Shown: positions 1-55,574 of the stretch, in pieces
Numbering within the stretch: position 1 is the first letter of the stretch
Layout of the letters: each line of letters begins with the position of its first letter
The notes under the pieces: generated by a model
The model's input: only the letters and a program-made list of their open reading frames with translations
Databases searched by the model: none
Told to the model about the DNA's origin: nothing
Made by a program: the position numbers and the translations under genes
Source of the DNA: a virus
Lineage: Duplodnaviria > Caudoviricetes
Length of the DNA: 55,574 nucleotides
IMG/VR virus record: IMGVR_UViG_3300033148_008370
Location: 1-55,574 of that record
Direction: 5' to 3' (one strand)

Positions 1-107
1 ATGCTGATGTTGTAGGAGCTATCAATGTTCTTGAGAGAGTAAGTAAGGAGGTTCCGTCCCTTAGAAAAACTTTGAATGAAAGATGTGATGAGAATGTTTT
101 TCTATAA
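1..107 (+). mobile_element. tnpB: 3' end of a second tnpB copy (truncated by window start)
   Basis: Reads ADVVGAINVLERVSKEVPSLRKTLNERCDENVFL*, nearly identical to the C-terminus of ORF 2276..3397; nt 1-120 align to 3294-3410 with one 3-nt indel. Confidence 0.9.
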
Positions 108-140
108 AAGTTTTGACGGAAAATATAATCTGTGTAGAAG
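1..140 (+). ncRNA. Putative TnpB omegaRNA copy A (scaffold to ~120, guide ~121-140)
   Basis: Identity to 3294-3410 ends abruptly at 120; stems AAAACTTT/AAAGTTTT and GAAAGATGT/ATGTTTTTC; TTCCGTC (52-58) complementary to GACGGAA (115-121). Confidence 0.7.
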
Positions 141-231
141 AATTGCTTCTCAGGATTTATTGAATGATTGGTTTAGAGATGGATGTCCATTAGACTGGAG
201 AAAGAAAAGAGGTTTTTTTTTAAAAATCTAA
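121..231 (+). pseudogene. Possible severed 3' end of a gene interrupted by tnpB copy A
   Basis: Open frame KYNLCRRIASQDLLNDWFRDGCPLDWRKKRGFFLKI* with no ATG, beginning at the inferred element end. Confidence 0.4.
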
Positions 232-242
232 TAACTGAATAA

Positions 243-1455
243 TTATTGGTCTTCACAAACTTTTATTCTATAATGCCAAGTGATTCCCCATTCAGGGTGA
301 TAACCATACAAGATTTGTTTAGCTTGAGAGATTTTTCCAAGTCTTTCAACGCTAAAGTCAAGTTAGAAATGTTCCATTTGCAATAATTGTTTTTTCATTT
401 ATATCAGTCATGAAGCAAGTATGGAAATGTCCTAAGTTAAAGATTTTAGCTTCTGGGAATATAGAACCAAAACTTTTAAATCTATCTTCTACTCCATACC
501 AAGGTGTTCTATTATACATTTTAATACCATGTCCATGATAGAGAAAGAATGGGGGATCATTCATTATAAACAATTTGTTATTATCCTCAGTAAAACATGC
601 TATTTTCCAGTCTATATTCTTATAATTCTGAAGGGATATTTTTAGTGAGTTATAAAGAATTAAATCCCAGTTTGTAACTTTATCTGAGAATTTACTATTT
701 CTTCCATGATTTCCAGGGACACATCTTATTTTTATTCTTTTAAAATGATGTGTCAGATTAGCAATAAATTTAGTGAGTGCTGGGATTAGAAGGGAATATA
801 TTTGTTTTGCTACTCCATAATTAACTTCAAATTGTTGTCCAGGGAATAGACTTTCATGATCGGCAATATCCCCAAGGAAATGAATTCTAAGAGTATTTAT
901 ATTATATGTTTTTCTTAGGATTCCATTTATTATTTTAAGCATATTTTTTTCAAGAATATCAATTCTCTTACATAATATACTTGGGTTAAAAGAAGGTGTA
1001 ATTCTTCCACCATGCAAATCAGATAATAGGAGGACTGCTGTTTCTTCTATGTTGTTGGGATTTTCTTTTGGAATATATTTTGGTGAATAATAATCTATTG
1101 GTTCTATGAGTGATTCTAATGTATCAACAATTATTTCAGTTTTTGCACTTTCTTTTCTGAGGATGTCCTCTAAACTTTTAATTCTTTTCTGATAGATTTT
1201 TATTTTTTCTTTGCTGACTGAATTTTTTAGTTTAGTATTCTCTTCTTCTAATTTTTTTAGTTTCTCTTCTATTTGTGGTGGGATTGAGTCAGTATGAGAT
1301 ATTCCTTTTTCATATACTATTTTTTTCAGATAATCTTTGTATTCTTTACATCTTCTCTGAGCTGTTCTTACTGATATGTTTATTTTCTCAGCTATTTTTT
1401 TTGTGTTACCATCATTTTCCCAGAAAATCTTTTCAAATTTTTTTATTTTGTTCAT
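243..1455 (-). CDS. Calcineurin-like metallophosphoesterase with N-terminal HTH/coiled coil; frameshift near 360
   Basis: Motifs SDLH, GD, GNHG, HGH, GHFH; track ORF stops at 358 but a shifted frame continues DFSVERLGKISQAKQILYGYHPEWGITWHYRIKVCEDQ* to 243. Confidence 0.8.
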
Positions 1456-1563
1456 TTGTCACACTCCAAAAAAGAATTTTATTATCATTTAGATGGGTTT
1501 CTTATATAATATATTAGATGACCAGTCAGTCATTAAGTTTTTATAATATAGAGAGGTGTTATA

Positions 1564-2199
1564 ATGAGCTATAAACCTAAAGATCAGAAACCTAAGAGAG
1601 GTCAAAGAACTGGTAAGGGTCATATAGATAAAGAGACAAAGAGGAGGGCTTTTGAGCTTTATGCTGTATGTCGTAATTGTGAACAAGTCGCAAGGGAATT
1701 AGGTCTTAAACCAGGCACTGTTAGAGATTGGAGAAAGAAACAACATTGGGAAGACATAATAAGAAAGCAGATGAGAGAGACAGGTTTAGTATTTGGGACA
1801 AGGAAGATGGAAGTTAAGAATACCATGCAGAGGATAATAGAGGAGAGTGAGTATGATGACTTGACTTCTACAGTAATGATTCCTTCAGCAGTGAGAGATA
1901 TAATTGATGTTCCAGCTCCTACTGAAGATGATATAATGAATTTGGCGGCTTTTAATTATTTTCTTAGTCAGTATCATATTCTGACTATAATAGAGAGGAA
2001 GCTTTCTGAATCTTTAAGAACAATGAAAGCAAAACCGGATAACTGGAATGAGATATTAAAGACAGCTGACTTTTTAAGCACTAAGTTTAGACAACTTAGG
2101 GAAGACTTAATTAAGTCAGGTTTTGCTAATAAGTTCAAGGATGAGGAGAAGGATACTCTGGAAGCTTCATATTATATTGGAGAAATTGAGGAGGATTAA
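1564..2199 (+). CDS. terS: Terminase small subunit (HTH type)
   Basis: HTH EQVARELGLKPGTVRDWRKKQHW; SD GAGG; position upstream of terL. Confidence 0.7.
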   Translation: MSYKPKDQKPKRGQRTGKGHIDKETKRRAFELYAVCRNCEQVARELGLKPGTVRDWRKKQHWEDIIRKQMRETGLVFGTRKMEVKNTMQRIIEESEYDDLTSTVMIPSAVRDIIDVPAPTEDDIMNLAAFNYFLSQYHILTIIERKLSESLRTMKAKPDNWNEILKTADFLSTKFRQLREDLIKSGFANKFKDEEKDTLEASYYIGEIEED

Positions 2200-2227
2200 A
2201 TTTGTTTAATTAATTTATAGTTTTTTG

Positions 2228-2256
2228 TTGCAATTTATATAAATTTATGCTATAAT
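2228..2256 (+). promoter_or_regulatory. Sigma70-type promoter upstream of tnpB (may read on into terL)
   Basis: TTGCAA-17 nt-TATAAT with extended TG. Confidence 0.75.
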
Positions 2257-2275
2257 AGATAACAGGTGAAGAATT

Positions 2276-3397
2276 ATGCTTAAGTCATTTAAGCTCAAAA
2301 TATATGCAAACAAGGGAAAGCTCAGGAAGTTAGACAGTCTTATTGATTTTTGGAAGAATCATGTGAATAAGAAGATAGATTTGTTTTGGGACTTTGATGA
2401 GGTCAAAGGTTCATTTCCTCCAAAGGAATATAAAAGAGGAAGTAGATTTATTAACGATTCTTCTACAAAGGCTTGGAGAATAGTAAAGGGAGTCAAGAAT
2501 AGGACAAAGAAGTTATGCTTGGATCTTCAAGAATTAGATTTTTATTCTAAGCATGGGAAAGAGCTAAGAGAGAAAATAAATAACATCTACAAGAAACCTA
2601 TTTTTAAGGGAGAAGAAGTAGATTTGAATGAAGCAACAATAAAGTTTTCTCCTCATAAGAATCACTTTGACTTTTGGGTCAGAATTTCCAACCTTATAAA
2701 AGGAAAAAGACTGAGAATTCCTTGCAAGAAGTTTGAAAGATTTAATAGATTTTTAAAGAAAGGGAAGTTGAAAAAATCAGCTAAATTGTTGAGAAGAGAT
2801 AATGGCTATTTTCTTGAGGTCTATATAGAGATACCAGAGAAAGAGTCCAATAACAAGGAGAAGATTGGCTTAGACATAGGGATGAATAACCCTGTAGCTT
2901 CTTCTGATGGAAAATTCTATGGGAAAGAACTGAAAGAATTGAGGATAAGGACTAAATGGAGAAAATATAAGAACAAAACTTCTCCTTACAAGCAAGGTCT
3001 GAATAGAATAGTGAAAGAAGTTATAAGAGATAATCCTTGCAAGGATTTTGTTGTAGAAAAGTTGTTATTTAAAGGAAAGAAAGGGAGAACAAAAAGGTTT
3101 AGGAGAAGGAATAACAATTGGAGTTATAATTTCTTTTTGAATAAGTTAGAGGAACATGGAAAAACGGAAGGTTTCGAAGTTATTCGTGTTCCAGCTTATT
3201 ATACATCTCTGAAATGCCCATCCTGTGGGCAAATCAGTAAACTGAATCGGAATGGAGATATCTTCTGTTGCATCAACTGTTCTTATAAGAATCATGCTGA
3301 TGTAGTAGGAGCTATCAATGTTCTTGAGAGAGTAGGTAAGGAGGTTTCGTCCCTTAGAAAAACTTTGAATGAAAGACATGAGAATGTCTTTCTATAA
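2276..3397 (+). CDS. tnpB: TnpB RNA-guided endonuclease (solo, IS1341-like arrangement)
   Basis: N-term MLKSFKLKIY; RuvC I GLDIG, RuvC II VVEKL, Zn ribbon CPSC...CINC, RuvC III HADVVGAIN; D/E/D intact; no tnpA adjacent. Confidence 0.93.
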   Translation: MLKSFKLKIYANKGKLRKLDSLIDFWKNHVNKKIDLFWDFDEVKGSFPPKEYKRGSRFINDSSTKAWRIVKGVKNRTKKLCLDLQELDFYSKHGKELREKINNIYKKPIFKGEEVDLNEATIKFSPHKNHFDFWVRISNLIKGKRLRIPCKKFERFNRFLKKGKLKKSAKLLRRDNGYFLEVYIEIPEKESNNKEKIGLDIGMNNPVASSDGKFYGKELKELRIRTKWRKYKNKTSPYKQGLNRIVKEVIRDNPCKDFVVEKLLFKGKKGRTKRFRRRNNNWSYNFFLNKLEEHGKTEGFEVIRVPAYYTSLKCPSCGQISKLNRNGDIFCCINCSYKNHADVVGAINVLERVGKEVSSLRKTLNERHENVFL

Positions 3398-3430
3398 GGG
3401 TTTTAACGAATGCTTAAGTGTCCAAGAAAC
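3294..3430 (+). ncRNA. Putative TnpB omegaRNA copy B (scaffold to ~3410, guide ~3411-3430; 5' limit unknown)
   Basis: Perfect hairpin GAAAGACAT-GAGA-ATGTCTTTC (3371-3392), outer stem 3359-3366/3397-3404, TTCGT (3346-3350) pairs with ACGAA (3406-3410). Confidence 0.7.
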
Positions 3431-4896
3431 AGAAAGCAACTTTATGAGTATATAAGGGACAAGTTAGGATATACAGTTCCTGATGTTGCTGTTGCTGATG
3501 GAAATATTTCTCCATTTGATTTTATTTATGATATTTTCTTTGAGAAGGTTTCAGATGTCATAGTAGTGGGTTCAAGGGGATCAGGTAAAACTCTTGATTT
3601 AGCCATTATACATATTCTTAATAGTATTTTCAAGGCAGGATGCGAGACAGTAACAGCTGGTGCTATTGAGAAACAGGCAAAGAGATGTTATAGTTATTTC
3701 CAGAAGATGCTTAAGAAGTATGCTGGGACAGGTAGAGTTGGGAATTCTTTTATATCAGAAACTATTTTTCATACTCCAGCTAAGGTAGAAATACTCACAG
3801 CTACTATGAATCAGATGAATTTCTCCCATCCTCAGAAGGCTTTTCTTGATGAATTTGATTTAGTTGAGTGGGCAATATTTATGGAATTCTTAAATATGAC
3901 ACAGAAGGATAGTAATAGTAATAGTAATATTATTGCTCAGAATGTTCTTACTACCACTTATAAGTATCCAAATGGAAGTGCTGTTAGACTTATAAGACAG
4001 AGAGAGGAAATGGGATTTGATTTTAAGGTGTGGTCTATATGGGAAGCTTCAAAGAGATGCACTTTAGATTCATGTTCTCATTGTGAAAATATTGTTAAGG
4101 GAACTTTTTCTGATGGTAGTCCAAGAACATTTGCAAGAGTATGTGGGAAGAAGTTAAAGAGATCAAATGGTTTTCTTGATATTAAGGATGTATGGAGAAG
4201 ATTTAAGAGTTTGGATATTGATATATGGCTTGCTCAGCAAGAATGCAGACGCCCTTCAAGACGGACAGCTGTGTTCTATTGGTTTGATCCAGAGAGAGAT
4301 GCTAATTTAGTTTTCAATGTAGATAGGAGTGCTAATTTCTATGAGGGTATTGACTGGGGTGGTGCATCTCCAAATGCTTATGTTTTATGGATGGAGAAGA
4401 ATGGTATTTGGTATTTAGTTGATGAGATATATGTTAAGAATATACCAGCAACTGAGTTTGCAGATATGGTAAAAGCTAAAAGAAGTAAATATGGAATAAA
4501 TAATGATAATTTGATTGCTTCTTATGCTGACCCAGAGAATACAATTGCAATGTTAGAATTTGAGAAAAAGGGTATTAATCTGACTGGTGCTAAGAAGGGA
4601 AAGGATAGTGTTATAGCTGGTGTAGCAATTATGAATTCTCTTGGAACTGATGGTAGGATTAAGATACATGCAAGGTGTAAGAATGCAAAGAGAGAATTTA
4701 CAGAATATCATTATTCACATAGCACTGTTGAAAGGAATTCTTCATCTAAGCCAGTTAAGATTCACTGTTTGATGAATATGATAATGAAGAAGAGGATAAA
4801 TTTACAGATGAATGGGATTTGTCTTTCAGGAATCTTTATGGTGTTTCTTTTCCATTCTCTGACACAACAACTATATTGAATTTGGGAGATTTTTAA
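3410..4896 (+). CDS. terL: Terminase large subunit; apparent deletion/frameshift near 4762
   Basis: Walker A GSRGSGKT, Walker B AFLDE, nuclease GIDWG and DP; -1 frame SLFDEYDNEEED...GDF* ends 1 nt before the portal ATG. Confidence 0.88.
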
Positions 4897-4897
4897 G

Positions 4898-6643
4898 ATG
4901 AGTTTTTTAGAAGATGTTGAAAGATATGAAATTTTTCTCAAGAAGAAGAAAAAAAAGACTGATGATGGAATGATGTCTTATCCAGGTGATTCTGAGATAG
5001 GATATTCTGGGCTTGATATTTCTTCTGGAATTATAAATGAGGAATACAATAGTGAGCTAAGGAGTAATTCTGATAGAGCTAATTTTTATACTCGTATGAG
5101 ATATGATGCTTCAGTTGATACAGCTTTAAATTTAGCTGAGCTACCCATTCTTGTAGCAAATTATAATATTCTTCCAACTGGTAGAGATTCTGTTGAAATG
5201 GAGTCAGCTGAATTCTTGAGAGATATTATATATAATAGGTCAAATATTACAACTACTTATTCATATAGAGATACACTTAAAGAAGAATGCAAGTTTATGC
5301 AATATGGATTTTTTCCATATGAGAAGGTATATGATAGAAGGGATTGGAATGGAGAGAATTTTAGTAGGAAGAATATGATAGTTCTCAAGAAACTGGCACT
5401 GAGGCATCCAAAATCTGTTGATAGATGGAAATATAAACCTGATGGAAGCTTAGAAGGAATGTATCAGGTTCCTTCTACAAATATAGATAGTTTAGGAAGT
5501 GATGAGATATTCATTCCTGTAGAGAAGCTACTTATTTTGGTGCATAATAGGATTGGGAATAATTTTGAGGGTATTTCGATTCTTCGTCCTTTAGTGAAAC
5601 ATTGGAGCTATAAGAATGGTCTTTATAAGATAGAAGCTTTAGGGCTTCAGAAGAATGCTATGGGTATTCCATCATTGGGGATGTCGAAACCTAATAGTGA
5701 GAAGCTCAATAAAGCAAAGAAGATGCTTCGTTCTTTAATGGTCCATGAAGAAGCAGGTATTATTTATGATAGGGACAAACAAACATTTGATTATAAGCAA
5801 GGGGGAATTCATACAGTTGCTATTCACAGGAGTATTTCTCATCATGATAGTAAGATATATCAGAATGTTCTTGCTGGATTTATGCTTTTGGGGCAAGAGT
5901 CAAGAGGAGGGGCAAGGAATCTTGGTGGTTCTTTGATGGATTTCTATCTTATGATGTCTCAGAATATTGTTGATTTAAGATGTGATATAAGGAATCGTTA
6001 TTTATTGCAACCTCTTGTATCTTATAATTATTCTAACATAAAGAGATTTCCAAAAGAGGTAGGAAACCTTAACAGTATGAAAGATAAGGTTGCTCTTTCT
6101 AATATTCTTAAGACTCTTGCTGATTCAAATTATATAGATCCATCAGAATTATCTATGAGGGAATATGTTCATAGTCTTTATGGATTTCCAGAACCAAAGA
6201 AATTAAGTGATGAAGCACAAAAGAAAGCAGTTACAGAGACAGATAAAGATGCTTCTGAGAATAAGAAAGAACCAGCAAATAAAGCTGAGATGTCCTTGCT
6301 CAAATGGCTTGGGAGAATAAAACCATTAGATAACTTGCCTGTGGATTATAGAGAGAGATGGATAAAAGCATCAAGAAAAATTGAAGAATTGCAAAGGAAA
6401 GAAATATCTGAGTCAGTTTCAGAATTAGTAAAGATGGGTCAAGTCCCAAATATAAATTATATAGATGTTCCATATAATGATCATTTGAGAAAGCTGATGA
6501 GGGAATATGTTAATTTTCATTCTGAGCTTTCTAAGGATGATAGTTACAGTGATTTTGTGGTTGAGTCAGCTATTCATACTCATAATAATGAAATGAAGTG
6601 GGAGATTCTGGATACTTTGCTCAATATTTCAAGAAAATTATAG
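4898..6643 (+). CDS. Portal protein (DUF935/Mu gp29-like)
   Basis: Follows terL; YGFFPYEKVY, GNNFEGISILRP, GGARNLG segments typical of this family. Confidence 0.85.
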   Translation: MSFLEDVERYEIFLKKKKKKTDDGMMSYPGDSEIGYSGLDISSGIINEEYNSELRSNSDRANFYTRMRYDASVDTALNLAELPILVANYNILPTGRDSVEMESAEFLRDIIYNRSNITTTYSYRDTLKEECKFMQYGFFPYEKVYDRRDWNGENFSRKNMIVLKKLALRHPKSVDRWKYKPDGSLEGMYQVPSTNIDSLGSDEIFIPVEKLLILVHNRIGNNFEGISILRPLVKHWSYKNGLYKIEALGLQKNAMGIPSLGMSKPNSEKLNKAKKMLRSLMVHEEAGIIYDRDKQTFDYKQGGIHTVAIHRSISHHDSKIYQNVLAGFMLLGQESRGGARNLGGSLMDFYLMMSQNIVDLRCDIRNRYLLQPLVSYNYSNIKRFPKEVGNLNSMKDKVALSNILKTLADSNYIDPSELSMREYVHSLYGFPEPKKLSDEAQKKAVTETDKDASENKKEPANKAEMSLLKWLGRIKPLDNLPVDYRERWIKASRKIEELQRKEISESVSELVKMGQVPNINYIDVPYNDHLRKLMREYVNFHSELSKDDSYSDFVVESAIHTHNNEMKWEILDTLLNISRKL

Positions 6644-6655
6644 GAGGTGTTTAAA

Positions 6656-6835
6656 ATGGAAAAAGAAGTCATTGGGAGGATAAGGTCCATTGATGATGAT
6701 GGTGTGGTTATTGCCATTATTGATGATAATGATGGTGAGGAATATTATCACATTAAGCTTAACAACAAACTTTTTAAAGGTAAAGATGTCAAATGTGGGG
6801 ATCTTGTTGTTCTCAACATCTTTGTTGGTGAATGA
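6656..6835 (+). CDS. Small beta-rich hypothetical protein
   Basis: SD AGGAGGTG; 59 aa; resembles 21117..21395 in pattern. Confidence 0.6.
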   Translation: MEKEVIGRIRSIDDDGVVIAIIDDNDGEEYYHIKLNNKLFKGKDVKCGDLVVLNIFVGE

Positions 6836-6888
6836 CAAAAAAGTGTTCAATGGATGTTGTTGGAGTATAATAATAAGGAGGTGGAAAA

Positions 6889-8445
6889 ATGAGTTTACTT
6901 CCAATAGCTGATAAAGGTCTATCTTGGGATGCTTCAGAAGCAAAGAAGAGAATTGCCAAATATGCTGGTGGTCCAGATAAGGACAAAATTGATTGGGGAA
7001 AATATGGAAAGGGATTCTTTTGGAGTGAGAAAAATCCAAGTAATTTTGGGGATTTCAAACTTCCATTTGCAGATGTTATAGATGGAACTCTAAAGGCAAT
7101 TCCAAAGGGAATATACTCAGCATCAGCCGCCATTCAGGGAGCTCGTGGAGGAGTAGATATTCCTAAAGATGACATAGAGGATGTTAAGAGAAAAATTTCT
7201 TCTTATTACAGTAAGATGGGGGAAGAACCTCCATGGAAGAAGGAACAATCAGTGGACAATAATCAATACTTAGTTCAATTTTCTTTTCCTATTAAACTGA
7301 GTGGGCATTTAGAGCCATTGTCAGAGGTTCAGTTAGCAAAGGAGGGAAGTTTTGAGTATCCAGGTTTTTATGGTTCAAATACTCTAAAGTTTGATCAAAG
7401 TGTTTATAATGCTATGATCAAGAATTTTAATGATAATGTATGGGGAAGCGAACTTTCAGTGGGACTTCCTTTTGATGTTGAACACATGGAATACTTGGGT
7501 GCTTTTGGGTGGATAAAGTCATTATATACTAAAATGACAGATAGTGGTTTAGGTTTATTTGCTCAGGTTGAATGGACAAAGACAGGAAAAGAGTTTATTC
7601 AGGAGGGTCGGTTTAAATATACAAGTCTAACTTATTTTAAGACTTACAAACATCCAGAGAGTGGTAAGGTTTATAATTATGTTGTAACAGGTGCAGCTCT
7701 TACAACAAAACCATTCTTAACTGGTATGGAACCTGTTTCTTTGAATAAGTTTAAGGAAATATTTGACAAAAATGAAAAGGAGGTCAAAGAAATGGATGCT
7801 ATTAAGCAGGCAATTGAAGACTTGAAGAATCAGCTTTCTAAGAATTCTGAGATTCTGGAAAGTTATGGAAAAAGGATTGAGGAACTTTCTCAGTCCAAAG
7901 AAGATGAGAAGGAAGAGGAAGCTGAAACTGATGAGGAACTAAAAACACTGAACCTGGAAATACCTAATATTACAGAGGAAGTGAAGAAAGTTACTCTTGC
8001 TTTGCAAGAACAGGTTAAAAAACTTGCAGAAGACAACAAAGAGCTTCAGGAGATGAATATTGAAGCTGAATGTAAGAAACTTTCAGCTGAGTGGTTTGAC
8101 AAGAGATCTGATGATGGTAAGGAGAGTATGATGAAGTTCAAACCTGATCAGAGGGAAACTGTTGAGAGCTTTCTCACAACTCTTACAAAGGTTGATAGGG
8201 GTTTGATAACTTTTTCAGAAGCTTCAGCAAGACTTGGCAAGAAACTTTCAGAGTCATTTATTGAGATTATCAATGGAATGCCCAATATGACTGTTGATCT
8301 TTCTGAGAAGGGTCATAATGACAATGAAGCAGAGATTCAAGAGGAGTCGAATGATATTATTGAACTTTCTGTAGTTGAGAAGTATATGAAAGAGAAGAAT
8401 ATTGATGACTTTGCTCAGGCACTGAATGAAATCACAAAAAGTTAA
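6889..8445 (+). CDS. Prohead protease/scaffold (Mu-like I protein) with extra N-terminal domain
   Basis: DVEH, AFGWI, VEWT, FKYTS, GAALTTKPF motifs; acidic coiled-coil C-terminus. Confidence 0.85.
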   Translation: MSLLPIADKGLSWDASEAKKRIAKYAGGPDKDKIDWGKYGKGFFWSEKNPSNFGDFKLPFADVIDGTLKAIPKGIYSASAAIQGARGGVDIPKDDIEDVKRKISSYYSKMGEEPPWKKEQSVDNNQYLVQFSFPIKLSGHLEPLSEVQLAKEGSFEYPGFYGSNTLKFDQSVYNAMIKNFNDNVWGSELSVGLPFDVEHMEYLGAFGWIKSLYTKMTDSGLGLFAQVEWTKTGKEFIQEGRFKYTSLTYFKTYKHPESGKVYNYVVTGAALTTKPFLTGMEPVSLNKFKEIFDKNEKEVKEMDAIKQAIEDLKNQLSKNSEILESYGKRIEELSQSKEDEKEEEAETDEELKTLNLEIPNITEEVKKVTLALQEQVKKLAEDNKELQEMNIEAECKKLSAEWFDKRSDDGKESMMKFKPDQRETVESFLTTLTKVDRGLITFSEASARLGKKLSESFIEIINGMPNMTVDLSEKGHNDNEAEIQEESNDIIELSVVEKYMKEKNIDDFAQALNEITKS

Positions 8446-8465
8446 CATTTTGGAGGTGAAAATAA

Positions 8466-8879
8466 ATGGCAGGTGTTAGTGAATATGGTTATAGAACCTT
8501 TAAGGTTAATCAAGCTGGTGGGGTAGTGATGGATAGATTTGTTGCTTTGTCAGATGGAGGCGATGATGAGTCAGCTATTTCATACCCTACTTCTGGTGGT
8601 AGAGCTGTTGGGGTAAATAAAGAGGACAAGGATAATGGAGAATACACTGCTGTTATGGCAATGATTGGTGCTTCAACTTGGGTAGAATGGGATAATATTA
8701 ATGGAGATCCCAGTCCTGGTGATGAAGTTACTACTGATGCAAATGGAAGAGCTATTGCTATTCCAGTCAATGCCACTCCTATCTGGTATCATGTGAATGG
8801 TGAGGTTCTGGAGATTAATGATAATGGAACTAAGAAACTTGCGAAAATACGGTTGGTATCATACCGTAAACAATCATAA
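8466..8879 (+). CDS. Capsid cement/decoration protein
   Basis: 137 aa between scaffold and capsid; GDEVTTDANGRAI motif. Confidence 0.65.
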   Translation: MAGVSEYGYRTFKVNQAGGVVMDRFVALSDGGDDESAISYPTSGGRAVGVNKEDKDNGEYTAVMAMIGASTWVEWDNINGDPSPGDEVTTDANGRAIAIPVNATPIWYHVNGEVLEINDNGTKKLAKIRLVSYRKQS

Positions 8880-8905
8880 AAATTTAGGAAGAAGGTGAAA
8901 ATAAG

Positions 8906-9823
8906 ATGAAACAGCTTTCAGATGTTTATTTTGATAAAACACTGACCAAGTATTCTATTTCATACAAACAGGGTAGTATGATTGGGGATACAATTTGTCC
9001 TTATGTAAAGGTTTCTCAGGAGAGTGGGAGATTTTACAAGTTTGGTAAGGAAGCTTTTTATCCTGAAGATGATTTGAGGAGACCTGGGGCGTTATCAAAT
9101 CAAGTGAGATGGGGAACAAGTTCTGATACTTATGCTTGTGAGGAACATGCATCTCGTATTGTTATTCCTGAGAGGATAGTAAAGAATGCTGATTCAGAAG
9201 TTCAGGTTATGCTGAGAAGCACTGAGACTGTGGTTAATAAGGTTAAGATTAATAGGGAGAAGAGGATTAAAGAGCTTCTTGTTGATTCTGGCACATTTAA
9301 CAGCACAACTCTTAATGCAGCTTCTAAGTGGGATAATTATACTGGAGCGACTTCTCATCCATTTCAGAATGTCGCAGATGCGGCAGAGGCTGTAAGAAGT
9401 TCTATAAATATGTATCCTACTCATATAATAATTCCTGCTGAGGTTGCACATGAGTTGTCTAATCATCCTGATTATATTGATAGAGTCAAATATACTCATG
9501 ATAATCTCATAACTGTTTCAGGGATACCGAAAACATTTATGGGAATGAAAGTTTTAATTCCTTCGTGTTCTACTAAATCAAGTGAAGATGGTACGACTTC
9601 ATCAACTTCTCTCTGGGGAGACAATGTAATTGTAATTTATGTCAACTCCAGACCTGGACTGAATTCTATTAATACTATAAATACATTCGCTACTGTTCTT
9701 GGTAAAATTAGAAAATGGTTTTATGAGGATAGAAGATGCTACAATATTGAATTCTCTCAGATACTACAAGAGAAAGTTGTAGTTAGTGGTGGTGCTTATA
9801 TCATCAAAGATGTTCTGACATAG
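8906..9823 (+). CDS. Major capsid protein (HK97 fold, gpE-like)
   Basis: 305 aa; LTKYSISY, REKRI, KWDN, HPD motifs; position; followed by terminator. Confidence 0.85.
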   Translation: MKQLSDVYFDKTLTKYSISYKQGSMIGDTICPYVKVSQESGRFYKFGKEAFYPEDDLRRPGALSNQVRWGTSSDTYACEEHASRIVIPERIVKNADSEVQVMLRSTETVVNKVKINREKRIKELLVDSGTFNSTTLNAASKWDNYTGATSHPFQNVADAAEAVRSSINMYPTHIIIPAEVAHELSNHPDYIDRVKYTHDNLITVSGIPKTFMGMKVLIPSCSTKSSEDGTTSSTSLWGDNVIVIYVNSRPGLNSINTINTFATVLGKIRKWFYEDRRCYNIEFSQILQEKVVVSGGAYIIKDVLT

Positions 9824-9829
9824 TTCTGT

Positions 9830-9859
9830 GGGGGTGTAAAAACCCCCTTTCTTTTTTTT
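9830..9859 (+). terminator. Intrinsic terminator after major capsid gene
   Basis: GGGGGT-GTAAAA-ACCCCC followed by T tract. Confidence 0.75.
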
Positions 9860-9874
9860 ATTTTGAGGTGTTTT

Positions 9875-10381
9875 ATGGCTTATTGCACTGTTGATGATGT
9901 GTATTCTGTTGGTCTTCATGGGGGTGATTCTTTTACAGACACTACCAATCCAACAATTGCACAAGTAAATGAATGGATAAGCAAGATTGCAAGAAAGATT
10001 GATGCAAGGCTTAGTGCTTCAGGTGTTACTACTCCTGTATCTCAGGTAGATTCTCCAAAAGCATTTAATTTGCTTAAGGATCTTAATGCTTTTGGGACTG
10101 CTGTTTATGTTGAGATGATGAACGCTAATAGGTGGGGATCAGATGATGAGAGGAAGACATTAAAGATACTTTTAAATGAGTATGAGGAATGGCTGAAGGA
10201 GTATGAGGAATTCCCAGTGAGGCTTGAAGATGCTGTGTTATCAAACAAGCATCATTTATTAGAGACAGCAGAGGAGAACATCATTTGGAGTGGAACATCA
10301 GAAATTTATGATTATTCTCATGTCAATGAAATGAGTGAAGGAGATTTGAAGCCATTTTTTAGGCATGATACAGAATATTGA
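9875..10381 (+). CDS. Head-tail connector/adaptor
   Basis: MAYCTVDDV start and IDARL motif; SD GAGGTG favours ATG 9875. Confidence 0.75.
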   Translation: MAYCTVDDVYSVGLHGGDSFTDTTNPTIAQVNEWISKIARKIDARLSASGVTTPVSQVDSPKAFNLLKDLNAFGTAVYVEMMNANRWGSDDERKTLKILLNEYEEWLKEYEEFPVRLEDAVLSNKHHLLETAEENIIWSGTSEIYDYSHVNEMSEGDLKPFFRHDTEY

Positions 10382-10396
10382 TCTAAAGGAGTTTGA

Positions 10397-11389
10397 ATGA
10401 TGAGAAAAAAGAAAATTCTGATAACAGGGGGAGCTGGGTTTCAGGGTAGTAATCTCTGCAAGTATTTAAATGAGAATAGGGATTATGAAATTACAATTTT
10501 GTCTTCTCATTCAGAGAGATCAAAACTGAATATTGAGAGATTTGGGTTGGGGAAATTTTCTTCTATTATTTTTGGATCAATTACAGATCCAATTTTAGTT
10601 GAGAAGACAGTGAGGGATCATGATATAGTATTTCATCTTGCATCAAATATACATGTGGATGAGAGTATAAAGTATCCAGTTAGATTTTTCCAGAATAATG
10701 TTATTGGGACTGTTAATATATTGGAAGCATGTAGGGAACATAATATTCCTATAGTTCACATCTCATCATGTGAGATTTATGGTGGATGTAGATTATGTCC
10801 TAAGAGGGATAGATGTGATAGGAGGATAAATGAGACCTGTCCCCAGAAACCTCAGAGTCCTTATGCGTCAAGTAAGGCTGGTGCTGAGAATGCTGTTTTT
10901 GCTTATGGGCAAACATACAAAATCCCATTCATTATTGTTCGTCCCTTCAATGTATATGGGAGAGGACAGAGATATGGAAAAAGGGGTGCTGTAATTCCAA
11001 TATTCACAATGAGAGCTCTTAAAGGGGAGGATATAGAGATTTATGGGGATGGAAAACAAGGAAGAGATTTTATATGTATAGATGATTTAGTAAGAGCTTA
11101 TGACTTAATTATATATAATTTCTTTAATAGACCTTCTCTTGTTAGAAATAAAATTTTTAATGTAGGTAGTAGTAGGAGTGTCAGCATAAATGAGCTTGCT
11201 CATAAAATAAACAATATTGCAGGGAATAAGAGTAGAATTGTTCATAGAGAAGGGAGAAGAGGAGAAGTAGATAATTTTGTGTCTGATAATTCTAAGATAA
11301 ATTCCATTGGATTTTTTACAAGATTTGATATAGGGAGTGGACTTGCTGAATATATTCAGTGGTTTAATGAAAATGAACTGGTGATTTAA
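10397..11389 (+). CDS. NAD-dependent nucleotide-sugar epimerase/dehydratase (extended SDR)
   Basis: ITGGAGFQG, HLAS, SSCEIYG, YASSK, RPFNVYG, GDGKQGRDF. Confidence 0.92.
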   Translation: MMRKKKILITGGAGFQGSNLCKYLNENRDYEITILSSHSERSKLNIERFGLGKFSSIIFGSITDPILVEKTVRDHDIVFHLASNIHVDESIKYPVRFFQNNVIGTVNILEACREHNIPIVHISSCEIYGGCRLCPKRDRCDRRINETCPQKPQSPYASSKAGAENAVFAYGQTYKIPFIIVRPFNVYGRGQRYGKRGAVIPIFTMRALKGEDIEIYGDGKQGRDFICIDDLVRAYDLIIYNFFNRPSLVRNKIFNVGSSRSVSINELAHKINNIAGNKSRIVHREGRRGEVDNFVSDNSKINSIGFFTRFDIGSGLAEYIQWFNENELVI

Positions 11390-11391
11390 AC

Positions 11392-12669
11392 ATGAAAAAA
11401 ATTGTGCTCATAAATCCTCCTCAGTTACAACTCTTTAATCCTCTTTCATATCCTCCATTATCCTTGATGTATATTGCTTCATCTCTTGAAGAAAAAGGTT
11501 ATGATGTAGAAATTCACAATCAACCTCACAAATCATTTGAAGATCAAAAAGATGAAATTCCTGATGGGAATATTTATGGAATAACAACTACTACAGCAAC
11601 TCTATATGAGACAAGAAAAATAGTTAGTTTTTTAAAGAAAAGAAATCCAGATTCTATAACAGTGGTAGGGGGTGTTCATGCAACTGTAAATCCTGAAGAG
11701 ACAAAACAGATTACAGATGCTGATTATATATTTTCTGGAGAGGGAGAGATTCTTTTCCCTAAAGTATGCAAGAATTTGAGTAAAAAGGGAGGGATACTGA
11801 GAGCTGAGAGAATTTCTGTTGATCAACTTAATATGCTTCCATTTCCAGCTCGTCATCTTATCAAAAAATCAGTAATTCAGGATGAATCAGGTATTCATCT
11901 ATCTGGGAAATATAAAAAAAATAATTATGCAACAACTATTATTTCTTCAAGAGGTTGCCCTTATAACTGTGCATTCTGTTGTAAAACATGTGTAACAAGT
12001 GGTTTTCGTTATCGTTCAGTAGATAATTTTTTCAAAGAACTTATTCATCTTAGAGATAAATATGATATTCATCAGTTTAGGATTATTGATGATGCTTTTA
12101 CAACAAATAAGAAGCGTGTTCTGTCACTAATGGAGAGGACAAAAGGAGAAGAATTATATTTTACAACTATATTGAGAGCTGATTCTATTGATTCTAAGGA
12201 TATGTTGTATAGGATGTGTGATGGAGGTGTGAGGATAATTTCAATAGGTGTTGAATCAGCAAGTCAGAAGATTCTTAATATAATAAATAAGAGAGAAAGT
12301 ATTGATGAGATAAAGAGGGTTATAAGATGGTGTAAGGAAGTAGGAATAAAGATAAAGGTATTTTTCATATTTGGTCTGCCTGGTGAGACACTTGAAACAG
12401 TAGAAATGACAAAGAGATTTTTCAGGGAGATGAAACCAGATATGTTTACATTATCTTCTTTTGTTCCATTACCAGGGAGTGCAATATATGAGAATCCAGA
12501 GAGATTTGGCTTGAAGCCAAGATATAATAGAGGGGAATATGAGAATTTTTGGTTTTATTGGGAACCAGAAGACATAGATAAAGGTTTCTTTTTTGATATG
12601 CCATTAGAACTGAGGAAGGCAAGAGGGGATCTGATTAGATATTTGAGATTGGGAGAATGGAGGAAGTAG
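11392..12669 (+). CDS. Cobalamin-binding radical SAM enzyme
   Basis: YPPLSL, GGVHAT, GEGE, SRGCPYNCAFC, GVES, GLPGET. Confidence 0.92.
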   Translation: MKKIVLINPPQLQLFNPLSYPPLSLMYIASSLEEKGYDVEIHNQPHKSFEDQKDEIPDGNIYGITTTTATLYETRKIVSFLKKRNPDSITVVGGVHATVNPEETKQITDADYIFSGEGEILFPKVCKNLSKKGGILRAERISVDQLNMLPFPARHLIKKSVIQDESGIHLSGKYKKNNYATTIISSRGCPYNCAFCCKTCVTSGFRYRSVDNFFKELIHLRDKYDIHQFRIIDDAFTTNKKRVLSLMERTKGEELYFTTILRADSIDSKDMLYRMCDGGVRIISIGVESASQKILNIINKRESIDEIKRVIRWCKEVGIKIKVFFIFGLPGETLETVEMTKRFFREMKPDMFTLSSFVPLPGSAIYENPERFGLKPRYNRGEYENFWFYWEPEDIDKGFFFDMPLELRKARGDLIRYLRLGEWRK

Positions 12670-13346
12670 TTGTGAAATCTGTTCTTATCATTATCAATAA
12701 CAAAGATGATGCAGAATATTTGCCTGATGTGTTAGATTCCATTGTAGGTCAAATTAATCAGGATTTTAGCATAGTTGGGATTGATGCTGGTAGTAAGGAT
12801 GAGTCAGCTGATATTTATAATCAGTATGATGTTCCAGTTGTAGATTGCACAGGTCTTAATCAAGCTCAGTCTGTTAATAAAGTTCTGAGAATGACAGATG
12901 AGCCTTTCATTGGTTGGATAAATGCTGATGACATATATAAGGAGAATTATATTTCTTCTCATTTATATGAATTCAAAGACCCTACAGTAGGTATAGTCTA
13001 TAGTGATTATGATATTTTTTGGCAAGAATTTCCAGCAAGAAGAAAAATTAGAACCAGAATTGGAAATATTGATAAATTATTCAAGGAAGGTAAAAATCCT
13101 ATAGCACATCCAACTGTGATGATTAGAAGAAGTGTTTTTGATAGAATTGGTTTGTTAGATGAGTCGTTGACTTATGTTATTGATTATGAATTCTGGCTAA
13201 GGGCATGGAAAAATAATGTGAAGTTTAAACATATTGTTTATTCAACTGCTGAGTTTAGAGTGAGAAAGGACAGTCTTACAAACACAAGGAGAGAATGTAT
13301 TCTGGCTGAAATGAAGCAGGTTCAGAGAAGATATCTGGGTGGATGA
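12657..13346 (+). CDS. Glycosyltransferase family 2 (GT-A)
   Basis: IDAGSKD, WINADD, DYEFWLR. Confidence 0.88.
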   Translation: MEEVVVKSVLIIINNKDDAEYLPDVLDSIVGQINQDFSIVGIDAGSKDESADIYNQYDVPVVDCTGLNQAQSVNKVLRMTDEPFIGWINADDIYKENYISSHLYEFKDPTVGIVYSDYDIFWQEFPARRKIRTRIGNIDKLFKEGKNPIAHPTVMIRRSVFDRIGLLDESLTYVIDYEFWLRAWKNNVKFKHIVYSTAEFRVRKDSLTNTRRECILAEMKQVQRRYLGG

Positions 13347-14341
13347 TGATGAAAAAAATTCTTTATGTAGTATCAACAGCTCTCATTGGGGGCGTTGAGA
13401 AACTGGTTGAGCGTCTCGGGAGAGATCTGAGTCATAGATATAAGATTGATGTTGCAGTCATCGGAAGTAATGGTTCCCTGCTCAGTAATTATAATAAGAT
13501 ATTCAATCATGTGTGGGATATATGGGCTCACAAGTGTGCAGGTAGGATAAATCTCAGAGATATTCCCAATATGCTTCCTCTTGCTAATTATGAGATTATT
13601 CATATTTTCAATCATTTTGCACTTTCTAAGATATTAGCTGAGAAAAATGTAAGTAAGATGGTTCAGTCTATTCATTTTCATCCAGATGCAATGAAAACTG
13701 AATATAGGGAAATGCTTATAGAGAATCAAAATTTATTTAAATCTATAATAGTAGATTCTAAGCTTCATAGCTATTTAACACATTATGTTTACATACCTAA
13801 TTTTGTTGATACTGATTTCTGGTTTTCTAAAGATGGGAATCAGAATAGGATAATATGGGTTGGAAAATTCAATGATGTTAAGAATTATAAACTGCTAATG
13901 AAAATTATTGATATAACAAATAGAGAATTTATTATTGTAGATGGTTTATCTTGGCTTCTAACATCTAAGGAATATAAAAAAATAATTAAGAGGAAGTATG
14001 GGAATAGGGTAAAGATTTATACTGAGGTTGATGAAAATGTTTTAAGAAATCTTTATCAGGAGTCAAGTCATATGTTAATAACTTCTAAATATGAGGGAAC
14101 TCCATTATCATTACTTGAAGCAATGTCATGTGGAGTAATTCCTGTGTCAACTCCTGTTGGTAATATTCCAAATATTATTAAGCATGGTAAGAATGGTTTT
14201 ATTTATAATTCTTGTGATGAAGCAATTAATTATCTCAGCTATTATTCTGATAAAATGAAAAGGAAAGCAAGAGAAGAAATGGTAAAGAATTTTAGTCAGG
14301 AAGAAATTATTTCAAAATACTTTGAGGTTTATGAAAAATGA
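13343..14341 (+). CDS. Glycosyltransferase family 4 (GT-B)
   Basis: GGVEK; EGTPLSLLEAMSCG (EX7E). Confidence 0.9.
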   Translation: MMMKKILYVVSTALIGGVEKLVERLGRDLSHRYKIDVAVIGSNGSLLSNYNKIFNHVWDIWAHKCAGRINLRDIPNMLPLANYEIIHIFNHFALSKILAEKNVSKMVQSIHFHPDAMKTEYREMLIENQNLFKSIIVDSKLHSYLTHYVYIPNFVDTDFWFSKDGNQNRIIWVGKFNDVKNYKLLMKIIDITNREFIIVDGLSWLLTSKEYKKIIKRKYGNRVKIYTEVDENVLRNLYQESSHMLITSKYEGTPLSLLEAMSCGVIPVSTPVGNIPNIIKHGKNGFIYNSCDEAINYLSYYSDKMKRKAREEMVKNFSQEEIISKYFEVYEK

Positions 14342-15387
14342 AAGTAAATGTTGAAGAATTATGGAAAAATACTTATATAATTGGTAGAGAAAATTCTTGC
14401 AGGAGGAGTATATATAGTTTAGGTATTGCACATCTTCAGACTGCCAAACTATTCAATTCTGGTAAATTTCCATATTATAAGGAGACTCCATCATATAAGA
14501 TGTTTATGTCTCATGGTTATGAGAAGATGTTTGGTATGTCTTCAGCTGAGGAATTTCTAAGAGGTTATATGAAGCAGTTTGCTGATAATTTTAAGTCAAT
14601 TAAGAAATATGGATACAGATCAGATAGGAGTAGGATCTCCATTGATACGATTGGTGGTAAGCAGTTTCTGATTGATGGTAACAGGAGAATTGCTTCTATT
14701 ATGGCAATTGGTGAGCAAAGAGAAATAGAAGTTATGGAAGGTGAACATAGATTTAGAAGAGAAAATGTAGAGAAATATCTCAGGAATTTAGCTTTACAGA
14801 GTCCTTTTATAAAGAATGACAAACATATACTTTATCAGCCAACTTTAGGATTTACAGAGAACAATGACCCATGTAGGACTGAAGAGTTCAGAAAAATGAA
14901 AAGATGTATATTAAGAGGGATAGGTGATACTAAAGGAAAGCTTATTCTTGATGTTGGTTCTTGTTTTGGTTATTTTTCCTTTGCTTTAGCTCAGCTTGGT
15001 TCATATGTAGTAGGGGTTGAGAGGAATAATAATAGAGTTGAAGCTTCTCGTTTAATTTCTGGTTATTATAAGTTGGACTGGTCTAATCCCAAGTTTATCT
15101 GTGCTGACATTTCAGATTATATGAAAGAATCTGATATGAATTATGATATTGTTCTTATGATTAGTATATTCCATTATCTGTGTAGAGAGAATTTAGAAAA
15201 TGCATGGAAGGTTATTAATAAACTTGCTGAGAGATCAGATAAGATCATATTGTGCATGGATCATAATGGGATAATTGAGAGTCAGGAAAATGTTAGAGAT
15301 TTTATTCTTGGTAATTCAGTTCTGAAGAATGCTGAATTTCTTGGTAAAGTTTATAATAATAGGCTTCTTTATTCTTTTTCAAGGTAG
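14338..15387 (+). CDS. ParB/Srx-like domain fused to class I SAM methyltransferase
   Basis: SIKKYGY...LIDGNRRIA; ILDVGSCFGYFS...VGVE. Confidence 0.75.
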   Translation: MKVNVEELWKNTYIIGRENSCRRSIYSLGIAHLQTAKLFNSGKFPYYKETPSYKMFMSHGYEKMFGMSSAEEFLRGYMKQFADNFKSIKKYGYRSDRSRISIDTIGGKQFLIDGNRRIASIMAIGEQREIEVMEGEHRFRRENVEKYLRNLALQSPFIKNDKHILYQPTLGFTENNDPCRTEEFRKMKRCILRGIGDTKGKLILDVGSCFGYFSFALAQLGSYVVGVERNNNRVEASRLISGYYKLDWSNPKFICADISDYMKESDMNYDIVLMISIFHYLCRENLENAWKVINKLAERSDKIILCMDHNGIIESQENVRDFILGNSVLKNAEFLGKVYNNRLLYSFSR

Positions 15388-15395
15388 TCTGTAAT

Positions 15396-16460
15396 ATGAA
15401 AAATGTGAGAAAAAAGAAAATTGTTTGGACTGTAGATTTTTGTTCAAAAGACCCTGATTTTTGGGTAAAGAAAAATGATTCTTTTCAAGAGTCTTTGATT
15501 TATTTGACTAAATTTTTTGATGTTCATATTGTAGCTTTACATATTAACAGCAATAAAGACTGTATGATAAATGGAGTTAATTATCATTTCTGTCTCAATA
15601 TGAATGAAATGATTGGAAAAGTTGTCAGGATAAGACCTGATATCATCAACATGTGGGGATTTGAGAGACCTATAAATAAAATGATTATATCTCATAGGCG
15701 TTTGGTAAATGTTGCTAAGACTGTTTATATAGTTGGAGAGGATACAATTAATTGTAGGGGAGATTTTCCTTATTGTTCAAGGGTTTTTGTTTCAACAGAG
15801 GGTCAGAAGAGAATATTAGAAAGGGAAACTCTTTATCCAAATAAGCAGATAGTAGTAGCTTCTTGGACAGCGACGAACATATATAATTTTAAGGATTATA
15901 CTAAACAGGATAGATATGATGTGATATATGTTTCAGACTGGAAGAGGATGAAGAGACAGCATTTACTTTTAGAAGCATTAAACCTGAGAGAATTCAAATA
16001 TGATAGAATATGTTTTCTTGGCGATATTAGGGATGTCAGGTATTTTAATGAACATAAAAACAAAATTGAGAATAATAGTGAGGGTGGATATATAGAAATA
16101 ATTCATAGAGTTCCAGGGTATGCTGTGTCTAATTATTATCATGAATCAAAGATAGCAGTTCAGCTTTCATCAAGTGAAGGGGGTTCACGTGTTGTTGCAG
16201 AAGTTCTTTCATCAGGTGTTCCTTTGATTGTATGCAATGACTGTCAATCAAATGTAGATCAGGTTAAAGATGGGGTAAATGGATTTGTAGTTGAACCTAC
16301 TCCAATGGCAATATCTAAGAAGATTAAACTGTTATTATCAAATAAAGATTTGAGGAAAAAGGTAGGTTTGAGAGCTTTAGAAATGGCAAAGAAGACTATG
16401 TCAAGTTATTCGATGAGAGTTGTGTTTGAGAGGGAATTCAAAAAAATTGTTTTTGAGTAA
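15396..16460 (+). CDS. Glycosyltransferase family 4-like (GT-B)
   Basis: EGGSRVVAEVLSSGVP; DGVNGFVV. Confidence 0.85.
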   Translation: MKNVRKKKIVWTVDFCSKDPDFWVKKNDSFQESLIYLTKFFDVHIVALHINSNKDCMINGVNYHFCLNMNEMIGKVVRIRPDIINMWGFERPINKMIISHRRLVNVAKTVYIVGEDTINCRGDFPYCSRVFVSTEGQKRILERETLYPNKQIVVASWTATNIYNFKDYTKQDRYDVIYVSDWKRMKRQHLLLEALNLREFKYDRICFLGDIRDVRYFNEHKNKIENNSEGGYIEIIHRVPGYAVSNYYHESKIAVQLSSSEGGSRVVAEVLSSGVPLIVCNDCQSNVDQVKDGVNGFVVEPTPMAISKKIKLLLSNKDLRKKVGLRALEMAKKTMSSYSMRVVFEREFKKIVFE

Positions 16461-16468
16461 GGAGTCTG

Positions 16469-17533
16469 TTGTCAATGATACAATTTAAATATGCACTGTT
16501 TGGTTTTTTTGGATATGGTGCAAAAGCTGATGACATGATCAGAGCTATTACAGAAGATATGATTAGAGAATCTCTTGGATATGTAGATATAATTACAAGA
16601 GTTAACACAAATATACCTTGTTCTCCAGATAAGATAGCCAGATATTTAAATTTAAATTGTGATGGAGTGATACTTGGTGGAGGTAGTTTGCTTGGGAGAT
16701 TGAGATTACCTCCATTTGATACTATAGAACAGTGGGGAAATGACCTTCAGATACCTCTTATAATTCTTGGAACAGGGTGGAGGGAAGAGAAGAAACCTCT
16801 TACAAAGGAGGAGAGAAGTAAGACTAAATTTCTTATAAATAGAGCTGATTATGTTGGAGTTAGGGGATATTATAGTTTAGAGAAGATAAAGGGTAATCAT
16901 CTGCCATATAAGAAGGTTAATGTGATTGGAGATCCAGGATTATGTTATATAAATAGATTTGGCAAATGTAAGTTAGATAATAAGTCTATGGGTGTAGTTG
17001 TTAGAAACATGTCACAAGTTGAGATAGAACAGGATGATAGAATAGGTAGCAATATGAGGATGTTTTCTATATTTGCCCAAATACTTGATAACGCAAGAGA
17101 AGAGGGATATGATATATATTTCTTTCCATTTTCTTCTAAGAATAGAACTACTGATAATGATTATATTGCTATGGGGCAAGTTCAGGCATTTATGAAATAT
17201 CCAAGTAGTCTTATTCAGGTTAATTTACCATTAGAACAAATGGTTGCATTTATGGGGAATATGGATTTTGTAGTATCTCAGAGATTACATGGAAGTTTGT
17301 TATCTCTTGTTCAAGGTGTTCCAATAATGCCAATTGAATATCAGTTTAATAAGTTGGAAGATTCTCTAAGTTTAGATGGATTTGAGGAAGTCAGGGATGA
17401 TATAATTGATGCAGGTGAATTCAGTTTGAAAGAGTATAGGGAATGGAGAAGGAAGAATAGGAAGTATGATGTAAGGAAAGCATGTCAGCAGGTGAGGAGG
17501 AATTATATTGAGATTATCAAGAAATGCCTTTAA
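16469..17533 (+). CDS. Polysaccharide pyruvyl transferase family protein
   Basis: GFFGYG..DD, ILGGGSL, VGVRG, GDPG, RLHG. Confidence 0.85.
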   Translation: MSMIQFKYALFGFFGYGAKADDMIRAITEDMIRESLGYVDIITRVNTNIPCSPDKIARYLNLNCDGVILGGGSLLGRLRLPPFDTIEQWGNDLQIPLIILGTGWREEKKPLTKEERSKTKFLINRADYVGVRGYYSLEKIKGNHLPYKKVNVIGDPGLCYINRFGKCKLDNKSMGVVVRNMSQVEIEQDDRIGSNMRMFSIFAQILDNAREEGYDIYFFPFSSKNRTTDNDYIAMGQVQAFMKYPSSLIQVNLPLEQMVAFMGNMDFVVSQRLHGSLLSLVQGVPIMPIEYQFNKLEDSLSLDGFEEVRDDIIDAGEFSLKEYREWRRKNRKYDVRKACQQVRRNYIEIIKKCL

Positions 17534-18236
17534 AGTTGGTATAATGCTTCCTGTTCGAAATAGAGCAAGAATTCTTCCATTTACATTAGAGAAGATTAAG
17601 GAACAGAATTATGATCTTAAATCATTAGGAATAAAGTTTCTTATTAATGATTCAGAAGATAGAAGTTTAGATATAGCAGATGAGTTTTGTGCCAATATGA
17701 GGGATAGGATGTATAGATGTGATATTATAGAAATGAAATGCAATATGTGTAGGGATATAAGGAATGATAGAAGACATAATGGAATGCTTCACCACATGGC
17801 TTTTTTGAAAAATACTTTATTCAGTTCTATGGTAAATGATGGATATGATTATTTGATGTATATGGATAGTGATATATTACTTGGTAATGATACAGTAAGA
17901 AGACTTGTAGATTTTGGAAAGGATATTACAGCACCTCTATTAGACATTGTCTCAGGACATTATAATTACTTTATGTGGGATAGAGAAACAGGAAAATATA
18001 AGAGAGGTCATAAGTATCCTGAGAAGCGTTTTATTTGTGATTATACCTGTGGATGTTATATAATAAAGGGGAATATGTTTAAATTTGTAAAATTTGGACA
18101 TGAAAATCAATTAGGTGATGATGATACACTGATGAGGATATGTAGGGAGAAAGGAATAAAAATCTGGATGATACCAAATTTAGGTGTAAGACACATCTAT
18201 GACATTGACAGATTCCTGATGGAGAATAAAAGATGA
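17508..18236 (+). CDS. Glycosyltransferase family 2-like (GT-A)
   Basis: LPVRNR, NDSED, YMDSD (DxD), GDD. Confidence 0.8.
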   Translation: MRLSRNAFKVGIMLPVRNRARILPFTLEKIKEQNYDLKSLGIKFLINDSEDRSLDIADEFCANMRDRMYRCDIIEMKCNMCRDIRNDRRHNGMLHHMAFLKNTLFSSMVNDGYDYLMYMDSDILLGNDTVRRLVDFGKDITAPLLDIVSGHYNYFMWDRETGKYKRGHKYPEKRFICDYTCGCYIIKGNMFKFVKFGHENQLGDDDTLMRICREKGIKIWMIPNLGVRHIYDIDRFLMENKR

Positions 18237-18778
18237 GAAAGAGACATCTTGACATAACTGTTACTTTTTATGATTTGAACAATAAGAAACATTATGACTC
18301 TTCAACTTGGATTCAGTCCAGTATTAAGAGTATAAGGCAGGATTTGTTTGATCCAGATTTAGAATATGATAAAGCTTTTCTTCAGGTTGCTGATTTGATA
18401 AGAAATTCAATTGCTGAGTGTTTTGAAACAGAATCAAGTCCAAGGGGTGAACCTTGGGAACCAAGAGTAAATGAAGAATCGTGGCCACTATTAAGGAAGA
18501 CAAATGCTATGTATGAATCAGTAGTGTTTGGTGAAGCAGAGATGACAAAGAGTCAGATGATATTGGATATAAATCCCAATAAAGTTCCATATACTATTGT
18601 TCATCAGATGGGAAGTATAATGAGACATATACCTCCAAGACCATTCTGGATTCCACTTCATGAGAATATAGACATGAAGAGGAAGATTAAGAATATAATT
18701 ATAGATTATGGGATTACAAAGGGAGGCAAGTCTAAGAGAACGGCAAGAAGAAGGAAACATGCATTTTGGAATAGGTGA
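18233..18778 (+). CDS. Virion morphogenesis/tail completion protein (Mu gpG-like)
   Basis: FETESSPRGEPW, VHQMG, IPPRPF. Confidence 0.8.
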   Translation: MRKRHLDITVTFYDLNNKKHYDSSTWIQSSIKSIRQDLFDPDLEYDKAFLQVADLIRNSIAECFETESSPRGEPWEPRVNEESWPLLRKTNAMYESVVFGEAEMTKSQMILDINPNKVPYTIVHQMGSIMRHIPPRPFWIPLHENIDMKRKIKNIIIDYGITKGGKSKRTARRRKHAFWNR

Positions 18779-18787
18779 TGACTGAAA

Positions 18788-19345
18788 GTGGAAATTTTGA
18801 CTACAAGAATAATAGACACATTGAAGCAGGATCTACCAGATATGCTGAAAGTTTTTAGTGATTATTATTCTGCTGAAGATGTTGCTTTATATGGTGAAGA
18901 GATTCCATTACCAGCACCTCCTTCTGATAATTGTTATTTTTATGGTTCAGCTATGGCTGTTATATCAGATTATCCTGCCATAGAGGTTATTCCTTTAGGA
19001 TATGAAGTAAAGGACAATGGTAGTGTTAATAGAAGTGGATTTCTTTATGAGCTACATGAATTTCTTGTTGTATGCAGGTTCAGGTATTCTCGTTCAGAGG
19101 AACCAGAGAGAATAACAAAGGGGAGTTTTAGATTTACCAGAGCTGTTGAAAAGGTTCTGAAGAACAATCCAGGGCTTGCAATACCATCTACTGCTGAAGA
19201 CCCTATAGGACATTCTGTAGAAATTACTGATGTAAATTTTTATAATAATGTGCCAATTAAATCTATGTTTTTCAAGAAGTCAGACTTGAGAGTTGTTTAT
19301 AAGACATTGAACCTGATGGACAACAGATTGGGTCATGGTTTATGA
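18788..19345 (+). CDS. Probable tail terminator
   Basis: Position before major tail gene; YPAIEV motif. Confidence 0.55.
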   Translation: MEILTTRIIDTLKQDLPDMLKVFSDYYSAEDVALYGEEIPLPAPPSDNCYFYGSAMAVISDYPAIEVIPLGYEVKDNGSVNRSGFLYELHEFLVVCRFRYSRSEEPERITKGSFRFTRAVEKVLKNNPGLAIPSTAEDPIGHSVEITDVNFYNNVPIKSMFFKKSDLRVVYKTLNLMDNRLGHGL

Positions 19346-19382
19346 TGACAATTTAAAAAAAATCATTTAAGGAGGAATAAAA

Positions 19383-20186
19383 ATGTCAATTGCAAAAAAC
19401 TATCCAGTAATTACCAATGATGATGATGTTCATATTGGTGATGGGTATATGTTTCTTGGTGATGCTAATGCTGATTATGATGAGACTGCAATTTATAGTG
19501 TTGGGTGTATAAGGGGGACATCAACTTTTACACCAGTTATTGAGACTGCTCAGTTAAAGGCTGGATCACCAAGGGCATTAACAATTGTAGAACCACAAGA
19601 AGTTGGTTGCACTTTAAAAGTAACATTTGTTGAGCTGAATGCTATTAGACTCAGCAAGATATTTGGTATGGGCACAGTAACTGATAATGCCACTTCAACT
19701 CCAAGTGTTACAGATGAGCAGGTTTATCTGTATAATAACTATTTTATGCGTTTAATTGGTAGTAATATTTCAGATGCACCAGCTCCTACTGTAACTGATG
19801 GAGGTGCAACTCCTGTTAGTTATACTGAAGATGTTGATTATGAGATAGACTATGATAATGGTCTAATAAGACGCATTTCAACTGGTTCTATTACTGATGG
19901 GCAAAAGGTGTATGTTACTTATACTTATAGCAGGAAAGCATATAAGGAATTGAAGATGGGCGTTGAGACTTCAATTAATACATATCCTTTGCTTTATGTA
20001 GTTCCAATGAAAAACCAAGGGAGAATAAAAATCAAGATTTGGAAAGCTGTTCCTACTGAATTTGGTGAATTACCATTTCAGTCAGATGAATTCTCTCAGA
20101 TTGATGTAACTTTCTCAGCACTTGCTGATAGGACAAAATCACCAGACAATATGTTTTATAGTCTTGATTGGGAGTATTCTGCATAG
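19383..20186 (+). CDS. Major tail (tube) protein with inserted beta domain
   Basis: Strong SD; beta-rich; insertion EDVDYEIDYDNGLIRR...VTYTY; precedes chaperones and tape measure. Confidence 0.8.
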   Translation: MSIAKNYPVITNDDDVHIGDGYMFLGDANADYDETAIYSVGCIRGTSTFTPVIETAQLKAGSPRALTIVEPQEVGCTLKVTFVELNAIRLSKIFGMGTVTDNATSTPSVTDEQVYLYNNYFMRLIGSNISDAPAPTVTDGGATPVSYTEDVDYEIDYDNGLIRRISTGSITDGQKVYVTYTYSRKAYKELKMGVETSINTYPLLYVVPMKNQGRIKIKIWKAVPTEFGELPFQSDEFSQIDVTFSALADRTKSPDNMFYSLDWEYSA

Positions 20187-20248
20187 TTAAATGTTGAGGG
20201 GAGGGGTTTTCCCTTCCCTCTAAGAAAACTTAATGAGGAGGTATTAAG

Positions 20249-20830
20249 ATGAAGAAAGATGGCATTGAAGTTTATGAGCCTTTACATAAAAAGATATATT
20301 TGAAGGTTTATCCAGATAGGGTTACAGAAAAACCTAAGAAAAAGATTTCTTTTCTTGATAGAATCATGTTCTGGAAGAAGAAAGATGAGAATGAATCTAA
20401 TGGAAGAATAATTGAGATAACTCTTTCAGAAGTTCCAGCAATAAGAATTTTCAGATACTTAAAACTTATTATGGATTCTTCAAATGACTTGAGAGATGAA
20501 ATAATGAGAGAGGGTTATTCAGAGGAGACAGAAATTATTGATGAAGATGGAAAGAAGTTTAAGACATTAGGTGTTGATGAACTTCTCGTCTCAGCTATAG
20601 TGAGATCACTGAATGATGTATCTAATCCTGACAGAGTTGTTAGATTTATTCTTGAAGGTGCTAAGGTAGATAATGAGGATTTAGTTCCACTTCTGTCAGA
20701 GTCTCAGAGAGTTAAGATAATAAGGGCTTTTGAGGAAGTTAATCCAATAATATCTTCATCTCAAAAAAAAATATCAGAAATGGTGAAGAGGATTTCAGAA
20801 GAAGAGACAAGAGGACAAGTAAACAGATAA
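20249..20830 (+). CDS. Tail assembly chaperone (gpG-like)
   Basis: Position; contains slippery A9 run. Confidence 0.75.
   Translation: MKKDGIEVYEPLHKKIYLKVYPDRVTEKPKKKISFLDRIMFWKKKDENESNGRIIEITLSEVPAIRIFRYLKLIMDSSNDLRDEIMREGYSEETEIIDEDGKKFKTLGVDELLVSAIVRSLNDVSNPDRVVRFILEGAKVDNEDLVPLLSESQRVKIIRAFEEVNPIISSSQKKISEMVKRISEEETRGQVNR
20763..20771 (+). promoter_or_regulatory. Programmed -1 frameshift site giving gpGT-like fusion ending at 21090
   Basis: A9 run; the -1 frame is open from 20761 into ORF 20839..21090. Confidence 0.75.
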
Positions 20831-20838
20831 TTTATGAC

Positions 20839-21090
20839 ATGGCTGAAGAGCTTGGCTCTGTGTTCAACAAGGATCCTTATGATGATATTCTATGTAAATG
20901 GAGTATGAGGAGGATTCTTGAGTCATATTCTTCTGTAATTGAGAGAATTGAGAGAGATAGGGCTTTCTTATGTGCCATTAATGGTATTGATTATGGCAAG
21001 AGTAGTAGGAAGAAAGAAAAGAGAGATGGTCCAGACATAGCAAAGCTGAGAATGCTGAGAGCAATGGGAGCGAAAGGAATAAAGATTTGA
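20839..21090 (+). CDS. Tail assembly chaperone gpT part
   Basis: In -1 frame relative to 20249 ORF; no clear SD of its own. Confidence 0.7.
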   Translation: MAEELGSVFNKDPYDDILCKWSMRRILESYSSVIERIERDRAFLCAINGIDYGKSSRKKEKRDGPDIAKLRMLRAMGAKGIKI

Positions 21091-21116
21091 TATTTTTGTT
21101 GAGAGGACATGATGTG

Positions 21117-21395
21117 ATGTTTAAATTTGAATCAATACCTTGTGTGGTTGATAAAATGGATCAGTCTTTTGTTATAGTTACTTTTATGGATTCTAAGAAA
21201 CATAGAAAGACTATGAAGTTTCCCAAAGAAAAAATGGGCGTGAAGCAACTACGAGTGAATAAGCAATTATTGTTCAATGTGTTATATACTGATAATAAAG
21301 TGAGATGTTGGTTTGAAGAACAAAATGATACATTTTATGTTTCTCCTGAAGAATGGGAAAAAGGAGTTCAACAAATTTTGGAAGATTTGCGTTGA
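21117..21395 (+). CDS. Hypothetical protein
   Basis: ORF between chaperone and tape measure genes. Confidence 0.55.
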   Translation: MFKFESIPCVVDKMDQSFVIVTFMDSKKHRKTMKFPKEKMGVKQLRVNKQLLFNVLYTDNKVRCWFEEQNDTFYVSPEEWEKGVQQILEDLR

Positions 21396-21426
21396 TTGAT
21401 AATATACATTGAAAGGAGGTGAAAGA

Positions 21427-24400
21427 ATGGCTGATGAGTCAATGAGAATTAAAATTAATGTGCAAAGTGATACAAGTGGAATAAAGGAACTTGCAGATAA
21501 GCTTAAGTGGTTAAAAAATAATGTAAAAGGTTATGAGGAAAGGATTTCAGGACTGAATAATCTCCAAGATGTACTTATTAGAGATATGAAGAAAGCAGAA
21601 AATGAATATGAGTCGTTGAAGAAAGCTACTGAGGGGAGAATTCATGCTCTGCAGTCAGAATCAGCAGTTGTATCTGATAATATTGCTAAGAATAAAAAAG
21701 TTCTGAAGCAGATTGAAAATGAAATTAAAAGTAGTGAAATGCTTATTTTTGCTACAAAGAGAACAATCGAGAGGAGAAGGGAGGAAGGACAAGTTGTAGA
21801 TAAAGAATTAGCTGATCTTAAGAATTTTATTGCACAGAAGAAAAAGGAGACGCTGGCAAGATCAGAAGTAGTCAGGAAGATTATGGAGGAAGAGATATCA
21901 CATAAGAAAATCAGAGATAGGATAGCTAAAGAAAGAAAATCACTTCAAGTGCTTATAGAAGCTCAGAAAAGGGAGAATAATGAAAGGACTAAGTCTATTA
22001 ACGCTGTTAAGAGAGAGACTGCTGTTGCAAAAAAGTATCTTGCTGAAACAAAGAAACAGATATCTACTATTACTAAGCGTATAAATGCTCAACCTATTAA
22101 TGTGATATCAAATTCAGTTAAAAGGTTGGGCAATGTGATAGCAAGAGCAGGTGAGAAGATAGATCAGTTTGCAAATAGTTCAAGTGATTCTTTAACTAAA
22201 ATTACTGGTTCTTATGAGAATTTTAATAGAATTCGTTATTCTCTTTTGGCACTTAATGCTTCTGTTATTATGGCTGGAAGAAATTTTGTTAAGACAGCAT
22301 CTGATTTTGAACAATATAGAATTAAGCTTCAAGCAGTTACAAAGTCTCAAGAGAGATCAATACAAATAGTTCATGCAGGTGTTCAGCTTAGGGTTTATGA
22401 TCAGCAAATAGAGAAGACTTTACCATTAGCAGCTGCACTTGCTTCAGCCATGAATAGAGATGTATCTGAAGCTGCCAGAGCTATGGGAAGAGCAATAAAG
22501 GGTTCTACTTTTGGTTATAGACAATTGAGGGAGACATTTGGTATTACAACTTTTGAATTGGAGAAGTTTGGTGCTATAGTTAATAAGGGAAAGTTAGTTC
22601 TCAGAGAACATGTAGATGGAATTGAAAAAGCTGCAGAAGCACTCAAGAAGTTAGTGAAATTTAAATATGGTTATATTCTTGAACTTCAAGCAGAAACAGC
22701 AAAGGTTGCAATGGCTAATTTAAGAGATGCTTTTGTGAACATGAGTGCTGAGATTGGTGATTATTTTCTTCCTTCTGTCAAAGGTGTTGCAAAAGATTTA
22801 AAGGCATTAATAGGTCTTGTAAGAAAAAATAAGGGTGTTTTTGCTGGTTTATTTGCAGTTGGAACAGGTGCTGTTGGTGGAATTAGTGCAATTACTGGCT
22901 TCTCCAAGCTAAAGAAGCATTATCAACTATGGGGGAAACTTGTGAGACTTTGTCTAAAGGGATGGGTATAGCCGCCAGAGGTGCTTCATCCTTTCTTGTA
23001 TCACTTGGAGCTGCAATGCCTTACATTGTAGCTATATCTGCATTTTATTTAGCTGTAAAGCATCATACACAGAAAGTAATTGATAAGAACTTAGAAATTC
23101 AGTTTCAGCTTGCTGAAGAGAATAGGATAATGATAGAGGGTAAAAATGTTCTTGAAGAAATTGAAGAGATTAGGAGGAAGGGTATAGAAGCAGGCAAAGA
23201 ACAAATTGAAATTGAGAGAGAGATACTTGCATTAGGTGAAGAAAAATTGAAATCAGCTGAGGAGTCCCTTAAAATAAGGATAAAGAATATGAAACTGGCT
23301 GTTTTAGGTGTTAAGGAGAGGAAGGTAACATTTTGGGGGGAGAAACAGGAGAAATCTGAATATGAAAAGATTTTTGATATTATAAAATCCCGCTATAGTA
23401 AGTTTGTAGAAGATGAAGAAAAGATTAAACTGAAAGCTCTTGAGATAAAACCACCTGAAGAAGTTAGAAGAGAAGATTTGGAATATATTAAAGGTGTTTT
23501 TGAAAATATTCGGTTTCGTAAATGGCAGAAAAACATCTTAAAAACTGGTAAGTTGTGGGGAGGTGATGTTACTGAAGAAGCTTTGTATAGAATAATTGCT
23601 TATGATATTAGTGATCTTGACAAAATGATAGAAAGATATTCAACAATAGAAAAGCTTCAGGAGGATGCAGATGAAAAAAATGAGAAATTGCTTCTTATAA
23701 AACAGTCAGAAGCCATTCTTCAAGAGAAGATTAATAGACTTAAAGAGAAGGGATATATAATAGATGAAGATACTTTCAAGTTCTACAAGAAGAAATATGA
23801 AGCTGGTATTATATCTAAACCATTTACTTTTGCAGAGAAGCTCATGGCAAAGGATGTGAAAGTTCCAGAATCAGCTTTAAAGATGAGGGAGGAGATTCTT
23901 TCAGAAGCTAATATAACTGAAGAAGCTTATAAGAAGATGGGGAGAAAAGAAAAGGAGTATTGGGATTTATATGTTTATAAGGAGATATATTCAGGATATA
24001 TAAAATTTTTAAGAATACTTTCTGAAGGAGTTGGGAAGGAATCTAAGAAAGCTCGTAAAATACTTCTTGGTGCTATGAAGGATTATAAAAAGATTGTTGA
24101 TAGATGGATAAGAGCTGGTGAATCACTTGACAAACTGAACATAAAGAAACTTAGAGATGAAATGAATAAAAAGATTGCTATAGTCAAGGCAAAAGCTGAT
24201 TATGGATTTCCAACAGAGTTGGATGAAAAGGGAGAAAAGGGGAAAACATCTGAGCAAATTGCACTTGAACAAAAGAAGAAGAGATTAGAGATAGCAAGAT
24301 TAGAATATACTGAGCTTTATAAGATTCATAGTAAACTGATTAAAAGAAAGAAGAAGCTTGAAGATGACATGTTGAAATACCAAAAAAAGATAGTTGATGA

Positions 24401-26081
24401 AGAAATCAAGCTTAGAAAGAAAAGGGGGGAGATGATTAGTCTTTCTGAGGAGAAGAAACATTATGAGGAGAAAGTTATGATAACAAGAGGGAACATCATT
24501 AAATGGACCAGGTGGTTGGATAAAGCAAAGGAAGACTATGATAAACTGGTAGAAGCAGGTATGTCAAAAGAGAAAGCAAAAGAAGAGTCAAGGTTGGGAA
24601 GATATGAACTTGATATTAAAGATCTGAAAAAAGAGCTGATAGATTATAATGAGAAACTTGATGAAACTAATAAAAAGATAGACAAAATAACATCTGGAAT
24701 GAGGAAATATAAAAACGCAATTACTAAAGCGAGAAAGGAAAGTGAGCGTATAAATAAGGAATTGTCTAAAATGGAGCTTAAGGAGCTTCCTCGTTCATAT
24801 AAAGTGTATAAACAGTATCTGGCTGATTGGAGAAAATCAGGATTAAAAATTAAGGAGGATAGAAAGAAAGAAGAGAGAAAAGCAGAGAAAGAGAGGATGA
24901 GGAGGGATCTTGATAGAAAGAAAGCTGATCTCAATGAGTTCCTGATAGAACAAGAGAAGAGATATCAGAAAGCAATAGAGAACAGAGGTGATACAGCTTG
25001 GAAGCAGATTAATAGGGAATTACAGGCTTCACAGGAGTATTTAGAAGCAATAAAAGCAAGAAAACAAGCACTTGAAATAGAATTTATGGGAAAAGAGAGA
25101 CTCAAATCACTTGAAGAGGAAATCTATCGGCTTAAGAATAGTAATAAGAAGGTTGATGAAGATAAAATAGCAAGATTAGAGAATGAATATTATGAGCAAA
25201 AGAGATTGGGTGATTTAGTTCAGAAATTAGCAAAGAAGGAGATTTCTTTACATAAGAAGGTAATTGATGCTTTGAAGAGAAAGAGGGATACTTTTGTAAG
25301 TTCAATGGAACAAGTATGGGATGACATATATGCACTGACACATACTCAGGAAGAAATTGAGTTAAGGGAAATTACAAAGAAGTATAATAAGCTTAAGGAG
25401 ATGGCTGAGGATAATGCTAAGGAGTTATTGGATATTGATAAATGGTATTATCTTCAGAAGAAGAAAATAAGAGATAAAGACAAAGCTGAAAGTGTGGAAG
25501 CAAGGAAGGGAGAATTCACATCAGGTGGAATGAGATTCATAGGTGGGAAACCTTTTCCTATAATGTCTCTTGAACAAGCAATGATTGATAAGAGTAGCTT
25601 TGCTTATGAAATTGCAAAATTTAGAGAACAAATGGAGAAACCAATAGGTGGAAGTAAGAAATTATGGTGGTTAGAAAGGGAAACACCTTCTCGTTTTCAG
25701 ACAAGTATAGATGCAGAGATTCAGAAATCTTTAGAAGAACAGAAAAGGAAGAAGAAAGAACTTGTCAATCAGATGAACGCAGAAATAAAGAATATGAGTG
25801 TCAATTCTAAGACTGTTACAATAAAAGCAAGTAGTGTGGAAGTGAATGGTAAGGAGAAGAGTGGTAGAGTCAGGATGAAGAAGGAGAGTAATACAAGTCC
25901 AAAGTCTTCACAACCAGTGAGTAATTCTTCTCAGTTTTCTCAACCAGCTAATAACTCTTCTCAGTTAGAGAAGAATTCTTATACACCAAATCAGATTCCC
26001 ACAATTGCTTCAAAGGACATTCCTACTATTGGCTCTGTTAGTATGACAGATTGGCATGATTTTAGTGGGTTTTTGTATTGA
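21427..26081 (+). CDS. Tape measure protein (split by a -1 frameshift near 22890)
   Basis: SD AAAGGAGGTG; long coiled coil and Ala/Gly-rich hydrophobic segment; adding one T (GCA ATT TAC TGG) joins the two track ORFs. Confidence 0.85.
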
Positions 26082-26094
26082 GAGGTGATCACAA

Positions 26095-26520
26095 TTGGCT
26101 TCAGACAATTCTGCTTCAGATGAGTATTTTGCTACATTGTCAAACACAAACAAATGTTACATGGACATTGATAATGTTTCATTTGATGTCATAGGGATAA
26201 AATCTGATTATGATGTAATTGAGAGAACTTTGCCCAATTATTCTGATGGATCATATAAAGCAGGTAAAGTCATTCAAATAAAGTTGGGGTTATATGAGGA
26301 TATAAAGGAATTGTATTATGAGAGAGTTCTTGATGATACTCTGGCTGATATGAAGACTTTTAGGGATAATTCTCTTGAGACAGATTTCTTATATTCCCCT
26401 GACGATGGTGTAACTAAGTATAGGGTGAACTTTACTGGTAGAGATTCTATGATCATTGAGCAACCAGAGAAGACAACAAAAACAATGAAATTGAGACTGA
26501 TTTTTAAGGGAACTTTATAA
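26095..26520 (+). CDS. Distal tail (Dit-like) protein
   Basis: Directly after tape measure; SD GAGGTG with TTG start; beta-rich. Confidence 0.55.
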   Translation: MASDNSASDEYFATLSNTNKCYMDIDNVSFDVIGIKSDYDVIERTLPNYSDGSYKAGKVIQIKLGLYEDIKELYYERVLDDTLADMKTFRDNSLETDFLYSPDDGVTKYRVNFTGRDSMIIEQPEKTTKTMKLRLIFKGTL

Positions 26521-26533
26521 AGAAGGTGATAAA

Positions 26534-26647
26534 ATGGCAAAAGGAAAGCCAAAGAAAGATGGTTCAGGTGGAGGAATGAGGAAAAATAAGGGAAGAGGAG
26601 GATGTCCCAGTTCTAAACACCCAAAAGTTGGAAGGGGTAGGAGATAA
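26534..26647 (+). CDS. 37-aa Gly/Lys/Arg-rich peptide (not in ORF track)
   Basis: SD AAGGTG; MAKGKPKKDGSGGGMRKNKGRGGCPSSKHPKVGRGRR*; TAATG coupling to next gene. Confidence 0.7.
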   Translation: MAKGKPKKDGSGGGMRKNKGRGGCPSSKHPKVGRGRR

Positions 26648-27465
26648 TGGCTGTAGAAGCAAGTGACATAAAACTGTTTAAAAGTGTAAATCATCCCACT
26701 GATGATACCACTGTTTCGGGTGGTGCAATATCAGCCACTCAGATAATAGGTGCTTCAATAGGAGAGATTTTTCCTCTTATGGAAATAGATCCTGTTTCAT
26801 CAACAACATGGTATTATAAGATTTTTGTGAAGAATGATCATGCAACTGATACATTTTACAATGTAAGATTTTATATGGTTAATGCTCTTATTCAGCCTGT
26901 TGCTACAGGGACTGTTGCCATTACTCCAAGTTCTTCAGATGAAACAGGGAGATATGTAAGGATAATTGGTTATGTAGGTTCATCATGGACTTATGAAGAT
27001 GTTACCCTTAATGGGACAAACACTGTTTATTCTACACAGAATTTTCAGTATGTGAAGAGAGTGGAATTAAGAAATTCTACAAATAATCTTCTTGTTGATT
27101 GTTATGATGATATTATTATAGTGAGAGGGATAACTCTTGGTAAGATATTTTATGATACTCAAAATTCCAGAGGAACAAATGGTGCATGGGGTGAGATATC
27201 AATGTCTCTTGCCCCTACAGTAGATGATTCAGGAGACACTACAAATAGACTTACATGCCCTGATGATGGACTTGCAACTCCTACACCTTTGACTTTTTCA
27301 GTTCCAAATACTCTTGCAACAGCGTTAACATGTGTATCAGTTGATACTAATTTAGATGCACAAGAAGCACAAGGTATATGGTTAAAGTGGGAAACACCTG
27401 GAGGAATATATGGTGGAGAAGACATCCCTTTAGTGATTGTTGCGTATGGAGCAAATTCTGCTTGA
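26647..27465 (+). CDS. Tail/baseplate structural protein
   Basis: Thr/Ser-rich beta protein in tail module. Confidence 0.6.
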   Translation: MAVEASDIKLFKSVNHPTDDTTVSGGAISATQIIGASIGEIFPLMEIDPVSSTTWYYKIFVKNDHATDTFYNVRFYMVNALIQPVATGTVAITPSSSDETGRYVRIIGYVGSSWTYEDVTLNGTNTVYSTQNFQYVKRVELRNSTNNLLVDCYDDIIIVRGITLGKIFYDTQNSRGTNGAWGEISMSLAPTVDDSGDTTNRLTCPDDGLATPTPLTFSVPNTLATALTCVSVDTNLDAQEAQGIWLKWETPGGIYGGEDIPLVIVAYGANSA

Positions 27466-27481
27466 TTTTGGAGTATGTTTT

Positions 27482-29118
27482 ATGGCTATTGTTTATCAGA
27501 ATTTATTGAGTAGGTCAGAATCAGTTGAGGGTATTATGGTTCCTCTTCTGAGTAGAGCTACACATAAAGTTGTATTTCAGAATTTCCTGAGCAGGGCAGA
27601 ATCACAGAGTCTTGTATTTGCTAATCTGTTGAGCAGGGCAAGGTCATATGAGAAGGATGTTCTTGAAAATCTTTTGATGTCAGAGAGTTGATTATAGTGG
27701 CTGAAGACACCAAACTTTTGTCATATGGATTTAAATTTCAGATTGGTGAGACACCATCTACTTACATTGACCTCTCTGATTATTTCGTTTCAGCGAAAAT
27801 AGACTATAAAATCAATTCACACTGTTCTTGGAATATAGTTTTACAAGATGATGAGAATTTAACTTTATCTCCATCAAAGACACTTGGGAAGAAGCTATTA
27901 CCAGATGTATATGATACTGATAAATGGAGTTTAAAGAGATGGTTTGAGATAAAAGTCAGGCATGGTTCAAAGTGGAAGAAGACAAGCAAGCTTATCCCTC
28001 ATGGGTATAATTATAATGAGAAGACTGGTCAGATAAGGATTTCTGGTTATGACAAGAGCAGGAATCTTTATATTAAGGGTCAGAATATGGACCCATGGGA
28101 AAATGAGAAAGCAAGTGTTATAATAAAGGAGATTCTTGAGAATTTCAAGATAGAGCAATACAATATAAATCTTGCAAAGGATTGGTATATAAGAAGTTTT
28201 GATTTTGCCAATTCTTCAGCAATAGACAAGCTTAGAGAAATATTCTTTGTTGGAATGGCTACTTGGTTTTACTATGATGATACTTTTTATGTTGTCCCTG
28301 ATAATGATAAGGACATGCCTGATTGGGAATATGAAAACAGAAAAAATATATATGAGCTCACCTATGATAAATCTCTTGGTGAGTATTATAATAGGGTTAA
28401 AGTTGGAAGAACTATGAAGGGGACTAATGTCTGTGAGTATGAGGGAACTCAAGTTGGTTTTCATTTAGAAAGTCTTTGTGCCAAGTTAAATAATCCAAGA
28501 CCATATGTTGTAGATGTTAAGTCAGGGACTATAGAGCAGATGACATTTCTGGATGATGATGGTGGTTATTCTCCATGGGGTTGGGATCCATCAGTAACAC
28601 CTCCTCCTCAGCAAGGGTGGCATTTAGGGCTTTCTGGACCAGCTACTCAATTTTCTTTTATATATAAACAGAAAAATGGTCTTGAGCCAACTGATTTATT
28701 ATATTATAAGATAAGGGTAAAGGGTATTAATCCAGATAATATTGGACCATATGGTGTTTATGAAACTTTTCATCATACAGAAGATGATGAAGATGGTCAG
28801 AAGGAATATGGTATATGGGAATATTCATCAGTTGTAGATAATCCTTTAATTCCATATCCAAATTGGGCTGAGACTCTTGCAAAATGGATTTTGAGAAAGA
28901 GTAGGAGAAATGTTAATAGAGTTACTTTAAGAGTCCCTTTAAACATGTTCTTGAGACCTACTGATACAATAAAGATTGAAACATATAGGACAGGTCTTTC
29001 TGATTTATTTCACTTAGAAGCATTTAGTCATACATTGTCAGCAAGTAGGATTGATACAGCTATTACATCATGTGCTCAGTATAAGGACAGTCATGTTGAA
29101 CTGCCTGTGAAAGGTTGA
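27482..29118 (+). CDS. Baseplate hub/Tal-like protein with N-terminal repeats (frameshift near 27688)
   Basis: RISGYDKSR, YYNRVKV, LRPTDTIKI hub-like motifs; one extra T at AGT-TG joins the two ORFs. Confidence 0.65.
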
Positions 29119-29145
29119 TGTTTCTTGGGAAAGGAGTATATTTAG

Positions 29146-29382
29146 ATGAAGGAATACATCAGAGATTTTTTGGGTTATAATTCAGCTTTCACTCAAGGTA
29201 ATTGTAATGGGGGAGGTAATTATAAGAGTGATATTATTTTAAATGATTCAGGGATTCTGAAAGATGTTTATGGAGTTGGAAATGTAAAGGAATATGAGGA
29301 TAATGATACTGTAGTTATTGGGCAATTTGCTGGGAATAAGTTCATTCTTGGGAGAAGCCCATATATAAGCAGAAAGTCTTAG
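29146..29382 (+). CDS. Small spike-base/OB-fold-like protein
   Basis: SD AAGGAG; DTVVIG...FILG resembles N-terminus of 32961 ORF. Confidence 0.5.
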   Translation: MKEYIRDFLGYNSAFTQGNCNGGGNYKSDIILNDSGILKDVYGVGNVKEYEDNDTVVIGQFAGNKFILGRSPYISRKS

Positions 29383-29386
29383 TTTT

Positions 29387-29704
29387 ATGAGTAAGAAAAG
29401 AAAAAGGAAAAAGAGAAAGAAGCAGAAAGGATGGAGTAAAAGGAGATGGGATAAGAGATTTGGACATATGGTTGAAGGGTATGAGGGTTCCAGCTACACC
29501 AATATTCCTTTACCCAGAATTGGAGATATTCTTATAAAGAAGGATGACGTGAGCAGGTGGTTAGTTGTGAAACCTCTTGATGATTTAAATGTTAGGATTA
29601 TTAATACAGATGGAGAAGTCAAGATGTTTTTAGGAGCAGGTGTAAATTTCCATTTTAGGAGAGAAAGGGTGAAAAATCATGGCAATCAAGGTCAGACTGA
29701 CTGA
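29387..29704 (+). CDS. Hypothetical protein with very basic N-terminus
   Basis: ORF fills gap; MSKKRKRKKRKK. Confidence 0.55.
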   Translation: MSKKRKRKKRKKQKGWSKRRWDKRFGHMVEGYEGSSYTNIPLPRIGDILIKKDDVSRWLVVKPLDDLNVRIINTDGEVKMFLGAGVNFHFRRERVKNHGNQGQTD

Positions 29705-30076
29705 TACTGAGTCAGGTCATTTTATTGATGCACTTACAGGTATTTCATTAGACAATGAAAATACATAAAAGGAATTTCAGATGGAATTTTGGAACTTATT
29801 TCTGGTTATCTTGGACCAGTTTTCTTTGAAGGAACTGTGGGTGCTGATATTGATTATGATTTCCTTGCTCAGGCTGATAGGGAAGTAAGTGAAATATGTA
29901 TTAAATGTGATGGTCCAGGGGACATTGAAATAATATTTGATGGGAATATCACTGATTTAGGTGCAATTGTGAAAACTGGTGAGTCTTTTTCTTATATTTT
30001 TGATTATCCAGTGAGCACAGCTAAAGTTGTATTAGACTCTGGAGTTAGTGCTGATTTCAGAATGGTGGTGAAATAA
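29679..30076 (+). CDS. Hypothetical structural protein (frameshift near 29760)
   Basis: ATG 29679 with SD AGGGTG reads MAIKVRLTD...DNE; one extra A joins it to ORF 29789..30076. Confidence 0.55.
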
Positions 30077-30078
30077 GG

Positions 30079-30795
30079 ATGAGTTGTTCTGTGAATGGCT
30101 GGTCATCAAGTTCTGGTTCTGGTCAAGCAAAGTGGGGAGAAATAACAGGGACTCTTACTGATCAGACTGATCTCAAGAATAGTCTTGATAGTAAGTTATC
30201 TGATACTGATGATTCAGTTAAGGATAATAATATTGATTGGGGTTCTGCAGTTGGTCAAGTTGATGCTGATGATATACCTGATGGATCAACAAATATAATT
30301 CCAACTAAGACTCAAGAGACTAATTGGGATAATCATATTAATACAGATCATGATTATTCATATATATCAAGTAATGATGCTAATACAGATATCACTGGAG
30401 TAGAGTTGGAGACTTTGAGTGATGGTTCAAATGCTGATTCATTACATACACATTCTCCTGATATTGCAACTTCTGTTATAACATCAGATTTATCACCTTT
30501 AGTAGTGATGACAAGATATATTGTGAATAAAACATCTGGAGGAACTTGCTTGATGGTTCTTCCTGCTTCATTTTCTGTAGGTGATAGGGTACTGATAGTA
30601 GGGAAGGGTTCTCAGGGATGGAAAGTAACATCTGCTACAGGGGATACAATTGTATATGGGAATCTTACAACAGTATCAGGAGGATATATTGCTTCTACTC
30701 ATTGTAAGGATTGTGTAGAATTGGTATGCACAGAGGACAGTGCTGAGTGGCAAATAACTAATTCTGTTGGTAATATTGAGGTTGAGACTTCATAA
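30079..30795 (+). CDS. Tail fibre/baseplate-associated protein
   Basis: WGEITGTLTDQTDL and LPASFSVGD motifs typical of fibre proteins. Confidence 0.65.
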   Translation: MSCSVNGWSSSSGSGQAKWGEITGTLTDQTDLKNSLDSKLSDTDDSVKDNNIDWGSAVGQVDADDIPDGSTNIIPTKTQETNWDNHINTDHDYSYISSNDANTDITGVELETLSDGSNADSLHTHSPDIATSVITSDLSPLVVMTRYIVNKTSGGTCLMVLPASFSVGDRVLIVGKGSQGWKVTSATGDTIVYGNLTTVSGGYIASTHCKDCVELVCTEDSAEWQITNSVGNIEVETS

Positions 30796-30808
30796 GTTAT
30801 AAGGAGGT

Positions 30809-31492
30809 TTGGTGATGATTCAGAATTCAGGAGGAATTCCAAATAATTTCTCAGCTACATCAGCACCTACTGTTAATGATGATGTAGATGATGGTTATCT
30901 TGTAGGTTCTCATTGGTATGATACTACTAATGATAAGATATACACATGTATAGATAATTCATCTGGTTCTGCTATTTGGAAGAGTTTGGGTCTTGGTGAT
31001 ACAGGTCTTGAACTTATTGATTCTTATACTGTTACAGGGTCAGCTGTGTCAGAGATTGCATTTAGTGGTATATCAGGTAATGATTATTCAGAGATGATTT
31101 TACTTGTATGGTTATATAATCCTGATTCAAGTGCAAGGACATATTCGCTTATATTTCAAGATGATTATTCTGTTTCACATTACTATGAAATGTATTACTA
31201 TCATGTTTATGGTAATAATCCTACTTATGGTTCAGCTAATAGTGCTGATTTTCAACAATTAGAAGCAGGAGAATATGGGTTTGTTGTATTCTATGGGATT
31301 AGTAGGAGTGCAGATAATAGAATAAGATATTTCAAGGATGGACTTAGAAATTATGGAAGTAATATGGTTAGAGAGGGAGGGACAAGAACTTATACAGAGA
31401 CGGTAACAGAGATTACTGATATTACTATTTATCAAAGTGGTAATTACATTGGTGTAGGAAGCAAAGTTTTGCTGTATGGGAGAAAGGTGTGA
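30809..31492 (+). CDS. Short tail fibre/receptor-binding protein A
   Basis: PTVNDD..GYLVGSHWYD anchor plus beta-sandwich head ending VLLYG. Confidence 0.65.
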   Translation: MVMIQNSGGIPNNFSATSAPTVNDDVDDGYLVGSHWYDTTNDKIYTCIDNSSGSAIWKSLGLGDTGLELIDSYTVTGSAVSEIAFSGISGNDYSEMILLVWLYNPDSSARTYSLIFQDDYSVSHYYEMYYYHVYGNNPTYGSANSADFQQLEAGEYGFVVFYGISRSADNRIRYFKDGLRNYGSNMVREGGTRTYTETVTEITDITIYQSGNYIGVGSKVLLYGRKV

Positions 31493-31914
31493 TCAGTCAT
31501 GAAATGTAAAGATTGCAAATACGAACAAGTGAGCAAGCATGTTTGGGTGTTAAGAGAGCGTTGTTCTAAATGCCAAGCTATTGCTGATTTATTAGAAGAA
31601 GAAGCAATTGCTGAATATGAGAGAAGAGAAAGGAAGAGAAAGATACAAGAGAGGATTCATAAAAATGCTTATGAACAAGCAGAGGCAGAGCTTATAAATG
31701 AAGGTGTAATTTCACAGAGAAAATAGGAGGTCTGGTAATGGCGGTTAATATTCAAAATTCAGGAGGAATTCCAAATAATTTCTCAGCTACATTAGCACCT
31801 ACTGTTAATGATGATGTGGATGATGGTTATCTTGTAGGTTCTCATTGGTATGATACCACCAATAATAAAATATACACATGTATAGATAATTCATCTGGTT
31901 CTGCTATTTGGAAG
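30818..31914 (+). repeat. 165-bp direct repeat pair (30818-30982 and 31750-31914)
   Basis: 7 mismatches by manual alignment, all transitions. Confidence 0.92.
31499..31726 (+). CDS. Small CxxC-CxxC protein, possible fibre chaperone
   Basis: CKDC...CSKC; lies between the two fibre genes. Confidence 0.5.
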   Translation: MKCKDCKYEQVSKHVWVLRERCSKCQAIADLLEEEAIAEYERRERKRKIQERIHKNAYEQAEAELINEGVISQRK

Positions 31915-32397
31915 GAGCTGGCGTTAAGTGGAAGTAGTGGTGACACACGTGATTATATTCTGATTAATGATACTAAATCAAGTGGAACACATGGAGGAAC
32001 TTTTTCTTCTGGAGCATGGAGAACAAGAGATTTAAATACTATAGTGTCAGACACCGGAGGGCATGCATCTTTATCTTCAAATCAGATTACTCTTGAAGCA
32101 GGAACTTATGAATGTTTTATTTCTTGTCCAGCTTTTGATGTTGAAAATCATAAAGCAAGATTGTATAATGTTACTGATTCTGTGATGGAATTATTAGGTT
32201 CACCAGAGTATTGTCGTGCTTTTTATGCTCAGATAAGAAGCATTGTTAGGGGCAAATTTACAATTACAGATACAAAAGTTTTTGAAGTCCAGCATTATTG
32301 CACAAGTTCAGCGGACAACAATGGGTTTGGTTGTGCATCATCTATTGCAGGAACTGATGAAGTTTATACAGTTGTTCAATTCTATAAAATTTTATGA
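31738..32397 (+). CDS. Short tail fibre/receptor-binding protein B
   Basis: Same anchor as A; different head (WRTRDLNT, ITLEAGTY, FEVQH). Confidence 0.65.
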   Translation: MAVNIQNSGGIPNNFSATLAPTVNDDVDDGYLVGSHWYDTTNNKIYTCIDNSSGSAIWKELALSGSSGDTRDYILINDTKSSGTHGGTFSSGAWRTRDLNTIVSDTGGHASLSSNQITLEAGTYECFISCPAFDVENHKARLYNVTDSVMELLGSPEYCRAFYAQIRSIVRGKFTITDTKVFEVQHYCTSSADNNGFGCASSIAGTDEVYTVVQFYKIL

Positions 32398-32458
32398 TTG
32401 GTTTTAAAATTATTCTTGATAATTGATAATATATATCACTGAATGTTAAGGAGAAGAG

Positions 32459-32815
32459 ATGATGAATGAAACACAGCTTATAGCAATAATTTCAACATTA
32501 GTTTCTTGTATGACAGTAGCTTTTACTAAACTGATTGATTTTGTTATTTCTTATTTTAAGCAAAATCATACTGAAGAACAAGCTACTTTAGAGAGGAGAG
32601 CTATTACTGAACTTGTGCAGAAGAATGTTTATGTAATAGACACAGTTGCTGATAGACTTGAGAATCTCGATGATGATCATTCTGAACTCAGGAGCCTTAT
32701 TCTGGAAGTTCAGAGAGATAATCTTGAAGTTATCAAACTTTTGAATAAGTCTGAAGTTAATATTGATTATATGAAGGAAAGAATTGACAAGGTGATGTAT
32801 AATGAAGAGGATTAG
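32459..32815 (+). CDS. Single-TM coiled-coil protein, possible holin
   Basis: Hydrophobic N-terminus then coiled coil. Confidence 0.5.
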   Translation: MMNETQLIAIISTLVSCMTVAFTKLIDFVISYFKQNHTEEQATLERRAITELVQKNVYVIDTVADRLENLDDDHSELRSLILEVQRDNLEVIKLLNKSEVNIDYMKERIDKVMYNEED

Positions 32816-32957
32816 AAAGAAAAAATATGATTTTGTTTCTCTTGTCTATGAACCTTCTGATACTATAATATCTATAGTCAGAAAGGGAATAGAAGAGATA
32901 GACAAGAAGCTTGAGAAGATCAGAAAGAATGGAAAGACTGTTGAAAAGGAGAAGTAA
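32802..32957 (+). CDS. 51-aa basic hypothetical protein (not in track)
   Basis: SD AAGGTG; MKRIRKKKYDFVSLVYEPS...EKEK*; fills the gap. Confidence 0.5.
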   Translation: MKRIRKKKYDFVSLVYEPSDTIISIVRKGIEEIDKKLEKIRKNGKTVEKEK

Positions 32958-32960
32958 TTT

Positions 32961-35138
32961 GTGTCTTTTCTTAAGAGAAATTTGAATGATTTTGTAGATG
33001 TATTCACTGCTTATATTGATTCAGACCAGACAGATGTTCCAAATGGTTATTATAATCTTCTTTTAATGGGTGGAGGTAAAAGGAGGAAGGTTCCAGTTTT
33101 ACCTGATTCAATGAATAATAACTATGTAGAGGGAGATGCTGTTCTTGTAGGTAGATTAAATAGGAATGATCAAACTCCTTTTATTATTGGTTATGCATCT
33201 AATATAAGTAAATATACAGTTCCTGAAGAACCTTCTACTGGAGGTAGATTATTACCATTGCAGAATTTTTATGGTAATATGGGAATGACAAGATGGCTTC
33301 CTGGTGCTACAAAGGATATAACACCTCTTGGATTTTCTTCAGAAGTGGCATATTTATTTTCAGCAGGTGAAATACCAGGATTATCTGATGAAGGATTTAT
33401 GTACACAAATAAAAGAAGATACAGCTTCACAGATAATGGTTCTGTGTTAGATATTCATGAAGATGTTGCAACCCCGAATATAGAAGCATCTGGTAAATAT
33501 CCTGTATTTGATCAATTATTTTATGGTCCAGTTTGTGTGCATACTTGTCCAATATTGTTTTATAGAACTCCATTTGTTGATGATGGAAAAGTTTATTGGG
33601 CAGAATATGATCCTATTTCAGGAATTTCTGATTATTATGAACTAAATTATTCTCGTGATACAGCTATTAATGTATTTACAGCTGATCCATCAGATACTCC
33701 AGTTGGTAAAACATTAAGTCTTGGAGGACAATATAATGCAGGACAATGGATTAGAACCTTTTTAGCAACTCCCTGTTCATCCGCGGATTCGGATGGTCCA
33801 TACAGTATCTGTCATTATTCTCCTGATAATTCTCCAGGTACAAAAATGCAGCTCTCTACTTTTCCTTCTAAAAGATATTCTGTTTTTTCTCAATATATTA
33901 CATATACTGGAAATATATTCAGTCTGAACTTTGGAACTTCTGATTATTATAGATGGTGTGACCCTACTCCTCCAGTTGTTTATTATCCTCATTTTCATGA
34001 TGAATATAATTCTCTATGGAAATATTATGATACAAGTGTGCAGAGAACATTTTCATGGAATGGCACTGTTGATTATTTCTCTACAATTAGATCACCTTTT
34101 GTAAAGCTTTGGTATGAATGGGAGTATTTTGGGCTCAAAAATGGAGTTTATGACTATTACTTTGAAGATTTTGATTCAGTAGGGAGTGGTAAGTCTGATT
34201 ATCCTTATTCAGTTACTTCTCATGTTGGAGTAAATCAAGATGGTCTTGGACCATATAACTGCCATAGTATTTTGCCCAATCAACAGTCTTATATTTTTAT
34301 TCATAGTAAAGTTTATGAAACAAGTAATGGTTTGATAACAAAATTGTCTCTTGGAAGCTTTTATTTTGTATCATATGGCTGGGATGGAAATTATGTTTAT
34401 GATCTTCACAAAGTGGATATTAATCCATCCAGTGAAAGCAATTACTGTTTTTTAAACAATGATGGAGAAATTATTTCTAATGATTCTCATATAAGAATGA
34501 ATGGTTTTGATATGCCAAACTTTTTTGGAAATGATAGTATTTGGTGGAGTAATGGAAAATATGCAATTGGTTCAGAACCTAAAGATTGGATAGATTGGCC
34601 AGCACCTCCACCTGACATAAGCCATGTTTCAGCTCATTCTTTGGTGTCTTATGTTGCTGGTGGCAGATATACCCGAAATGCTTGTTCGAATGATACATAC
34701 ATGGTATTATTTGATGAAACAACAAGAATGAAGTGGGTAGTACTTGATAAGGAGTTTAATAATGTTTATGAGGGGGAAATTACTAATTCTCTGTGGCCAC
34801 CTGTATGGTTCTATTCTTTTGGGGATGATAATGGTACAGGTTTTATAACTGATGATAATTATTATTATACTACATTCTTTGGCTGGTATGATGCTCCTAT
34901 AAACAAATATATTAAAGGTATCATTGGAATAGATCTGATGACCAGCACTATGATATATTGGTATATATATATATGGGATTATAATCAATTTGTTGCAAAT
35001 GGTTATGATCCAGCTGATATTGAAGATTATCAAAATTATATATTCTTTTATGGAGGTTATATTGCCATTTGTATATGGAATGCTTATCAGCACCCTACTA
35101 ACTGGCGGTGGATTTTGATAAAAGCGAAAGATTCTTAG
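32961..35138 (+). CDS. Large aromatic-rich tail tip/receptor-binding protein
   Basis: 725 aa, Tyr/Trp/Ser-rich, OB-like N-terminus; SD AAGGAG with GTG start. Confidence 0.55.
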   Translation: MSFLKRNLNDFVDVFTAYIDSDQTDVPNGYYNLLLMGGGKRRKVPVLPDSMNNNYVEGDAVLVGRLNRNDQTPFIIGYASNISKYTVPEEPSTGGRLLPLQNFYGNMGMTRWLPGATKDITPLGFSSEVAYLFSAGEIPGLSDEGFMYTNKRRYSFTDNGSVLDIHEDVATPNIEASGKYPVFDQLFYGPVCVHTCPILFYRTPFVDDGKVYWAEYDPISGISDYYELNYSRDTAINVFTADPSDTPVGKTLSLGGQYNAGQWIRTFLATPCSSADSDGPYSICHYSPDNSPGTKMQLSTFPSKRYSVFSQYITYTGNIFSLNFGTSDYYRWCDPTPPVVYYPHFHDEYNSLWKYYDTSVQRTFSWNGTVDYFSTIRSPFVKLWYEWEYFGLKNGVYDYYFEDFDSVGSGKSDYPYSVTSHVGVNQDGLGPYNCHSILPNQQSYIFIHSKVYETSNGLITKLSLGSFYFVSYGWDGNYVYDLHKVDINPSSESNYCFLNNDGEIISNDSHIRMNGFDMPNFFGNDSIWWSNGKYAIGSEPKDWIDWPAPPPDISHVSAHSLVSYVAGGRYTRNACSNDTYMVLFDETTRMKWVVLDKEFNNVYEGEITNSLWPPVWFYSFGDDNGTGFITDDNYYYTTFFGWYDAPINKYIKGIIGIDLMTSTMIYWYIYIWDYNQFVANGYDPADIEDYQNYIFFYGGYIAICIWNAYQHPTNWRWILIKAKDS

Positions 35139-35147
35139 AAAGAAGGG

Positions 35148-35507
35148 ATGATTGTGGTCATAGATGGTTTTGTGTCCTTTAAAGTGGATGGTTTCAATGA
35201 AAGTATATACCCAAGGATGAAATGGCATAGGTCTTGTTTTGAATTTACAGAAGATTCTGAGACTCCAGCTCAAATAAGTGTTAATAATGTTAAATTTGGT
35301 CAAACAGATGGAGATCCAATTATAACTAAGTCAATTGCTCAGAGCTTAGAAGATGGAGTATCTGATATAATAACTGTAATTACTGATTTGAGGATTGATG
35401 GGACAACATTACAGAAGAAGACAAGAGATATAACTTTTTCTTCAGGAGTTGTAACTGATATTTCAGCTGAGAGTTCTTGGATGAATGTGGGAGATGTGAA
35501 TCCTTGA
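35148..35507 (+). CDS. Hypothetical structural protein
   Basis: Last gene before terminator. Confidence 0.55.
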   Translation: MIVVIDGFVSFKVDGFNESIYPRMKWHRSCFEFTEDSETPAQISVNNVKFGQTDGDPIITKSIAQSLEDGVSDIITVITDLRIDGTTLQKKTRDITFSSGVVTDISAESSWMNVGDVNP

Positions 35508-35538
35508 TTTCTCCTCCGGTTGATCATATAATATAAGT

Positions 35539-35571
35539 TAGGAAAGAGTCCTTCTCTTTCCTATTTTTTTT
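35539..35571 (+). terminator. Intrinsic terminator ending the late operon
   Basis: TAGGAAAGAG-TCCTT-CTCTTTCCTA plus T8. Confidence 0.8.
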
Positions 35572-35587
35572 CATAGGAGTTTGTGCT

Positions 35588-35872
35588 ATGGATGATTACA
35601 CACATGATGCAATTTATAATATAGCTAAAATGTTTTCTCAAATTTCAGCTGAGAAGACAGGAAAGAGATATTTTAGTATATGGAAGGAGATAACTCCTGC
35701 TCAGTTGCTTTCAGAGAGAGCTTTTAAAGTTTGGGAGAAGAGAAAGAAAGCAGGTATTGTAAGTAGGAAACAGCTTGACAAATTTGAGATTGTAGATACA
35801 ATAATTAATCGTTTTGGGAATGATGTCTTCAATTATGGTTTAATAGATGAGAAACATGGTGTTATTTCATAA
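35588..35872 (+). CDS. Hypothetical protein
   Basis: SD AGGAG; start of replication cluster. Confidence 0.6.
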   Translation: MDDYTHDAIYNIAKMFSQISAEKTGKRYFSIWKEITPAQLLSERAFKVWEKRKKAGIVSRKQLDKFEIVDTIINRFGNDVFNYGLIDEKHGVIS

Positions 35873-36083
35873 GGTTGATATTTCTTCTTTCAAGAGGGGT
35901 ATAGATAGTGATGTTGCAAAGAGGATTAGAAAATTCAAGGAATTTCTCGATGAGATTAAAATGACAGATTTACCTGAGAAGGTTAAAGAAAGATTAATTG
36001 CTGAGAAAAAGAAGATGTTGAAATTATATGTATCATCAGCTAAAGAACTATTGAAGATCAAGAGGGAGAGAGAAAATGTTTAG
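35847..36083 (+). CDS. Hypothetical protein
   Basis: Overlaps neighbours in operon style. Confidence 0.55.
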   Translation: MRNMVLFHKVDISSFKRGIDSDVAKRIRKFKEFLDEIKMTDLPEKVKERLIAEKKKMLKLYVSSAKELLKIKRERENV

Positions 36084-37323
36084 TGAAAAATTTTATATGA
36101 CAACATTAAAGCTTTTGATTGAAGATTCATCTTTTCAGTCTAACATATGGAAACTTTCTGATAGTTTCTTTTATAATTCTGATTTTTCACTTAGAGTTTT
36201 TGTAAAAATCAGAGATATATATAAGAAGTATGGTATAATAAATGCTGATATATTTGAAGAGGAGAATAAAGAGGAATGGGAAAGAATAGAATTAGAAGCA
36301 AGTCAGAGTTTGGTAGATTATGTTAAAAAGAATGTAAGGAAACATATATTTCTTTCTTCTGTAGGTGAGGGTTCCAAGAAGCTTGCAAGGGAGATTGAGA
36401 AGGGTTATAGAGAAGCAGATGAGGAGGAAGTAAAGAGGATATTAGAAGATATTCTTTCATCTTATATAGGGGAAGAAGAAGGAGGAAAACTATGGTATTT
36501 TAATCATCCAGAGAGAAGGATTTTAAATATAGATCAATTTAGTGGAACACCTACAGGGATATATGGATTAGATGAGGTTTTATTTGGTGGAGGTTTATGC
36601 CCTGGTGAATTAGGAATAATTCTTGGACTTCCAAGTAGAGGCAAGAGTGGAGTACTGATTAATTTTGCAGCTTCAGCACTTGCACACTCAAAGAAAGTTC
36701 TTTATATAACATTAGAAATTAGTGAAGAGAAGACTGCACATAGATTTGATATGAGGTTGTCAGGTTTTTCAAGTTCAGAGCTTATGGAAAATTTTGGGTA
36801 TGCTTCAAAGAAAATCAAAAATTTTAAACAGATAACAGGAAGTGATTTGATCATAAAGGAATATCCTACAGGTAAAGCAACAGTGTTAGATGTAGCAAAT
36901 TGTATAAGAGAACTTGAGAGGAGTGATGGTTTTCATACAGACATATTGTTTATAGATTATGCTGATATTCTGAAACCACATTTATATACAAATGAGAAGA
37001 GACTTTCTCTTGGTGCTATATATGAGGCACTTAGAGGAATTGCTGTTGAGTTTAAGATTCCAGTATGGACTGCTTCTCAAGGTAATAGACAAGGTGTAGA
37101 AGAGATGCTTGATATGCATCATATGGCTGAAGATTGGAGCAAAAACTTTACATCAGATGTTGTAGTTAGTATTAATTACCCCAAAGATAGTGAAGATGTG
37201 ATGAACTTGTTTCTGGCTAAGAATAGGAGCTACAAAGCAAGAAAGAAGATTAAATGTTTTTATGATTGGTCAAAGATGCTTGTAACTGATTATTCTGATC
37301 ATGATTTCTTGCAGAATATGTAA
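36076..37323 (+). CDS. dnaB: DnaB-like replicative helicase
   Basis: GLPSRGKS, ITLE, IDYAD, WTASQ, KNR. Confidence 0.9.
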   Translation: MFSEKFYMTTLKLLIEDSSFQSNIWKLSDSFFYNSDFSLRVFVKIRDIYKKYGIINADIFEEENKEEWERIELEASQSLVDYVKKNVRKHIFLSSVGEGSKKLAREIEKGYREADEEEVKRILEDILSSYIGEEEGGKLWYFNHPERRILNIDQFSGTPTGIYGLDEVLFGGGLCPGELGIILGLPSRGKSGVLINFAASALAHSKKVLYITLEISEEKTAHRFDMRLSGFSSSELMENFGYASKKIKNFKQITGSDLIIKEYPTGKATVLDVANCIRELERSDGFHTDILFIDYADILKPHLYTNEKRLSLGAIYEALRGIAVEFKIPVWTASQGNRQGVEEMLDMHHMAEDWSKNFTSDVVVSINYPKDSEDVMNLFLAKNRSYKARKKIKCFYDWSKMLVTDYSDHDFLQNM

Positions 37324-37324
37324 G

Positions 37325-37362
37325 TTCATTCTCTTTACTCACTGCAAATTTTATGCTATAAT
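37325..37362 (+). promoter_or_regulatory. Conserved phage promoter copy 1
   Basis: TTCATTCTC-TTTACT-17 nt-TATAAT with extended TG. Confidence 0.7.
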
Positions 37363-37393
37363 TAAATCAGTTTAAAGAAAAGGAGAAGAAAAT

Positions 37394-38035
37394 ATGAAAG
37401 AAGAAGATTGTATTGAACAGTTAGTCAGGAAGAACACAAAGTATGTTTGGAAGATGGCTTATTCTCTGGCGAATGGAATAAATGATCCATCTAAGAGTCC
37501 AGAGGATTATTACCAAGAAATCATGATAAGATTATATCAAGGAAGAAAGAATATTGATGAAAGCAGAGACCCTGCTCAGATAGAAGGTTATATCAGAAGG
37601 ATTATACAAAATGCTGGCAGAGGTCTTTTTCATTTTTATAAGAGAAGAGATTTCACTATCCCAGTTGGTGATTTTTTTTCAGAGGATACTCATACAAAAT
37701 TCTATGTATTAGATGATAAACATGATCCAGTAAGAACTGTGCTTAAAAGGATGATAGAGAGGAATAAGGACAATAAAGAAGATTTGAAGTTTTTGATTAG
37801 AGTAATAAAGATATCTCTGATAATGCCAAAAGGATTTGTGAAATATATTGTAGATGGTTATAGCATTTTAAAATCTCTTTCTCTGTATATGAAAATTCCA
37901 TGTAGTGAAGTAAGTAGAAGACTCAGGAGAATAAGGATGAGGGTGAGTGAAGGAGAAATTAGTGATGCTGAGAACAGAAGAATTTACAGATATTTAAATG
38001 AGGAAGAGACAAAAATTCGAGATTTTAATAGATAA
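37394..38035 (+). CDS. Sigma-70/ECF-like factor
   Basis: Region-2-like VWKMAY...PEDYYQEIMIRLY...YIRRIIQN; C-terminal HTH-like segment. Confidence 0.6.
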   Translation: MKEEDCIEQLVRKNTKYVWKMAYSLANGINDPSKSPEDYYQEIMIRLYQGRKNIDESRDPAQIEGYIRRIIQNAGRGLFHFYKRRDFTIPVGDFFSEDTHTKFYVLDDKHDPVRTVLKRMIERNKDNKEDLKFLIRVIKISLIMPKGFVKYIVDGYSILKSLSLYMKIPCSEVSRRLRRIRMRVSEGEISDAENRRIYRYLNEEETKIRDFNR

Positions 38036-38043
38036 TTTTTACT

Positions 38044-38130
38044 CTCATACAATTATAAGCCCATAGACATACATCATTTTATTTCTATGACCTAAGATAC
38101 ATCTTACACTCTAAACTGTGTTCTATGAGC
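38044..38130. repeat. 87-bp element, inverted partner of 53999-54085
   Basis: 76/87 identical ungapped to the reverse complement of 53999-54085 (manual count). Confidence 0.92.
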
Positions 38131-38164
38131 CTGTTATTGTGTCTTATGTTCCTAAAAAAAGTTT

Positions 38165-38201
38165 TTCATTCTCTTTACTTGGAGAGATGAAGGAGTATAA
38201 T
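38165..38201 (+). promoter_or_regulatory. Conserved phage promoter copy 2
   Basis: TTCATTCTC-TTTACT-16 nt-TATAAT. Confidence 0.7.
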
Positions 38202-38240
38202 ATAATTAGTTTTAAAAAAAATAATAAGGAGGAGAAAGAT

Positions 38241-38969
38241 ATGAACACAGGGAAAATTATGAAGAAGGATTATGCTGAGAAGTTTCTTCAGTTTTTAACT
38301 GAGGAGAAACAATTGGAGGATTTCTCAGCAAGGGATCAAAAGAAGATCCAGAAAGACTGGGATGAATTCTCAAGAATTCTTTCAGAAAGTAGGACTATTG
38401 AAGAAGTCCCTGAGAGATACAGAGAATTCGCAGGAATGTATATGAAAGATGATTCATCCTCAGACTTGGATGATGAGTCAGAACTGATTACAGATGAGAT
38501 AGTGGATACCCTCTTAGCTGAGATTGATGAGGGGGTAGAAGATGAGATAGAAGAAGAGAGTCCAAAATCTCTAACATTAGTGGATGATCTCAAACAACAG
38601 CTTTCTGAGGTAAAGATTGAAAGAAAGGAAAAGAAGAAGAAAAAGAAGAAGAGCTCATTAATGGATGATTATATCACTGTGCAAGGACAGAGATATGGTG
38701 ATATTAAGTCCATGACTCGTCAGGCAAGGTTTGAGAAAGGTATTTTGCCATGGAATTTCACAGGAGCTGCAGCTCATTTCTGGGAGGAGATGGATAGGGT
38801 TGCCAAGGATAATCCAAATGCTAATCCAGAGGAAATAAGAGAAGTGGCGACTCCTGCTTTCTTTCAGAAGGTTGAGGAGGAAGGTTATAATTGCAATCCT
38901 GCTGGGAGAGTAAAAACACTTTTTCCTTATTGGAAGAGATATTCAAATTTGTCACCAGTTAGGAAGTAA
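38241..38969 (+). CDS. Acidic hypothetical early protein
   Basis: SD AAGGAGG before ATG 38241; track start 38118 lies in the repeat/promoter region. Confidence 0.7.
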   Translation: MNTGKIMKKDYAEKFLQFLTEEKQLEDFSARDQKKIQKDWDEFSRILSESRTIEEVPERYREFAGMYMKDDSSSDLDDESELITDEIVDTLLAEIDEGVEDEIEEESPKSLTLVDDLKQQLSEVKIERKEKKKKKKKSSLMDDYITVQGQRYGDIKSMTRQARFEKGILPWNFTGAAAHFWEEMDRVAKDNPNANPEEIREVATPAFFQKVEEEGYNCNPAGRVKTLFPYWKRYSNLSPVRK

Positions 38970-39040
38970 TTGTTTATTGGGGAAGGGAAATTTTCTTCTC
39001 TTCCCTTTAAAATTTTTTAAGTAAATGGGAGTGATATTAA

Positions 39041-40099
39041 ATGGCAAATATATTAGTAATATTAGGTTTTGGTCTTGTAGGAAAATCTATATATACTGTT
39101 CTGAAAGATATGATATCTGATGATAGAATAATTGTTATATCAAAAAGGTTTTTACCCTATACTGAAGAGAAGAACTGGTATATTATGGCTGAAAGCAATT
39201 TAGTCAATAGTGATCAGTTTCCTACTGAGCTTAAGAAGTATTTGGGTAATAAGATATATACAAAATATAGCTATATAGGTGAGTATAGCAATATATATAA
39301 ATATGAGGAAGTATATAGAAAGAAAACAATTTTCTTTCCCAGAGGTTCATCTAAGAGGATAGGTTTCAGGAAGTATATATTTGACAAAAAGGGTAATAAG
39401 CAGGAAGGAAAGATTGTTAAGACAAAAATATATGGTTTTGGAGATTGGGCAAGAATAGTTACTCCTTCTTGTGAATATTTTACTGGAGATGTGATGTCTG
39501 TAAATGTTGCTAATAAAACTGTTACAGTTCAGACTTCTGATGATTCTAATGAGACAGTCATACAATATGATGTCTTGATTAACACTCTTCCTCTTACAGT
39601 TTTAGAGGAGAAGTTAGGAAGTGAATCCTTAAATAACTGTGATATAGACAAAGAGATTGGTAAAATTCTTGAAAATTGTCCAGTATATATGGACAGGAGA
39701 ACTTTTGTTACAGATGAATTTCTTTCATCTATGAGAAGATATAAGCTGTTTGGGAAGTATATTTTAGAGAAGAGATTTAAAGTAGGTGATCACTTAGTGA
39801 TTTTTGACTTTGATGCTAATTCTCAGTATTACAAGCATATAGTTTACAGGGCTGAAGAAGAGATTTTTAATGTTTATAGTCTGTCAATTAATCATAGTAA
39901 TGATTTTCTTTCATATAAGATAAATGATCCAGGTAGAATAAGGTGTACAGACCAAGTAAGGCTTTCTGAATATCTGGAAGCTTTGAGAAAAAACAGCATT
40001 TTCAGTATGGGGAGATATGGTGTCTGGGATGGTGGTAGAAGAGTTATTGATGACATGAGATATATGTTAAAAAATGCATCTTTGGTGATAGGAGGTTAA
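39041..40099 (+). CDS. Putative FAD-dependent oxidoreductase/mutase-like protein
   Basis: N-terminal GFGLVG, YDVLINTLPL, C-terminal GRYGVW. Confidence 0.6.
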   Translation: MANILVILGFGLVGKSIYTVLKDMISDDRIIVISKRFLPYTEEKNWYIMAESNLVNSDQFPTELKKYLGNKIYTKYSYIGEYSNIYKYEEVYRKKTIFFPRGSSKRIGFRKYIFDKKGNKQEGKIVKTKIYGFGDWARIVTPSCEYFTGDVMSVNVANKTVTVQTSDDSNETVIQYDVLINTLPLTVLEEKLGSESLNNCDIDKEIGKILENCPVYMDRRTFVTDEFLSSMRRYKLFGKYILEKRFKVGDHLVIFDFDANSQYYKHIVYRAEEEIFNVYSLSINHSNDFLSYKINDPGRIRCTDQVRLSEYLEALRKNSIFSMGRYGVWDGGRRVIDDMRYMLKNASLVIGG

Positions 40100-40103
40100 A
40101 TAA

Positions 40104-40919
40104 ATGAGAGATGTTTTATATGGTTCTGAGTATATCAAGGTTCAGTTAGTGCAACATCCTACTGGTCAAGATTTTTATTTCACTGCTCAGAGGATAAAAG
40201 CTGAATATTCTGGAGCTGTGAAAGATATGAATGATGAAGAAGCTCGTAAAATAGTGTTAGAGAAATTGAAATCTCCAGGTGGTTTAGGGAATGCTGGTGA
40301 GCATCTTTTCTTTACATTTGTTGTTGATGGGGTGAGTAGAGCTACTACTCATCAATTAGTGAGAACAAGAATTGGTGCTTCTTTTTCTCAAGAGTCTCAA
40401 AGACTTAATGATGTTAGGGAAGCTCCATTTAGAATGCCTGAGACAGTTAAAAGATATATTGAGAAGAATACAAAATGTGTTGATGAAGTGCTAAGGATAT
40501 ATGAAGCAATTAGGAATTCAAGGGAAGTATATGAGATGTTGATAGACTCAGGGGAGGTTCCATATCAAGACGCCAGATATTTTCTTCCAATTGGGACAAC
40601 TACTCATATATATTGTTCTTATTCATATACTACTCTTTATAACCTGGCAAGGAGGAGATTGTGTAAAGGAGTGCAATGGGAGATAAACACTGTTCTCAGA
40701 CTAATGAAGAAAGCAGTGTGTGATGTGTCATCATTTTTAGATTCTTCGTGGTCAGTAGTTATGGAAACAATGGCTGATGCCCTACAACCTCCTTGTAAGA
40801 CATCAGGAAAATGTTTTAGTAATGAACTGATATTTCCTTCATGTATGAAAAAAGAACAAGGTGATTCTTTGTTTCCACATTCTTTAAACGCCAACCAATT
40901 TAGTCAGGAGGAGAAATAA
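40104..40919 (+). CDS. thyX: ThyX-family flavin-dependent thymidylate synthase homolog 1 (RTR variant)
   Basis: EH..F, SRATTHQLVRTRIGASFSQESQR, QDARYFLP, R..QWEI. Confidence 0.85.
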   Translation: MRDVLYGSEYIKVQLVQHPTGQDFYFTAQRIKAEYSGAVKDMNDEEARKIVLEKLKSPGGLGNAGEHLFFTFVVDGVSRATTHQLVRTRIGASFSQESQRLNDVREAPFRMPETVKRYIEKNTKCVDEVLRIYEAIRNSREVYEMLIDSGEVPYQDARYFLPIGTTTHIYCSYSYTTLYNLARRRLCKGVQWEINTVLRLMKKAVCDVSSFLDSSWSVVMETMADALQPPCKTSGKCFSNELIFPSCMKKEQGDSLFPHSLNANQFSQEEK

Positions 40920-43900
40920 TGCAGTTTGCACATTTACATTTACATACAAATTATAGTTTATTAGATTCAATTATCAGGATTGATGACTTGGTGAAAAAGG
41001 TTAAAGAGATGAAACAACCAGCAGTTGCAATGACTGATCATGGTAATATTGATGGAGCTGTTAAGTTTTATCATGCTTGTGAGAAAGAGGGTATAAAGCC
41101 CATAATAGGTTGTGAATTATATCTTGTGGATAATTTGTATGAAAGACCATCATATAAGAAGATAGAGAAGGAGGTTGAATTTATAACTTTATTCTTTACA
41201 GATGATACAAAGAAAGAATTTAAGTATGATGATGTCCTTGAGATCAAATTAAAGACTAAGAATGGAACAAAGAATAGAAAGACATCTACAGTTAAAGTTG
41301 GAGATATTGTGAAAGTAGATGGTCAATTTTTAGAAGTTAAGAATATTAGAAGCAGAAAGAAGAAAACTTGGGTAGATTCCAAGAAGAAGGAAAAGGAGAA
41401 GAGACTTCATTGCACTATTTTGACCAAAAATTGGGATGGTATGAAGAAGTTGATGAAGCTTCTTAATATTGCAAATAAAGATGGGTTTTATTACAAGCCA
41501 AGAGTAGATAAAAAACATTTGTTTGAGATATGTGATTCTGATGTCATACTGATGTCAGCCTGCACATCAGGTCTTTTATCCTTAGATAATTATGAAGAAT
41601 TAGTTATGGATTTTCATAATAAGTATAAAGATGACTTTTATTTAGAGATAATGCCCTTTTCTGATTTTGAGCTTCAAGATAAGATTAATTCAAGAGCTAT
41701 TGAAATGAGTAAGAAATTGGGTATAAAGGTAGTATGCACAAGAGACTGTCATTATTTAAATGAAGAGGATAATGAATTACATGAAGTCTTTCTTGCTATA
41801 GGTCAGAAGGACAAATATGGTAGGAAAATAAAATGGAATGATCCAAATAGATGGAAATTTGATGTAACAGGTTTATATGTCAGCACTGCGAAAGAGATGA
41901 TGAGAGATTTAAAGAAATGTGGTATATCAAATGATATAATAGTAAAGTGTTTTAAGTCAGTAGATGAAATAATATCCAAGTGTAATACTAAGATGGAGAA
42001 GATATACCCTGCTGTTTTGCCTGAAATAAAAGGAAGTGTTGAAGAAGACAGAAAAGAATTTATTAGACAGATAATGGAGGGGAAGAAGAGAAGAGGGTTA
42101 TCAGGTAAAGAAGTGGATGATAGACTTAAAGAAGAAATAAGAGTTATTGTGAATGGAGGTTTTGAAAAATATTTTCTTATTACTTCTGACCTTATAAGAT
42201 ATGCTCGTTCAGTCATGCAGGTTGGAATATCACGTGGGTCAGTAGGTGGATCATTGGTTGCTTATTGTATGGGAATTGTAGATATTAATCCTTTGAAATA
42301 TGATTTGCTTTTTTCTCGTTTTCTTTCAGAGGGAAGAATTGACCAACCAGATATTGATATTGATTTTCAGAAGGACAAGAGATGGATGGTTCAAAAATAT
42401 TTAGAAGACAAGTATGGTTACAATAATGTTGCAACATTGTCCACTTTTCAGATTATGAAAGGGAAAAGAGCAATAAGAGATGTTGGTTCATTGTTTGATA
42501 TACCAAATGATGAAATCAATAAAGTTGCAAATTCAATTAAAACTCGTTCAGCTGGTGATATGAGAGCTGAAGACTCTCTCAAGGATACTTTTGAGCTATA
42601 TGAAGAAGCAAAGAGATTTTATAAGAAGTATCCACACATAAGTGATCTTGCTTGTAGATTAGAGGGATTATATAGACAAGCTGGTTCACATGCGGCAGGT
42701 GTAGTTGTATGTGGAGATGATTTATATTCTGGGAATCAGTGTGTAATAGTCAAGAGAGGTAGTGCTGATAAGGTTATTAATTGGGATAAGAAGGATTTAG
42801 AGTTTATGGGTCTTATTAAGTGGGACATACTTGGTCTTGCTGTCCTTTCTGTTATAGACAATACAAAGGAATTATCTGGACTTTCTCAGGAGGAAATAGA
42901 TAATATTTATCAAGGAGAAATGGATGATCCCAAAGTTTATGAACAATTTGACAAGGGGAATACTATAGGGATACATGAGTTTAAATCCTTTGGTATGAGA
43001 GATTATACCAGAAGGATGGATGTGAAAGAATTTGAAGATATAGTCTCTCTGAATACTTTGTTTCGTCCAGGGACTCTTCGTTCAGGTCTTGCAGAAGAGT
43101 TTCTGATGAGAAAGTCAGGAGAAAGACCAACAGTATATAAAAATGATATAATAAAGAAAATTACTGAGAAGACTTATGGGATTATTCTGTATCAAGAACA
43201 ACTTATGTATGCTCTTGCTTGGCTTGCTGGAATACCTTGGAGAACCTGTGATACAGTGAGAAAAGTTGTAAGTAAGTCTCAGGGAGTAGAAAAGCTACTT
43301 ACATTTAAGCAATTATTTGTTGATGGATGTGTTAAGAAAGGAACTTTATCCAGAAATGAAGCTGATGAACTATTTGATACTTTGAAAGATTTCGGTGCGT
43401 ATTGTCTGTCAAAAGATTCTATAATAGGTATTAAGAATCCTATTAGGATTGATGAATTGTATAATAAATTTGTTTCAGGTGAAGTTCTGAGCACAGAATC
43501 TTTTTATGAAGGAAAAGTAGTCAATAATAAAATAGTTAATATGTGGAAGTCAGGGAAGAAGGAGGTCTTTTTAGTTTCATTCAAGAATGGGATGACCTTG
43601 AAAGCAACTGAAGATCATGCTATTATAACTAAGTATGGAGAAAAGAAAGTTAAGGATATTGTTATTGGAGAGGAAGTTATAACAGCTAAAGGTTATACAT
43701 ATTCAGATGATTATAATGTTGAGATAACAGAAGTTAAGAAGATAGAACCTGTTGGAAAAGAAGAAACTTATGATATAGAAATGGAATTTCCAATTAATAA
43801 TTTCTTTGCTAATGGAGTATTGGTTCACAATAGCTTTAATCGTTGCTTGTCAGGTGATACTGTAATAAATGAATCAGTAAAAGGTAAATCAGGAGCTCAG

Positions 43901-45829
43901 TGGAGAAGGATAACTATAAAAGATGCCTATGAGAAACGAGCAAAGAGAATACAAGTTTATAATACTGATACTGGTAAGTCTTTTGCTGGTAAAGTTAAAG
44001 AGATTGTAAAGACAGGTAGGAAATTTGTTTATGAATTAAGAGTAGAAATTCCAGTCAGTGAAAAGCAGAAAAGAACTCATAAAATAAAAGCAACAGCTGA
44101 ACATAGGTTCTTTACAGATACTGGTTGGAAATGTCTTGGTGATATTAGGATAGATGATAATGTTTTAGTTGAAGATGAAAATTCAGAAAATCCTTTTGAA
44201 TTCCATAAAGTTGTTTATATTGAACCTATAGGGGTTGAAGAAACTTATGATATACATGTGGATGAAAAATATCATAACTATGTTGCAAATTTATTTGTAG
44301 TTCATAATTCACATTCTGTTTCATATTCTATGCTTGCGTATTTAAGTATGTGGCTTAAGGTAAATTATCCAGCTGAGTATATGTGTGCATGTTTAAATTA
44401 TTTTGAGAAGGAAATGGAGAAGATAGATTTGATAAATGACATTAGGAGATTAGGTTTAAAGATAGAGTATCCTGATGTAAATTTAAGTGAAAAGAAGTGG
44501 ACAGTAAAAGATGGTAAACTGATATGTGGTCTTATGGAAGTAGATCATCTTGGAGAAAAAGCTGCTGATAATATAATATCAGCAAGGGGTAATGAGCCTT
44601 TTGAGAATGAAGAAGATTTCATGAATAGGATAGACAAGAGGAGGGTGAATAAGAGAATTATTGATAATCTGAAAACTTGTAATGCTTTATTCAATAGGGG
44701 AGAGAATCCTCCAGATGTAGCTGAATCAGTTTTTAAATTTAATTGGTTTTATGATGAAGCAAGAAAATACAAAGATTATTTGAGTAAAGCGAAACCAAGG
44801 TCTTGGCTTGAGGATTTGGATGTAAAGGATAGGGTTCTCAGCTGTGAAGAAAGTGTAGATTTTCCTTGTCCAAGGAAGGGAAAGAGAAATTATGTTACAT
44901 ATGGGAAGATAGAGAAGGTTCATTTTACTTTTAAGGATTTCTTAAAAGAGAAGGTGGATGGAAGCTGGACTAAATATTTCCATCTTATGGATATGAAGGG
45001 ATTTATGAATACTAACTTTGATCACAGATATTTCTTTGAAAAGAAAGAATTCTGTGAGAATTTAAATGATAAATGGATACTCATGCCTTGTGAAAAATGT
45101 TATCATAAGACAGGGAGAACACTATGGAAAGCACATACAATATTTGAGATGAAAGAATTTTTCAAATGTCCATGGAAATTTCAAGAAGGGATAGATGATA
45201 AGAGATTTCATTATCCTGATGCATGGCCTGTTACTATTATTAGACAACCCAATAGAGAAGAACTTACAGAATGTGTTAAGATTATTAAAAAATGTAAAGA
45301 CTGTCCATTCTCTAATACCTGTGAAGCCTCAGCAACTCCAGTGCCATTATGGATAGGTAGGAAGGCAAAGAATATACTGATTGTCGCTGAATCGCCAGGT
45401 GCTAATGAGGAAAAGGAAGGAATTCCTTTAGTTGGAAGAGCAGGTCAAGTATTATGGGATGGACTTAAAAAGTATAACTTGAATAGAGATCAATTCTGTA
45501 TAAGTAATATATTGAAATGCAGACCCAAAGACAATAAGATATCTCTTTTGAATAAGAGAGATATAAATAAATGTAGTCAGGAGTATTTGAGAAAGGAGAT
45601 TCTTGCTTTAAAACCATCAATAATATTATCACTTGGTGCTTATAGTAAGAACTTCTTTGGGAAAGATGATTCTATGTATAATTTGTCAGGAACATTTGAA
45701 TGGGATAAGAATTACAAGTGTTTTGTAGTTTATGGGATACATCCTTCAGCTGTTCTCTACTCATCTGGAAGTCAGGTATATTTAGATAAAGCATTGGAGA
45801 CTTTTTATAAACTGACATATAGTGTGTAA
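40919..45829 (+). CDS. dnaE: DNA polymerase III alpha subunit with two inteins and C-terminal family-4 uracil-DNA glycosylase
   Basis: HLHLHTNYSLLD, TDHG, RGSVGGS, PDIDID, HAAG, YQEQ; UDG motifs AESPG..E..G.PLVGRAG, KCRP, HPS. Confidence 0.95.
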   Translation: MQFAHLHLHTNYSLLDSIIRIDDLVKKVKEMKQPAVAMTDHGNIDGAVKFYHACEKEGIKPIIGCELYLVDNLYERPSYKKIEKEVEFITLFFTDDTKKEFKYDDVLEIKLKTKNGTKNRKTSTVKVGDIVKVDGQFLEVKNIRSRKKKTWVDSKKKEKEKRLHCTILTKNWDGMKKLMKLLNIANKDGFYYKPRVDKKHLFEICDSDVILMSACTSGLLSLDNYEELVMDFHNKYKDDFYLEIMPFSDFELQDKINSRAIEMSKKLGIKVVCTRDCHYLNEEDNELHEVFLAIGQKDKYGRKIKWNDPNRWKFDVTGLYVSTAKEMMRDLKKCGISNDIIVKCFKSVDEIISKCNTKMEKIYPAVLPEIKGSVEEDRKEFIRQIMEGKKRRGLSGKEVDDRLKEEIRVIVNGGFEKYFLITSDLIRYARSVMQVGISRGSVGGSLVAYCMGIVDINPLKYDLLFSRFLSEGRIDQPDIDIDFQKDKRWMVQKYLEDKYGYNNVATLSTFQIMKGKRAIRDVGSLFDIPNDEINKVANSIKTRSAGDMRAEDSLKDTFELYEEAKRFYKKYPHISDLACRLEGLYRQAGSHAAGVVVCGDDLYSGNQCVIVKRGSADKVINWDKKDLEFMGLIKWDILGLAVLSVIDNTKELSGLSQEEIDNIYQGEMDDPKVYEQFDKGNTIGIHEFKSFGMRDYTRRMDVKEFEDIVSLNTLFRPGTLRSGLAEEFLMRKSGERPTVYKNDIIKKITEKTYGIILYQEQLMYALAWLAGIPWRTCDTVRKVVSKSQGVEKLLTFKQLFVDGCVKKGTLSRNEADELFDTLKDFGAYCLSKDSIIGIKNPIRIDELYNKFVSGEVLSTESFYEGKVVNNKIVNMWKSGKKEVFLVSFKNGMTLKATEDHAIITKYGEKKVKDIVIGEEVITAKGYTYSDDYNVEITEVKKIEPVGKEETYDIEMEFPINNFFANGVLVHNSFNRCLSGDTVINESVKGKSGAQWRRITIKDAYEKRAKRIQVYNTDTGKSFAGKVKEIVKTGRKFVYELRVEIPVSEKQKRTHKIKATAEHRFFTDTGWKCLGDIRIDDNVLVEDENSENPFEFHKVVYIEPIGVEETYDIHVDEKYHNYVANLFVVHNSHSVSYSMLAYLSMWLKVNYPAEYMCACLNYFEKEMEKIDLINDIRRLGLKIEYPDVNLSEKKWTVKDGKLICGLMEVDHLGEKAADNIISARGNEPFENEEDFMNRIDKRRVNKRIIDNLKTCNALFNRGENPPDVAESVFKFNWFYDEARKYKDYLSKAKPRSWLEDLDVKDRVLSCEESVDFPCPRKGKRNYVTYGKIEKVHFTFKDFLKEKVDGSWTKYFHLMDMKGFMNTNFDHRYFFEKKEFCENLNDKWILMPCEKCYHKTGRTLWKAHTIFEMKEFFKCPWKFQEGIDDKRFHYPDAWPVTIIRQPNREELTECVKIIKKCKDCPFSNTCEASATPVPLWIGRKAKNILIVAESPGANEEKEGIPLVGRAGQVLWDGLKKYNLNRDQFCISNILKCRPKDNKISLLNKRDINKCSQEYLRKEILALKPSIILSLGAYSKNFFGKDDSMYNLSGTFEWDKNYKCFVVYGIHPSAVLYSSGSQVYLDKALETFYKLTYSV
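43403..43831 (+). mobile_element. Mini-intein 1 in DnaE (143 aa)
   Basis: CLSKDS...ATEDH...TYDIE...ANGVLVHN|S; too short for an endonuclease. Confidence 0.92.
43844..44308 (+). mobile_element. Mini-intein 2 in DnaE (155 aa)
   Basis: CLSGDT...ATAEH...TYDIH...VANLFVVHN|S. Confidence 0.92.
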
Positions 45830-45874
45830 ATTAACAACTCTCTGTGAAAATTAAAGTTTTAGGAGGTGTGAATC

Positions 45875-46354
45875 ATGAGCAAAGATTTTTTCTATGAGGA
45901 GGAGGGAAATCTTTATGTAAATCTTGGTGAGCCATTTGGAGTGTATAGTATATCAAACATTTTGAGTATTAATACTGAAGACTTGAATAATGCTATGTCA
46001 GAGCAACCTGAGCTATACTTCAAGATAGGTGTTTTTGCTTCTACTGTAGAACATTTAGAGAAGATCAAGAAATCTGATAGAGATTTCATTAAGGCACAAA
46101 TTGATAATGAAATAAGGGAGACTTCTCAAAAGAAATTAACAGAAGCCAAGATTAGTAATCTTATACTTCTGGATAGTAGGTATAAAGAAGCAGAGAAGAA
46201 ATACTTATACATTAAGAAGATAGCTTCTATGGCAAGTGTTTTGCAGAAATCGATGGAACACAAAAAAGACATGCTTGTTTCTCTGTCATCAAATTTCAGA
46301 GAAGAGATGAGATCGGAAATGAGCAATCTAATGAAAAAATTTAAGGAGGTATAA
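45875..46354 (+). CDS. UvsY-like recombination mediator
   Basis: Helical; KLTEAKI, KKDMLVSLSSNFREE; upstream of SSB and RecA. Confidence 0.6.
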   Translation: MSKDFFYEEEGNLYVNLGEPFGVYSISNILSINTEDLNNAMSEQPELYFKIGVFASTVEHLEKIKKSDRDFIKAQIDNEIRETSQKKLTEAKISNLILLDSRYKEAEKKYLYIKKIASMASVLQKSMEHKKDMLVSLSSNFREEMRSEMSNLMKKFKEV

Positions 46355-46357
46355 ATT

Positions 46358-47305
46358 ATGAATGATGAGGAAAGACAACTCAGGGATTTTCTAAACTACA
46401 AGCCTGAGAAGGCTCAGGTTGAGAAGGATTCAAACTACATGAAAGAGAAATCTGGAGGTTCTGGAATGAACTTTCTGGAAATCTCGAAGGGAGAGAATAG
46501 AGTCAGGTTTCTTCCACCCAGAGATCCATCATCAGGTTCAGCTTATGTTAGAGTGAAGAAACACTATTTAAGAGTTACTGATGATGAGGGTAATGAAAAG
46601 AGTGTTTCTATTACCTGCACAGGTGATGACCTTGGTTGTAGGGCAGTCAAGTATCTTCAGTCTCTTGGAGGAAAGGATAACTTGAAGCTTGCAAAGGACA
46701 TAAGGTCAAAGGAGAATGTATATTTTATTGCTTATGACAGGGATTATGAGAAAAACTGCTTAAATAAAGGAAAAGATATAGAGATGAGCAGGGCAGTTGG
46801 AGTTGTAAGGGCTTCATATACTCTTGCTAATAGGATAATTGGTGGTCTCAAACTTGATCTTGATGCTTTTCATCCTTTAAAGGGAAGAGATTTTATTATT
46901 TACAAAGATACAAGTAGAAAGTATCCTGATTATTCTTCTTCCCAGTATGATCTTAAATCAAGTCCTTTATCAAAGAGCAAGGATATCTTGCTTGAGATTC
47001 TGAGAGCTATACCTGATCTGTCAAAACTGACTTCAGTGAGTAGTGAAAAGGCTGAAGAAGCTTATAGACAGGCTTTGAGCAAACTTGTAGATATTCAGGC
47101 AATGGAAGAGTATGAAGCAAAGCTTGCAAGAAATGAAGAAGAATTTGATGCTTCAGAGATTGTTTCTGAATCTGAGATGGATGACTTTTTTGACAATCAA
47201 GAACATAAAGAAGTCAGCGATGTTGAAATTGATGAGTCTGCAAAAAAGAATGATGATGAAGATGATATTGGTAGCATGTTAGATGAGCTGATGTCTTCAG
47301 ACTAA
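46358..47305 (+). CDS. gp32-like single-stranded DNA-binding protein
   Basis: VRFLPP, GRDFII, PDYSSS; acidic tail. Confidence 0.75.
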   Translation: MNDEERQLRDFLNYKPEKAQVEKDSNYMKEKSGGSGMNFLEISKGENRVRFLPPRDPSSGSAYVRVKKHYLRVTDDEGNEKSVSITCTGDDLGCRAVKYLQSLGGKDNLKLAKDIRSKENVYFIAYDRDYEKNCLNKGKDIEMSRAVGVVRASYTLANRIIGGLKLDLDAFHPLKGRDFIIYKDTSRKYPDYSSSQYDLKSSPLSKSKDILLEILRAIPDLSKLTSVSSEKAEEAYRQALSKLVDIQAMEEYEAKLARNEEEFDASEIVSESEMDDFFDNQEHKEVSDVEIDESAKKNDDEDDIGSMLDELMSSD

Positions 47306-47378
47306 CTGATAGCAGAACATGTGATGAGGGAAGGGTTCTCCTTCCCCCTTCCCTCTAAAAATTTTGAAAGAGAGGTTA

Positions 47379-48350
47379 ATGATGAGAAAACCAACAGAAA
47401 AGAATGATAAGTTCATAACATTATCTCAGTATGTGAAAGAAGTTGGGATGACACGTTGGCTTTCAACAAATATTCTTCCTCTTGATATTATCATGGGTAA
47501 AGGTATGCCAATGGGAAGAATAATTGAGATTTTTGGTGCTGAGTCAGCAGGTAAAACCACTCTTTCTCTTGTGATGATGAAAGCATTACAAGAAGCAGGT
47601 GGTTATTTTCTTTATGTGGATGCAGAGAGTGCTTTATGTCCAGAGAGGGCAATAAATTTTATTGGAATAGACCCAGAGAGATGTATTATATTGGAAGAGA
47701 ATGTGATAGAGAAGATATTTCAATATATAGATGATTTCATAGAATGGGTGAGAAGTAAAGATGAAAAGTGTCCCATAGGTATAATGTTAGATTCTATTGC
47801 AGGGACAACTACTGAACAAGAGTCAAAGGGAGATTATATTGGTAAGACTTATAGTGAAAAGCCAATAATAATTTCCAGAGCTTTGAGGAGATTATCCAAG
47901 ATTTTTTCAAGGAATAATGTTTTTTGTATTCTTGTGAATCAGACAAGAGAGATAATGAATGCTCCTATGTATGGGGAGAAAGAGAGAACTCCAGGTGGTA
48001 AAGCAATTAAATTTCATGCTTCTATAAGAATAAAGGTTTCAAAGAGGACAACTTTAGTTTCCAAGTCTCAGAAAGTAGGTATCCTTGCAAAGTTAGAAGT
48101 CAAGAAGAATAAGGTTGCTCCATCAGACAGATGGGTTTTTATTCCCATATATTATGATGACAGGGGAATTCCAAATGATATTGCAACATTTGCTCATTTA
48201 AAAGAAACTAAAATTGTTGAGAAGACGGGAATAAAGAATATTGTTATTCATTACAAGGGAAAAGAAATAGCTTGGAAAGACTGGAATAGCTATATATCTG
48301 AACACAAGGAAGAGATAGCTGAGGATATTCTGTCTTCTATGACAAAGTGA
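47379..48350 (+). CDS. recA: RecA/UvsX recombinase
   Basis: GRIIEIFGAESAGKTT, DAE, DSIA, NQTR, TPGGKAIKFHAS, KNKVAP. Confidence 0.93.
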   Translation: MMRKPTEKNDKFITLSQYVKEVGMTRWLSTNILPLDIIMGKGMPMGRIIEIFGAESAGKTTLSLVMMKALQEAGGYFLYVDAESALCPERAINFIGIDPERCIILEENVIEKIFQYIDDFIEWVRSKDEKCPIGIMLDSIAGTTTEQESKGDYIGKTYSEKPIIISRALRRLSKIFSRNNVFCILVNQTREIMNAPMYGEKERTPGGKAIKFHASIRIKVSKRTTLVSKSQKVGILAKLEVKKNKVAPSDRWVFIPIYYDDRGIPNDIATFAHLKETKIVEKTGIKNIVIHYKGKEIAWKDWNSYISEHKEEIAEDILSSMTK

Positions 48351-48376
48351 AAGATTAATGATTGGAGTGTGATTAA

Positions 48377-49324
48377 ATGTCATTAAATACATCTTATAAG
48401 ATTGAACTGCTCAGAGACAATATACTTGGATTTAGAGAGAATGGGGATGCTGTTATTGAAGCCTCATCTATGAGCTACCAGAAGCCTGTTAAGACTGAAA
48501 GAAAGAAATTTCTTTTGTTTCTTCTCAATAATGGTCATCATTCATGCTTTGAACATACAGATTTTGTTGTAGAGATTAAGTTAGTTAAGTTAGGTAGTAT
48601 AATGAACTTGAATGATATTCAGCATATTAACCTGAAGGATAGATTTGGAAATTTAGGATTACTTTTATTTTCAGATTTTAATGTTAATTCTTATGTATTT
48701 TCTGGTTCTTTGAGAGATTTTATTGATTTTCATAATTATTTTCTCAAGAAGAAGGAATCTGGTTATTTGTTTAGTAAGAATAGGAAATTTAACAGAATTT
48801 TAGATTCTATAAATAATTTCATAGTAGATTTCTTTGATCAGTCTGACAGCTATGAAGGGGATGGTTATAGTATTATTTCTTGGGATGATTTAGGTTTTGA
48901 TACATTTAATAAAAGAGTTCAGTTTAAGTTCAGGTCAAGTAGATATACAATGGATCAACTTAGAACACATAGAAGTCTTTCTTTTATTGCTGAATCACAG
49001 AGAAGAGTTTCTTATTCTGATGATTTTAGAGTTGTGTTACCAGAGATGAAATATCTAAAGGATCATAAGAATGTAAATGACTTGCTGGACAGTGCTATGG
49101 AATATAGTCATAACACATATTCACAGCTTAGGAAATTTAAAGTGAAGAAAGAAGATGCAAGGTGTGTTCTTCCTATGTGCATTGTTAGTAATTATATTGT
49201 CACAGCTTCTTTAAAAGACTGGTGTGATTTTATAAGGAAGAGGATGATACCTGAAACTCAGAAGGAATTAAAGACTATTGCTTCTGGGGTTGACAATATT
49301 TTAAAGGAGGTTTTTAAAATATGA
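48377..49324 (+). CDS. thyX: ThyX-family homolog 2 (THR variant, duplicated N-terminal half-domain)
   Basis: GHHSCFEH, SRYTMDQLRTHRSLSFIAESQR, EDARCVLP, QKEL. Confidence 0.82.
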   Translation: MSLNTSYKIELLRDNILGFRENGDAVIEASSMSYQKPVKTERKKFLLFLLNNGHHSCFEHTDFVVEIKLVKLGSIMNLNDIQHINLKDRFGNLGLLLFSDFNVNSYVFSGSLRDFIDFHNYFLKKKESGYLFSKNRKFNRILDSINNFIVDFFDQSDSYEGDGYSIISWDDLGFDTFNKRVQFKFRSSRYTMDQLRTHRSLSFIAESQRRVSYSDDFRVVLPEMKYLKDHKNVNDLLDSAMEYSHNTYSQLRKFKVKKEDARCVLPMCIVSNYIVTASLKDWCDFIRKRMIPETQKELKTIASGVDNILKEVFKI

Positions 49325-49977
49325 AATTTGGAGATAGAATTGCCAGAGAAGCAAAGAAGGCAGTCAGGGAAGGTTATATTCCATCAGTTAAGCCTGCCTG
49401 TGCCAATTTTGTTTCAGCTATGCTGAGTAGAGCAGGTTGGAAAGGTTCTCTTACAAATTATGTTCCAGACTTTTTAAGTATGGGAAAACAAGTAAATGAT
49501 ATAAGACCAGGTGATCTTGTTATATTTGAGAGGACTTATGATGCTGTTCCTCCTGCTGGTATTGGAAAGGAAGATGATTTAACACATGTAGGTATTATAT
49601 GTGGCAAGGATGATGAAGGTGTTTGGGAATTTGCTCATTTTTCTTCTTCAGCTGATAGACCAGTTATTTCACATCTCTTGGGATATTGGAAGGATCATAC
49701 TCAGCTTTTTATTCGTTTACCTGATAGTCTTTCATCATCAAAGAATTATATTGATTTCAAGATTTTTTATCACCCTACAGCTTCAGCACCCAAAGCTATT
49801 GTTGATTATAAGAAAGAAACAATTAAAGAATTGCTTCTGACTGCTTTGACAGATGATGAGACTGAAATTACTGTAATGAGTCATAAATATGAGAAAGATC
49901 CATTTATAAGAATTGATGATGAAGATGGTAGAGTTGTTTCTGTTGAATTACATATTAAATTTGAGAAAGAGGTGTAA
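49321..49977 (+). CDS. NlpC/P60/CHAP-like cell-wall hydrolase (endolysin candidate)
   Basis: CANFVS, PGDLVIF, HVGI, H. Confidence 0.7.
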   Translation: MKFGDRIAREAKKAVREGYIPSVKPACANFVSAMLSRAGWKGSLTNYVPDFLSMGKQVNDIRPGDLVIFERTYDAVPPAGIGKEDDLTHVGIICGKDDEGVWEFAHFSSSADRPVISHLLGYWKDHTQLFIRLPDSLSSSKNYIDFKIFYHPTASAPKAIVDYKKETIKELLLTALTDDETEITVMSHKYEKDPFIRIDDEDGRVVSVELHIKFEKEV

Positions 49978-49981
49978 GAGA

Positions 49982-50515
49982 TTGAAATTTCAGTTAAATT
50001 ATCTTAAAATTGATGATTCTCTTCCTGATTTAAAGTATGAGGAAGAGAACAGTGGGATTGATTTATATGTGAGAGAAAATGTTCTGATACCTCCAAGTCT
50101 GGGTTTGATACAATTAGGGGGTCAACAGAATGGTATAATACTCCCTGACAAGAATATGAATCAGAGGAATATAGTTACTGTGGGGCAAGTTAAACCTGCA
50201 TCATCTGTTCCTCTCAACATTGTATTGAAGGGAGATTATAGAGTCAGCTATTTACTTGTTTCAAGGTCATCTCTACATAAGAGGTCATTATATTTAGCAA
50301 ATTCAGTTGGAGTAATTGATCCAAGCTATGAAGGTGAGAATGATGAAATAAGAGCAATGATACTTAATTTCTCTCCAATTCCAGTGTATATCAGAAAGGG
50401 AGAGAGAATATGTCAATTGTTATTTTTGGGTAGAGCTCAAATAAATGATTTAGTAAAAGTTAAAGAACATTGGGGTTCCAGGTCAAGAGGCGGTTTTGGT
50501 TCCACTGGAATTTAA
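49982..50515 (+). CDS. dut: Trimeric dUTPase
   Basis: GIDL, SRSS, GVIDPSYEG, RICQL, RGGFGSTG; TTG start with SD GAGGTG. Confidence 0.92.
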   Translation: MKFQLNYLKIDDSLPDLKYEEENSGIDLYVRENVLIPPSLGLIQLGGQQNGIILPDKNMNQRNIVTVGQVKPASSVPLNIVLKGDYRVSYLLVSRSSLHKRSLYLANSVGVIDPSYEGENDEIRAMILNFSPIPVYIRKGERICQLLFLGRAQINDLVKVKEHWGSRSRGGFGSTGI

Positions 50516-50524
50516 AAGAAGGAG

Positions 50525-50797
50525 GTGAAGATGATGAGCTTTTTTGATATTCTTTCAATTTTGTCTGTTTTTCTTAGAGACCCTGACATCGCTGAGTTTG
50601 CAACAGAATATGGATTAGGGTTTCTGATCAAGCTGATTTCTTATGTAAGGGAAGCTGAAAAGACCTTCTCTGGTCGCAAGAGAGGGGAAGAGAAACTTGA
50701 TTTTGTCTTGAAAAAGATGTCTTATTTAGACAATGTAAACCTGCAAGAATTGATTTCAGTTATTGTTAAACTTGTGAATAAGCTGAGTAGGAGGTGA
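50525..50797 (+). CDS. Holin-like protein (LL-H family-like) 1
   Basis: VREAEK...GEEKLDFV...I..IV. Confidence 0.5.
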   Translation: MKMMSFFDILSILSVFLRDPDIAEFATEYGLGFLIKLISYVREAEKTFSGRKRGEEKLDFVLKKMSYLDNVNLQELISVIVKLVNKLSRR

Positions 50798-51099
50798 GGA
50801 GATTGAATTTTCAGTTTGTAAATAAAAAAATTATTGAGTTTTTTGAGAATGCACATGTAATTGATTTTTTGACTTTATATGGAACTTCAGCTATTAGAGA
50901 AATGTCTGAGTATGTCAGGGAAGCAGAAATTCTTTTTTCAGAACCTGGAAGAGGGAAAGAAAAGCTTCTGTTTGTTCTTGAGAAAGTTCATGACTTGATG
51001 GTAAAAATGGAAACAATTGAAGAAGGTGATCAGATCCCTGATTGGATTGAAGATGTAATAGAAGCCATAGTGAAACTTGTAAATGCATTCACTGATTAA
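50794..51099 (+). CDS. Holin-like protein (LL-H family-like) 2, paralog of previous
   Basis: VREAEI...GKEKLLFV...IEAIVKLVN. Confidence 0.5.
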   Translation: MRRLNFQFVNKKIIEFFENAHVIDFLTLYGTSAIREMSEYVREAEILFSEPGRGKEKLLFVLEKVHDLMVKMETIEEGDQIPDWIEDVIEAIVKLVNAFTD

Positions 51100-51189
51100 T
51101 TTGTGTGTTGTTGGGAGGGAAGATTTTCATCTCTTCCCTCTCAAAATTTTTCTGACTATGGGTGATTCACTGTCATTGAGAAGGAGAAA

Positions 51190-54006
51190 ATGATGAAAAA
51201 GAGCTTTCTGGTGTTTTCAGATTTACATGTGAAAAATGATAACTTGGATGAATGTATTTCTGTTTTGAATCAGATTGAAGAATGTTCTTCAGAGAATGAT
51301 ACTGACAAGATATTCTTTCTTGGTGATTTATATGAGAAGAAGAGATATGTAGATTTAAATATTTTCAATAGGGTATATTCTGAGCTTTATAAATTATCCG
51401 AATGCTGTAATAGATTATACTTAATGGTTGGAAATCATGATAGGTCATTAGAGAATAGCGAACACTGTATGTCAAGCATGTTTCCGTTTTCAGAAATAAT
51501 CTCTGATTTTAGTATCATATATGATAAAGATAATAAGATAGAATTTCATTGTGTGCCTTATTTGACTGGAGGATTGATGAAGTCAGGTTTTAAGGTAGAA
51601 CCAACACATAGAGATTATAGACAAATATTATTTTTTCATGGGAGTTATAGTGGTTTGAGAATTAATAATCATAGTCTTTCATCTGATTTTACAAAAGAGG
51701 AGATGAATTTACATTTCTATGACTTAGTCATGGGAGGGCATATCCACAAGAGAATGCAGTTTGATAAGAATGCTCTTTATGTTGGTTCACCTCTTCATAA
51801 AGATTTTTCTGACTGTGGAGAGGATAAGGGATTTTACACTGTGGATTATGAGACTTTAACTCCTATTTTTCACAAGTTAGAATATCCAGAATTCATTAAG
51901 ATAGTTACAAAGAGAGACATAAAGGAATACAGAGATAAACTTAGGAATAGTCATATTTGGTTATTTCTTGATGGTGATGAAATCCATAATAAGCTTAAGA
52001 AAATTGCAAAGTCAGTTAGATATACTCCTATAATTGAAGAGAGGGAGAAGGAGGAATATAATGATATTCTCAATATTGAATTAGCTTTGGTATCATATTT
52101 GAAGGAGAAGAATGAAGATGTAGAGAAAAGGTTGTTTCAGTATAAGGATAGATGGGGTAAATTCTCTTCAGTTCATAAAGATGTTAAGATAGGAATGTTG
52201 AGAGCCAAGAATTTTCTTTCATATAAGGATTTGGAGTGGGATTTCAGTATTCTTACTGATTCACCCATAGGTATATTTGGTAAGAATGGGGCAGGAAAAT
52301 CTTCTTTTGTAGAATCTATAGTATGGGGTATATATGGTTCTACTATAAGAAATGCTTCAGCTGACAGTGTTGTTAATAGGAAATTCAAAAATAATTGCCA
52401 TGTTAATATTGTTTTTCAGAGTGGTAGTAAGAATATAGAGATTAACAGATATAGAAAACATGAAAAGGAGAAGAATAATTTAAACATAAGTGAGGGTAAA
52501 GGTTCAGAAAAGAGATTGACTCAGATCTATATAAATAATTTGTTATGTCCTTTATCTCATTTTAAGACTTTGATTACTATGGGAAGTGGTTCAGTTCCAA
52601 TTATGAGACTTAAACCATCTGATAGAAAGTCTGTTATAGAAAATGTAATAGGGATGAACTGGATAGAGGAAGAATATAAAAGTATAAAGAAGGAGCTGAG
52701 CAAGAGGGAACAAGAATACATGAAGATAAGTATGGGTTTGGAGAATGTCAAGGATAGATACCAAGATTTACAAAATGAATTATTAAAAGTAGATGAATTA
52801 TGTAAACAAGCTGAAGATGAGAAGAGAGAGAAGAGAGAAGAAATAGAGAGAAGAATAGATGAGATAGGTATTATAGCTTCTAATATGCATTCTAAGTTAG
52901 TTGAAAGAGAGAAGATAGTAAATAGTATAGAAGAGAAACTATTGCTTAATTCTAAGGTGATTTCTGAAATTACAGAGAAGAAGGATAATTCATTGAGAAT
53001 GATTGAGAAGGAGAGAATCCAGTTAAGAAATGAAATTAGACAAATGGAAAGTGAGATAAGGAAGTGGAAGAAGAAAATTAAGAATGATAACTCTGAAGTT
53101 TCAGTCTGTGATTTCTGTTTATCCAAATATAATCCTAAAGATGTTAATAGGAAAATAGAGAAGATAATATCAGAGAAGGAAGATGAATTAAAGAGAGTAA
53201 AGAATATAATAAAGAAGAAAGATGAGGAAGCTGATAAAATCAGAGTAAAATATTCTGAAAGACATGAAATGTATGTTAAGGAGAGAGAAATTCTTGAGAA
53301 AGAACTTTCTAATGTTGGGATCACAGAACTCAAGATGAAAATAGAAAGACTGTTGGGTGAGAGAGATCAGTTGGAGAGAGAACTGAATTCTATTGAGTCT
53401 GAAAATAAATGGAAAAAGTATTATAATGAACTAAGAGATAAAATTTCAAGTCTTGAGGAAGAGATGAGAATGTCAGAAAAGGAAGAAAGAAATTGTAAGA
53501 GAAAGCTGGATTACTGTAAATTCTGGAAGGAAGCATTCAGTCTTTCAGGCTTCAGGAAAAATCTTATAAGAATTGTTCTCCCATTCTTAGAAAGAAAAAT
53601 CAATAATTACCTTTCTCAATGGAACCTGAAATGTAAAATAACTATGAAAGGAAAAAGAGAAGATATAAATATATCTCTTATAGAAGAAAATAAGAATGTA
53701 GAATATAGTCTGTATTCTGGTGGAGAGAGAAATAGAATTGACTGTGCAATTCTGTTTTCGCTTTACGAAATTGCTTCCATGTTGACCATGAAAATAAATG
53801 TGCTGATTTTAGATGAAGTTCTCACTGGTCTGGACGAGGAAGGTGCTTCAGATGTGTATAAGATGACAAAAGATTTCATGAATAGAATAAAAATACAAGT
53901 CTATATGATTACTCATAATGTTCACATGCAATCTCTGTTTGAGAAGTATATTAGAGTAAAGAATGAAAAAGATTTTTCCCAGATTTACCCAGTAATTAGC
54001 TCATAG
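51190..54006 (+). CDS. SbcD-SbcC (Mre11-Rad50-like) fusion
   Basis: SDLH, GD, GNHD, GHIH; then NFLSY, GKNGAGKS, hook CDFC, SGGE, LDE, TH. Confidence 0.9.
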   Translation: MMKKSFLVFSDLHVKNDNLDECISVLNQIEECSSENDTDKIFFLGDLYEKKRYVDLNIFNRVYSELYKLSECCNRLYLMVGNHDRSLENSEHCMSSMFPFSEIISDFSIIYDKDNKIEFHCVPYLTGGLMKSGFKVEPTHRDYRQILFFHGSYSGLRINNHSLSSDFTKEEMNLHFYDLVMGGHIHKRMQFDKNALYVGSPLHKDFSDCGEDKGFYTVDYETLTPIFHKLEYPEFIKIVTKRDIKEYRDKLRNSHIWLFLDGDEIHNKLKKIAKSVRYTPIIEEREKEEYNDILNIELALVSYLKEKNEDVEKRLFQYKDRWGKFSSVHKDVKIGMLRAKNFLSYKDLEWDFSILTDSPIGIFGKNGAGKSSFVESIVWGIYGSTIRNASADSVVNRKFKNNCHVNIVFQSGSKNIEINRYRKHEKEKNNLNISEGKGSEKRLTQIYINNLLCPLSHFKTLITMGSGSVPIMRLKPSDRKSVIENVIGMNWIEEEYKSIKKELSKREQEYMKISMGLENVKDRYQDLQNELLKVDELCKQAEDEKREKREEIERRIDEIGIIASNMHSKLVEREKIVNSIEEKLLLNSKVISEITEKKDNSLRMIEKERIQLRNEIRQMESEIRKWKKKIKNDNSEVSVCDFCLSKYNPKDVNRKIEKIISEKEDELKRVKNIIKKKDEEADKIRVKYSERHEMYVKEREILEKELSNVGITELKMKIERLLGERDQLERELNSIESENKWKKYYNELRDKISSLEEEMRMSEKEERNCKRKLDYCKFWKEAFSLSGFRKNLIRIVLPFLERKINNYLSQWNLKCKITMKGKREDINISLIEENKNVEYSLYSGGERNRIDCAILFSLYEIASMLTMKINVLILDEVLTGLDEEGASDVYKMTKDFMNRIKIQVYMITHNVHMQSLFEKYIRVKNEKDFSQIYPVISS

Positions 54007-54085
54007 AACACAGTTTACATAGTAAGATGTATTCTGTATCATAAAAATAAAATGATGTGTGTCTATGGGCTTATAATTGTGTGAG
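53999..54085. repeat. 87-bp element, inverted partner of 38044-38130
   Basis: See 38044; overlaps the sbcDC stop codon. Confidence 0.92.
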
Positions 54086-54096
54086 GAGTGATAATA

Positions 54097-54315
54097 ATGA
54101 AGAAAACAATATACATTATTCCCGAAGAATGTTATGACAATGGCAGTGATATGTTCAAGGATAAAGTTGATGTTCTTTCAGTTGATGGGAAGATTATTAT
54201 GATCCCTTTTAATGGAACTGAGGAAGAATGCATTAGTTTTGTGAGAGGGAAGCTGAATGATGATGTGCTTGATTATATTGATAAGAATTTTCATTTTGAG
54301 GTGACATATAAATGA
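54097..54315 (+). CDS. Hypothetical protein
   Basis: SD GAGGAG before ATG 54097. Confidence 0.6.
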   Translation: MKKTIYIIPEECYDNGSDMFKDKVDVLSVDGKIIMIPFNGTEEECISFVRGKLNDDVLDYIDKNFHFEVTYK

Positions 54316-54797
54316 TACATATAATTGGGATAGATGTTGGTCTTCATGGTGCAATTGCTTCTATGACTTTATCAGGTGAAGATGTAGAAGTAATAGATAT
54401 GCCCATATATAAGGTCAAGAGAGGAAAGAGAAAGAAGAATCATTATGATATATCAAGGATTGTCAGGATTTTGATAGACAAGAATCCAGAATTTGCAGTG
54501 CTTGAGAAACAACAAGCAATGCCCAAACAAGGTATTGTCTCGATGTTTAATATTGGGTATGGGTTTGGTCTATTTGAAGGAATTCTCTCAGCACTTGCTA
54601 TCCCGTATGAAGTAGTTCATCCCAAAAAATGGCAAAAAGAGTTTGGTATTAGAAAGGGTAATACTAAAGCTCAGTCTTATGAGATAGCTTCTAAGCTCTT
54701 TCCTGATGTTGAGATTAAAGGGAAGAGAGGGGGAATGAAAGATGGAAGAACTGATGCTCTTTTAATTGCTGAGTTTGGAAGAAGATTAAAAAAATAA
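54312..54797 (+). CDS. RuvC-like Holliday junction resolvase
   Basis: IGIDVG, VLEK, P..WQK, DGRTDALLIA. Confidence 0.85.
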   Translation: MIHIIGIDVGLHGAIASMTLSGEDVEVIDMPIYKVKRGKRKKNHYDISRIVRILIDKNPEFAVLEKQQAMPKQGIVSMFNIGYGFGLFEGILSALAIPYEVVHPKKWQKEFGIRKGNTKAQSYEIASKLFPDVEIKGKRGGMKDGRTDALLIAEFGRRLKK

Positions 54798-54799
54798 TT

Positions 54800-54836
54800 T
54801 TCATTTTCTTTACTTGGAGTAATGTTAGATTATAAT
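54800..54836 (+). promoter_or_regulatory. Conserved phage promoter copy 3
   Basis: TTCATTTTC-TTTACT-16 nt-TATAAT. Confidence 0.7.
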
Positions 54837-54883
54837 AGAATTAGTTCTAAGGAAGAAAAAAAATATTTCAAGGAGGAGAAAAA

Positions 54884-55255
54884 ATGACAGAATTAGAGAA
54901 GGAAATCAGAGAGTTGGAGGAGGAGAATGCCAACCTCCAAGAGGAGAACAAGGAGTTGAATAATGAGCTTGCTCAGTTGGATGATGAAGTTGACAGACTC
55001 AAAGATGAGATCCACCAATTGATGGGTGAGCTCAAGGAAGCTGAGGAGGAGAAGGAGAGTCTGGAGAAAGAGCTGGAGAAAGAATATGCATATCTTTCTC
55101 AGGTGATTTCAGATTATGATGAGAAGCTTGAGGAGGCTGAAGAAAAGATTCAAGAATATGATAATGCACTAACTGAGATTGCTGATGTCCTTCAGGATGG
55201 AGAAGATACTGAAGATATCATTTCTATTCTGAGAAATGTAGGTTTTTTAAAATAA
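54884..55255 (+). CDS. Acidic coiled-coil early protein
   Basis: SD AAGGAGG; heptad Glu-rich. Confidence 0.7.
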   Translation: MTELEKEIRELEEENANLQEENKELNNELAQLDDEVDRLKDEIHQLMGELKEAEEEKESLEKELEKEYAYLSQVISDYDEKLEEAEEKIQEYDNALTEIADVLQDGEDTEDIISILRNVGFLK

Positions 55256-55273
55256 GAAAGGAGGAGAAGAAAA

Positions 55274-55540
55274 ATGGTGAAAAGCAAAGAAGATTTTCTG
55301 AAAGAGGTTAAGGATGCTCTTGTCCCCTATGAAGATGAGATCTTTTACATCTGGCTTGATGATGATGAAGATGACTCTGATGGAGTCAAGTTTGTAGGTC
55401 TTGATGACAATACATTTGCATTCAGAGTTGAGACTTACTCACTTAATGGGGACTGGAAGTTATTAGATGAGAGAGATTATTCAGATTGTGATGAACTATT
55501 TTCTGAAGTTAAGAAAGAAATTGAAAAATATCTTTTTTAA
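55274..55540 (+). CDS. Small acidic early protein
   Basis: SD AAGGAGG; 88 aa. Confidence 0.7.
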   Translation: MVKSKEDFLKEVKDALVPYEDEIFYIWLDDDEDDSDGVKFVGLDDNTFAFRVETYSLNGDWKLLDERDYSDCDELFSEVKKEIEKYLF

Positions 55541-55574
55541 TGCTTATTGAGGGAAGGGATCTTCTCTTCCCTTC

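What the first reader, a model, noticed from the sequence alone, without database searches (positions are those of the whole stretch)
2190..3430. TnpB wedged precisely between terS and terL, guided against the terL start: candidate phage-versus-phage homing weapon
Seen: removing 2201-3410 gives GAGGAGGAT-TAA-ATG-CTT-AAG, a tight terS stop/terL start junction with a strong SD. The element's last base supplies the A of the terL ATG. TnpB catalytic residues are intact and no tnpA is adjacent. Known: TnpB cuts TAM plus right-flank (empty donor) sites. Inference: TAM about TTAAA, guide TGCTTAAGTGTCCAAG, so the target is the packaging-gene junction of insertion-free relatives; the phage's own RecA/UvsY/SbcCD could complete homing. 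The left boundary is inferred and alternatives a few nt away exist.
Basis: partly seen in the sequence, partly recalled or inferred. Interest (0 to 1): 0.8.

Follow-up and report, generated by a model that had tools for sequence, protein, structure and literature searches.

The report
Guide-RNA nuclease element before phage terL
A small selfish DNA element that encodes an RNA-guided nuclease sits exactly where a phage's two DNA-packaging genes meet, its guide matches the start of the second gene, and sister copies come and go between near-identical phages, so it may spread by cutting phage genomes that lack it.

Summary
The TnpB gene at 2276-3397 between terS and terL is real. Its catalytic D-E-D triad and zinc finger are intact, and the fold matches Cas12f and TnpB. 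The 55.6-kb window holds no transposase.

It belongs to a compact clade whose distant members carry an IS607-type serine recombinase, so it is IS607 lineage, not IS200/605.

The right end is now fixed. A conserved guide-RNA scaffold with covariation ends at 3409, so the guide starts at 3410, the A of the terL ATG. That base is flank, not element.

Two sister insertion sites have readable empty sites: copy A (window 1-119, absent from a 99.5% relative) and a third copy seen in run X1 (empty in the window at 32952). Both abut purine-rich, ribosome-binding-site-like motifs. This favours a left boundary at about 2194/2195.

No relative lacking the terS-terL insertion was found; all three related genomes carry it. 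Homing is therefore plausible, given the polymorphic sister copies and the phage's RecA and SbcCD-like genes, but it is unproven at this site.

This is a new member of a known kind in an interesting setting.

The parts
1564..2199 (+). terS-like small terminase gene. Its last codons (GAG GAG GAT TAA) hold the purine-rich motif and, under the favoured boundary, take the end of the last codon and the stop from the element.
   Evidence: Weak Pfam Terminase_5 and HTH hits. PHROG small terminase at 4e-5. Position directly upstream of terL and portal.
2195..2275 (+). Left end of the element. The first base is uncertain within 2194-2201. It holds a cluster of AATTTAT motifs, a 14-nt palindrome, a promoter-like TTGCAA-17-TATAAT (2228-2256) and the tnpB ribosome-binding site.
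   Evidence: 4 of the window's 25 AATTTAT matches lie in 2212-2248. Palindrome 2232-2245 (I21). Promoter-like site (16 sites in the region against 8.7 expected, so weak). The boundary is inferred from sister empty sites and from left-end starts in relatives.
2276..3397 (+). tnpB, a compact RNA-guided nuclease of 373 aa.
   Evidence: invariant D200, E261, D342 and CxxC...CxxC. AlphaFold model with pLDDT 88.5. Foldseek: AsCas12f 1.6e-16, ISFba1 TnpB 5.9e-13, ISDra2 TnpB 2.3e-11.
3338..3409 (+). Guide-RNA (omega RNA) scaffold core and right end. It has hairpin 3338-3341/3352-3355, long stem 3359-3364/3399-3404 enclosing hairpin 3372-3391, and a pseudoknot 3347-3350 with 3406-3409.
   Evidence: Folds. 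RNAalifold found 8 of 12 pairs with compensatory changes. Named structure: 90.3% of cells paired against 76.3% in shuffles, 0 of 500 shuffles as high; slid controls 35-55%. Covariance model hits 3298-3409 and 5-119 only (both were in the training set).
3410..3429 (+). Predicted guide, equal to the first 16-20 nt of terL (ATGCTTAAGTGTCCAAGAAA).
   Evidence: It follows the scaffold terminus. It is unique in the window at up to 3 mismatches.
3410..4879 (+). terL. In this window it is truncated by a 67-nt deletion at 4760; the relative L003 encodes 517 aa.
   Evidence: PHROG large terminase at 2.4e-24. Alignment A2..
1..119 (+). Copy A: the right end of a second, diverged copy (90.7% identical to 3294-3408). 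The contig starts inside it.
120..139 (+). Guide and right flank of copy A. The same sequence lies uninterrupted inside a 159-aa ORF of the 99.5% relative L003, which is the empty site ...ctgaagg|aaaatataat.
32940..32975 (+). Empty site of a third copy (C), seen occupied in run X1. The sequence is ...gaaaaggag|aagtaatttGTG. It lies between the AAGGAG ribosome-binding site and the GTG start of ORF 32961-35138, one codon before the stop of ORF 32802-32957.
   Evidence: Loose end at 3408. It maps at 32952-32975 with 2 mismatches in 24, 0 expected..

Best explanation
A transposase-less, IS607-lineage TnpB and guide-RNA element of about 1.2 kb (about 2195-3409) is inserted at the terS/terL junction.

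Shown:
- An intact TnpB/Cas12f-fold nuclease gene.
- A conserved structured RNA at its 3' end that stops at 3409.
- A flank that begins with the terL start codon.
- Sister copies at two other loci that are present in one phage and absent in a near-identical one.

Inferred:
- The tnpB transcript is processed into a guide RNA whose 16-20-nt guide is ATGCTTAAGTGTCCAA...
- The ribonucleoprotein cuts DNA in which this sequence follows a purine-rich motif (about GGAGG; compare GAAGG and AGGAG at the sister sites). That is a terS-terL junction without the element.
- The occupied genome is protected because the right end (...AACGA) replaces the motif.
- During co-infection, or after loss of the element, the break is repaired from an occupied genome by phage or host recombination (RecA-like and SbcCD-like genes are present). 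This copies the element in, which is non-restorative homing or gene drive, and penalises element-free genomes.
- New sites were probably seeded by an IS607 serine recombinase supplied in trans.
For: Protein:
- Pfam TNB domain.
- 65 homologues; the triad and zinc finger are invariant in 58 of them.
- Confident model matching Cas12f, TnpB and Fanzor structures.

IS607 lineage:
- L062 has a Resolvase plus MerR-HTH gene overlapping the tnpB start.
- tblastn with it finds 5 of 85 family loci (L062-64 full length, L077 partial, L080 remnant).

Guide RNA:
- Covariation.
- The terminal pair is C-G in 11 sequences and U-A in 3. Copy B is one of the U-A cases, so its ACGA terminus is compensated.

Right end:
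- Three independent junctions of this subfamily diverge right after ACG[G/A].
- I placed the terminus ACG followed by G (22 loci), A (3) or T (1, L048) by eye in 25 of 42 family loci.

Mobility:
- Copy A is present in the window and absent from L003 at 99.5% identity.
- Copy C is occupied in X1 and empty in the window.
- In a related subfamily the element sits at different places in related phages.

GG rule:
- In passages of 10.1101/2023.11.20.567912, IS607 TnpA needs a GG core and the motif is TGGG.
- Here the site A flank ends GG and the right end ends GG.
- In one subfamily 5 of 5 independent left flanks end ATGG.

Recombination genes.
Against: - No element-free terS-terL junction was found, so the guide has no known natural target. 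The insertion looks fixed in 3 of 3 related genomes.
- No RNA data exist, and no cleavage has been shown.
- The motif is inferred from only two empty sites, which differ (GAAGG against AGGAG).
- Site C's core reads AG in the window but GG at the X1 junction.
- Copy B's right end ends GA, not GG.
- Under the favoured boundary the rebuilt junction leaves no spacer between GGAGG and ATG.
- L007, left out of the covariation alignment, would be a C-A mismatch in the terminal pair.
- Other family members sit next to cellular genes (trigger factor, GatB), so the clade is not phage-specific.
Confidence: 0.6

Rival explanations
1. The element spans 2201-3410, the motif is TTAAA, the empty site is GAGGAGGATTAA|ATGCTT, and the element donates the A of the start codon.
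For: The reconstruction gives a stop-start abutment with a 5-nt spacer after GGAGG. The same TAAATG geometry occurs in 2 of 44 TerL relatives examined, L132 and L133. A3409/A3410 and A2199/A2200 allow an AA 'core' reading.
Against: The right end finishes at 3409 by covariation and by the family-wide terminus. Neither sister empty site has an AT-rich motif; both have purine runs directly abutting the flank. Where defined, family left flanks end in G or GG. In 27 of 44 relatives the upstream gene overlaps the terL start, so the ideal spacer is not required. The favoured reconstruction's ATGnnnTAA overlap also occurs, in L122 and L157.
Confidence: 0.2
2. A stranded passenger. The element arrived once by an IS607 transposase in trans and is now fixed. 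It cannot leave without a transposase, and deletion would disturb the terS stop and terL expression. It has no current targets, and its nuclease does nothing useful or selfish at this site.
For: All 3 related genomes carry it. No transposase is present. Only 1 difference within 2195-3409 separates the window from L003. Under the favoured boundary the element supplies the end of the last terS codon and the terS stop, and its right end carries AAGGG 9 nt before the terL ATG where copy A has AAAAG.
Against: The ORF, the catalytic residues and the guide-RNA pairing, including a compensated terminal pair, are all intact. Sister copies are polymorphic between near-identical phages, so the subfamily has moved recently.
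Confidence: 0.3
3. A domesticated exclusion or regulation device. The phage keeps the nuclease mainly to destroy superinfecting relatives, or uses partial guide matches for regulation. The first 10 guide bases equal the first 10 bases of tnpB itself.
For: The 10-nt identity ATGCTTAAGT at 2276 and 3410. The target lies in an essential packaging gene. The review PMC13565253 (passages) notes that homing endonucleases can kill competitors when conversion fails.
Against: There is no functional evidence. The bases before 2276 (GAATT) do not resemble the inferred motif. The RuvC triad is intact, unlike the nuclease-dead TldR regulators. The same element type also interrupts an ORF (site A), which is selfish rather than adaptive behaviour.
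Confidence: 0.12

Closest known systems
IS607-family TnpB and guide-RNA elements (CboIStron; 10.1101/2023.11.20.567912, passages read)
   Same: A RuvC nuclease with its guide RNA encoded at the right end, with a 3' pseudoknot. The guide is the flank. There is no target duplication. A GG core dinucleotide occurs at the right terminus and at the target (site A). Short 6-7-bp motifs lie in the end. Distant clade members carry the serine recombinase.
   Different: No transposase and no group I intron here. The protein is compact (373 aa) and only its TNB domain is seen by Pfam. The inferred motif is purine-rich (GAAGG, AGGAG) rather than TGGG. Copy B's right end ends GA. The host replicon is a phage.
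ISDra2 / IS200-IS605 TnpB
   Same: The same fold (8h1j at 2.3e-11, 8exa at 5e-8) and the same logic of motif plus flank-derived guide.
   Different: No Y1 transposase. By sequence, canonical TnpBs with PF12323 and PF01385 are only E about 1e-11 relatives. The relatives' transposase is a serine recombinase.
Cas12f (AsCas12f, OsCas12f)
   Same: The best structural matches (8j3r at 1.6e-16, TM 0.61) and the best PDB sequence match (9nzq at 4.7e-9).
   Different: No CRISPR array nearby. The guide is the transposon flank.
Free-standing homing endonuclease genes of T-even phages (Seg and Mob; as described in PMC13565253, passages)
   Same: A gene wedged between conserved phage genes, present or absent among close relatives, and expected to act during co-infection with co-conversion of flanks.
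   Different: Recognition here would be RNA-guided. Self and non-self are told apart by presence or absence of the element, not by sequence substitutions.
TnpA-independent spread of IS605 in plasmid populations (PMC11870625, only the search listing seen; the review's own sentence on it)
   Same: Non-restorative homing of a TnpB element among co-resident replicon copies.
   Different: That case is plasmids and IS605. The review calls the phage case theoretical.
TldR, phage-encoded nuclease-dead TnpB regulators (listings)
   Same: A phage-borne TnpB relative with a guide RNA.
   Different: The RuvC triad is intact here.

Membership tests
TnpB (OMEGA RNA-guided nuclease) | Split RuvC catalytic triad D-E-D | tested here: met
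   D200, E261 and D342 are invariant in 17 and 58 homologues.
TnpB (OMEGA RNA-guided nuclease) | Zinc-finger / TNB domain inserted in RuvC | tested here: met
   PF07282 at 1.2e-14. C314, C317, C332 and C335 are invariant.
TnpB (OMEGA RNA-guided nuclease) | Overall TnpB/Cas12f fold | tested here: met
   Model pLDDT 88.5, pTM 0.75. Foldseek hits to Cas12f, ISFba1 TnpB, ISDra2 TnpB and Fanzor2 at 1e-16 to 1e-8.
TnpB (OMEGA RNA-guided nuclease) | Structured guide RNA overlapping the 3' end of the gene and ending at the element boundary | tested here: met
   Covariation on 15 sequences and three right-end junctions. That the RNA is made was not testable; no RNA run was listed.
TnpB (OMEGA RNA-guided nuclease) | Guide- and motif-dependent DNA cleavage | not testable with these tools
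   Needs motif-library and interference assays.
IS607 family | Serine-recombinase TnpA in the element | tested here: not met
   No PF00239 match in the window. It is present next to distant clade members L062-L064. The window element is a transposase-less derivative of this lineage at most.
IS607 family | The same core dinucleotide (GG) at the target and at the right terminus, with no target duplication | tested here: inconclusive
   Site A: target ...GG and right end ...GG. Site C: window AG against X1 GG. Copy B: right end GA, with GG at 2193-2194. No flanking duplication was seen.
IS607 family | Short repeated 6-7-bp motifs in the ends, and no terminal inverted repeats | tested here: inconclusive
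   AATTTAT occurs 4 times in 2212-2248, but not in the right end. The function of these motifs is unknown.
IS200/IS605 family | Y1 (HUH) TnpA | tested here: not met
   No PF01797 match in the window. The only transposase found beside a clade member was L062's serine recombinase, by a targeted tblastn with it; Y1 TnpA was not searched for in the family loci.
CRISPR-Cas12f | Adjacent CRISPR array | tested here: not met
   No repeat array in 1400-4200 or in the window self-BLAST.
Phage free-standing homing endonuclease gene (functional class) | Presence/absence polymorphism between close relatives, with an intact target in the empty genome | tested here: inconclusive
   Met for sister copies A and C. 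Not met for the terS-terL copy, which 3 of 3 relatives carry.

The most novel reading that the evidence does not exclude
A compact IS607-derived TnpB and guide-RNA element runs an RNA-guided gene drive among co-infecting phages without its own transposase. Its target motif resembles a ribosome-binding site, so it lands just upstream of gene starts. Three sites in one phage lineage are known: terL, a 725-aa gene, and one inside an ORF. Its guides therefore cover start-codon regions, where escape mutations are costly. Natural occupied and empty pairs for two sites already exist in near-identical genomes. This would be the first natural phage example of what a 2026 review still calls theoretical.
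Probability: 0.3. Interest if true: 0.8.

Novelty: new member of a known kind. Interest (0 to 1): 0.5.

Why it matters
TnpB elements are known to preserve themselves by cutting vacated sites, and to spread among plasmid copies. Whether they drive through phage populations during co-infection, as protein homing endonucleases do, was found only as a theoretical possibility in the papers I searched.

This lineage offers a concrete test bed:
- an intact nuclease of 373 aa;
- a defined guide-RNA terminus;
- three defined targets, two of them with natural empty alleles;
- phage recombination genes.

The clade is also structurally nearer Cas12f than canonical TnpB. Its apparent purine-rich motif could interest people who mine small editors.

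Tried and rejected
Searches that found nothing new:
- blastn of 1500-5000 against the phage collection: no match.
- Single-protein locus searches for TerL, TnpB and TerS in viral contigs: only the same 10.4-kb relative.
- Right-end 26-mer scan: viral contigs gave only that relative, metagenomes gave 0.
- Site C flank pattern and a left-end 20-mer in viral contigs: 0, and the same relative only.
- As a result, the left junctions of copies A and C could not be recovered.
- Rfam: no family above noise and no group I intron.
- The covariance model found no further copy in the window.
- Sequencing runs: no RNA holder listed.
- Only part of the loose-end and piece tables was shown. No contig bridging an empty terS-terL junction appeared in the rows shown.

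Readings rejected:
- The 10-nt repeat ATGCTTAAGT (2276 and 3410) as a target duplication, or the insert starting at the tnpB ATG. The M-L/I-K-S N-terminus is native to the family in other contexts, and upstream sequence resembles that of relatives.
- The MAFFT alignment of the left end with L029 was unconvincing, so I do not rely on it.

Inconclusive:
- TerL relatives are too distant (at most 41% and 31%) to read the empty junction. Junction geometry in 44 of them fits both reconstructions.
- The promoter-like site in the left end is weak evidence: 16 sites in the region against 8.7 expected.

Supplementary files and figures of the papers were not seen. Figure S5 and the tables of 10.1101/2023.11.20.567912 may bear on IS607 boundary rules.
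Full report
WHAT IS THERE

The window is a linear IMG/VR virus record estimated at about 50% complete.
- ORF 1564-2199 is a small-terminase-like HTH protein. Its Pfam and PHROG hits are weak but consistent.
- ORF 3410-4879 is the large terminase (PHROG 2.4e-24 on the full-length form from the relative).
- ORF 4898-6643 is a Mu-type portal.
- Between terS and terL lies ORF 2276-3397, 373 aa.

This ORF carries the Cas12f1-like TNB domain (1.2e-14) and hits PHROG 'transposase' families. It has 65 homologues of about 340-400 aa in the large protein collection. Almost all have only PF07282 recognised. Canonical TnpBs with PF12323 and PF01385 appear only at E about 1e-11 or weaker.

D200, E261, D342 and the CxxC...CxxC zinc finger are invariant in 58 aligned homologues. 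An AlphaFold model built on that alignment is confident (pLDDT 88.5, pTM 0.75). Its best PDB matches are Cas12f (8j3r at 1.6e-16, TM 0.61), ISFba1 TnpB (8iaz at 5.9e-13), ISDra2 TnpB (8h1j at 2.3e-11) and Fanzor2.

The window has no resolvase-type or Y1 transposase, no CRISPR array near the gene and no Rfam family such as a group I intron.

WHICH FAMILY

Locus searches with the family alignment gave 10 viral loci, 3 genome loci and 72 metagenome loci. Some of these are the same contig in two collections.

In the most distant branch (37-43% identity), L062 has an upstream gene that overlaps the tnpB start and encodes Resolvase plus a MerR HTH. That is the IS607 serine transposase. A tblastn with it hits 5 of 85 family loci: L062-64 full length, L077 partial, L080 a remnant. 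The closer relatives, like the window, lack it.

The lineage is thus IS607, not IS200/IS605. Contexts are mixed. L013 sits between phage portal and protease genes, but L007 and L049 sit next to trigger factor and GatB. The clade is not phage-only.

RIGHT END AND GUIDE RNA

The window begins inside a second, diverged copy of the element. Bases 1-118 are 90.7% identical to 3294-3408. The two copies diverge after GTTTTGACGG (base 119) and GTTTTAACGA (base 3409).

Contigs of run X1 gave a third junction, whose match ends at 3408 and continues with a different flank.

Across the family the right end finishes ...(GG)AACGG or ...ACGA, 5-34 nt after the stop codon, and flanks then diverge. I could place this terminus by eye in 25 of the 42 loci printed. 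A strict pattern found it in 5 of 14 others and not in 9.

For the covariation test I used 15 of the 21 sequences in alignment A3. I left out L007 and the five distant sequences L018, L059, L060, L062 and L063.
- RNAalifold found 12 pairs, 8 of them with compensatory changes.
- I then named a structure: a hairpin, a long stem that closes 5 nt before the terminus, and a pseudoknot between the hairpin loop (YCGU) and the terminal ACGR.
- For this structure 90.3% of cells pair, against 76.3% in shuffles (0 of 500 as high).
- The covariation score is 0.474 against 0.218 (0 of 500). Slid controls give 35-55%.
- The very last pair is C-G in 11 sequences and U-A in 3 (the terS-terL copy, L029 and L028), and is never unpaired.
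- L007, which I left out, would be a C-A mismatch there.

This layout, a first stem-loop pseudoknotted to the scaffold 3' end, is what the IS607 IStron paper describes for guide RNAs (passages).

The scaffold therefore ends at 3409 and the guide begins at 3410, the A of the terL ATG. The guide is ATGCTTAAGTGTCCAA..., unique in the window.

LEFT END AND TARGET MOTIF

No second full copy is available, so the left boundary is inferred.

Two sister sites have readable empty alleles.
- Site A. The 99.5%-identical contig L003 lacks copy A. It carries ...ctctgaagg|aaaatataatctg uninterrupted inside a 159-aa ORF.
- Site C. The X1 flank maps to window 32952-32975 with 2 mismatches in 24 and none expected. 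The window reads ...gaaaaggag|aagtaatttGTG there. This lies between a ribosome-binding site and the GTG start of ORF 32961-35138, and one codon before the stop of a 51-aa ORF.

In both sites a purine-rich run (GAAGG, AGGAG) directly abuts the right flank.

In the IS607 IStron, TnpA requires a GG core and TnpB a TGGG motif, with no target duplication. In one subfamily here, 5 of 5 independent left flanks end ATGG before a conserved left-end start. In other subfamilies the flanks end GG, AG or GT, less cleanly.

At the terS-terL copy the only such motif I saw in the candidate left-boundary stretch is GAGGAGG (2188-2194). The sequence after it (GATTAAA) resembles left-end starts in L029 and in that subfamily (GATAAAG, GATAACA). 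The whole-region alignment is poor, however.

I therefore favour a left boundary at about 2194/2195.

Under my boundary:
- The rebuilt junction is ...GAGGAGG|ATGCTTAAG.
- terS would then end ...EEDA, using the TAA inside terL codons 2-3.
- The element now supplies the end of the last terS codon (GAT) and the terS stop codon.

That is tidier for translation.

Among 44 TerL relatives (at most 31% identical), the upstream gene overlaps the terL start in 27 and lies 0-7 nt away in 4. My crude ORF rule gave larger gaps in the other 13. Both geometries occur, ATGnnnTAA in L122 and L157 and TAAATG in L132 and L133. Geometry does not decide the question.

The stretch 2212-2248 holds 4 of the window's 25 AATTTAT motifs and a 14-nt palindrome. 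This recalls the short motifs needed in IS607 ends. A promoter-like TTGCAA-17-TATAAT lies at 2228-2256, but such matches are common here.

IS IT A HOMING WEAPON?

For the terS-terL copy I found no element-free relative.
- L003 carries the insertion, with one difference inside the element.
- X1 contigs about 91% identical bridge terS into tnpB (821-2293) and the right end into terL (3381-3723).
- The next TerL relatives are 41% identical or less.

At this site the guide therefore has no known natural target, and the claim is untested.

What supports the mechanism in general:
- The nuclease and guide RNA are intact.
- Sister copies A and C are present in one genome and absent in another near-identical one, and the empty allele carries a perfect guide match (site A).
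- In a related subfamily the element occupies different positions in related phages.
- The phage encodes RecA-like, SbcC-like and SbcD-like proteins. UvsY was not tested.

New sites cannot arise by homing alone. They imply a serine transposase acting in trans at some time.

On the literature:
- A 2026 review lists 'transposon non-restorative homing' into co-infected phages as theoretical. It cites TnpA-independent spread of IS605 among plasmids (passages).
- My three other searches turned up no phage example.

VERDICT

- The guide assignment is right to within one base.
- The motif and left boundary are probably wrong by 5-6 nt.
- The family is IS607-type.
- The weapon idea is reasonable but unproven here.

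It is a new member of a known kind of element in a setting that makes a long-discussed idea testable.

Noticed in passing
window 4760 (terL 3' part); L003 7352-7417: The window lacks 67 nt that the 99.5% relative has, and run X1 also has a longer form. The deletion shifts the frame and removes the conserved ...KKDDHxxD nuclease motif, so the window's TerL (489 aa against 517) looks defective. This may be a defective genome or an assembly error.
   Followed up: partly
window 2276-2285 and 3410-3419: The first 10 bases of tnpB and of terL are identical (ATGCTTAAGT), so the guide's first 10 bases also match the element's own start. Given two ATGs, the chance of this is roughly 1e-3 to 1e-4. It is not a target duplication, because the N-terminus is native to the family. 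It remains unexplained.
   Followed up: partly
window 2353/3287 (run X1): An X1 contig joins 2353 to 3287, skipping 933 nt at a 10-nt repeat, AAGAATCATG. It could be an internally deleted, guide-RNA-only derivative of the element. The shorter side is only 30 nt, so this is a lead only (D11).
   Followed up: no
window 219-238 against L003 2346-2824: The relative has 479 nt, including a 133-aa ORF, where the window has 20 nt. The region consists of small genes preceded by repeated modules of about 110 nt, and looks hypervariable.
   Followed up: no
window 3396-3400 against 106-110: The right end of the terS-terL copy reads AAGGG 9 nt before the terL ATG, where copy A reads AAAAG. The changes keep the guide-RNA stem through G-U pairs. 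They may give terL a replacement ribosome-binding site.
   Followed up: no
window TnpB residues about 78-100: There is an insertion of about 23 aa that is absent from all 16 aligned homologues. It is modelled as a helix extension with lower confidence, pLDDT 73-75.
   Followed up: no
window 30818-30982 / 31750-31914, and 38032-38130 / 53999-54098: A 165-nt direct repeat (95.8% identical) and an inverted repeat of about 100 nt (86-88% identical) lie elsewhere in the window.
   Followed up: no
P0068 (TerL relative): The 39%-identical TerL relative carries an intein (PF14890) inserted after the ...GT motif. It is another selfish element in the same gene family.
   Followed up: no
L013 5001-6200: A family member (40% identical) sits between the portal and prohead-protease genes of another phage contig.
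   Followed up: no
L009 against L021, right flank: Two 98%-identical elements share at least 485 nt of left flank but diverge 7 nt after the stop, immediately after the right end. This suggests rearrangement at the guide-adjacent flank.
   Followed up: no
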